The notes under the pieces were generated by a model. It made no database searches, was not told the origin of the DNA, and saw nothing but the letters and a program-made list of their open reading frames with translations. Made by a program: the position numbers and the translations under genes. DNA of 64,000 bases from Chrysomallon squamiferum. Its lineage: Eukaryota; Animalia; Mollusca. How positions within the stretch are numbered: position 1 is the stretch's first letter; every line of letters begins with the position of its first letter. Below are positions 1 to 64,000 of the stretch, piece by piece. The stretch is taken from positions 17,670,001 through 17,734,000 of the forward strand of contig CM022672.1 in the NCBI GenBank assembly GCA_012295275.1, in the 5' to 3' direction.

Positions 1-2231
1 AGACTTCAGAGTTTTTACTGTTATTGTTATTTCCAATGAAAAATAACATTTTGAATCACCAGGCTTCTAACTATGATGATTTTTATAATACCTATAAATA
101 TGATCCGTACATTTGCTGTTCTTTAAATTTTCCTCCTTCTCTTCTCTTTTCCTATTTCTCATTTTCATTCATTCTTTTTAATTTTTTAAATTTGTTTTTA
201 TCTTGGTTTACAAATTCAAATGGAATTTAAAATTTAAAAATATCACTGCTGATTTAACTGGTTCACTCTAATAACATAAATAGTATTCATGAATGCCAAG
301 TTTAAACAATGTAGATAATTTGGTAACTTTAGTTACAATACACTCCTGAACTAAAGCTGACACCTCTTTGTATTTATTCTGCTGCTATTATAAAAAATCA
401 TAATAATAATAATAAGTTCACTGAAAATAACGAGGAAAAAGTATATTAACTGATTTGATTTTCCAATTTTCTGTTGAGAAAACATTTACTAGTCAGATGG
501 ATGATAATGTGGGAGCATATTCAAAAAAAAAAAGGTATCTAAACAATTAATGGATGACAAGATTGTGTAAGAGTTGATGCTTATACATTAAAATATAATT
601 TTATGAAAATTTTGAGGGCATCAGGACATGCTGATAACATCAAGCTTTTCTAAAGTATGCCATTCAAAACACACACACACACACATGCATGTTTGTTTTC
701 ATATGATCATCTTCTCTTTCTGTCATTGTTTCAATGTTGTTATACATTCACTACTCAATAAAATACCCTTCATAGAAATTTTGTCTTTCTTAATGTACCT
801 TATTTATAATAATATCAGAAAATGTACCATTTTATAATTGGAATTAAAATTCTGATTCCATTTTATCATTTTTTTTTAAACATATAATATTATATACATT
901 ATCTAACAATTATTGTGTCTTGTATCAATAGCAGTTACACAGTTAATTAGCATATCCTAATTGAATTTTATATTTTTCATGGTGAAAGAGAGAGACCAAC
1001 TGTCACCTAGGTGATTATGATTGTAGAAGATGTCAGTTTAGTTGTAAATGGCGATTTGTAAAATGCTGGCTGCATACTGTTATTGAGAAAAGTGTCACAT
1101 GTTAACACTATTATCAAGTCACAGTGATAATTTGAAAAGTAAGTCTGCCACTTTTTTCAGTCAAATTTAAAGCATACCTTGATGATGTGAATAAAGGGTC
1201 TTCATATATTGTGCATAACTTGCAAGTTACCATTTTATTTCTTTTTGCTGTCCAGTCTTAATTAATAATGAAGTATAACAACAAAAGAATACAAAAACAG
1301 TTGCAACTTTTTAGAGTTATTGAAAGAAAACAGACACTAAAAATGCATAAACTATTTAAAGGATAAAACAATAGAGGATTAGCAAAACCATTATGAAACA
1401 CATTATTTGTTCACATAATTATATTTATTTAATTTTTCCAAATAGTACGACATTTTATTCTTTTTCATACAATGCTCCACTTCTAATACATATTACTGCA
1501 CTGATCTTTAAACTTTAAATAAATAAAATCGTGTTACTAAATATTACCCAAATAAAGCTGTTAAGAATAAAAATTACATCACATATTTGATATTAAAGCT
1601 GCCTATAAACATGTCCTTTGTTTCTTAATAATTACCATCATTTTGTGTACGTAGGACATCTGCTTGAATTTCCAAAGATCAACAAAGTGCATCATGTGTT
1701 CAGTAAACTTACATAATCATATATTTTTTATCGAATCCCTATTACATTTGAATATATGCCTGCAGTATTTGTGTTGGTGTACACACTGTTGAAGGAAGAT
1801 CAACATATGATAAAATTCTATTTGTTTCATGTGTTAATACTGCAAAAACAAGTTTGTAAATTGAACAAAAGGCTGAGTCATTAAGAGTATTATTTCTGAA
1901 TAAAATAACATTCTTGAGCATAGCTGTTATGTATCTTGTAAGAATCCTGAGACTAATCACACTGTATTTATAAATATAATAGTCCATTATATTTTTTCTT
2001 TTCTTTTTTTCTTAAAGATTTGTTAAACAACTGCCTCCGGGGATACAGATAAAAGAAAAGTAAACATTTAAATGTATTTATCCACTTCTTAGATATTTGT
2101 TATAACAGTTTTTATTTTATTCATCAAGTACTTTTTGCTACTGATTATTCAGGAGGTTTGTCTGTGTGTTTTCATTTAATTGTTATTTTGCCATTATCCA
2201 ATAAAATCCGGAAGAACAATACTACTGATTA

Positions 2232-2592
2232 CAGTGGTAACATGATTTACGTGACTGAGCTCATAACTCAATTTGCTCGTATATCAAATCAGTTTTCCAC
2301 AAATGAAATGAATTGAAATACCATTAATCCATTCCAGCCGCCCAAAAACCACCCCAATTTTTTTTAACATTTTTAAATAAGAAAAATGTATGTTTAAATG
2401 ACAAATATTGTATAAAAACAAAATGAAAGAGAATGTAAAGAAATAAATTGGTTTTGTAAAGTGTTCAGGGTCAGGGTTTCTCCATCTTTAGGGTATCTGA
2501 AGCTAGCTCATAACTTGGGAGCCAACTCAAAGCAAAAAATCAACCAGGTGGCTGCTCCTAAGTTGGAACACTTGTAATGCGAGGTACCACTG
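2232..2592. mobile_element. Non-autonomous Tc1/mariner (pogo/Tigger-like) MITE, degenerate
   Basis: Left end CAGTGGTAACATGATTTAC (2232) matches the reverse complement of the right end, CAGTGGTACCTCGCATTAC (ends 2592), at 14/19 positions. TA flanks both sides (2230-2231, 2593-2594). No coding capacity. Confidence 0.65.
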
Positions 2593-5500
2593 TATTCTGA
2601 ATTATATTTATTTTGTTTTTCTTTTCTTGATGATGTGCTAGCAATTATCTTATTAGTGTTGACTGCAAAAAAAAAACAAGATAATGCAGCTGATGAAATA
2701 CTTGTACCATTATTATTTTAAAAGTAAAATTAACCCAGTATGAAGTATTTAATAATGCAAAAAATAAAAGAAAACCAATAACTTTTTTTTTTATTTGTTA
2801 CATCTATGAAATTTTATTGAAACCGTAAATAAAAGACATATGATTACATTTTCATTTTGTTTACACAATAATAAATACATTACACATGAACACAAACATA
2901 GCCACTATAGTCATATTCATAACACTGCCGATACTTTTATTTATAATTTATTTTTTTCATTTTTTTTATCATTAGTGTGAAATTCTTTATTTCTGAACAA
3001 TAATAAGAAAACTAGTAAGAAAAATGAAACACTCTTTCACTTTATTAGCTGTAAAGTAAATGTGGATGATGTAGTCTGTAATAATAGTATATAAATAGTA
3101 AAATATCATAAATGAATTTTTCTCAACCAAATTTAATAATACTAAATAATTTAAATGTAAGACTAAATGCTATTGATATACAACACAACACGACTTGAAT
3201 CTGGGAGAAAAAAAAAAGAAAAATTGTAGAAAAATTTGATACATTTACAAAATTAGTCTTTTATGTTTATACATATATACATATCTCAGAAATCTTCACT
3301 GCTGTCTCTAAAATGTTTCTACAAAAATTGAAAAAATGTTAACTTGAATGACCACCATATATTTACAGCCACATGTAATACATTTCTTTCAGTTCCTTCA
3401 TTAGGTATATTTTAGTTTTATATATTTAAGTAATTTAAAATATTTAGGTATATAATCATTCATTTACAAATGAATTGCCTTAAAAACCCCAAAAAAAACA
3501 AACTTTTAAAAACAAATATATATGACAAGCTGAAATATTTTAACATCTGAAGGGGGATAATCCATTTTAACAATTATATGTCATACTCTTTTTTTCAAAA
3601 AGATTTCTTTTTATTTATCCACTTTTTAAAAAATAATGATACTTAATACATGCAAAGAAATAAATTACACATTTTACTGGATTTCTTGGAATATTAGTAT
3701 ATTAGCCACTAATGCAAAACAGGTTCAGAAGTATGCCCCCAAAAGATGAAATGGAAAGAATAGGTAGAAAAATTATCCAAAAATGATTAATTCAAGAAGA
3801 AACTCCACAACATCAAACATTTTACTGACAAGAAAATAGGTTGACTCCATGAAATGTCTAACTAAATTATATTGCAAAGAAAAGAAAGAAAATGATATTT
3901 ACAAAAACTGAATTTCTTTAACAGGAAACTTCTCTGTCTCCAGAACCGGTACAAGAACTGAATGAACACATAAGAAGACTAGATACATATGTTTGATTAT
4001 ACATTAAAGAAAATATTTTTGTTTTGTTTTGTTTACTTACAGCATGCAAGCAATAATAATTATTTTTGCTTCGATTCAACTTTAGCAATTTGAGGATATA
4101 CACATGCAGGTCTATGAAAGTAGTGTTTATCTAATCTCAATAAAAAATTATTCATCCATGTAAGGAACTGTATCTAGAATTTTAATACAAGTTTTTAAAC
4201 AAGCGTTGAATTTCTTTTGACTTTTGTTTTGTGGCTTTCATGATATGGTGGTGTTAAGGTGTTTGATAGGCACATAATTGTGACTTCAAAAATCTGTTAA
4301 AATTGTTTTATGCTACAAACAAAAAGTGCTTTTGAAAACATAATTAGGTTTATGCTATTCCAAATGTAAAAAGGTGTTAATGATGCCTGTGGTTGCTTGC
4401 CAGCTTGGTAATCAAAAGGTCCATTATTCCAAAGGTATGATAAATAAAATAATAAAATTTGGTCAGAAATGATGCAGGGACTTCTTGAGATTTACAACTT
4501 TACAGTGATTTTACAAGCTGATGACATGAGCAGCAATGAAGTCCTGAATTCATTCTTTAAAATCTGAATTTCTACTTTTTGACAAATTTCATTCGAAAGC
4601 GCAGTTTCAAAGCTAATTTGTACTTTTCAAACTTACCTCTGAAAGTCGAAAAGTAGAAATTTTTAACCTGATTTCAGCTTGTACATGGATTATATATTGA
4701 GGGTCAAATACACATCTGCCCAAATTTCGATTTCCTGATTTATGGATCTCTGCAGTACAACGTCTGTGTAAAAGAAGAGATGATCAGGACAAATATATAT
4801 AATGATTAATAATAACACCTTTCCCCTTACAAATCAGTTAATACTTATGCAACAGTGAGGTAATTAAAAAATACAAATAAATAAATAAATAGATAAATAA
4901 ATAAATTTTAAAATACTTGAACAAAAATGATTATAACATATATTTATTTTTTCAAATCTAGTTTCTAATGGCCATATAGAATTTGTATGTCCCAAGATGA
5001 TCTAATCCTTAAATGTTCTATTTACATTTTTTGTTTGTTTATTTATAAAAAAAAATCAACAAAACCGCTATAAAATAAACACAAAAATGTGAAGCACAGA
5101 ACTAAACATATGGAAAGAAAGAAAAAAATATGAATGTTTACTAAAAAGATTATTTACATGCTGTGCGAAAAATGAAAATTCTTTTATTTTTATATTCAGT
5201 ATTCTATTTTCTCTAATTTAAACGACAGCAATAACAAATAAAAAATCAGATTGCGTAGATTATCTTATATGATTATTTTAAACAGTGTATCAAAATAATA
5301 TTTAGCCATTATTAGTTAAACTAAGGAATAATGAATTACCATGGATCTATTACTAAAAAGCTTGATTGATTAATTTCATGGTGCATTATGCAAAAGATTG
5401 GCTATATTTACAGCTGTAACTTTCCTTCTCGAATAAGGAAAACAGTACAAGTTGCTATATAAAAATATATTAGGAGTTAATACATGCAGATTCAAAACAC

Positions 5501-7629
5501 TGTGTAACATCAAATACAATGACAGATCAAAAATAGCTAAACTGACAAACTTCAAAATTGCAAAATAATATAAACACCAAACTAAACAAAGTGTATTTAT
5601 ACATTCCTCAAATACGAATCATTTTATTTAACAATACATTTTTTTTTTTTTTAAATAATAAAAATTTAAAAAGAAAGAAAAAATTTACATAGAATATAAA
5701 TGACAAAATTAACCTATTTTATACAGTAATATTCATTTACCGTGGCTTATTATACATAACAGACATTACCTGTGCTTATAAATGTATTATAATAGTATCA
5801 TACAAATTAAAATGTTCTGAAAGATGATACTGCATTCATACTTTTTTTTTTTTAAATATTATGAACAATGGAACCTACAAAGTTTAAACTACCTGCAACA
5901 ACAAAGTCTATTGTGCAAAATGCTAAAATTTTAAAAGCCACCCATAATTTTTTTACAATAACTTGAATGACAATTCTGCCTATTATTTGAGTACAATGAA
6001 AATATTTAAAAATATGTAGAATGTCAAAAAAACACAAAAAAAAAACCCCCTAACAAAACACACTAGTATTTCTTCAATTGTTTTAAAGTAATTAAACTAA
6101 ATGATAAAACTTTTTAAACAAAATTTTAGTGGTACTGGTTTGGGTTTAAAAAAAAAGAACACCAAACCCCCCCCCCCACAACAATGGTGTAAAATAAATT
6201 GAAAAATTCTCATTCTAACTAAAACATTTAATAAAATTTTAATGTAAGCAACAACTATTCACTGGGTACAGTTTGTATCACATGGAAATTTAATCTGTGG
6301 TCATCAAGAAGTGAGCTCAAAGACAAAATTGCTTTGAAATGTTGTGCGTGACCAGCTTTAGACATTATTATTTATAATTTTTGTTTTTTGTATTTAATTT
6401 AAAAAAAAAAAAAAAAAAAAATATTGAAATAAAGGACTTCTCAAAAACTGTTTCCTAAACTGGAGTTATGAGTAATTTTAAGGTATAAATAATTGAAATT
6501 TGTTACAAAGAGAATTTAAAGAAATTTAAGCGTTCCTATAAAAGTTGTTTTTTTAAATTAAATAATTGGATAATACTTCAAAATGTTTAAATATTTGTTT
6601 TTCACTTCATGAAATCTTAATTGAATTAAAAAATATCAATTTTTAATAAATCATAGGTATAACGAAAGTTATAACTGCAAATATAAAAAAAAAAAAAAAA
6701 TTTCAAACTTTTCTGCTTAAAAGCATGAAATGATTATTTTCAGTTGTAACCCTTTGACAAAGATGCAAAACCTTTAACCAGAATACAGATGGCTGGATAT
6801 AGTGCAATTTTTGTTTTGTTTAAAAAGAAAAACGATGTTTTTTTCTCCCCAGTTATTTGATAATTACTTCTATAAGTTATATTTAAAAAAAAATAATAAT
6901 TAAATAATTTTTTTAGTGACTGGAGTTAAACCTGATTGATTCTATATTTGCAGATATCCTTTTGATTACACATAGAATGTTTTAAAATAAAACCTTTCTT
7001 TGTTCCTAGCACATACTGTCCAATCACAAACCATTTGAATTTACATATGGTATTAGAGACATTCAATAGCAGTTATGTACAAATGATAAAATAAATTGCA
7101 AATGTGTACCAGTCAAATGACAAACATACTTTTAAACAGTTCTTGTATTTAAACTTGAAAAAAATAAAATTAATAAACTCTAACCCAGGTAAATGTTATG
7201 TATATTTTAACTGTCCTGCCCAATAAATGATTATAACCACTTAGTGTGACAAATGGATTCTTATTTGAATATATTTTCCAGAAGGACAAACTATGATTGT
7301 AATTACACAGTTTTTAAAATTAGTAATGCAACAGTTCTGATAGGCTGTTTTATATCATCATTCAGAAAAGTCAATGCTCAAAAATAAAGTTCAACTACAT
7401 CTGTCATATTTTAAAATAATTATATACATCTTTGATAAAAAGAAGAAGCAGCAAAAGTATTGTAACTTCCCAGGGATATCAAAGCATGCGCCTTCCTGAT
7501 AGATACAAAACAAAATGTCTTTATAAAAACAAATAATAAAATAAAATAAAATAAAATAATATAAATAAAATTAAAAAACATTCTTCAATTAATATTACTC
7601 CATCAGTCAAATGTTTGCTTGCTACTCGT

Positions 7630-8848
7630 TCAGTCTACTGCTGGTGCAGTTATGGCAGCCATGTTCAAATATTTTTTAGCAAACAGAAACATTCTGAAAA
7701 AAAAAGAAAAAAATAGAATTTTATCACCAAACAGAATGTAAATTTTAACTGTGCTGAATTAAATATTAATAGGAATATATATATATATATATGTATGTAT
7801 GTATGTATGTTGTATATATATAGTATTTTAATAAGTGCAAACAATTACCATAATCTTCCATTAAATACTTGATAAAAAAAAAAATAATAATAATAATAAT
7901 ACAAAACATTAAATATTCATTTTTAAATCTACTAGTTGACAATATGTAGATGATACAGAACAGAGAGAGTAAAATTTATACTGACATGAATATAAGAAAA
8001 TAACATTATGCTTATTAAAAAAAAAAAAATGGAATAAATAAATTCAGCAATTACCATAGAGACAAGTAAATTAGTAACCAAAACCAATGTCAAACATTCA
8101 TAAATAAATAAATGAGAACAGTATATAATTATATTAAAATAATTTAATCAATAATAACGAAACAAAAGAAAACATTTACACAGCAGCTCCAAGGAAGAAG
8201 GTTGCAGCGTGTGTGAGCAGCAGTGTAGGCAGATTTTCCAGCGTGAATACGGCTCGTTTTAAGGCATTGGTGTGGCGAACACTCAGTGGATGCTGCCGAG
8301 GCTTGCTTATTGGGTGTCGAAACTTGCCATTCCAGTCCCTAAAACATACGTTTAACAAAATATCACACAACTGAACGCCTGTCAAGTGTACTGCACATTA
8401 CACATCTTTCTGACTGCTAGCCAGATCATTCTTTAAAGCTAGCTTATCCTAGATCTTTTTCTCTTTTTTTTTTTTTTTTTTAACTGTTGATGCTGTTAGT
8501 GCCAGGCAAAAAGCCCAGTTTTAAAGTGCTTGGCTGTGGATTAATCATACCCAGCACAAAGTTTTACACACTTATGTGGTTTTTTTTTTTAATATTTCAT
8601 TTTTCAAGGATGTGTTTAAATTTCCATTTACATGGTGTAAAATAACTGCTTATTTTTATTATTTTGTTTTGTCAAAGGTTAATAAGACAAATGTTATCTT
8701 GATATTACAATCGGGATTAAGACAGTGCAAATTTGATGATATTATTTAGATATATTTTATTTTTTATTTCTCTCACCCAGGTGGCATCACTTCTGGTCGA
8801 CTTGACCAATCCCAAATCCAATCTGTTCCTGGATCCTAAAAAATGTAA

Positions 8849-8879
<31 letters not shown>

Positions 8880-8882
8880 AAA

Positions 8883-8953
<71 letters not shown>

Positions 8954-10053
8954 CAACAACAATAATAATAATAGTTCTTTTTAACTTCTAACAGACATCT
9001 TGAAATCGTGTATGTATATTAAAAAATGATGCTGTTTTAACCCCCACCTTGCTTTTTGTACACTCACTATAGTTAGACATTATACTGAAAGGTAAATTCA
9101 CTGGAATTAAAGTTAAATACATTTTAAAATACTGAACAAATAACATGTTTATTTAAAATTCTAATCCTATTTCCACATCTGTTTCAGCATTCCAGCAGCA
9201 AATCTGCATTTCCCCTGTGTACAATATTCACGCACATGTATAATGCATGAAAATCTCTGTTCTCATACAATTTTCATTAAAAAAAAAAATAATAATAAAA
9301 AAAGAATGTGTCCTAATACAATGTGAGAGCATTAACACTGACACAAAGTCTCCTTTCTACTCATCATACATAGATTTTCGTCTGTGTAAATATTCATCAG
9401 TTTTCATTTTGTTTTAACTCATTTAACTACATTACTCACAACTTATTGTTTAAATGTTCAAATGTAAAAGTACAAACAGTTTATTTACTGATCTAGCAGC
9501 AAATAAACAAAAAAGGTAAACAACACTGATCATGTTGGTGTCACATGCTGATGATGTTCAAGGTTAAAATTTAATTATTACCAATGTTAACACTGATATT
9601 TCTGTTATTCTATTCATTAGGTTTACCTTTCTGTTTCATTTGTGTTTATAATTGAGATAAATAAACAATCATTATTATGCTGACTGTAGCTAGATAAATA
9701 GATGTGACCTGGTGCTTCTGACCTGACCTTTTGTCTCTTCGTAGATTATATTTGTAGTGAAAATTATTACAACAATGAGAGTTATTTTAAAAAATAAAAC
9801 ATAAACGACAATCTGTTAATGAATATAGAATGATATAATAACAAAATAATTGACAAATTAAACTAAACGCATGTTACAAAATAAAAACAGCTAATGAACC
9901 TCTATTATTATTATTATTATTATTATTATCTAGTTTGTTATTGTTTTTTTTTATTACATATTTCCGTGCTGAAACAAATAGATCTATTTATTATTTATGT
10001 TTTGTTAGCTGTTTTATATTTTTATTTTTCTCCCTCTTTTGCTTTTTCTTTGT

Positions 10054-10120
<67 letters not shown>

Positions 10121-10345
10121 TCTCTGTACATCAGATTTTCAAACCACTGCATGTCACAGTTATCGCTGCCCTAATATCAAATGTTTCCTGCACACTGACA
10201 TAACTCACTTAGCAGCATTTGTTACCATGGAAACTGTAGCAGTAATGAAGCTGTGAACAGTACACCACAGAAGAATAATTATGTAAATGACAACCATAAT
10301 TTAACTTAATGATCAATATATATTGTCAAGGACACTACCAAGAGA

Positions 10346-10376
<31 letters not shown>

Positions 10377-12068
10377 TAGGTGTATGATGTGCAAAAATTA
10401 ATTCTGACGGATCAATGATTATTAGTAACTGACTCTCTGTCTACTTCACTGATCAATATAATCAACAAGTAATCTACATCAGGTGTGCTGTCTAACAGTG
10501 TTCTTGAACTCTAATGGATATAATACCAGTAACCAAAATATTTTTTAATATTTTTGTTTTGTTCTAATCATTGTTTTTGTTGTTTTTTTTTTCCTTTAAG
10601 ATAAAGTTATTTTGGATTAACTACACAAGGATATTTACAGATAATAGCTTTTTATTTCCGCTTTTTTCCTACTGTATTGTATTTCTATTGTACTTTTAAT
10701 TTTTTAATTTTTTTTTATTGTTATATACATATGTATGTATTCAGTTTTTTAAATAACAGTTCATTATCTCAATGAAAAATGCAAGAACAGATTTTATTCA
10801 AGTGCATCACAAATTACAGTTTATTTCTTCTTTATACATTTTTTAAACATTTATTGAATTGTTTATGTGTCTCTATGGCTTTTGTGTGTGTGTGTGTGGA
10901 TTCGCTTCTGTATGTTTTACTTCCTTATAACACCTGTATTTTATTTTCAGACAGTTACTACCTCTGCACTAAGCCTCAAAAAAACCCCAAGAATTTCTCA
11001 TTTGTTCAGCTCAACAGCTGACAGTTAGGTCATGTCAAGATAATTGTAATGGTGTCAATGGATGTTTCTGCTGAGTCATTTTTCTCAGATACTGCTGTAA
11101 GGAACGGAGATTGGCTGGTGTAGAAATCTGACACCATAACCCAGAAACAAACAATGCAGTCTAAGAGTACAGCTTGTTTGGATATTTTCTAACAAACTGT
11201 GAAGATAATGTGCTTCAAGCTACAAGGAAGGCAGTGGAATTATGTATCAGTACTGCCTCCTGCAAGTGGGAGATGTAAACAGTGCTGTGCTGACTTCTAC
11301 ACTTCTACATGTTTACTTACTAACAAAACAAAAAAAATCAAATAGCACAGTAAACAGGTGTACAGGCAAATCTGTCAATCTTCTGACATCATCTGACTGT
11401 TATTATTTTTAGTCAATATTTAACTTACAGATTTTCTGAATGGGGCTTTTTTTTTTTGTTATTAACATAATCACTGTTGTTGGCAGAAAGTTGTTTGCTT
11501 TTTTAAAATTATTTTTTATATTTCTTTTAACCATCTGGTTTTTTTTTTTTTTTTTTTGTTGTTGTTTTTTGTATGTGTTGTTTATTTGAATGTAATGAAA
11601 TATAAATATGAGAAGTGAAAGAAAAAGTAACTGAAGTTATTTATGACTTCAAACTTCTTAATAATGAATCAAGAGACTGAAAAATTCAGAGAGAGAAGGG
11701 AGGGGTTGGTGGAAACATTGTGTACAATTCAGAATGAATGAACCTCATTCTATTAACTTGAGGCGTGAATAATGACAGCTGAATAAGAAATCTGTAGATT
11801 TTTTCTCTCAAATTTGCACAGTTCTTGTTGGAATGGGAAAGAATCTAAAGTCCATATTGAAAAAGACTGCTCTTTTTAATGTGTTACTGTTGTAATAATT
11901 CCAAAAAGAAAACGTATTTTATATAATGTGATGCTGACCTAACAAAAATACCACAGTTGTTTAAAACAGTATCGTATTTATTATCAGTGAGGCAACAGGT
12001 TGTGAGCTGGAAAAGTAATTAACATTAGTCAATACATTAACTCATTTTTGTGAAATTGAAAAACAAAA

Positions 12069-12125
<57 letters not shown>

Positions 12126-15100
12126 TTTGAAAACTGAATGTTTAATGATACATTTTAAAGTACATGTCAAAACAAGCTGTTGTCAAGGACATTTGCCCTT
12201 GCCACACAATCCAGAAATATCGTTTATTACTGCCAGTCAATATTAACTGTTGGCATAGTACTTATAATTCCAAACACTACATCACATCTTGTTTATCAAA
12301 AACAGTGATGTGTGGGGTTTTTTTTTCTCTCTCTCTCTCTCTCTACATATATAAATATCTTGCTGCTAATGATTAACAAGATAACCATGAAGTGTGGTTC
12401 AACAGTCATATCATAATCAGACAATAATGTTATACCAGTAAGTGCAATTAGTAAAATGTCTTTAGGTCTCGTTGAACTTTGACTGACTGAATTTTGGTTA
12501 GAAATACAAATCACTGTGACAAGCTTGGAGATTACATTTGAGAACAGGACAATTTCACATTGTACTGCACGTTAATATTCACATCGCAGCTTTTAATTAT
12601 GCAAATACTGTTGAAGGAATCTTGTCTGAAACAGTTAAAAACTTATTTTGAATGACCGAGGGCATTACCGCATGTTTATAATAAGAAATATAAGATTATT
12701 TTGTTATAGTATGATTATATCAAATACAATAACTAGATGTAAATAAGACAACAATTCCAGTGTTATATTAACATTTATATCAGTCATCAGTTTCAACAGA
12801 TGTAATAATGAATACGCATTAAAATACATAGGACATTTTAAATATGTAAAACAACTCCAGTAACAGTTATCTGATACTGATACTGTTACTTTTATTTTTT
12901 TTTTAAACTTTTTGGCTTTTTCTTTTGTTTTTTTTTTTTTTTTTTTTTTTCTTGCATTAAATATTAAGGTAGATAAATTATATGTATTTTATTTTAAAAT
13001 GTTTTTACCTGTCTTGATCTCCATTCTCCTGCAGCCCATTCATTGTTAGGACTATGTGGACTTTTAGGGCTGAAAAATGAAACAACCAGCTTTATACGAC
13101 TAAAGAGATTTATAACAAGACAGACAGAAACAGCAAGAGAAAGAGAGACAAGAAGGAAAGTGTGAGAGAAAAAGTAAGAGAGGCAGAGGAATAGAGAAAA
13201 TAAGTGAATGAACTTAACTGCCAGAGATTAAAAAAAAAAAAAAAATAAAAAATAAAGATAGATTTATAATTAGTCAACAGAAACCAAAAACAAAGGCATT
13301 TAAATAATAATTTAAACCTACTTCTAAGTATATGTATATGTAATACCATGAACATATAAAACCAAAGGGCATAATATGAAAATAAATAATTGTGGTAAAT
13401 TAGCCTTTAATTTAGTGCGGTTCAGTTCTTCTGTATAGAAAACAGGTTTTAATTCTTAGTAGCCTAACTACTAACTACATGACCATCATTCAGGTACAAC
13501 ACGTCAAAGGAATGTTAGTTTTCTAGAATGTCAAATGTAGACACTGTGACACATCATTCTGTTTAAGTAAATAATCAAACATTCTCTATGACTCTTCATA
13601 TATGGCAACTTTTTGTCTGGGTGGGAAATGAACTTAATGACATGCATAGTAACAAACCAACCAATAAACAGATACACACACTCACATACACACAATATAC
13701 TGAGTCATGAGTTAAAACAGTTTAGATATATTTCAGTAGATAAACATGTTGGTTACGTTCAGCACTATAATAATCTGTGCTGACGGATTTTATATAAATC
13801 AGTCATTTTTCTCTATGTTGATATCATGATATGTATCTGTCAATTATTTCAGGTCAAATGAACATTCACAATGGTTTGCTTATTGCCCTGTATTAAAGTA
13901 ACATGGTCTTAATTCACCATACATTATACAACTTCATAATTACAGTGATTAAAAACAAAATAACTACCTTATTTCACATACCAAGCACACTGTATGTTAA
14001 AAAAGGACACGTTATAAAATAAATGTAGCCTCAATTTACTTCAATCTGCACAGTGAATTTGACGTGTTATAAACCATAACAAAAAATATGCTTTACAAAG
14101 TTAAGCTTCAAAGAAACAATATATATATATATATATTTATATATATAGGTAGACTGACATCTTATATGATTGTACTGGTCACCCAGTATTTACAATACTA
14201 ACAGCCAAATATATGAGGTGAATTAAACATACTATAATCAGAGTGAATGATTAACCCTTATGCAATGTACACAAACCAGTGTATGTTATTGCTATAGTCT
14301 AAATGTGATACATAATCTATGATAATGTGATGCAATATTATCAGTTATCTGAGATTACATAGCAATTGTTGTTAAGTAAGCAAACAACAAAATATAGTAA
14401 TACCCTAACAGCTGATAGTTAACTGGTATAAAATCCTCAAGCCACACTACAATGATTTTAAGATAGCAGTGAATGAATACCAGTATTTTCTTAATGATTC
14501 TTCAGTGTCAACTTTTCATACAGTGTGTATATATGACATTCTAATCACTGAAATTCAGTTTTCAGAGAGATAACTTTTATAAACAAACAAGGAAACAGAT
14601 ACCATTCTCAAAATATAGGTGTGTTTTTTTTTTGGGGGGGGTGTTAAATTCTAGCAAGCCCAGCACTGTGTATGATTCTGTGTATTTCAACCACTACAGA
14701 CCATTCAAACTATAAAAGATTCAACATTTGTACTCTAAATAAAATCTACTATTGTTCTCCTTAACAGAGAACGAAACAACAACAACGACAGCAGCAACAA
14801 AAATTAAAAAATAGGAAGTGGATTCTCTGTAAATCTTTTCAAACAAATACCCCACACACATGAACAACAGGAATATTAATTATACCTGTAAATATATCTT
14901 CAGCTTTGAGATTCATTAACTCTTCTCAGATTTAATTAGAAAGTGATATATGAGCATATGCAAGCCTGCTTGATTACTCATATGATGCAACATTTAATGG
15001 ACACAGCAAAACAAGCTATAACATATAGATTTTTATTACTACTGTTGTTGATATTATTTTATATTGTGTAAACTGTAAGTTATAAAATAAAATAATAAAA

Positions 15101-16625
15101 AATGTTTTTATAATGAGATTTGAACTATAATTTTTTTTTTTTAAATCTTTGTATAATTCTAAAAATCAAATGTGTTTATGTATCTCTGATTAATAAACTA
15201 AAACAGATATTACAGAGTTACTCTTCCATACAACATTAAAAAGTGAAACAAAAAATAACTGTTCCCAAGCAGATATTTTATTGGGATATGATTTTTTAAA
15301 ATTAATTTTATTAAAACACATTGAAAGAAATACAAATACAAATACAAATTTTTAAATTTAAAAGTTAATAGGAATACATATATATACTGTGATTTTTGAC
15401 CATGTACAGAAACCAACAGAAAGAATGTTTATCAGTTATAATGAGATAAATGAGTAAAACTAAACATCATGAGACAGCATGAGAGAGAAAACGGGGAAAA
15501 AAAGAAAGACCTGTAATAAAAATATGGAAAGAATGCAAAGAAATAGAGTGTATCAGGAAGAGAATGAGATATTAAAATAATATGTAACCAAGACTTTATA
15601 ATAATAATAATAATAATAATAAATACAGTGTTTACCTTCCTCTTGTTGATGATTCCTTACTGTTTGGTCGAGATGGTGTACGGGATTCTCTCTGAGCTTC
15701 GATCAAAAGTTTTTCCAAGTTACCACTGTACACAGAATGCAGTGTTGCTGGATCTGTGAGCTGGGACTGGCTTGGACCTGAGTTTTGCAGTTCAACCCAA
15801 GATTCTGGAATTAAAAAACATACATTTATATTTATTAATATTAAAACTATAAAATATTTTATTTCAAGTTGTCTTCTCTTACTACAGCGATTTAAACTTA
15901 GATTATTATATCTAGCTGTTTAAAACAAATCTGATAATAAATAAAAATAAAAAAATAAAATAAATAATATAAATAAATAAAATGAAAACAAACAGGTGTT
16001 GAATATATTATTTGCCAGACCCACCTCATCTATTTTTAAAGATAAATTTTTGAAATTAAAAAAAATATATATAAAATTTTTAAAAATTACTGTTTTGCTT
16101 ATATCGTTATTAAACACAAAATTTTTTTACTGTTACTCCTAGTAATATAATTACTATTGCTTTTATATTTCTCATCCCGTATACTGAAACAATTTGTAAA
16201 AGATAAACCTGAACAACTGATAATCGGATATTTTAACAACGGAGAAGCCTTTGTCGTTCGTTATAAGCTTTACTGCTCTTTTATTTGCCGTCGTAATTAA
16301 TAATAATTCATACTGCGTTGTCCATTAAAACCATTTCTTTACTAAGTAGCAAATATTCATCAGCATCACATTTTTTCGCATACGTACAAGATATTTTGCT
16401 GTTATGTATTACAAAAATAATCACGTAAAGTAACCCGAATGAATTATGCTCTTATTTATCCAATCCAATATTCAGGAGGTCTGCTATTTTTAGCTTCTGT
16501 CAAACAGAGAGACTGCTGCAATTTCCGCCATTTCTAACAACACAATTATTTCATGAACATACATTTTCTCAGAATATCTTACCATTGAGTTCTTCACCCT
16601 GCTGTCGCCTCTCCGCAGAAGCCAT
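7630..16625 (-). CDS. BNIP3: BCL2/adenovirus E1B 19 kDa-interacting protein 3 (BNIP3/NIX family mitophagy receptor), ~184 aa, 6 coding exons
   Basis: GT-AG exons 16625-16583, 15804-15636, 13069-13009, 8835-8777, 8338-8180 and 7693-7630 join in frame (555 nt). Translation MASAERRQQGEELNESWVEL...NLEKLLIEAQRES...DWIWDWSSRPE...LLLTHAATFFLGAAVMFLFAKKYL. It shows the SWVEL LIR motif, the DWSSRPE conserved domain and a C-terminal TM anchor. Confidence 0.93.
8883..8972. repeat. (AAT)n microsatellite with a few AAC units
   Basis: Direct reading. It produces the spurious poly-Leu ORF 8717..8962. Confidence 0.95.
10055..10116. repeat. (CT)n microsatellite
   Basis: Direct reading, in BNIP3 intron 3. 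Confidence 0.95.
12077..12121. repeat. (CA)n microsatellite
   Basis: Direct reading, in BNIP3 intron 3. Confidence 0.95.
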
Positions 16626-17100
16626 TTCTGAAATCACGATGTCAACTACAGATGTTCTAATATTTTCAGCTTCCACACGTCACTTTGTTGATGTTTTGCT
16701 TTATTGACAATGACGTCAAGATTGTATACATCAGGTGCCCGTTCGCAGCGCCCCTTTTGGCTAAATAAGTTAAGGGAGATAAGTTACGCTGTTTAAATAT
16801 GTCACTTCGGAACTGTTCGGTCAGTCTCGGAAAACAATAACTCATTTCACGTCAATTGCCGGAATGATACGAATTATATTCCTGACGATTTACGTGTCAT
16901 ATTGCAGGTCCTCAAAGGTACATACGAACTAGTTGTGCTGTTTCAGAGTTTATCAGATCGTACGACTGACTATCCTAGTTATGTCATCTCATTTCCCACG
17001 ACTCATTTTTCAAATGACAGTGTTCTGCTAAATATACAAAACCTAATGCTATTTTAGAACGTACCCGAACTGGTTGCAACTGTGAATTTAATGGTAGAGG

Positions 17101-17196
<96 letters not shown>

Positions 17197-18851
17197 GAAA
17201 ATAAATAAATTATTTAGAATTTCAGACGAATGGTATATTATGGAGAAAAAATATAAAGTCGAATTTAAGACTGGAATATTTTGAATCAGGACTGCCCATG
17301 TTTTTATGTCCAACAATTATTCAAAATAATAATAATAAATAAATAAATAAATAAATATTTCCGTATGTTATTATTATTTATTTTTTTTAGAGTTTTCTTT
17401 GGTTTTATTTTTATTTTCTTTCTTTCTTTCTTTATTTATTTCGTTATTTATGTTGTTTTTATTTATTTGTTTTACAAAATTCGATTAACATTAACCTTCG
17501 TTAAAAGAAAACAAAAACCCAACAAAAATGATAAGTAGTTCCAACAATAAAGTTTAGTATCCCTATAAGGAGAGAAGAGAGAGAGAGAGAAAAAAAAAAA
17601 AAGGTAATAAAATAAGATAAGACATATTATTACTTTCTTTTCAAATTTAATGCTTTGTCTAAACTTTATTACTCAAATGCACTCGTAACCTGAAGTCACA
17701 TGCATAACGATCTGGTCGACGTGCGAGAGCGCACAATTTTACCGCATCGAACCATTATGACTTCCATTTGTAAATAGCGAAAATATTTTATTTGTACGAT
17801 GTTTGGACCGCAAATTTGGACACAAACCTTACGTGGAAAGAGACACATACGCAAAATACTTAATTTTTTTTAAATTATTATTTCGTAACCCGTTCTACAA
17901 TTTATCCTTTCAACTCAACGCGTTTAATATAATTATTTCCTTCTTTTTTATTTTTAAGAGAGAGAGACAGAGTACAGTTTATTGCGCGACTATAATTATG
18001 CAGGACGAAATCAGCAGACTTCTTCATTTTTTAATTACCAACCGATTTTAATTTCTGTCATTTTTAATTGAATTTTCTATTTACGTGCTAAATGACACTA
18101 GGCATAAAGAATATTGTCGTCTAGACAGACAACACATTTTATGACACGTAGGCTTACACATTTAAATTTATTCAGCATCGTTTGTACTATGCAAATATTC
18201 TAACGGTTGCTGTGATTCAGATCCAGTTTATTTTGTTTCTAGATTTATCTTAATGTTTATTTTATTTTATTTTTTTTATTTTTTTAAAAATTTTTTAATT
18301 TTTTTATTATTAATTTTTTTTTTTTGTTTTTTGTCGTATTTACTTTTATTTATTTATTATTAGAAATAAGTATAATAATGATAATAAAAACTTCCAAAAT
18401 CAGTAACAAAAACTTATCATTATTATACATGAGCAGCAATGCTCGGAATCGAGTGTGTGGTTTAATCAGCACATATTTACGTTAAAGACAAATCTTGACA
18501 TTTTATTTTGAACTAGTGTGCAGGTACGTGTAAAAACGTGTTCAGTGTCAGATATTGTTTATTAAACATTTTACGTCGTGCCGAAAGCAGAAGGCGATAA
18601 CGACTAGTTATATATAAACTCGAGGTTGAAAAATACGTCACGGTCTAACAAATGACACATACATGAATATAAATATTTATGTGATCAATTATTTTAATGT
18701 CCACGAGGACAGCGTGCTCTATTTTAAGAAAAAATAAAATATAATAAAATAAAAAAATAATTTCTGTCGTAATACGAGTCTAAGTGCACGACGTTGAATG
18801 CAAAGGCTTCTCTGATTATTCTACCCTTGACCCCCCCCCATATGCAACGTG
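16422..18851 (-). promoter_or_regulatory. BNIP3 promoter/upstream region: CpG-rich, with multiple HRE cores (ACGTG) and a CRE
   Basis: ACGTG/CACGT cores start at about 16422, 16676, 16848, 16891, 17718, 17830, 18082, 18145, 18525, 18535 and 18846. TGACGTCA is at 16711-16718. CpG is visibly more frequent than in flanking introns. Confidence 0.6.
17103..17194. repeat. (AAT)n(ATT)n head-to-head microsatellite (self-complementary)
   Basis: Direct reading. A similar (AAT)n/(ATT,ATC)n tract is at 18969-19107. Confidence 0.9.
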
Positions 18852-18967
18852 TCTGTTACAATTGACTCGCACTAGGTTATTTTCTTTTTACATTTTACAA
18901 ACAATTTATATTCAGATTCATTCATTCCATTACTCCCTTCCAAAATGCAGTTTATTAAAATGTTTTT

Positions 18968-19022
<55 letters not shown>

Positions 19023-19052
19023 CATTATCATCATTATCATCATTATCATTAT

Positions 19053-19109
<57 letters not shown>

Positions 19110-20334
19110 AAAGTCCTTATATTGAAGCAAATTTATTGAGGTCTTTTGGATTTGTTCCAGTTTCAATAAAGTTATGCAGTGATACACACAAACACTGCCA
19201 CAACTGCTTTCAGAAATTTTGTTTTTCCTTTTTCTTTTTTTCAATTTTTTTTTTTAATAACACTATCATTTATTTTAGCTCCGTATACTTAAGGCCACCA
19301 TTTCTAACTTTCTGATTATTTATCATTAATCATCATCATCATTATTATTATTATACAAATTCAATAACACATACATGTGATGTATATATACACAAACATG
19401 CACATGTACATATAAACTTCTGTTACATATCCTTAGGTGTCCATTAAAATTTGTTTTAATTTTAAATTAATTATTTATTCAGTTTTTTTTTTTTTTCCAC
19501 AAAATCTTCCTATCATTTTAACCCTTTCATTAATTTGAAGGTATTTAATTTCTGTAACATCCCACTACTTTTTTTTATTATGTCCAGACTTATTAAATAT
19601 TAACATTTAATGAAAATACAATGAAATTTTAATAAATTATATTTTATTACATTTCATTTTATATTATGCAAAATAAAAACAGCACAAACATCAATTTGAG
19701 TACAATTTAAGGAATTGATGATTTATTACAACATACATATAACTATTACCTTAGTATTAACATAAACAAAACAAAATGCTGCAAGTTATCTCCAGTGAAC
19801 TGATAACTAACTTGACATTAATTAATGACACTTTATATTATGTCAATCTTTCTAATACTTTCATTTGTTTTTATTCTTTAATATTAACAACAGAGTTTAA
19901 CTCTAAAAAGAAAAAGACATTGTTCTTTTATTATTATCACCAAAACAATATGAAACCTTTTACTGAATAAATATATTTCTATGCAGTCATTACAGTTGGT
20001 TTGGTTATCACAACTTTAAAACAATATAGAGTGAAATCCACAATGATTAAATGAATATAATGTTTCTGGCTATTTCATAGCTGCATGCAGACAATATATT
20101 TTTAAACAAATTGTTTTTGAAAAATGTAATTCGTGCTTTGACAATTCCAGTGGTAATCTCCAGGTATGTGTTTCAGTCATCTTCTTGCACAGTCTCAATA
20201 ATTTTCATGCTAAATATTTTTTTATTATTATTAATTTTTGTTTATATGATGCTCTGAATCACTGACTGAAAATTAAATAATTATTTTTTAAAAATAAATG
20301 TTCCCAATATATACACAATATTTATAAATTTTAT

Positions 20335-20565
20335 TTAAAGATGATCTGAAAAATGTCCGTAATTCTCAGATTTCTTTTTATTGTCTAATTCTTGCTGTTT
20401 CACAAGATCTTGAGCTTCTTTCTGCATTTTTTCCATCTTCTCTAATGTGACAGATTTAAGAGGCAGCAATTTAGGCTTGCACATAACAATTGTTGGCATG
20501 TCTTCTTGATACAACATCCCTTGTTTGGGTAAAACCTCATTTATTGCATTCTTCGTTTCTGGCAT
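20335..20565 (-). CDS. BBIP1: BBSome-interacting protein 1 (BBIP10), 76 aa, single coding exon
   Basis: [13 protein letters not shown]...[21 protein letters not shown] matches the BBIP1 signature (EVLPKQG...[20 protein letters not shown]). A probable 5'UTR intron runs from a donor near 21131 to an acceptor near 20626. Confidence 0.93.
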   Translation of the reverse strand: [76 protein letters not shown]

Positions 20566-22274
20566 GTTTATTTCTGTACCCAGATGTCTAGATAATTTTG
20601 GTAATTAGCAAGTATCACTGGCTTTCTGAAAAAGATGAAACATTTAATTTTTATAACAATACATGCATATTTGCTCAAAGAAATGACAGTATAATAATAA
20701 TGAGTATTTATATTTATTATTTAAATTATCGTTATCAATTTCTTTTGCAAGAAAATCAATACTATAGCAATCTATATAAAATCATATAATGAAACTATAT
20801 CCCAATTATCAGTTCGTTTAATAATTTAGTTTAGACTTTTATTGCTGTGGATATGGGTATATATGACAGTCTGATGATAATTATAATTAAATTATTAATC
20901 ATTAAATTAATGAATCATTTTAATGTTTTACAAAATAAAGAATACAACGGTAACACGGACTCAAGTATCAAAATTATGTGAACATGTATCCTTAATAGAT
21001 CATTTTCTATGCATGTTTCCTAAAAATACTCATATATTATAAAGTGATCTAGTTAATTCATAGCTTGACTCTTTTACGTACACCTGACTACTCAAAATAG
21101 TTACCAAAATGTTTCGTAACTGTTTACTTACTTGGTGTTACGCACATCCGTTGTTTCTTTGATATATTTCCACAATCGTAAAAAAGCTCCGTGTTACTAA
21201 TATAGTCGTTAAAATGTGTAATACACATTTTACCGACAAAGCTAGTTTTCTTACAGGCTTGAAACTGTTTATATTCTTAAGTCTGCATTTTTTAAATGTC
21301 TTATTCAGTCCTTTAATACTGCATCAGAAAGCAAACTGTGTCTCTCAAATGTTATTACCTCCCATTTGTGGACGACAACTAATAAAATTATAAGGTTATT
21401 TGGTTTTGGCTAGGTGTCGTTAAATATTTAATTGCTTCTAATACTTGAGATCGTATATATATTACTTATGTATTTCATCTACCTTATTACATTGTGTTAC
21501 TATTTTAATAAATAAAAGCCTTAGAAAATACTACCAAAGTGAGGTAACTGGGTAGTGTGTAGTAATATTAAAATAATCAGTGGATTAATCAGTCTCAAAA
21601 TATTAACAACATGGTCTAAGAGCGATAACTCCCTCAACAAACATACTGTATCTTTGCATGAAACATTTTATTATTATTGTTATTATTATTATTATTTCGT
21701 AACACACACAATTACTTTATCGTCTAACAGAGGTAACTCTGTTACGATAGTCAATATACTGAGAAGATTGAGTCGCCGTATTTACTTTCAAGGATATTAT
21801 AAAGGACAAAGATCTGAACACTAAACGTTTACTAACATGTCCAATATTTCAGCCGCAACAAACTGCATTAACAAACATAGTATCATAATTTTACTTTTAA
21901 AATAATAATGATAACATTTAATGTTCCATATCTTTATTAAATTAATCATCATAATGATACAATCAATGAATCATACAATGATACATCCTACACGATTTCG
22001 TTATTACCAGTAGCCGAGTAGGCGCTGAACATTATAAGCAGTACATACATTTCATAATTTATTCTACAGTTGATTTCATTATGATTAGAATAAATAATTA
22101 CAATTATGCTAACATAACTTATGCCATAAACTATTATTCCAAGAAGAACGTTTTCTGAAATATCTTACGACCGGACTCTGTGTTTATCGAGACAATCACT
22201 AATATTTCCGGTTACTGAATGGAGACGCTAGAAACATGGAATTAAAGTGTTCGTGAACTTTATTAAATTCTCCA

Positions 22275-24865
22275 ATGGCTATTCCTAAACGAAAACTTTT
22301 AAAGATAGTCAAAACGAGTGCTATTATCTTTACAATAGCAGCCGCTATCTTTGTTTTGCGTTCTTTTTATACGAAGACGCCCATTTTAGCAATTTTTAAG
22401 TCACGATTTCGTCTTGGAGATTTTTATTTCGACTATGGATCAGGTGTATTTACATTTGAAGATGAATCCGGCAACAAGTATTTATCAGTGAGAGTTCCAG
22501 AAGCAGTTCAGTTTCTACCAGATGCTAAATGTTCTTCCATTAGCGATGACAAAAATCTTTGTTTTCAGTGGATGCACAGAGGGAAATTAGAAGTAAAAGA
22601 AGGAGTGTATGAAGGTGTCAGATGTTACAACGTGGTATGGACACCTAAAAATGACGGTTTTATACCCAAAGATTGTATTCCTTTAAGCACTGCTTTTTGG
22701 TATGGAGGTGCTACACATTTCAATCATCAGTGGCCATTAAATAAAATTAAAATACCAATGCAGCCTTTCATTTCATCTCCAATTGCAAAAGCCATTGAAC
22801 TGGGACACGAAGTTTTTGGATCCGTTCTTGAACGGTTTTGGATCAGCTCAAACGGAGTTGGGATAGTTGTGGATAATCTGGTTCCTCTGCATGTTAGTGT
22901 TAATGAAACTGTTTCAAACTTGCTGTGTTTCAAAACTGATTATCAGGGGAGTGTTTTTCAGAATCCAGAAAATGCACCACCTGTTCTTAGGTATTCTATC
23001 TGTAAAGCTAAAAATGTTAAAGAAATTCACAGTTTCCTGTATAAAAAGGTTTTCTCAAAGCCTCTGTCACCACCAGATATGAAAATTGTAGAGAAGCCAT
23101 TGTGGTCAACAGGGGCACAGTTTGGAAGACAAGTATCACAGCGTAAAGTCCTGAAAATGACTGATAAAATAGTGAAAACAAAGTTTCCTAAAGGTACTAT
23201 TGAAATTGATGGTGACTATTACAAGAATATTGGTGACTTCAACTTCAATGACAGAAAATTTCCAAATGCTCACCAAATGTTGGGAGAGATAAAACAAACA
23301 GGATTTCAAATAAGCACACAAGTGACTCCTTTTGTTAAGCCTGACAAAAATATCTCATTATATGCAATAGGTGTCAAAAAAGGCTACTGGATTTTGGATG
23401 CTAATGGTAAAGAACCAGCAACAGTAACTTGGGCAGGAAATAAAACGGCCCTTCTTGATGTGACAGACAGTGATGCAGTGAAATGGTTTTTAGACAATCT
23501 TGATACAATAAAGAAAGAATACAGATTTGACAGCTACAAATTCAGCTTCGGGGAAGCTAGTTTCTTAGATTACAGCATGAACACTGACAGCATTCTGCAC
23601 AGCCCTTGCGATTATGCCACAAAATATGTAGAAATGGCCAGTTCTTTTGGAGACACTGTTGTTGTTAATGTTGGGCATCAGACACAAAAGTATTCTGTTT
23701 TTGTGGAATTAGGTGAAAAACACATGCACTGGGGCTATGATAATGGACTGAAATCAATAATCCCCACAATCCTGACACTTGGAATCTTGGGATATCCTTT
23801 CATTAAGCCAGGTCCTATTGGTGGATATGCACAAACGACTGGGAATTCTTCACATCAGCTGCCTGATCCCGAGTTATACATCCGATGGATGCAGTTGGCA
23901 ACCTATTTGCCTGTGATGGAATTTTCAGTTTTTCCATGGGATATCAATAATGATGTTTTAATGTTTGCACATCAACAGGTACAGCTGCATACCAACAAGT
24001 TTGCTGCCATCATTAAAGCTGCCGCCAAGGAATCACATTTGTCTGGTAATTGTTTTAATTCAATGGACACTATTAGCCTATGTTATCAGCTGGCATTTGA
24101 TAGCTACAGTGTATTTTTGATTAATACACTATCACAAATGACCCACGTAATTCTTATAAGGCATCATTAAACAGTTGAAGAATATCTTTGCTTAACCCAT
24201 TGACCAGTAATAATGCATCTACTTGCTATGAGTTGTACTTGTCATTTAAATAGTTGAGTAGCTTTGGTTTTTATGAACAAATCATCTACACAGATATTTT
24301 ATAAACTTTCAGGTTGTTGCTAATTATATCATACCTGACTAATTCAAAGAAAAAGTAAAAAGCAATAATGTTTTAACAAGATCATGAAGATGGATGGACG
24401 ATAACAATCTGAAGTAACCATAGCCAAAACATTTAAACAAAAATAAAGAAATAAAATGTATGTGTGTGTGTATATATATATATATATATGTATGTATGTG
24501 TGTACAGCAAATCTCTTTATTCTGGTTTAAATATTTTTTATTTCATTTTAATTTTCTAATTTTTTATTTTTTATTAATTTTTTTTTTTTAAAGGTGCTCC
24601 AATCATTCGTCCATTATGGTGGATTGCACCTGATGATAAAGATGCTCAGACGGTTGACAATGAGTTTCTTCTTGGTGATGATATTCTTGTTGCTCCTGTT
24701 TTAGACAGTAAGGCTCGACAAAGAGATGTCTACTTGCCACCAGGCAGCAGATGGAAGGATAATCTGAGACAAGATAAGCTGTACGAAGGTGGTCAGTGGC
24801 TAAAGAATTACAAAGTGGAATTGTACGAAATCGCCACATTCCTCTTAATCAAATCTCCACTGTGA
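22275..24865 (+). CDS. MYORG/KIAA1161-like glycoside hydrolase family 31, type II membrane protein, ~680 aa, 2 exons; probably catalytically degenerate
   Basis: Exon 22275-24045 (G|gtaat) joins exon 24594-24865 (aag|GT GCT CCA) in frame. Features: N-terminal TM anchor, WYGG, GSVLERFWISSNG, WGYDNGLKSIIPTILTLGILGYPFI, PDPELYIRWMQL, PIIRPLWW and EFLLGDDILVAPV motifs of the MYORG subfamily. Confidence 0.9.
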
Positions 24866-27030
24866 TATAAGTATGTGATAACAGTTATTCAAGAAAGACT
24901 TTTCATGAAGGCATTGTTTTTAAATACAGACTTGGTTTGGTTTGTGTGTGTGTGTGTGTGTGTTTGTGTGTGTGAAATACCTGATATAATTATTTGGTGC
25001 AAATTTTCATTAATTAGTGTCAAACATATTGTGGAGAGCTTGTCCCTATCCACTATTATTTTAATTCCATAATAGTTATTAAAATTAAATTTTATAGAAG
25101 TTTTTTTTTACTGGTGTGCATGTTTTCATTAAACAGTATGAATCTCTTTGAGGAGAGGCTGTGTGCTGTAAGAACAAATCAACATTTTTCTTTTGTTTTG
25201 TGAATCATGAATCTGTGTGTAGTAAAGTTCATGAGAGTGTTTCAGCTTCCAGTTGCTTTAAATCAATATACATGTATATGCTGTTATATATGTTTATATA
25301 TAAGTATGTTCTAAAATATGTTTTTTGTATATCAGTAATGAGTATTTATAATCAAACATATTTATCCTAATTGTACATTCCTGAACATTTCTGAAAGAGC
25401 TAGCTAAATGCTCAAACACTGTCATGTGTTCCTACATGTCTGGTTTTTTTTTTTTCTTTTAATTATTATTTAATGGCCAAATTACATTTGTATTCTTACA
25501 TATTACTGAGATTTATAATTGCATATAGTTGTGTGTGTGTGTATGTATGTATGTGTTTGAGAGTGTTTGTATGCATACTAAAAACGTGTTTTTACTTACT
25601 GTAAGATATTAGTAAAAATTTATTGCAAAAATTAATGTTAATAAAAATTGTTTATATAAATTAAAAATATATGGGCATTTAAATTTTTTTTAATCAAATC
25701 ATTACTTTTTACAAGGTTGAATAATCTAAATTATAATCAAATGTTTGAGCCGTTTTTTGGTGGATTTTTTTTTTTACTATAAATTCAATATAAAATACAT
25801 TTCTCTCTTTCTCTCTCTGTCTCACACACACTTTAAAAATATTGATCATGCATATTGTTTGAATAGTTTCAAATTTACTTTTTTAAAAATATTTAATTAT
25901 ACTTGATAAAATATATCTTTTTCGAAAAAGACTTTGTTTTTCTTCAGTAGACATTACTCATGATGTCGGAACATATGAATGTCATGAACGAGATGAATAC
26001 TTAAACATACATTAAAAAGACAAAAATATCTCTTAAAAATTCTTTCATTAAAGGTGAAAATATATATGTTTTTTTTTTTTTTTCATTTCTAGATGCTTTC
26101 ATTGAAATAATATCAAATGAAATAATTTGAAAAACAAAATTTTTGCCTTTCATAGAAAATAACAACACAAAGCTCATGAGTAAGTTCTTTTAATATTAAA
26201 TGTTCTTTCAAACAGTCATTATTACATTATATTTTAAAACTTGTGTGGTAGTAGGAATGTTAAGAAAAGAAGGCAAATAAAAAAAAAAAAAAAAAAAATA
26301 AGTTTGTGCCTAGGAAACGAAATACAGGCTAAGTCTGAACACATGAATTTCACACCAAAAAATATGAAAATCATCAATGGATTGTATAAATGGCAGACAG
26401 TCTTGAAATAACAAAAACTATTGTGGAGCAAAAAAAAAAAAAATTAAATAAAGGAATCTTAGATTCATGGGGCAGGGGGAAAAAATGTAAGAAGGAAATC
26501 AGTGCTATGAGATTTTGCCAGCAAAAATAAATAAACACAAAATAAAGTTATTTCAAATTTCACATGAGACAGAGAAACTTAAATTCATTTATCACAGAAC
26601 TGCTATGTATAAACAAATCTATCGAGTTTGTTGTAAATAGAATAAAACAAAGCCACCAACATATATATAAAAATAACTAAATTTATGCCATAAATTTTAT
26701 ACTAACAATATGTACAGTGTTAAAATAAAGAAGAAATAATACTCACATTAGTAATACTGATCAACAATGAGCTATATTTTTATATCGAGACAACTTCATA
26801 ATCCTTTTTTTTTTTTTTCAAACCCAATTATATCCTAAATACAATACTTATAAGTAAACATTCTGAGAATATCTACCTTATTCAGTTCTAAATTCACACA
26901 GTAAATGAGTTTATTAAATATAAATTACTAATATTTTAAATAAAAACTGGGATGTTTAGTCTGGCTGTTATATTTCCATTATGGATTAATGGGTTGTTAA
27001 ATCTTTTATTTTTTTTAATTCATTCTATTA

Positions 27031-27076
<46 letters not shown>

Positions 27077-27581
27077 CATCATCGTGAAGTGTATTTTCAG
27101 AAACTTAGGTGTGATAAATTTGATATCATAAGTTTTATCTATCACTTATTGTTCATCAAAAAGTTGAAATATATGGGCTTGAATTTGTCAGTTAAACAAC
27201 AACAACAACAAAATAATATATATCTACAGAGTGAATCATGCCATATCCTGGCTTTTAAATACGGGATAATCTGGAAAACTTTGCAAATAAATCAATGTCA
27301 TTTCAATGAATTCAGTTTGTACCTTTTTAACAGAATAATGCATGCTTGTACCTGCACTACATACATACACTGAAATAAAGTGATGCAGAGACAGCTAGAA
27401 ATATTATTTTATTCCATGAGTTGTAAATATTTGTCAAACCAAGTGTCTTGCATCCATGTCCGCATTATGTCGTTTTGTCTTTTCAAAACAGCTACCTCAG
27501 TGGAATACAACAGACAAATGGAAACATTTACATGTGACAGAATGACATCAGTCAAATATTCCTAAAAGGCTTTCAGCAATT

Positions 27582-27880
27582 AAAAATAATGCTGATAGGG
27601 AAACCCTATAGACAAAAACTTATCCACTGTTATCTAAGTTAATTATCTTGAGCTACGCAGCTAAAATAATGCTGAAAGTAAAACAAAATAGAGAAAAACT
27701 TATCCATTTTTATAAAAATTAATTATCTTTAAATATGCAGCTAAAATAATGCTGAAAGTAAAACAAAACAGAGAAAAACTTATCCATTTATACAGATTAA
27801 ATTATCTTTCAGATTTACAGCTGAAAAAAAAGAAAAAAAATCCATTTTTATCCAGATAGTTTCAGGTTTATAGCTAAAAT
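27582..27880. repeat. Minisatellite, ~80-bp unit, ~3.5 copies
   Basis: Unit ctaaaataatgctgaaagtaaaacaaaa.agagaaaaacttatccatt...aattatcttt...gcag recurs at about 27581, 27661 and 27741, with a partial copy at 27821. Confidence 0.85.
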
Positions 27881-28329
27881 ATAGTTCTACAAAATAAACC
27901 AATTATACTGTTATACAGATTATTGTTTTGTAAATATTCTATAAAAATACTACTAAATAATAAGAAACATTTGTAAATATGGGACAAATATGATAACAAA
28001 CATCTGTAAATGCTGGACAAATCTGTGTATATCAAAATTACATACAGTAAAAAAAAAAATCACTTCCAATATCAGTAAAAGTGTATTATAGCAGTGATTT
28101 TCATGAATTAAAAACAATTTCTTGAGTTATGAATAAATAAAAAAAAAAAAAAAAAAAAGTTTTTCATCATGAGGGTACAAATCAGAGGTGCAACTTTCTG
28201 AAATTGAAGATGTTGGTCTTAGTTTCTTCAAAAAGGTAATTCCAATCAATTTAAGAATGACCCTGATTTGAAAACAACATTTCAGTTGTTTTAAACAGAT
28301 ACAAATACAAAGTGCTTCTTTACTTTGGG

Positions 28330-31300
28330 TTAAGCTACAGACTGGCCAAGGCGAGTGAAAGTACCGTAACATTCTTTATCGTGTGCACAAACATCGAGAT
28401 TCCGTGTTGTATCTCCGTATGTGTGGCCAAAAGCATAGCGCCTCCCTGTAGAAAGGAAAAAAGAACCCATTAATGTCATTAAGAAATAACTTACAAGGGG
28501 TCCAGTCAAAAAAAACTTAAGAACATTGCTTTCATTATTAACATAAAAATATATTAATATAGAAACAAGTGTGATCAAATATTTGAATCATATCTTTTTT
28601 AACAACTAAATAAAACGTAGAGAGAATGAAGAATGTTTTTTTATTAGTTTTTTGTGTTCTTTTGTGTGACTATTAAAGATATATATATATAGTGTATTGT
28701 TACTATGCTTTCTTTAGGAATGGCTGCAAGAAAACCTACTTGGAACATATCCTGTGTACTTTGGTATCATTCCATCATTAACATATATCCTTTTGCTGAA
28801 GGACATTGGAGCACTCTTTGCTCTCTGCAGATCACTTCTAGTAAACCTTGTCAAATAAATAAATAAAATTAAACATCTCACCATGGCTTGGATTAAGAAA
28901 AACAAATACAGTTTTTACAGAATAGAACTTTAGCTTGTTCAGACGTGATTATTATAAAATCAGCATTTATTAACATAATGAAAAAATTTATATCAGTGTG
29001 CTGAAGTAAGATAGCATTTTTTCCATTTCACAGTGTTTTAGAGGCATATAAACCTTTCATTACAAACCTTTCAACACTCTGAGTTCTCTGAAGTCGGGCA
29101 TGTCGATCAGTTTCTTGTGCGAATGTTTCGAAACCTTTCTTGGTGCACTCGTGGTACCTACACCCCAAACCAAGCTCAGTTGTGCCAATTCTTGGCACAT
29201 ATCCTTGATATCCAGGCATGGGTGGTTCCAAAAGAGGTCGTTTATCCTCTATGAGAAAAAAAGGCACAAAACAATTTGACATAAAGTTACATTTTTAATG
29301 AAGTGTATAAATTTTCAATTTTACTGATTTTTCTGAATTTAGCGTTTTTGCATTATAATGGTTGGAAGCACTATCAGGTCTGACTGAGCTAATGCATACA
29401 TTAAAACATATACTGGTTTGGCAATAATACTGATACCATGTGGCATAATGTTCATCCTATCATTTTACCTCTCACTAAGAAAGAAAATTAATTTTAAGAT
29501 AATTATACGGTAAATATTACTACTTTTTTTTAAAGTCAAATTTCTGCAAAACATATGAATATAAAACAGATTATTTTCTCTCACCTGTAAATGTTGGTTT
29601 TACAGGGTGAGTATCTCTGTAGAGGTTCAGTTTGTCTCGTACTACAGGGTCATGTAAAATGGCTGTCAGTTTAGGGTAACTTAAGATTTGTCGTCGGAGA
29701 TCTTGTGTTTGGAATTCTTTCTTTTGTTTTTCCGTGATAAAGTAATCAACACATAAATCACATTCATTCTTGTATGTCGATCCAAACCTGAAAGGCATGC
29801 TGGGTACATAACCTGCAAAGAGACTCTGATTATCAAAGTTGACTGTAGATGACCTATTTTATTTTTTCAAATTAATATTTCTTTAACAACACATATCTAT
29901 ATTAACCATTATATTCGTGTGTTGTACTGTATGTCAATACACAAGATATTTTCACCTACTGAAAAACAAGGAAATATTATACACCTCTATTAACTGATAA
30001 ACAAAAATATATATATACCTGAAATGCCACTAATGATTTAAACATCCACGATAAACAGGTTGATCATATTATTGTAAGGCTTTGAATGGCCATTCCTATC
30101 ACTTAGCCACAGTTTTCCAGTTATCTATTACAATCAACTGATTAAATAATTTTTATGTGTGCTTCTAAATCTAATTAATTTTACAAAAGCTGTCTGCTCA
30201 TTTGGACCATTCACATAGACAAATTTCAAGATTAAATAATTAAAATGTTCTGCTGTTTCTCTACACACCTGTATATCCTGGCACCATTTCCTTTGTATAT
30301 TTGTTGTCACCAGTCGGATCAGGCAGTTCATTTTTCAGAGTTTCTGGTGGACAAGGACTGGCAAATGTAGTGGATCTGCTGCTTTGGAACTTCTTTATTT
30401 GTTGTTGTTTTTTTGTGTAGTTTTTTTTGTTGGTGGATGTTTTTAGTTAGTTGTTGTTTTTAATTTTTTTTTAAAAAGGAAGAAGAATAAAGACAAAACA
30501 TGAAAATTAATAAGAATATCATGTTGATAGATTTGGAGACTGTATAAATTAAAATATATACATATATATGTAATATTATATACATGTAAATAGATAGATA
30601 GCAGACAGACATAGAAATGTTTTAATAATCAGAATAATATATAATTTATGTTTAATGATATGGAGAATATTGTAAAAAGCAAGAAAAAAAATCAACAATC
30701 TTTTCATTAATAGGGTAAGTTTGAGCAACATAAAAAAACAAATTAGAGAAACTATTATAGATATACATCATTGTTGTGAGAAAATCACATAATACCATGC
30801 CTTGCAGTCACATCCAAGCAAATGAATTTGAGAAGAAAATAAAACATAAAAAGGATCTGATATTTGAATGTCGTTAATTTAAGTTCAGTATTCATGTGTT
30901 TTAAGAATGACATTAAGCTCATTAAATAACAGAATGATATATACTTGACTCTAAATTTATGTTACTATAGAAATTTAGGACAGTTACAATGTAAACCTTT
31001 AACAGTAATAATGAGAACACTAAAAATGCTAATTTATAATCTCCAGTAAGTAATAAGCTTACAAACAACTCACTTCAATTAACACAATAAATAATGTGAA
31101 AAAAGGTAATTAGACCTTTCAGGACACACTATAATTTATAATATGTAAATATTCCATGTACAAGATTTGTTTTTTAATTAATACATGTATAATGTATTTA
31201 ACAGATTATAGTTAAGAACGTATATATATATATATATATATCTATATCGTTAAGAATGTAGATCAAAATTAGACATAGCTGGCAGTATTCAACTCTTCAC

Positions 31301-34300
31301 AAAAAAGATAAAATATAACTATGGATGTTATTTCTTTAACAATATATTCTTTATGAAAAACCACTTTACAACTCAGACATTATTGCTTGTGACTGAAGAA
31401 GTCAAACATTTAGATTTGGCAAAAACATGATAAGATTCTTTATTAGTACTGGGGGTGCTGTTTTTGCTGGCTGCTTTTGTGTGAGTTATGATGGCACCAG
31501 ATATTTTTGGTTCGTTTCAGTTTTCTTTTTTTTTTGAAAACTTTTTTTTGGGCTGAGGATTAATGTTGTCTCAGATAAAAGATTTTGAGATTTCATAAAA
31601 ATCATGTACCTGGCATTTTCAAATGTGGTCAGTTCCAGCTGGATGCCAAATAAAACACGAGCCAACGATCAGCTTTAGCTTTTCTAAATGGAGTCCAGCC
31701 AACCACTGAACAATTAACAGATTTAGTTTTCAAATTGGAGAACTGTTCCAAACTCATAAGATCTGGCATTTAAAAGCAGTTAAAGGATTTAAGTACAGGG
31801 CTTATGCTCATAACAATATGACTTGCAGCTGTGGTTTCCAAATCAAGCCCAAACAGGTTCTTATCATATTTTTGCCTAATCTAAATGCTCTGTGCTTCAC
31901 TTCTTCAATCACAAGCAATGCAGTCTGAGCTGTAAAGTGGTTTGTTATAATTCCTCGTTTGAGTCTTTGTGGACACAGCTGGCAAGACAAACAACTGTTG
32001 TCATTTCATAATACCTACATATCAGAATTCTGAGTGGTATGGGGAAAAGCACACTATTTCAACTGTACAAAGGCTATCACGTACAGTAGACCACATATGA
32101 TATATTTTATAAATTGTCACACTACAGTAAGTATGTAAGGTAGTACAACTTCTACACTAAGGTAAACAAATTCAGACATTTATAAATAGGACTGCTATTG
32201 TACATTAAGTAAATGGTTTAAGTGTAAAAAAAGTGTAAATCAGTACATATACATTTCCCACTTGTATCTCTAGATTACACTGCAGTCACACACAAGCAGA
32301 CACTGAAACCAGCCTAGAAGGGTTCTGATTACTGACTGTCATCTTGTTTACAAGACAAAAATGACACTGCCTTATGTACATTTTAGTTATTATGTTTTTT
32401 CTTAAGTAACATCTAAATTAATGTATATTTTACTTTTATTTCGACAGCAGAGTTTATACTGCTGGCAAGTTTCCAGTACTGATTCAAATACATGACAAAG
32501 TAATTGAATACATTACATAATCATTTAAAATTTAAATTATTTATTTGCAATTTTAAATTATTTATAAATTATAATTATATATATATATATATATATTAGT
32601 ATTATTTATTTTAACATTTTCTTAACTTATGGGGGTGTAACTTATGTTATCACTACCATAATTATAATATAAATTGTTCTTGTTTTTCATAATTAATGGA
32701 AATACTGTTCTGAACAGTCAACAAAAGATATTTTTTTTACATATTACTTCGGTGCATTTCATTATTTCAAGACAGTGTATTATCTATTTATTTATTTGAC
32801 AAAACCCTTGGAGATACTCAACCCAGATGTTCAGTACAGTGTTCAGTACAGTGATATGTGTCCATTTATACAAAACAATATCTGCTGTGTAATATAACCC
32901 CATAAAAACTGTAAGCAGCTCACTATGTCATGAATTACAGTCATACATTTTTATAACTTTAAAATCACTGACAAGCACAATTTGTTGAAGTGAGACTGAT
33001 AAACAAACTTTAAAATTTATTTATTTATTTATTTATTTATTTAGTTGTCTCAGGTTATCATAATAAAAATATTTTTAAAAAATGTATTTATCCTGATGGT
33101 GTATATATTTTCTCTTCACAAAGTAATTAATTAAAATGTGTAGATAAATATATCACCAAGTACACGAAAAGCTGTAATTATATATTTCCTGATTACTATA
33201 AAAATATACTTTTTTTGAGTTTAGTCTAATTTATGTTTACATAACAACATTAAATCAACTTTTTACAAATTTATTTATTTCTTTTTTATTATTATTATTT
33301 TATTATTGTTTTGTTTTTTTCTTGTGTTGTTCTTGCTGTTTGGGATTTTTTGTTTATATAAAACAACATATATTTTAATTTAAAAAAAAAAATATAATAA
33401 AAATAAATATTTTAACTTCAGTAATAAAATTTTACCCTTAAATTGTATTTGAACACAAAAGCATTTCATTTATAATAAAGTATTAAATACTCAATTCAAA
33501 TATGATAAAGAAAACAAATAAAGGTACTTTTTTCAAAAACTATGAATTTTTTTTTTTTTTTTTTTTTCAAATCTATTCTCACAAAATTAGAAAAACAAAG
33601 TGGAAATAAAAATTATTACTAACCTCAGCCAGTATATCATGTGTTTCATTTCCATATGTTTTTCCCATTCTGTACTTGAGATGTGGTATATAACCCCGGT
33701 ATCTGAAAACAATGAAATGATGCAGTATTTATTTCATATGTAGCAAATTATTTCACAATATATTATTTCTTAAATAACAACAATACAATGTACTTTAAAA
33801 TGTGTCTAAAAAATGTGTATGAATTCTACAAGATACTAATTAACAAAAAACTTAATGAAATGGTTTTGACAATTATGTTTACCAACACATTAAAAATATA
33901 AGAAGAAATTGAATCATTTTGTTTGTAATTCAGAGCAAAGTAACAGTATATGTATTAATTTTTTTTTTTTTTTTTATTTACTTAAATTATTAAAAGTTGT
34001 ATTATCTGGAGATTTTCTTTTATGACATTTAAAAAAAAAAAAAAAATGTATGTTATATATATTATTTATATTCACCATTTGTGAAATGAATATGATCACA
34101 TGTAGTTTTCAGTCTCTTACTCTTTGTATTATTCTAGATTTATTACCTTATTATTTATTACATTCTTGGTTTATGCACATATTATGATAATCATTATTAT
34201 TATATAACAGAGACATCAATATCATTTTGAACAGTTTACTTTAATAAACTGGGCTATTTCTTGCTTAAGAAGGAGGTTTTAGAAATAATTTTGGATAATT

Positions 34301-34480
34301 TTTCTTTAATATAATGCATGGCATGATTCTTATAATTCGCAATATCATATCGTTAATTGCTTATCAAATTCAACTTTCAAGTTACTAAACTTACCCTGGA
34401 ACTTGAGTGCCATCTTTAAATGCGGCAAACGCTCGTCTCTGTTCAATCGTGGGACCTCCTCCAAAAGCGGTCGTCGTCAT
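28330..34480 (-). CDS. C10orf82/SPMIP5-like (FAM166/CIMIP2-type PGYxGYxP repeat) ciliary/sperm microtubule inner protein, ~306 aa, 7 exons
   Basis: Exons 34480-34395, 33702-33624, 30392-30269, 29812-29585, 29248-29068, 28846-28740 and 28445-28330 join in frame (921 nt). Four repeats: VPGYRGYIP, VPGYTGYVP, MPGYQGYVP and IPKYTGYVP. RPLLEPPMPGYQGYVPRIGTTELGLGCRY resembles the C10orf82 segment [29 protein letters not shown] (recalled). The exon 3 and exon 6 acceptors are uncertain by a few codons. Confidence 0.8.
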
Positions 34481-34599
34481 TTTGCACAGAATACAACCAA
34501 ACACCTTTTTCTTCTTTATTTTTTTTTATTCTCACCTTTAACAATAACAGATGTGTGAACCCTCTTTACAAGTTTGTCTGTGTATGCCCCTTTCCGCTC

Positions 34600-34634
34600 G
34601 TTACCGATGACGCAACATCGTTGCTATGGTCAAG
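34600..34634. promoter_or_regulatory. Putative RFX X-box motifs in the divergent promoter between the SPMIP5-like and TRPV genes
   Basis: GTTACCGATGACGCAAC (34600-34616) and GTTGCTATGGTCAAG (34620-34634) resemble the X-box GTTNCCATGGNAAC. They lie 120-150 nt upstream of the ATG of a ciliary gene. Confidence 0.5.
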
Positions 34635-35646
34635 TACCGAAGAGCCAATGAAATATCTTCTTATATAACGGAAATTGTCCCGACGTTTTCAGGACAGTGT
34701 TATAGTCTCTATCAATAAATCCGTTCTAGTAACGGAAAAATTAATGTAAAAACTACGTCTGTATCTAAACTAAAAGAATGAAGAGTAATAAAAATATTAA
34801 ATCTGTATTATGACAACAGTCTTACAGATATATGTTTTCCAAATTTCAAATGATTTATAAAATGTATGTATTCATATTGTACATTATAAAGTATATAAAA
34901 TAAATAAATAATAATAACAACAAAAGAAAGCTGTTTGCATAAAGTATAAATCATAACTACATTTATTGTCAAGAAGAACTAAGAATTCTTCATAATATCA
35001 TTGTGAATCATGTACAAACCAATTCAGTCAATAAATAAATGTCTGTTTTACGAGCACAAAATTTGTGTTAACGGTTATTAGATAACAATGAAATAAAATA
35101 TATGCTTATATAAAGAATAGTAATAATAAATGTAAGAATAAAAAAGTATTCATTGCCGCCACTCCCTGTATGACTGCTAAAAATATTTTATATAAATAAA
35201 AAAAATAAATAAATAAAATTAAAAATTAAAAAAATAACTTACTACAGACTTTGATTAATTTCATGAAAAAACACAAGAAAACATCCGCTGCCTCCAGTCC
35301 CCGAGTTTCTGATGCCGATCAGCTAGGAATTGTTAATGCATGCAAGCTAGTAGGCACTTACAGAATCACATACCTGTTTTAAATGTAAAGAAAAATAAAT
35401 AATGTTTTACATCTAAAGATGGCAGGGGAAAATATTACTGCATAGTATTTTATTATTATTATTTTTTTTATTTACAATTTTTGTAAACAAAGATAAATTG
35501 AAACTGATTATAACATATAGTTTAAAATAATTATGGTTGCTGAGCAGCCATTTTGACGCTAACTTTAGGAAGTTAAGAGTATCAAAACTATACGCACTTC
35601 TCTTTCAGTCTGATCAACCGTTTTTAGACACTATATAATTATTAAT

Positions 35647-38600
35647 ATGGAGGTTACCAAAGGCGTTAAAAATCAAGCTAACAATGAATCTAATGATTTG
35701 TATAGACTTGTTGATTTGAAAGGAAATGGCCACTTAGTTAAATTAATGAAGAATGCCAGATGGAGCAAAAACTACACTCCTGTGAATGAGGCCTTGGAAA
35801 CTGATGTTTTACCATTTTTAATAAAAAAAGGAGAGGGTGAAGAAGTTTCAATTACCGATTTAGTAAAAGCCAGAAATGAAGAAGCAGGCCGACCTAAACC
35901 TAAAAACAAAACGCCAGGAAATCAAAAAGAAAGTTATATACCAAAGAAACCAGGTATTAATATGTTTTAATAACAAGATAAGTAATATTTTTGAAATACA
36001 TATACATATTGACATTGGCGGACATTATTATACTACTCAAAGCCGCCCAAATTCTCCACCAAAAGAACATAAATTGAAAAATCAACAATAACAATTTATA
36101 TATAGGGCCTACATATGGAGCTGAATAATAGATTGTTGCTATATAATAATTATATTTTTACTATAATAAAAATTATTTAAATTTTAAGTAAAGCAGAGTA
36201 AAAAACCTTGTGTACAAATTATATCAATCACAATCACTGTCTTGGTTATTCTGGTTGTTTTGCACCTGATCATAATACAGTTTTCTGAAACAAACATGGT
36301 AATCTGGCCAATTAGGGTACTAGGAAATAACATGGGGGGTATCCAAGTGATGAACCATTATAAATATATATATATATATATAAAATGGAGATAGAATCAG
36401 ATAGACACATATATACACATAATATTGTGTAGATTCCGAGAAGATTTAAGCCTGACTTAAAACATTTATTTATATTTGATTCCTTTGACTGCATATTCAG
36501 ATTAAGTGGATGTCTTTACAAGTACTTAATGTAGAAATTTTAAATGCTGACTGAAATAATAAAAAATAAAGCCCGAATATAGTGTCACTGTAAAAATATT
36601 CTTTTATTTTCTTTTTAGTTTTATTCGTAACTCCTTTATTTAGAATTTGGTTTACACTTTTCAAAAAATGAATTTTCTTTTTTTAAATCTTTTTTCTAAA
36701 AAAAGTAAAAAGAACACGCACAGTATGTTGGGACAGAAAAAAACGTGGAACGGTAGGAGAATCTATACTTCATCTTTGTCTTCTTAACTCAACAATCGTG
36801 CACGCAGAATTGGCAAAACGTCTCATCAACAGGTTTCCCAAACTTGTTAATGATATTTATTTGGGAGATGAGTACTATGGTAAGTGATTCATACAATTTT
36901 TTTTTATTAATTACTTTTCAGACTGTAATCAGTAACAAAGAGTCAAACGATAATAGTAGTGTAAAGGTATTTTCTTCCAGGACACTCAGATATGTTCATA
37001 CAAAATTATTTTGTAATATAGCTGCACAGTATATTAAAGTGTTTTTGTGTAACAGTAAAAGCAAATGGCATAAATCTATTTTGTATCCTTTGAGTTATTG
37101 TTAATAACAAGGTATTAAAATGAAGAAGCCTTGAGATTGGAATTTTTTTTTTTTTTTTTTTTTTTTTTTGTAACTTGAAGAGAAAGGATGTAGATAGTTC
37201 ATTATTGTAGTACATCCTATGTCTATCAGGGAGTATTTTTATACATTTCTTTACGGAAGTCAAGATAAAAAATAAAAGGTTTGTTATTTTATTGTTGTAT
37301 GGTATTACCAGCAAAATTAAAATGGATGCAAGAAATAACAACTAAAAAATAAAAAAATTTAAAAAGTACCACCAGTTCTTTAGAGGTATGCAGAAAGTGC
37401 TTTGACCTTTTTTCTTTCCACCATGCAATTTCTGATTTGAATTATTAAGAGTAATGCATATCTAAAATAATAATAATAATAATAATAATAAATAATAATA
37501 ATAATAATAATATGTATGTATTTAGAAGTCAAATCACTAGTTAGTAATTCAATTTCATTCAGGTGAAAGTGCACTGCACATGGCCATAACCAATGAAGAT
37601 CCAGGAATGGTGAGATTTCTACTTAATAAAGATGCTGACTGTCATGAACGATGTTGTGGTAACTTTTTTTGTCCAGATGACCAGAAAGATTCCAGGACAG
37701 ACAGCCTGGAGCATGAATGGGTAGATGTGTGTGAGAACACAAATTATGAAGGGTAAATCAATCACATTTATACAAGTACTTACATAAAGTTTTGTTTATT
37801 GTTTTTCTCAAGGCAAAAATTCACCATCATATTTTATGAAAACTTTGAAATCTATCACTTTGAACGCTTTCTCTCTTAATTATGTCTCAGAGAAAAAAAA
37901 GAAAAAAAAAAAAAAAGAAATGCCACATATTTAAACACTGATGAAGAATATATTAAATATGTTTCTATATTATGTTTTGTTTATTTGTTATTATTTTTTT
38001 TTAATTTCTGTCTTTAATATTTTGCTGTATAGTTGTTTAAATTATATTTATTTAATTATATGTAGTTATTTAAATACTTTTTGTTTATATATTTAAAATA
38101 TTTTTTTATATATATTTAAAATGTTTTTAATGATTATAAATACATTTTAAAGCACTAGTATTCTTTTCTTAGACATTTATTTAATTTTTTCTAGTGGTTA
38201 TTTCGAATGCTTTTTTTTTTTTTTAAATTCCTGAATTTATTATATGTTTTTGTAATGCAGCCATGTCTATCTTGGTGAATACCCACTGAGCTTTGCAGCA
38301 TGCTTAGGGCAGGAGGAATGCGTACGACTTCTTCTTCAAAAGGAAGTAGAAGTGAATCGTCAAGATGCAAATGGAAACACTGTTATGCATATGCTTGTTA
38401 TTCATTCAAACAAGGTAATTTTGATGACTTAGTACCATCATTCTTCATAAATTTTTAGAATATTACATTCTGTGTCATTAAAAAAAAAAAAAAATGTATT
38501 TCTGGGATGCAGGCCAGAGCAGATGCCATTTATACAAATAAATCATTTTATAATTACAACAATAAAACAAAACAATTAAGTTAATTTTAAAGGAACTTAA

Positions 38601-40846
38601 TGCAGTAATAATTACTGATGCCGAATGTAGAAAGCTTGATGTTTTTTCATTATTTTTTTATTTTTAATATTTTATTATTATTATTAATATTATTATTATT
38701 ATTATTAAAAAATACTGTTAATTTTTGGGGGGCAGTTTACAGTTACTTAGTTGTGTATTATTTGATAGAGTATGAGGTATTACTAGCTAACAAATGAAGT
38801 ACAGATGATTACAGATTCAGAATACAGGCAATTAGGGATGGTTAATGTCTCGGGCAATATGAAAGAACAGTTAGTTACCAGTAGTAACACATTATTTAGA
38901 GGGACTACAGATCACTGCTAAACAGTGAAATTTTTATAAAATCATTTAGTAATACAGTATAGAGCATCATTAATTTCTATTAAAAGACTACTTTTGCTAC
39001 AGAAGAATGTTGCACATCATATTCAAAGATAAAAAGTTATATTACTTTTTTTCTTCTCATTTTATTATAAATCATTGTGTTCCAGATAAGATTTGAAATA
39101 TTTGTTAGTTACATACCAGTATTATTTTATGTTGATTATATTTCATTGTTTGTTTTGTAGGATAACCCAAAACTGTTGGTGAGTTGATTGTATTAATTTT
39201 TTTTTAGTTACTAGTACTTTGTTGCAGCTGTTAATGATAACCTGTATCTTAAATAAAAAAGGACACATTTATACAGATACTTCTGTCATTACATCAGAAA
39301 AAAAAAAAAATTGATGTTTTTTGAATTTTATAATGCATTCAACATGTTTTATTTATGGTTACCTGAAGTCAGACATGTCTTGGGCTACTCTTTACTAATT
39401 ATTTTTGAATACATCACCCTATAGCATGTGACATGATAATACACACCACAGTCTTTGTTACAAAGCTCTGATGCACTAGTTGGGGATAAACTTCAATACA
39501 AAATTTCAAACCAGATGTACGAATATTTATTTATGCTTTATGAAGCTTCATCTACTCAGATATTACAAATCTCAGCATTATTTAGCTGACTCCTGGGTGG
39601 TTTTTTTTTTTTCTTTTTTTTTCTTTTTTTTCTTCTATTTTTCTTGGGGTTTTTTTTTTTCTGTTTTTTTTTTTAATGTGTCAAATAATAATATAACCAA
39701 CTAATTAATTCAACAGGACATTTTTGACCTGCTACACAGCAAAGGTGCTAAGCTAGATATCAAAAATAGACAAGGCCTTACTCCATTGACTCTTGCAGCT
39801 AAACTTCCACGTAAGAAGGTTTGTACTTACAGTTATTTGTTCATTCAGGATTATAATGCGTCTGTGAGTGTGATATAATTTTTTATTTTTATTTTTCCTG
39901 CTGTATTTAATATATTATAACTGTTAAAAGGATGTACACCTTTCTTTATTTCTTTTCATTTTTTTTTTTTTTTTTTTTGAACATTTTAAAAACAGAAAAT
40001 TCCATGAACAAGTATGTACTTATAACTGTTTGTTGATTCATGGTTATAACTTGTTTGAGATGGTTAATTTTTTTTTTATTATTATTATTTATTTCTTTTT
40101 TTTTATTGTTTTTCTTCTGTTATAATTTATACATAATGTGTCATAATTTTTCATGAGGTTGTTTGCCATTGTAAAATAATAATAAAATAAATGTGTTAAG
40201 TTTATATTAATATAAATACTTTTGATGAATACACATTTTTACATGTTCTAATGAAATATTAAAATTATTTGATAATGGACAGGTTTTTTGTTGTAGTCAA
40301 ACCTGTTGCTGGGGTATAAATATTTCTTATCTAATATTTTAGCAATACTGTTTTCCAAAAAATACAGATGTTAATTTATATACATAAATAATAATAATCT
40401 TTGTACATTAAATTTCTCTGTAATCTGCACATAAATTCATAATTGAAAATTGTAACTCTAATTATTTGGGTAATGATTTTTATTTTGAATATTATGTCAA
40501 GATTATCTCAGTATGGAAATTATAATAATTACACAAAAATCTCTGAAGAAATGTAAAATACAAGTTTTGATTTTGTCAGCCTGACATTTCAAAGTTAGAA
40601 TTGTGTAATGTTTATATTTAAAACAAAGTTTACTATTCTCTGTCATTTGAAGTAAGTGGCGTACCCTTTAACTGTAATTTGACTTTGTCCAGTTGCATTT
40701 AGAATTATTACATAGGAAGCTGTAAAACATGTTCTTAAACTGAAAATTTTAAAGAATAAAAGTAACAGTAAACAAGTAGTATAAAGAAGAAGAGAAATAT
40801 TTTTTAAGACAGAGTAATAATACTAATACTAATAATGATGATGGTA

Positions 40847-40884
<38 letters not shown>

Positions 40885-41718
40885 AATAAATAAATTAAAT
40901 AAATGTATCCATGGTTAAATAATATTTGGGTTAGTTTGAATAGTTTTTCTTTTTTTCTTCGAAAATGTTCTGTTCATGATTTCTTTTTCAGATATATGAA
41001 CATATTCTGGAAAAGGAGCGTACAGTACACTGGACATTTGGTAAAACAATGTGTGCGAGTTACCCTCTCAAGGAGATTGACACCATATCTAGTGACGGCG
41101 AAATTAACAAAAATTCCGCCCTTAATCTTATCGTGTATGGGGTTAGTGCATTTCCTGTTAACTAATCCATCGCTTAAGTTAGTTATCTGAGCACGTAATA
41201 TTTAGTGGTTATTTTTTTTAACAATTTGACCATTATTATTGTTATTATTATTATTATTATTTATAAAATAATATTGTTTCTTCTTTTAATAAATGATGTC
41301 TGGACAGATGTTTTAATCCATTTTATGAGGGCAGCCGGTGATAAAAACATCTTTATTACTGACTTCAGATGCTTTTGATTACAGGAAAAGGCAGAGCATT
41401 TGGACATGATGGTCGGCCTTGTGGTCAATCTCCTGGAAGATAAATGGAAACATTTTGTGAAGAAAAGGTACAAAAATACAACTGAGAGAAATGTACTTTG
41501 AAGAATAATTGATTATTTTTATTTATTTGTTGTTCATTTTAGACAAAAGTAAGCCACAAAACTAGATTATAATTTTTTTTTTTTGTGAAATGTTTTAAAA
41601 GGTTAAAACATCTTAAAGTAACTGTGAATAATGTTCATAATATTTTTTGAATGTTGATGTGAAACTTTATACATACATACCTATATGCATGTGCAAGCAC
41701 GCACGCACACACACACAT

Positions 41719-41752
<34 letters not shown>

Positions 41753-44700
41753 CCCACCTAGCTTGGTCTCTTTTGATTTCATTATGTTGGACCGAAAATT
41801 ATATCTTTTATTTCCACTGAGAGTGTGATTTTATTTTTTATTATTTCAGTTTTTACAAAAGATTTGTGGTGTTTGTGGTGTATTTTATTTGTTTCTTCAC
41901 ATCATTCATACTGCGACCTGCAAAAGATATTTGTGTAGGCTTGAATGACACGCAGAGTAATGAAGGCTGTAATACAGAGAATGAAACTGCTGATCCATGC
42001 TATCTGTTGAAAGCTTACCAAACTGAGGACAAAGTGAGACATTTAATAATTATTTTGTTTAGATAAAAATAGCATTACAGTTCTATGGGATACTTGGATG
42101 GGATTAAAGGGCTCTTAGGCCAAAGATGGCAATAATCCAGAAAAGTCAATCACTATCTTTATTAAAGAAATCAGTGATTAAGGACATCATTTTATGATTA
42201 ATACAACATTTACCAGTTTTTAACTTCGGCTAAGAATATTTGACATCTAAATGCTGCAATGATTTTTATATTTTTAAACAGAGGGAGAAATTCATAAATA
42301 TATCTACCTTTAGAAGGAATAATAAATAATCCATCAGAAAGTAATTCTCTCTTTATGCTTTATTTTGTTCCATTAGTGTTATTAAAATGCAAAGATTTGT
42401 AAGTATGAAAAAGTCTTTTTCTGACTGTTAACTATCACAGTAGCCAAACACTGAGAATGTTGTATTATTTTACTTTTAATTATGTCTATTTCTTGCTCAT
42501 TTCCTGTTCCTACTTCATAAATGCGTTTCTAATTTTGAAGAGTAAATAAAAAGTCTTGACAAAAATGTTAATTTCTATGAAATACGGTTAAGAAAATTTC
42601 AGTAATCTCTAAAGTGCTAATGTAACTTTTGCTGTGTTTGGTTTTTCAAGGCAAGACTAGGATTAGAAGTAGCGGTTCTTATAGGAGCGATTATCTATAT
42701 TTGTTTAGCAATGAAGAACATATTTCGTCAAGGGATCTGGATTTTCTTAACCACAATGGTAAGTGAGAGTTTATTATGTTGAATGGTCACTGTTAGATTG
42801 GCTGGGTAAAATGAAGATAACTATTACTTTTGTATATTATTCAAAGATGCTGTAGTGAAATGAACACATACATTCTTTTTCTCTATAACTCCTTTCAAAC
42901 TGAAAGTTTTGTATATTTACAAATTTTACTATTTTTTGTTAGTTAGTTTTTCTTCAATGAGATTTTAAGATTTTACCTACTAATACTAAGCATGCTTGTA
43001 GCCAAACAAATAATATAGACTACTTTAATTACTTAGTAAAGCAATTTTCATACATTTAAATATTTTATGAAAATGCCCTTTCCAATCTTTTAGTATACTC
43101 CTCTTAACCTTTTAGTATTTCTTAATCTAACAACGTTACTTGTTTTATTACAGAAAGCTGCACCTGCTGCATTTTTGTTTCTTTTTTCCTGTTTCATGGT
43201 AGTCTTCATGCTACCTGGTCGAGCTTTTTGTTTCAGTCAGTATGAGGATGTTGTTGGGGTGTTGGCAATATTGTCTACTGCTCCTTACTTCCTCTTCTTC
43301 TGCAGGTTTGTATCATTCAAAAAGAGATGGTGTCTGTAGCTTAGTGATTATAGCTTTGGCTAAAGATGTTAAGAGTTGCAGGACAATTCCTTTATTTGAA
43401 ACGATATTCTGTTCCAGCCAATTATCATACCACCAGTTTATTAAAGTATAGCTTTCCTTTATGTTGCAAGGTTGAATTTAAAAATAATTTCCCGTTAAAT
43501 GATAAAATAGCGACCAGCTTGCAGCTTTTTTTATTTTAAATAATTGTTCTATAAAAACAGAAAAGAATTAATTAAAAATAAATAATTTAAACGTTTCATT
43601 TTAAATTATCATGCATGAATACTAAATATATTTAATATGATGATATATCATGAAACTATTTTATTTTACTGATTAATGCCATTCAAAAAATTTGTTACAT
43701 CTATTTCTCATAAAACCATAGTTTACAATTAATGTAATAATTCTTTAAATTTAATTCATTACTTATTTCAAAATAACATAAGTAAAGATATTCGTAAATG
43801 ACATCAGGGTCAAATTGTGTTATGAATTTTCAGAGGTGTCCCGAAAATTGGTCCATTTGTTGTCATGATCTACAAAATGATCAAAGGTGATCTGCTGCGA
43901 TTTTTCATCATCTATGCCATCTTTGTCATCGGGTTTTCACAAGGTAAATTTGTTGCTTTGCAGGAAAGTTTTATTTCAGAACCTCTGCAGAATTTATGTT
44001 TGCATTAACATTAGAATAAACTTTTAACAGCAACAGATTGCAGAATCAGCCCTACTCTGTGTGTCTGTTGCAGTGTTTCCCATTCTCTGTCCCATCATCA
44101 GTTTTTCAAAAGCTATGATATATACTTTCCTGTCTATGAGAAGGTGCATAAAAAATATCCTGTACTGCTTGTTATAAACAGTAGTTGTTGGAATGGTGGC
44201 AGAGGTTTTCTTGTGTTATGTTATGATCATTAACACTAATGACCTTTGGCATTAAACATTCATCAGTTTCTAAACTGAAATATATTATTAACACACTTGT
44301 AGTATTAATGTCACTATAACTTTAGGTAATGTAGTTCACAAGGATATAACAACATACTGGGACTGATGTATTTGACTCGTGTTCAGTGTAAAGAAACAAC
44401 TTTATTCTTAAAGGATCTTAGAAAACATTTAAGAAATTTCTGTTTAAATGTTTTCTAAGATCCTTTAAGAATAAAGTTGTTTCTTTACCCTTACATGTGA
44501 GAGACAGGTGTCACCATGTTGTATGTTATTTAAAAATAGTCGTATAGGCTGAGGATTTTTAGCAAAAAATCAAAAAATATTTGTATCTTACACTTTTCAT
44601 AACAAGAAATGATAAAAAATATTTTGTAAAAGTTCTTAAACTTTTCATAAATAGAAATGATAAAAACTTGAATATTATATTCTTAAAAGTTCATTATGAA

Positions 44701-47144
44701 ATCCAGAACATTTCCAGTCCTATGCATTTCAGATAAGGAATAATACTAACCTGAATATGACATTACATCAGAATAATTATTATTAAAATATGTTATACAT
44801 ATATGTCATTTATGTATAAGTAGTTAATATAATCAGCATAATTGGTATTTAGATATGGTACAAGAATTATATTATCTTAAAATATGATTCCATGGAAGAC
44901 AACAGATTTTTTTTATAATTCTATTTCTTTTAACATTTTTCACACAGTATTTAATTAGAAAGGCATTCATCATTGGTTTGATAGAAATAATCACATATTC
45001 ACACTTCTTATCATGTACTTCTGTATATTTCTTTAAATTAATCTCTCTATATATTTATTTCCAGCAATGTACATTGTTTTCAGAGACAATGAGAAGAGTG
45101 CATTTAAATATGCAGATCAGTCAATTTTGAACATGTTTGTTATGTCACTTGGGCAGTTTGCTGATTTCTATGACTCTTTTAGTGGAACTAAACACCCAGT
45201 AATGGGAAAAGTATGAAAGAAAAATCATTTTTGTTATTATTCTAATTTGTTGATTTGTTTGTTGTTTATTTTGTTATTATATTTTCCCCCCACCTGACAT
45301 TCACATACACTTTTCCCATTTACAACTGTTTCAACCCTGCACAACCATATATAGTGTTTGTTTTCAGTTTATATTAATTTCCTTTAGCATGAAAAAAACA
45401 AACAAAGGTAGTGATAAATAAAATTGCAAATAAAGAACAGTTTTTGAGAGAAAAAAATTATTATTTTAGGAATTCAATAAAACATTTTTAAAATTGAGAT
45501 GCTCATCTTGGTGAAAAATGTGAATTTGTTATAGAAAACACTAGAATTTAAGACAGTAATGATTTAATCCCAACAGTTATTGTATTACTTAATATTTCAT
45601 TCTATATGTGTAATACATTCTGTTTCAACATCAAAAGGACAACAAGATGTTTCCTATCATTTGATGCAACTTGTTGCTTTATTTCATTCCATCTAACTCC
45701 ACAGAGTTTTATTTATTTATTCAGTTGTTCTTGTCAGCAGTTTATTTCAGTTAACTTTTTCTTACAGACCCAAAACCACGATGACCATTGTTGCCACTTA
45801 GTTTTAGATGTGCCGTAATGTCTTCAAATATGGATACACCCATAATAAACTGTTTGAATTACAGGCAGTGAAACACTTGAGAACATTTTAACTGTTCTGT
45901 TTTTACAAATGGTTATTGACATATTTGAACGCAGTGTGGCACTATAGAGAAAATTCCACCACTTGATAATGCATTTATCAGATTTAAATCTTTGCTGCTT
46001 AACCAGTAAATTAAATTTTAATGAATAGTTTAATAATATTCCAGCAAAAATTTAACATGCAGTCTTTGTTTAATTGCATAAATATTTCCTTACAGAATAT
46101 ATAATAATATATTTATCAAATGTGGTATACCTGTATTGGGCAGAAAGATTTAAATCTGGTTTTAACTGGTTGTCCATGAAGAGTTAAAATTATTGAAGAT
46201 TTAACAGAAAGAAGAATATTTCTATGACAAAAAAACAACAACAATATGACTGAAATAATTATAAGTATATAAATTATTCAGTGACAACAACTTTAACGAA
46301 ATTTTAATTACAGCATGTTAATTAATTTTGTGTTTAAGTTTGATTGGAATGTATTCATATTAATTTAAGCTATATTGGATAAATATGATACTTAAATTGT
46401 TTAGAAGTGAGTGCAGACATTATAATCTGATCCTAAGACATATATTTTCTTGAATATTAATAATGCCAGCTGAAAAATATGATAAAAGTAAATTCTTATT
46501 AAATATCTTATTACAATGGAATTTTCTATTTACATATTATTTTTAAAAGTACAATTTGCAGGTGAAATTTAAATATTTATGTTTTTATTTTTAATTAAAT
46601 AATAACTTTTCTTGGACATTCCATATTTTTTTTTAAATGTATTTATTCATAATTTGATCCAAAATTTAGAGTGTTCATGAGTTACAACTGCACAATTTAA
46701 CCTTGTAATTTCAGCCATGTTTATTGCTTTTCGTAACATGGATAGTGTATTTTCTGCCCCATTAGACTGCATTGTGGGAATGTTTTCCATGTCGGTGGGA
46801 GATTTTGATGATTTGTTTGCTGATTTTTTAAGGCTTCCTTCCCCACTGAACGAAGTAACTCAAGTATGTACCAGCAACCAACCTTCCATCCTTCCTTCCT
46901 AACCATATTTATGCACTGCATGGTATAAGTAGCTTAAAACCGTTATCTGAAGTTGCTTCTAATTATTGATAATAACACATCAGATTTAAAAATAAATAAA
47001 TAAATAAATAAAATAAAATAAAATGAAAATTCATACCTTTCTTTTGTTGCAAATTACATCTATAATGAATTTTTTTTTTTTTTTTTTTGTTATTTTTTTT
47101 TGTTTAATTCAAAAGATTTAATATATTTTTTATTAATTATCTCC

Positions 47145-47185
<41 letters not shown>

Positions 47186-48639
47186 TGAAATTGATGGAAT
47201 AAATATATTTGTAATTACCATATATATATATATATTTTTAAATTCTTGTACAATTATATCATTTAAATGCAGTTAATATTTTAAGTCTATTTTAAATCCA
47301 GTTAATGTGTAAAAAAAAAAAAAAAAAAAAAATTATAAAGTAAATTAAGTGGAGTATTCGGTACAATTGGTTATTCTTTGATTAGGTTGTGTTTGTTATC
47401 TACATGATCATGGTAACTCTTCTTCTGGTGAACATGTTGATAGCTATGATGGGCAACACATACCAGCTTGTGAACCAGCAACAGAAGGAATGGTTTAGAC
47501 AGGTAAGTGCAAGCAATTTCATGCTGGGGCACACACGCACACACACACACACACACAGACATTCAAAAATTTAAATTTTAAAAATAAAATAAATAAATAA
47601 ATAAAATGCAGTGTTTGTATTTTTTTTAATTCTGAAAACTGAGACTTTTTGCAAGCAGCCAAAAAATAGTGATATCTTACACTTTTCATATATTTATGCA
47701 GTTAAATGGCATTCATTTTCTTAAGCCTTTGAATCAAAACATAATTTATGTTATCATTTTTATCTAATTTTTAAAAATGTATATTCAGTTTTTTGTGTGT
47801 GTGTTTTTGTTCTTCTTTATATGTGCTTTTGACTACAGGGAAAGTGAACTCGTTCTCTTTTAAAAATTAATTATTATGCAGATGTTAATTGTTTTCTGGC
47901 TTTTTTTTTTTTTAAAAACAATTAATTTTTGGTTTTTTAGCCTGGTGTTAAATAATTTATTTTAAATTTAAGGTGTAAAATGTTTGCAGCATTCAAAAAT
48001 AGGTGTAGATGTTATGCAGACCTAAGTTTCTATTCATTTGCAAAAATCAGTATATCACTTCATTTTCAGTTGAAATGTTTATTATTCGTTACAGTGGGCA
48101 AATATAATTCTAGTTATTGAGCAGAATTTCAGTAAAGAAGAGAGAAAGAAAATGCTGATAAAGTATTCAGAGCCTATTAAAAATGAAGAAAACCGAGCCC
48201 TAAACATCCGACATCATGAGTCTGTAAGATATTTCTTTTGATTGTATGTCTCATTTTGATTTGCAGTAAAAACAAATTTAACCTGAAAAAATTCTGTTAA
48301 GAATATGCTTGCATGATCTATAATATTTTTTTTTTGTGGTGGTTTTTTTTTTGGGGGGTGTTTTTTTCAATTATAAACATTTATCACTATATTTCTACTA
48401 GAGCAGGCTTTGAAATGAAAATGCCAAATGTTGCTGATGAAATGCTTAATGGTACCATAATACACACTTTGTTCAAAAATGTCGGTATAGGTATGTCTCC
48501 GATTCCTTTCCTTTCACTGAACACATTTTGTATTTAAACTCGGACTATTTTCAGAGAATGTAGAAAAGTTTCATTTATATATCAGTCATTTTTATTTCCT
48601 TTGCAGATTGAAGGTAAAGAAACATTAAAGACAAATTAA
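35647..48639 (+). CDS. TRPV channel, Nanchung/OCR-type, ~712-713 aa, 15 coding exons with two alternative versions of exon 12
   Basis: Exons 35647-35953, 36706-36879, 37563-37752, 38261-38414, 39717-39818, 40992-41141, 41385-41467, 41850-42033, 42651-42758, 43154-43305, 43834-43943, [45065-45210 OR 46715-46863], 47386-47502, 48095-48223 and 48607-48639 are all GT-AG and phase-consistent. Ankyrin repeats: [51 protein letters not shown]4-S5 linker [23 protein letters not shown]; S6/TRP region [15 protein letters not shown]...EWFRQWA. The N-terminus [18 protein letters not shown] and the [12 protein letters not shown] insert are Nanchung-like. Confidence 0.92.
44388..44488. repeat. Perfect 45-bp inverted repeat with 11-nt loop in TRPV intron 11
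   Basis: gtaaagaaacaactttattcttaaaggatcttagaaaacatttaa (44388-44432) is the exact reverse complement of 44444-44488. Confidence 0.95.
45065..45210 (+). CDS. TRPV alternative pore-loop exon 12a
   Basis: ccag|CA ATG ... GGA AAA|gtatga, 146 nt, phase 1 to 0. Encodes (A)[48 protein letters not shown]. Confidence 0.88.
46715..46863 (+). CDS. TRPV alternative pore-loop exon 12b
   Basis: ttcag|CC ATG ... ACT CAA|gtatgt, 149 nt, phase 1 to 0. Encodes (A)[49 protein letters not shown]. Confidence 0.88.
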
Positions 48640-49193
48640 CAAATGAAAGAACTGTTTAACCACATCTGTCGTGTGATCTCAGACTTCGCTTTGCTCATAT
48701 GGGGACAGATTTAGTACCAAGAGCAAGCAAGAACCTGCAAGATGACATTTTTATACAATAAAAAGTATATAAAGATATTTGCTCTGTTTACCTAGTGACA
48801 TCAGAGACGAATGTAATTTGCTTTTAAATTTCTGTGGGGTGGCACATTGGTATGAGTTTACAGATGCTATGGCAAGCTCAAAGTGGACAAAAATGTAAAC
48901 CAAAGCTTGCATTGTTTGGCAGTTGACTGAAAAAAGGTTATGTTTTTGTGCCTTTTATAATTGATCAGATCTGAGATAAATTTTTTAATGCTTTTTCAGT
49001 GCCATAAAGTGCGAATGGTATCAGCTGTGCTAACTGTGGTGTAATCTGGCCCAGACTAAATGGGTTTGTTTTAAGGAATAACTTTTATTTTATTTTTTAT
49101 TTTTGTTTGTGCTGTTTTTATTAGATAACTGGATACTACAGTAATAAAAGACACAAATTTAACGTTCTGAATTTTTAAGAATTCTGTAAAGGA

Positions 49194-49422
49194 CGGGGCC
49201 GGATTTCCCATATAGGCTTTCTAGGCTTTCGGCTAGTGCCCAGGGTGGCAAATCATTATATAAAAATGTAAAACCATGTTTTTACTTTCAACTAGAGCAT
49301 AAGTTATAACCATTCATATTATATAAACTAAGTGGGAAGGATGAGGTGGACTTTGAGCCTTGAGGAGAGGGCGGTAATATTTCTTTAGCCTATGGGCGGA
49401 AAGCCCATTAAATCCAGCCCTG
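49194..49422. mobile_element. Non-autonomous hAT-type MITE, 229 bp
   Basis: TIRs CGGGGCCGGATTT and (reverse complement) CAGGGCTGGATTT match at 11/13. Perfect 8-bp target-site duplication GTAAAGGA at 49186-49193 and 49423-49430. Confidence 0.88.
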
Positions 49423-50936
49423 GTAAAGGACTGTGTATTTTTGAATGCAGTACAACACTGTGTGAAGTGACAGTCAGTAATGTGATTAATGGAAATATTT
49501 CTTTTTTAATAGAATATTTATTACTAATAATGAGAACTGAAACGTTATTACAATTTAAATGTTAACTGTTGTTTTAAGAACTTTAATGATCTGAGAAAAA
49601 ATGTTTTATATAACTAATCAATTCACACTGTTATTCTAATAAAGGTGGTTGTTGGTGTGATACGAGCTTAAAACTTGTTCAGTGTTTATATGTCATAATG
49701 TTGTTACTTTGTCAAACTATCACAATTTTTGTTTGTTTTTGTTTTAATTTGCAGCGATATTTATATACCTCTTTACTTTAAAATTTATTTCATTTTATTT
49801 ATTTATTTTTGTACATATTTTGTTTAAAACCAAAGTGACTGTGCTGAGATATTATGTTTTGCAAGTCTCCATCCATCCTTTTATCCTTTCATTAACAGCT
49901 GCAAAAGATGGCTTAATATTTTGATTAACTGCTGATAAAAAATATTTTATATCTGTGATATTTATTACATGTTTGTTCTATATAGATAAAAATAAAAAGA
50001 TTTGTTGTATCATGTGGTTTATTATATTTCATTTTACAGGACCAAAATAACATTTAAAAAATATATATATATATGTATATATAATTTTTATTATTTTTTT
50101 ATTTTATATGCAAAGATTTTATTTTAAAAAAGTCTTGTTATGGCTTTTTGTGTTACGATTGTTATACCTCATTAATAAAAATATTTAGGCAGGCTCACTG
50201 ATAATGTTAAAATAGTTTTAATTTGAAATTAGAAAATACAATCCGACTACTTTTTAAAAATAAATTATATTATACAGTTGTACTGTTAATTTTGATGAAG
50301 ACATACAGTGATTTAATGATAACAATAGCTTTATAATTTTGTAAACCTGTTTATTTAAAAACTGCACATTATAGGCAATGCATTATATTTTAATTTTCAA
50401 AAGGCTATTATCCAACAAAGTTATCAAAAATACGTGGGACAAACTCCTATGAAAATATCTGGAATATACCCTAATCAATTCTGTGGCCAATTATTTCCCT
50501 TATAGATTTCGATTTTAAGTTGAAAAAAAAACACATCCTAAAATGATTGTTATTACTTAAAGACCATGTAATACAATGATTTGTGCTAATAAACCAGTGA
50601 TATATAATACGTCAAAAATGAACAAATGAACGATATACAAATATCTGCAAATTCCTTCAAAATATATGGCAAAAAATGAAAGCCCGTAAAAAGAAAAAGA
50701 AAGAAAAAGTTGGGGGTTTTTTTTTGTTTTTAAAGCATAAACCCTAATTTAATACAGCAGATTTTATAGATTTTTACGTCATAGATGTTTGACGTCAGTG
50801 TCATCATGCCCTATAAACAACAGAAGTTACACGGAATTTCTTATAAAATATGAACATAGATTAATTCTTCCTGCTTGTCGGATGGATTTCAAGAATCATT
50901 TTTCGAAATGCCATCATCGGAGGCAAGACTGAAAAA

Positions 50937-51374
50937 ATGCATTATATTAACACCACCAGAAGGAAAAACGTGCAAAATCCTCATAAACTGATCGGCTGTT
51001 TCACTTGTGGACTGGCCGTTGCTTTACTTGTGCACTTAAATGTGTCAGCGGATATCTTTTTTGTTGACTTGTTAATAGCTTCTTGCATATTTTCACTATG
51101 GTTCTTTTATGTGTTACATAACTTAACAGATTATCTTAATCACCGTCTGCTATTCCATCTTCTGTTTATCGTCGCTCGGCTTTGGGCACCTGATATTGGA
51201 TGCAGTGTTGTAAAATATATCTGGGAAAGCATATTTGGTGTAAAATATGCCAGTGAACGTATGGTCAAATTCTTTAAGTATATCCCGAACACAGCTTTTG
51301 TTTTTCGATGTTTTGTTATACCATTCTGTTTGATCTGGCCTCTGTGTATGGCTGTGGCGCGCAGAAGGCGATGA
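50937..51374 (+). CDS. Hypothetical intronless hydrophobic (multi-TM) protein, 145 aa, family not recognised
   Basis: A 438-nt non-repetitive ORF in a GC/CpG-elevated patch. Upstream are TTACGTCA (50774), TGACGTCA (50790) and TATAAA (50812); downstream AATAAA at 51596 and 51610. Several hydrophobic segments and a C-terminal RRRR. Confidence 0.45.
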   Translation: MHYINTTRRKNVQNPHKLIGCFTCGLAVALLVHLNVSADIFFVDLLIASCIFSLWFFYVLHNLTDYLNHRLLFHLLFIVARLWAPDIGCSVVKYIWESIFGVKYASERMVKFFKYIPNTAFVFRCFVIPFCLIWPLCMAVARRRR

Positions 51375-51750
51375 TGGAAGTACGCACACGCATTCTTGGG
51401 GATCTTCGCAAAGCTTCTGTGGATTTGCAACATTACATTTGCTCACATGCTGTATGCACAAATTTTTAGAAAATTATGTTTATGTGGTGTAATGTTAATT
51501 ACTGTAAAAAATGTACTTTTGAAGATTAAAAATGAATTGTCTAAATATATTCTGAATACTCCCAAAATATTATTTTATTCGTTTTTATCGCGTCAAATAA
51601 ATCTTAATTAATAAAGAAATTCAGTAGCAAAGAAGTAGTTTACGAATATTTTGTTGCTACTATGTTCTGCCCTTGTGATGTCTTCTACACACGTTCTAAT
51701 GAAATTCATTTCACGTTTTTGCATTTGGTTAATCTTTCTTGGTTTCTGTA

Positions 51751-51986
51751 CAGTGGCGTGCAGAGGCCTGGTCGTACCCGTGGCCAACTCCTTGACTGTA
51801 TGCCCCAACGACTCGAGTATAAGGCCTTAGTACTGAGAAATATTACGAGAAAGGAAGATATTCTGAACATGTAATCACAGATGAAACATAAAATAAACGC
51901 TTTATTCGATTTATATATAAATCAATGAAATTTGTTTTCTCTGACTGGACGCCCGAGGTCACCGACCCTTCCTCTGCACGCTGCTG
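51751..51986. mobile_element. Non-autonomous hAT-like MITE, ~236 bp
   Basis: TIRs CAGTGGCGTGCAGAGG and (reverse complement) CAGCAGCGTGCAGAGG match at 14/16. Flanks TTTCTGTA and TATCTGTT form a degenerate 8-bp TSD (6/8). Confidence 0.75.
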
Positions 51987-52297
51987 TATCTGTTTCTGTA
52001 CCCTTTTGGGCTGGAAACATTTACAGACTCGCTGAATAGTTCCATCAAATCTCATGGGTCAACTACTGACCACTTTGTAATTTAATGATTACATTTGTAT
52101 CCTATATAATCTTGTAGATAGCTGTATGTCAATGATTATACTTGCATATTAGCATACACTTCAAATAATTACAACCACTGTTTTAACACATTCTCCACAT
52201 TAACCTCCAAGTAGCTTGGGCATTTTAATGAAAACGGACAAAATCTGTAGATCCAATAATTCTGTTTCTTTTGGAAAAGAGCAAAGGAACACCAGCA

Positions 52298-52332
<35 letters not shown>

Positions 52333-52686
52333 TGCATAATTATTAGCTAAGATTGGTATTTCAAAACAAACGGCAACTTTCCAATAACAGCTAACAATCA
52401 GCATTGCAACCTGCTGCACACTTCACACCAACTCCCCACTGCACCTGTTTCAATTCAGTATCAGAAAGGCAGAGAGATGTGACTTACTTTGAACACCCAT
52501 TAATACTTTTTCAATAATCCATCCATCTAATCTCCTTTAAAACATCAAAATAATAATAAATAATTAATAATAATAATAACAATAATGCAAAATTAAAATC
52601 AAAAACATAACACATGAAAACAAATTTTTTAGATGTATGAAATTATTTTTTTTTAATGATGAAAACAGTATGAGAATGAATGAAAA

Positions 52687-55600
52687 CTATAAGCCTCCAG
52701 GATTTTCTGAAAGCCAGAGCTTAAATGTCCTGTCATATGAACATGTGCACATGTATTTTAGATTTGGTGAGATGTCCATCCCCATCACCTTCCCTTCATG
52801 TCCAGCCATTGTCTTTAAAGGCGCCCAGTTTGGGTGAGCCCAAACCTGAAACATTAATTAATGGTAAGATTATAGTTCAATAATTATTCTGATTTTTTTT
52901 TTTTTTTTTTTATAGAGTTCATATTATAATTTTTTTTTAATAATACAAGGAATATTAGCCAAGATATTTTCTTCTTAATCATTATCTAAAAAACTTGCCA
53001 TTTAATTTCCATACATGATGATTACTACACAGTTATGATAATTGTAACTGTTATATTAAAATGGTGAATAAAAATTAAAGTGTGCTTATGACAGTAACAA
53101 CAAACGGGCTATGTACGTTTTATATACTGTTTTAATTTATTTCTGGGGACATTTTGGTAAAAATAAATAAAATGAAAAGTTCACAAGGATGCAGAAAGGG
53201 AGATATTTCTCCATCAGGATACCATTTTTAAAAAGAAATACTAAAAAAAAATTGTGACCAACTGAGTAAATTAATGTAAACAATTGGGAAAATCCTGGGT
53301 GTATCAAGGATTTTTGTACCTGATTAAACCATTAAATAAAGCAAGAAATATCTGCCTCCTTGCATTCATGTGAGATTCTTATTTTATGTTCATTTTATGT
53401 TGTAAGCAAAAAGAACCAAACTGAGCAAACATTAGGAATTATAGAAAATTATTTATCCTGTTTCCTACTACCACAGATATCCCAGGATTAATGAATTATA
53501 TAGGTTGCACTTAAGCCACTTCAGCTTAAATACACTTTACACCATTCGTTAACTATCATCTGTAATAACACACATACCTTAGCTGTGCCATCATATGATG
53601 CTGTGACAAGGTAATTGCCATGATGTGCTGAAATAAAGAAATCACAAGTTTATAAAGCGGAAACTGTAGCCATGAGATTGATAACAGAAAATGGAAATGA
53701 AGAACATAAGCACATTAAGCAAACACCAATACTAAAAGATGCAGACACAAATGTGTATATTACAAGTAAAAAATTAATAAAAATTTGGAGAAATGTTAAA
53801 AATCTGGCAGTGTCTATCCAGTTAAAATTGCCAACTGGATATAAAACAAAAAGAATGAAAGAGCTGGATATGATATATATATATACTTTTGAAACTTAGC
53901 ACAAACTAAAGAAATATATACATACGCTGAAAGCGAACAGTAGAAACTAGGTTGGTATGACAGGGGATTGTGTATATGCATTTTCTTTGTCTTAAATCCC
54001 AGATTTTTGAAGAATTGTCCTCACTGCCTGTGGCTATGTGATACCTGTAAAAAAACAATTAATGCGAAATGTATATATTATTTATAAAGCAAAAAGCAGC
54101 ATATTAATTTATCACTGTTTTATAGTTTAAAATAATGTAACAGTGATGGTAAGTATCAAACAATGAAACTTTTAGGTAACTGTGTTTACATTATTGTTAA
54201 TCATTTGATATTTTGAATATAAGCAATTTATGAGTAATTTTATTAGTGGGAGTTGTGGTCTTCAAGCATAAGACTAAGACTTTTTAGAGTCATGTAGTAA
54301 TTCACAATATGGATTATTACAAAAAGACCTTCAGTAATTCTTCAACAGGAAAAATAAATATATGATATAAAAACCCACATAAGAAAAGATAAAAAGGCAG
54401 CTTATAGTGTGTCACTTACCCATCAGAATTGAAGTTCACTGACAGTATGGATTTAAGATGACCCTCGAGAAACATAACACAGCGACCAGATCGTAGATCC
54501 CAAACACGACCAAAAGCATCCAGTCCTCTGTAATAACAACATTTCTCTTAAATCACATGTACCAAGTTTAATTTACTGTTTTGTAGTAATCTCCAAATTG
54601 ACAAACAGAAAATTTGTTTTTATTTAATTAATTTGGTTATTTTTGAACAAAATTACGAGAACTATAACAACTCCTTTATTGAATGCAATTCTTTTTATTT
54701 ATTTATTTAATTAATTTGTGCAGTACTTTGTTAATATTTGTATTTAACATACTTAGTAACAACGTATTTATTCAGATTTAATATAAAGCTGATGTTTTAA
54801 TGAATTATGTGTTGTTTATGTAATTTACTGCATTTACCCTGTGACAGCTAGAGCGCCGTCATTCTGGAAGGCGATGTCATACACTGCTTTACTGTGACCT
54901 TCTTGGTGCAGGATCTCCTCCTGAGCTTCCAAATCCCAGAATCTCCAGGAATTATCAAAGCTTAAAACAAAAATAAAAAAATAAAACAAACATAAAACAC
55001 TTTATCTTTTTCTTAAACATTTCTATATATATATACACAAATATTTAAGAAAAATCTATATATATATATATATATATAGATAGATAAATGTTTAAGAAAA
55101 AGAAAAAGTAATTTATGTTTGTTTTATTTTTAATTATTTATTATTACCAACTTACACTTATAGCATAAAATGACACAGGAAAATTGCAAACACAGCAGGT
55201 TTCATGTGTCTTTGCAGGTTTGTTATATTATTTTACCACTCTATAATTAACAAATACTTTTCATAATACCTACATAATAAACAAACGTCAATCCTAAAAA
55301 ATATTCAATAATGAAAATACATTGAAATTTCCATAACAAAGGACCCCAAAAGCATATAAATAAACAAATAATATGCAGCTTATTTAAATTAAAAAAGAAA
55401 TTAAAACAAAAGAACAACCAGTATATATTAGTTAGTTTACTTACACACAAGTGCCAAGAAATCTGCCAGAAGGATGAAAAGCCAATCTGGACACTCTAAA
55501 TGGAGCATGGCCTTCTATATCAGCTATAGGTTCATCACTGAAATCACAAAATAAATTGTTGAAAATGTATTATCATAGTATTACACTTCGTTCTATAAAA

Positions 55601-58600
55601 TGTTTTTTGTTTCTTATGATGAATGACTTCTGTGGGAGATTTGCTACCATACTGAAAACATTATCTGAAACGCATTTTTAATGTGACAGAACATCAGATG
55701 GCATAATTCTGTATTCTGATATACTGCTTACTGACTTCAAGATAATGTACATGCTTTACAGGTACTTTTATCCATAAATCAAGACTTGTTTTAAAACACC
55801 CATATAACGCAAACTTAATCTAACTAACATTTATTTTATTTTTTCTTCAAATGATCATGTTGTCATTCTGGGTCAGTCCTAAATTTTATAAAAAAAAAAT
55901 TTCAATTTTTCATTTCCAATTTTAAATACATAAAATAATGTTACTGTATCAACTTACTCAACCAGGTTCCACAGTTTGACTGTACCATCCTGTGCACAGG
56001 ATGCCATACAACATGTAGTGTTCTCTAATGACAAGGTAGCCTGGGGGTGAAATACTATAGCACCAACACTGCAGTTATGACCTGGTAAAACAATTTTAAA
56101 AATGAAAATCAAACATCACTGAAGGGGTATAAAATTTAAAAACAACTGGCCATTAGAGATAAAACAAAAATACAGTACCTAAATGAAGGCTGGTTTATTT
56201 TGTTATCATTCCTTTAATTTATGAAGTTTGTTATGTGATCATTATAAAATGTGTTTTTGAAGCAGTATGGTTTAAAATCACTAGTCAATAGCCATATTTA
56301 TGTAGAATTTTCTAATAATGAAATAGATATTGAGATATTCTTGTAAAGGTAGCTAGACAGAACAAAATATTTTCTATATCAAATAAAAGTAATGAAGTGA
56401 TCTTTTAAAAAAAATAAAAAATAAAAAATGCACTGGGGTGTGCTTAAATGAAGACACTGTCTTTTAAAGGAATGCATCTGAATAAGGTGTACCAGTTAAT
56501 ACATAGCAACCAAACCATAAACAATGAGTTATCCAGCACTGACATTTAGTAATACTCTTTCAAAAAAACTCACCAAGCATATGATTATATCTAAGCAAAA
56601 CTACAGAAAACGATAACTGATAAAAATGTCAAAATATAAGCAATGTATAATAGTGATAATTCAAATTAATTAAATGTTTTTCTAGACTTAAAAAAATGTA
56701 GCTGGCTCACCCCCTGAGATCACGAATGTGTTTACAATCTGGAATGGACCACAGTTTACACAGGCCAGACCTAGAAGAAAACAGTTATTAATATTATGTC
56801 AAATAATGATAGTCACAGATGCTAATTTTAATGCTTTAATTCAGAGAAAATGTCTCAAAGAGAAAATACTAATTTCTTATTTAATTTTATTTTACAAGTA
56901 TCAACAACAGAAAGAAAAAACAAAAAACAAAACAGCAGCATGTGTGTGTGTGTGTAATATATATATATACATATATATATAGACACACATACACATACAG
57001 ACAAAACCTACAAATATAAATATATAGTTGAATATTACACTGATACAGAGGAAATTATAAATATACAAACTGAACTGAAAATGGTTTTCTAATGAAATAT
57101 ATTTAACAGTAATACAAATATACCAGGCATCACAAAATGATGACTAAGGTTGTTTTACAAAGTTTTGTCTGGAATGAATTCTTACCAAGAAGCTACAGCT
57201 AACATACTGGAGTCTGGACTGAACTGACAGAAAGACAGTGGACGACTATCACCAATCTGACTGCACTCGTTAGTTACAGACTGAAAACAAAGAAATAAAA
57301 GTATTCTAATTAATAATACAATTATATAGATACATATACACCATAGAGAGAAATATTACGTAAATAAATGCATGGATCTGAATATAATTTTGCATGTGTA
57401 TCTAAATACTGTGAAGAGAAATGACCTACTAACATGTTATCTATTTTTTGTATTATTCAAATTTAATTTCATTGATTAACAAGAAAAGAAATGAAAAGTA
57501 ATAATCCACATAACTGCATAATTAAATCTGAAAACATTTTAATTCATTAAATAAAAAGAAATGCCTGAACAAAGAATTAAAAATGCATCTCTGACAACAT
57601 GCATGTCCCTGTTTGTATATATTTATGTTGAAAATGAGTTGAATGAAATAACTCACTCTTATTCTTTTATGCAGATCTTGTATTGCTGCATTTCGCTGTG
57701 CTGCAGGCATGTTCTTAACAGCCTTCTGCTTCTGTATTCGTTCTTTTGCTCTAAAACAAATATTAAGTATTACTTAAATATAGCTCCATTTTTTAAAATG
57801 AAAGACATACATCAACAGTTTTCTCTTTATTTGTAAACATTCACAAAAGATTAATAACATCCACTAACATAAACCATTCTGACTAAACTAAAAATATTTG
57901 CCAATGATTAACTAAATACCTTTTTAGAACAAATAATAATTCAATGAACTAAAGTCCTAAAAAAACCACATAATTTACAGCTGCTACCAACCAGACAAAA
58001 TAATAATTACCATTAATAATATTATTACTAATAATAAATATAAGAATGGAAATTAAAATTATGCTTAATTCTATTAATGCATACCTTGGAATGGAATACT
58101 GTGCCAACCAGTACCTTGCATCTTTCAGACTTTGTGGTCCTTCATGGTACCAAGTGACATTTTCCTAAAAGAAAAAACAATTTATAAATAAAGTAAATAA
58201 AATACATACATATACAAACAAACAAAATAAAACTGAAATGGATATTTACTATTTGGTAATTTACTCTTTTTAATCACAATGACTGAGTTACAAAATACAA
58301 TTTCACAGAACATTCTAAACTTTAGATAGGTGATATAATTTGAATATTATTTCTCAGTCTTGCAATAAATTTATTTGACCTGCCTATTTTCAAAATCACA
58401 TGTTGAACTTCATGCTATTATTTATTATTTAAATTATAATTATTATTCTACTTTTATTTTATTATTATTATTTTTTAATATTCTGTTTTAGAAGACATTT
58501 ATTTTCTTTTTAATATTTTTTGGCTTCTAAAGACATTTCCTTTTATTCTTCAAAATATTCAGTTTATGAAGGCTTTTTGCAGTTTCTTCTGTAACAATTC

Positions 58601-58906
58601 TAATCATTATTTTCATTATTTTATTTTATTTTACATTAACAGAGAAATTTAAATTACTGATAAACTAATGTCAGCAAGTCTGTACAACAGTCACAGTAAG
58701 TAACTGGTATATTCAAGAAAATCAAACTGATATTAGCTAAATATTAAGAGAGCCATATGGAATTACATCAATGCTTCCATTAACAAAAACATTAGTATAA
58801 CATGCATTCTAAAGATAAAATCATCAAAAATATATTAATGGAATAATCTAAATCATACTAGATTATATATTTGTGTATGTATATGTTTATATGTATATAT
58901 ATATGT

Positions 58907-58947
<41 letters not shown>

Positions 58948-61368
58948 ATGTGCATACTCAATTAAGTATTCATTATTATACAAGCTAGTGTTTAAAACAA
59001 CAATGAATATGTTTGAGAATAAATTTTGTAATTTAATTTTTTTTTTTTTTAAACCTCTTCTCGTTTTCGTTTGGCAGCTTCTTTTTCTTGTTTTTTCTGT
59101 TTTATTGCATCTTCTCCAATCTGAGATAACAGTTTGCGTAATCTTTCTCTTCTTTCTGCAGGTCCTTCTCCAAACAAACCTGTATTAAAAAAGTCATAAC
59201 AACTGAAATTACATTTTTAGAAAAAAACAAAACAAAAACACTTCAAAGAATTCAGAATTATTTTAAATTATAATTTTATTAGGACTGTTTCTAATTAAAA
59301 CTAAAAAAAACCTAAAATAAAGATCTATTGAAATATTTTTCTCTCACAAACTTTACAACATTTTAGAAGATTTGAGAACAGATTCTAATGTGTGGTTTTT
59401 AACTTTTTTTTAAACCCTATACCACCCAAAGCACAATAAACATTCATACTTATTTATTAGACATTCAAAAATAATATATTTTAAATATGCAAAAGATTAA
59501 ATTAACTGCTATGAGGTTTTTCCCTTATTTTCAGGGGTTATTTTTTATTTTTGCTAGACAAAGGGTTTTTGTTCTCTTGGTGGTTTTAAGGATGTGTTTT
59601 TAATGAGAGAAATAGCAAAGAGTTTTTGTTTCTCGTTGAGTTTTTAATATCATCATTAACTTAAGTGTTATCATAAAAGGAATTCTATCCAACATTATCT
59701 GAACACATAGAGCTGAATAAAATTAAAATTAAAACTTTTTTGTCAGTGGGTCATGCTTTATCCATAACATTTTTGGTTATGAACTCATCTGCATTACTCC
59801 CTCCCTGAAAATTTTGGGTTGAAAACCATCTCTTTTTTTATCCATATTTGTTATTAACTATGGTAATAATAATTTTCAACAGTTATAGCAAACCTTAGTG
59901 TTTTTGTTCACAAAAACATACAACCAATTTTCATTATATGCGAAAAATACTGGCATGACATTTAACATTAAAAAATAGAAAGGTCTTATTTTTATCTCAG
60001 ATGCAAGTATTTTTATACCATGATGAATGGTTTCACTGACCCCTTTTTTTTTCAGCATAAGCAGTTTTTGACAGAATCAGTATACCAGCTGACAACACTT
60101 AATAATTCATTGCTAACTGGGGTGACTGTGTGTTCTGAGTTAAATATTATTACCTATCTTCTTTCAAATCCTAAATTATTCTGATCTGTAACACTGTCTA
60201 TATCTTTTGCTTTAATTAAACTACAGAGTAATTCACACAGAGGAGTATTTCATCTTGTAACCTGAAAAAATTATACCATCAGATATGCTGATTTATTTGG
60301 TTTACTTCCATGGTGGGCATATTTGCTTTAGCAGGGGAAATGCCTTTTTCTGCCAGTCTATAACTGATTCCCAATCAAATTATTTTTAAAAAAACTTGTG
60401 TTTGTAAGTCACAATTTAAATATATAACAAAAATAAATTAACCACACACATAAAAATCAACTCACATATAGGTTCTGCAAGATGTCTCAGTGTTGCTTTG
60501 ACTTCAGTATCATCAGTGGAAACCTGGATCTGGCGAGCCTTAAAGTGAAAATAAGAAATACGAATAAGAAATAAGAATAAGAAATAAGAACGAAAAATTT
60601 CTTTTCTTGTGGGTTAATATGTATCTACATGCACTTACATATTCTAATAATATAATGCTTCAAGTAACTAATAATTTTAATCTGAATCAAAATAATTACA
60701 CATTTTACCTTTTTTCTTTTTTCAAACTTAGCAAGAATTTCTGCTTGAGTATCAGCTTCACTTTCTTCTATGTCGAAATGACCACCTGGAATTCAAAATT
60801 AAATCATTTTTCTGCTTAACTAAATATTTTAGAAAAAAACATCTCAGTGGATTTAATATCGGTATAACATTCTTTTAGCAGTCACGGTAGCACAATTATC
60901 TCAAATGCACTATAAAGAATAATTAAACTGTAGAAATACCCTGGTTATCTTAACATTGCAAACAATGAACAACAGATATGTACTTGATATTTGTACTTAT
61001 AACACTTTTGTAACATGAATTACTTACATGGTATTTTTAGATAATGCCTTTCAATTTAAAAAAAAATAGTGTATATAGTATTTGTAGATAACATTACGAT
61101 AGCCATAAGTGTGTTTATGATATCTTCTCATGAAAATAACAGCATAGGTCGTATTTTATCTATATAGCCTGAAAATGAGAAAAAGAATCTAACCAGGGGT
61201 GATGTTGATATTTCCAGATTCTATTCCAGCCTGAACTGCATCAGATGCCAAAGAGCCAGATGTATTCTCATTAGCCAGACGTGCCCGTTCTTTATCCTCC
61301 AAACTGCCATAATGGAGGATCTTAGACTTCTTTGGCACTACCAGATCAATTTCTTCATCATCAGACAT
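52687..61368 (-). CDS. PRPF4: U4/U6 snRNP protein Prp4 (WD40), ~517 aa, 15 coding exons
   Basis: Exons 61368-61194, 60785-60709, 60538-60466, 59179-59055, 58164-58085, 57750-57657, 57280-57186, 56770-56711, 56081-55958, 55537-55445, 54960-54838, 54527-54420, 54044-53926, 53627-53578 and 52845-52687. Motifs: [24 protein letters not shown] (SFM/PRP4 motif), [17 protein letters not shown], and WD repeats ending SYDRTFKLW. There is one apparent 1-nt phase clash at the exon 8/9 junction. A 5'UTR exon donor is near 62380. Confidence 0.93.
54978..55130. repeat. Imperfect inverted repeat around (TA)n in a PRPF4 intron
   Basis: aaaataaaacaaacataaa...ctttttcttaaacattt pairs with aaatgtttaagaaaaag...tttatgtttgttttatttt. 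Confidence 0.7.
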
Positions 61369-62639
61369 GCTGCTCTGTGTAAGTTCATAACAGCAGTGAA
61401 ATACATTTGACATTAAAAGCAATATACTGTTAAAAATATTTGATTTTTTTTTTTCAGTATGTAGCAAAACATAATTGATTTTTAAAATCGCAATAATTTT
61501 AAAATAAAGACAGGAGTTGTTTCTATTGCATATTACAGAAAGCATATTTAATTTTCTTCATTTAATTTTTATATTTTAAAATAACAGAATTAGTTTCTTC
61601 TTAAAGTATTTTTTAAATATATTGATTTGTGTGCATTTGGCAATACTATGAACTGGCTTATTTACAGTTTCCAACAGATCATATTTAGAGATAATTATGT
61701 AAAAATTTTAAATGGACAGGTATGTTATGCTGGTAAGTTTCTTATCAATTAATTCAATTACTTCTGTAGAAGGAATGCAGGGATCACTGAATACATGTTT
61801 AATGACAGCTTGAAACAAAACTACAATGCTGTTACACCGATGGTGGATATTCAGAAATAGACATAAAATAAGTTAATAGTATGTAATAAATCTATATATA
61901 GTAATATACATATGATATATGATAATGATTGAATTTGCACTCAACGACAATGTAATACAGTTATACAGTCATTAAATAAATTTATGTCGATATATACTGA
62001 TAATCATAATAACAACGTTCACCCTGACTCAAATAAAGTGTTGTTTTTTGTGTGTGTTTTTGTATTTTAAAAAGTTTTCAGTTTGAACTGGTTAGTTAAC
62101 CGCCTGGAAACCGGTTGAATGTTTGAGTTAAGGAGAGAACTCGACACGTTTTTGTTATTTATAGTTAATGTTAATAGCTTACTAAAGTCAACTTCACATT
62201 CCATAACAATATCTGAAACAAATTAATATTAAAATTTGTGAATTTTTATTTTATTTATTAATACTATTAATACTAATAGTATTAAAATTTATAATAAAGT
62301 ACGAAATTATGTAGGATTTTTGTTTTGTTTGTTTTCATTATCTACTATCGACTTATCATCTATTATTTATATTTACTAACCTGCACCTTAAGTAATTTTT
62401 AAAAATATATTTCAGTCTTTGTGTTGGTATGTATCTGGTCAACACAGTTGATCGTTCAGGTTTCGTTCAATGGACGCAGACATCTTTAATACCGGTAACT
62501 GAGTAAAATGTTATATGTGATATGTTACAACCAGAAATAGCGATATAAATAGGTCAAACGGTTTATAAATATATTTTATTATTCTTTTATTCACATTATC
62601 AGTGACCATTTTATTAATTATAATATCATTATTTATTTA

Positions 62640-62670
<31 letters not shown>

Positions 62671-62982
62671 TCATTATTATTATTATTGTTATTATTTTGT
62701 ATTATTAAAAAATTAAAATCATCTTAAGCAGAATTTTCAAAAACATTGTTTCATTTTCAATGGAGTTTACCGGTATTTAAACTGATGCAGAAAAGTTTAC
62801 CGTTTCTTTACTCGCTTTTTTCCCAAACTGTTTTCTGTTAGAAATCATACAATGGTAACAAATAATAACGACACCGGTCGCACCGGAAATATTTTAAGGG
62901 TTTTACTTTATTTATTACGCTTATTGACTTAGTACTAGTCAGCTTGAAAGTTGGATTTTGGTCATGAAAAATTTCGTTCACG

Positions 62983-63216
62983 ATGTTGCGAAGGAATCCT
63001 ACTCGAATCGAACATAAAATTGACGATCTTGAGGAGTTTGAAAACTTTAAAAAGGAAAAAGAAAATGAACAACGAAAGCAAAAGCTTGCTGTGTTCGACA
63101 GTTCATTAACAGATTCCAGTGAAACATCCATGCGTAGCAGAACGGAAGCGGTACATGCACGAATTGGTTACGACCCAAAGCCAATTAAACATCCAACCCG
63201 ACTTCCAATACAGTGA
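62983..63216 (+). CDS. CDC26: Anaphase-promoting complex subunit CDC26 (APC12), 77 aa, intronless CDS
   Basis: The N-terminus MLRRNPTRIEHKIDDLEEFE matches the diagnostic CDC26 start [20 protein letters not shown]. C-terminal RIGYDPKP. Confidence 0.93.
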   Translation: MLRRNPTRIEHKIDDLEEFENFKKEKENEQRKQKLAVFDSSLTDSSETSMRSRTEAVHARIGYDPKPIKHPTRLPIQ

Positions 63217-63390
63217 TAAAAACATTATTTCGAAACGTTATTACAAGTCATAAAATATTGTTCATATGAAACAGAAGTAATAATAACAGGGAACGTTAAT
63301 TTGTGCGTTTATTGAAAATATAAAGTTTTGCAACATCATTTTTGTGTCATTTACTCAGTTTGTTGTATAGTGAAAAAACAAATATTAAAA

Positions 63391-64000
63391 ATGGTGTTCA
63401 CTGGCATTCCAACTGTCTACAATCCATTGAAAGCAGGAAGCATTGATGGCACTGACACTGAACCACATGACCATGCTGTGTTTCGGGCTATGAATGCAAC
63501 ATACAAACCTAATAAATTTGTATGTGGAGACCCAGAAGCTACTGTGTTTGTTGCAAGACTTAATCGAGTTAAAACTAATGAAGAATCTCTCCAGAAAGCA
63601 TTTGACAAATTTGGTAAAATAAAACATATAAGAGTTGTTAGAAATATTGTGACAGGATTTTCACAAGGATATGCTTTCATTGAATTTGAAGATGTTAAGT
63701 CTGCAATATGTGCCAGTCGGGATGGAAACAACATGGTAGTGGATGACTTTGAGCTTCTTGTTGATATGGAATGTGAAAGAACTTTAAAAGGATGGATTCC
63801 AAGGCGACTTGGGGGAGGATTTGGAGGAAAGAAGGAATCTGGACAGCTTAGGTTTGGATGTAAAGACAGGCCATTCCGTAAACCATTTATAATTGGAGAA
63901 GAAAAAACATTTGAAAGGAAGTTAAGCAGAAGTGATGAATATTGCAGAGATTATAAAATCCCAGGAAGGTCTGGAAACCAAGATGATGAAGACCGTTCAC
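63391..64000 (+). CDS. SNRNP35: U11/U12 snRNP 35 kDa protein (RRM), 3'-truncated by the window end
   Basis: Open frame from the ATG at 63391: YNPLKAGSIDGTDTEPHDHAVFRAM...TVFVARLN...VTGFSQGYAFIEF...ERTLKGWIPRRLGGGFGGKKESGQLRFG, matching SNRNP35 signatures. It is absent from the ORF track because it has no stop in the window. Confidence 0.93.
   Translation, partial: MVFTGIPTVYNPLKAGSIDGTDTEPHDHAVFRAMNATYKPNKFVCGDPEATVFVARLNRVKTNEESLQKAFDKFGKIKHIRVVRNIVTGFSQGYAFIEFEDVKSAICASRDGNNMVVDDFELLVDMECERTLKGWIPRRLGGGFGGKKESGQLRFGCKDRPFRKPFIIGEEKTFERKLSRSDEYCRDYKIPGRSGNQDDEDRS

Follow-up and report, generated by a model that had tools for sequence, protein, structure and literature searches.

The region analysed here, hereafter the window, is a stretch of 64,000 nucleotides from the Chrysomallon squamiferum assembly GCA_012295275.1 (contig CM022672.1, positions 17,670,001 to 17,734,000, forward strand). 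Its + strand carries a gene for a TRPV channel of the Nanchung type, with a coding span, as aligned, of 35614..48223, established by tblastn, an ORF scan and a PDB search with an orthologue. In tblastn, Gigantopelta, Haliotis, Pomacea and Mercenaria proteins mapped coding segments from 35653 to 48223, and a short last exon, predicted by eye, is likely to lie near 48609-48640. The architecture of the gene, read from the Pfam labels of orthologues, the exon map and a structural model, comprises ankyrin repeats, six transmembrane helices, an S5-S6 pore loop and a TRP helix. The same strand of the window also contains a two-exon gene of glycoside hydrolase family 31 (22272-24862; PF01055 and PF21365), a hydrophobic open frame of 167 codons with no Pfam match on this strand (50868-51368), and an RRM-domain ORF (63391-63999; PF00076), cut by the window end, which we take to resemble U11/U12 snRNP 35K.

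The closest database proteins are mollusc models labelled 'TRPV5-like', the best of which is from Gigantopelta, with 84% identity on one ankyrin exon; across the aligned segments of the gene, tblastn identity to the Gigantopelta orthologue ranges from 49-92%. When the two Gigantopelta isoforms were searched against PDB, the best match was Nanchung (9nvo; E 6e-224 and 7e-231), Inactive scoring 2e-107 and 1e-110 and TRPV6 about 1e-60. An AlphaFold model of the isoform carrying pore exon B (see below) was built on a 70-sequence alignment with a mean pLDDT of 81.9, compared with only 38.8 for a fold made without the alignment, and Nanchung chains occupied ranks 1-4 of its Foldseek matches. As the original prediction had proposed, the gene is a TRPV of the Nanchung/OCR type, its similarity to Nanchung exceeding that to Inactive/OSM-9 and to vertebrate TRPV.

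The constitutive S5 exon (43834..43943, + strand) ends in phase 1 at the donor CAAG/GT, and the constitutive exon encoding S6 and the TRP box (47386..47502, +) starts in phase 0; both are defined by sequence, RNA contigs and tblastn. Between them lie two alternative exons on the + strand, pore exon A (12a; 45065..45210, 146 nt; CAG/CAATG ... AA/GTATGA) and pore exon B (12b; 46715..46863, 149 nt; CAG/CCATG ... AA/GTATGT), separated by an intron of 1,504 nt (45211..46714, +). Each has an AG acceptor and a GT donor, runs from phase 1 to phase 0 and is joined on both sides in RNA. A further constitutive exon follows S6 (48095..48223, +), as indicated by tblastn, by an RNA loose end at 47502 that continues into it when read by eye, and by a frame check. 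The label 'exon 12' agrees with the 11 upstream tblastn segments, with an extra exon possible in an unaligned stretch.

That these are two homologous exons was confirmed in their coordinates, splice sites, phases and translations. The A and B peptides are identical at 18 of 48 aligned residues, close to the one third estimated earlier by eye, with an alignment score of 63 that was matched by 0/2000 shuffles. A profile HMM of 54 pore segments from other species detected, across the 64 kb of the window, exons A and B only (E 2e-21 and 7e-20), and a third pore exon was ruled out there, the next-best hit having an E of 0.026. The predicted consequences for the reading frame also proved correct: with A alone or B alone the frame stays open through exon 14, inclusion of A and B together leads to a TAG at 46763, within 12b, and skipping of both leads to a TAG at 47496, in the S6 exon.

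Exon A encodes the end of S5, the turret, the pore helix, the filter SLGQFAD and a post-filter helix, and is of an ancestral-like type, while exon B encodes the same structural module with the filter SVGDFDD and represents the type regarded below as derived. The filter codons lie at 45145..45165 (+) in exon A and, according to the position table and the secondary structure of the model, at 46792..46812 (+) in exon B. Counting from the filter glycine (G), position G+3 is Ala in A (45160-45162) and Asp in B (46807-46809). In the model of the B isoform, the alternative exon spans the last turns of S5, the turret, a pore helix (residues 624-636), a short loop of two residues (G637-D638) and a subsequent short helix starting at 639, with residue numbers counted from the sequence. 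From this extent, each alternative exon is, in terms of the model, a complete outer-pore module; together with the alignment to the solved Nanchung structure, the model agrees with the earlier assignment of the segment to turret, pore helix and selectivity filter.

Five public data sets cover the stretch, four of them RNA. Expression evidence comes from assembled RNA contigs of these four runs, all from one study, mapped to 43050-47600; such contigs lose rare forms and carry no levels or tissues. Junctions 43943>45065 and 43943>46715 were each found in 1/4 runs, and 45210>47386 and 46863>47386 each in 2/4, run X2 containing both of these 3' junctions. One contig of 785 nt extends from an upstream exon and the S5 exon through B into the S6 exon with zero differing letters, and a second passes from the upstream exon through the S5 exon into A; two of the joints have just 28 letters on the short side. 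Neither an A-to-B joint (45210>46715) nor a skip-both joint (43943>47386) occurs among the contigs of the 4 runs, from which rare forms drop out. Thus all four junctions expected from one-or-the-other use are present in the RNA contigs and neither aberrant joint is. Another joint, 43772>46625, was treated as spurious because it has AT..AT ends, lies in repeats and is anchored by 21 letters on its short side. The listed differences between RNA contigs and assembly, 24 substitutions and 7 indels, are all intronic, and low-depth intronic contigs (pre-mRNA or DNA) also occur in the RNA sets.

These data bear on the idea that the pair is an artefact of assembly or annotation, produced by collapsed paralogues or haplotypes or by a pseudo-exon. 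It could be argued that the local assembly was compared with RNA contigs only and that 3 Biomphalaria models fuse both exons, but in the RNA contigs A and B connect to one and the same set of flanking exons with zero differing letters, and in independent genomes, too, the isoforms have identical flanks and A precedes B. An artefact is therefore extremely improbable and effectively refuted.

Exclusive use of the two exons, as originally predicted, is compatible with the RNA contigs of this gene, which lose rare forms, but is not absolute in relatives, where annotated both-exon and no-exon transcripts exist with truncated products. Both-exon splicing fully fits the truncated models Pomacea X5 (47/47 residues), Biomphalaria X3 (17/17) and Mytilus edulis X11 (23/23), and no-exon splicing fully fits Gigantopelta X3 (29/29) and H. 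rufescens X9 (30/30). At the level of the full-length protein, the choice between A and B is exclusive.

Steric exclusion was rejected as the cause of this exclusivity because the 1,504-nt intron between the pore exons is too long. A search of the pore-region introns for docking-site or selector pairing found nothing convincing, the repeats there being A/T runs and one hairpin in the upstream intron. This hairpin, located 5' of exon A (44385-44491), has 48-nt arms that are 98% complementary and an 11-nt loop, and is possibly the remnant of a small transposon. In the proposed mechanism, exclusivity would arise because the choice of splice sites is regulated, while both-exon and no-exon products would be cleared through frameshift and nonsense-mediated decay. 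Since the stops of the aberrant products precede later junctions, and truncated models are present in relatives, regulated choice with decay as a backstop is the likely explanation.

To describe the distribution of the pair, annotated proteins were grouped by identity of the 60 residues before and the 40 residues after the pore segment. This gave 84 groups, 21 of them with more than one segment, some of the 21 merely mixing close species. Exon pairs of relatives were taken from annotated proteins. A and B isoforms of one gene are present in eight gastropods (Gigantopelta, two Haliotis, Pomacea, Littorina, Aplysia, Patella caerulea and Biomphalaria) and in 12 bivalves (Mercenaria, four Mytilus, Pecten, Argopecten, Mizuhopecten, two Crassostrea/Magallana oysters, Ostrea and Dreissena), Mytilus and Mercenaria having three pore exons, two of A type plus B. 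The remaining molluscs have a single model each, which is compatible with an unannotated second exon. Only one pore type is seen in the annotated protein records examined from Octopus, Argonauta and cuttlefish, and likewise in those examined from annelid, nemertean, brachiopod, bryozoan, arthropod, hemichordate, amphioxus, coral and sponge. No chiton or scaphopod was among the matches listed, namely the best 120 rows of the protein searches.

The exon A peptide of the window is identical to that of Gigantopelta isoform X2 at 40/49 residues and the exon B peptide to that of X1 at 43/50, compared with 17-18/48 crosswise. These values (82% for A and 86% for B) lie towards the upper end of the 49-92% spanned by aligned segments of the gene, and outside the pore exon X1 and X2 are identical over 706/706 residues. 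Across species, mean identity is 53-59% for A-A comparisons, 42-49% for B-B and 35-39% for A-B. That both exons are old and conserved is supported by these matches and by the pairs in 20 species; both occur in RNA contigs, and both are intact in those species.

Several loci depart from the simple arrangement. In the unionids Potamilus (P0139/P0141) and Sinanodonta (P0019/P0142), the annotation gives A and B different locus tags that lie close together, with identities of 89% and 75% over the parts other than the pore; these are possibly gene duplicates each retaining one pore exon. The neogastropods Nucella (P0120/P0123) and Babylonia (P0121/P0124) have two whole-gene paralogues, about 73% identical, with models of B type only. 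In Biomphalaria, the automatic models P0126, P0241 and P0244 run the two pore exons together in one open frame, which is probably a mistake of annotation brought about by the exon pair. The B-like protein P0169 was considered as a possible cephalopod sequence, but this was rejected, as it was placed among caenogastropods.

If the two exons were functionally equivalent, both could have been kept because either works, or one could be a minor by-product. The somewhat faster evolution of B, apparent from the lower B-B than A-A identity, would fit such equivalence, as would the two neogastropod gene pairs with B-type models only and the cephalopods with A type only. Both exons are nevertheless intact in 20 species of two classes, retain 82% and 86% identity to Gigantopelta and have fixed type-specific residues, while decay would be the expected fate of a redundant exon. 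Functional equivalence is accordingly regarded as quite improbable.

In order to trace the origin of the duplication, a tree was constructed from 56 rows of the pore segment, on which gastropod B exons (79/94) and bivalve B exons (94/89) each formed one side of a branch. A reduced tree omitted eight long or odd rows (Acropora, Trichinella, Corticium, Bugula, Strigamia, Ignelater, P0169 and a Patella paralogue). On it all 21 B rows formed one side of a single branch (support 95/96), which emerged only once these 8 rows were removed, and outgroup rows fell among the A rows. With 50 columns, AU tests fail to reject separate duplications in gastropods (p 0.15) and bivalves (p 0.17), and the filter residues common to B exons could be convergent. 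A kinship of B with nematode OCR or coral pores was unsupported, those rows being long branches without a resolved place.

In relatives, the out-of-frame tails of annotated both-exon transcripts show exon A preceding exon B, as in the window; this is so in Pomacea, Biomphalaria and Mytilus edulis, with weak evidence (3 residues) for Mercenaria as well. A metagenome scan that served as an outgroup check yielded 78 loci from the best 80 of 157 confirmed stretches. None of the 78 loci has two pore exons, and none is recognisably from a gastropod or bivalve. Four of them, of non-mollusc type and covering S5 to S6 (L026, L027, L039 and L044), have the same intron positions around a single pore exon; the phase 1-to-0 module therefore predates the duplication. 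The simplest reading of these sequence comparisons, favoured though not proven, is that the exon was duplicated once, before gastropods and bivalves diverged, A being the ancestral copy and B the derived one. That divergence is of Cambrian age.

The filter was compared position by position in 19 A rows and 21 B rows, P0169 being left unscored because of a deletion there. Residue G+2 is always F and G+4 always acidic, and G-1 is mostly L in A and mostly V in B. At G+1, Q is found in 10/10 gastropod A rows and E in 8/9 bivalve A rows, while 18/21 B rows are acidic and the other three B exons have Q. Position G+3 is G or A in 19/19 A exons and E or D in 21/21 B exons, that is, acidic in 0/19 versus 21/21. 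As a result, the number of acidic residues within G..G+4 is 1 in gastropod A, mostly 2 in bivalve A and mostly 3 in B. The model, the Nanchung alignment and the position table together indicate that the alternative segment includes the pore helix and the filter and that filter charge differs between A and B. The predicted opposition of a neutral and an acidic filter thus describes this gene well (1 versus 3 acidic residues) but does not extend to the lineage in that form: G+1 varies and G+3 is fixed by type, so the lineage-wide signal is G+3. Since single-exon coral orthologues and one Patella paralogue have E at G+3, the acidic state there is not confined to B.

Position G+3 corresponds, by ungapped motif match, to TRPV4 D682 and OSM-9 D605. 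In the available text of the OSM-9 study, these two residues are aligned with each other, D682 lying in the outer pore of TRPV4 and the OSM-9 filter region reading SMGGYDYEEF; both activation and Ca2+ entry are stated to depend critically on D605, and acidic residues in this region to alter divalent permeation in TRPV1 and TRPV4 (PMC4164786). TRPV6 D542 maps to G+4 with a gap in the HMMER alignment, an uncertain match.

The charge difference need not act on selectivity. The exons may be truly exclusive and yet tune gating, extracellular modulation (by protons, redox, peptides or temperature) or subunit assembly. Most A/B differences lie outside the filter, and because A and B also differ in the turret and the post-filter helix, selection may act on gating or assembly. 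Bivalve B turrets have a conserved Cys pair (e.g. P0022, P0016, P0143), a possible disulphide or redox site; some heterobranch B turrets (Lymnaea, Biomphalaria; P0150, P0239) are long and Cys-rich; and the two A-type exons retained in Mytilus and Mercenaria share their filter but have different turrets. Among known channels, TRPM3 pore variants are described as differing pharmacologically (PMC9290681), and the loop between S5 and the pore helix of Nanchung as able to bind Ca2+ (PMC12808645). Against this, the sole perfectly discriminating position is a charge change beside the filter (0/19 versus 21/21), whereas B turrets vary freely in length and sequence. Tuning of this kind as the function in place of selectivity, the main competing reading, is considered rather unlikely, and it is compatible with an effect on permeation, not an exclusive alternative to it.

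Any effect on permeation has to be considered in the context of the assembled channel. According to the accessible text of the structural study, insect Nanchung and Inactive form a 2:2 heteromer that requires both subunits, is inhibited through Ca2+-calmodulin and has nicotinamide as an agonist (PMC12808645). The Octopus vulgaris orthologues, TRPV1 and TRPV2, are reported to respond to nicotinamide only when co-expressed (bioRxiv 10.64898/2026.03.27.714695), and neither the insect nor the octopus Nanchung-type subunit alone is reported to give current (PMC12808645; bioRxiv 10.64898/2026.03.27.714695). In the RNA of C. squamiferum, contigs with loose ends at 47429-47465 in three of the four runs (X1, X2 and X4) were read by eye as an S6 of the Inactive/OSM-9 type, the expected partner. 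By analogy with the orthologues, the gene product is likely not a homotetramer. The original proposal of two channels with different filters is thus retained as to two pore types, but homotetramers are unlikely given the 2:2 composition of orthologues, and with two Nanchung-type subunits per channel, exon choice would swap half of the pore, i.e. two of four loops.

Exon choice would then produce two subunits alike except for turret, pore helix and filter, and would remodel two of the four pore loops of a Nanchung-Inactive channel. Choice of B would equip each such subunit with one or two additional carboxylates in the outer mouth, at the TRPV4 D682/OSM-9 D605 site, and these would probably raise divalent affinity, with effects on the Ca2+ fraction, on block by Ca2+/Mg2+ or ruthenium red, or on conductance. 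A cell with both isoforms could assemble A/A, A/B and B/B pores. The reading preferred here, to which a probability of about 0.62 is given, is that the tandem pore exons are spliced singly and that B would make the outer pore more negative, likely altering cation permeation or block. A broader prediction is offered tentatively, at somewhat below even odds: that a cassette of 2-3 pore modules was in place before the gastropod-bivalve split, and that exon choice, made cell by cell, sets the filter charge and with it weak or strong Ca2+ passage, mixed A/B channels providing a third state.

Exchange of pore segments by splicing has precedents in other channels. The mutually exclusive exons 12a/12b of invertebrate Cav3 lie in the turret region of the molluscan channel and have a reported effect on Na+/Ca2+ preference; this swap leaves the filter ring unaltered, acting through the extracellular turret, and belongs to a channel family other than TRPV. 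In TRPM3, Oberwinkler reportedly distinguished long and short pore-loop variants in 2005. As in the TRPV gene, splicing of TRPM3 alters the pore loop of a TRP channel, and the variants are described as differing in pore properties and pharmacology, with tissue-dependent use; TRPM3 differs in using two donor sites in one exon to insert 12 residues (PMC9290681), whereas the TRPV gene exchanges pore helix and filter by means of an entire duplicated exon.

The closest precedent is NALCN, which in invertebrates has alternative pore exons 15a/15b and 31a/31b (Senatore et al. 2013, PMC3557258). The two systems share, as far as that paper's available text describes, tandem duplicated exclusive exons over a re-entrant pore loop with ancestral splice junctions, in molluscs, as well as a fixed filter charge difference and a fixed exon order (PMC3557258). 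They differ in that NALCN is a four-domain single chain whose switch, present throughout the bilaterians, exchanges E and K at a single one of the four filter sites; the authors were unable to confirm selectivity of the snail channel in vitro (PMC3557258). The TRPV gene encodes a heteromer subunit in which a small neutral residue changes to an acidic one at G+3 and the whole turret is included, with up to three copies in bivalves, and the pair is seen in gastropods and bivalves only. The insect Nanchung-Inactive channel (PDB 9nvn-9nvs, PMC12808645) and octopus TRPV1/TRPV2 share with it an orthologous subunit that needs a partner and has nicotinamide as agonist, but insect and cephalopod Nanchung-type records have one pore type among those examined.

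No description of duplicated whole-pore exons in TRPV/Nanchung was found in the open-access papers searched, and the original prediction likewise knew of none; subscription papers or supplements could hold one. The octopus preprint does not mention splicing in its available text (bioRxiv 10.64898/2026.03.27.714695), and the pore-exon pair is likewise unmentioned in the accessible portions of TRP papers on abalone, scallop, cephalopods, octopus and crayfish. Recent surveys of mollusc TRP channels, as far as their accessible text goes, collapse isoforms to one per locus or leave them undiscussed. The TRPV pore-exon pair is hence real and conserved and apparently undescribed, its design being already known from NALCN; the isoform sequences have been present, unremarked, in automatic annotations. 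To pore-exon switching known from four-domain channels (NALCN, Cav3) and to the short insertion in TRPM3, it adds whole-pore exons in a TRPV.

The pair amounts to a natural, long-conserved chimera experiment, in which, as in Gigantopelta, subunits are identical at 706/706 residues outside the pore exon. Because the isoforms differ in the pore exon alone and the nicotinamide oocyte assay works for the octopus channel, determinants of Ca2+ permeation in Nanchung-Inactive/OCR-OSM-9 channels are directly testable. The switch bears on whether Ca2+ entry or depolarisation is what counts in invertebrate sensory cells, a question posed for OSM-9 (PMC4164786). It also implies that cloning 'the' TRPV of Aplysia, Lymnaea, Biomphalaria, oysters or mussels captures a single pore where the gene offers two or three.
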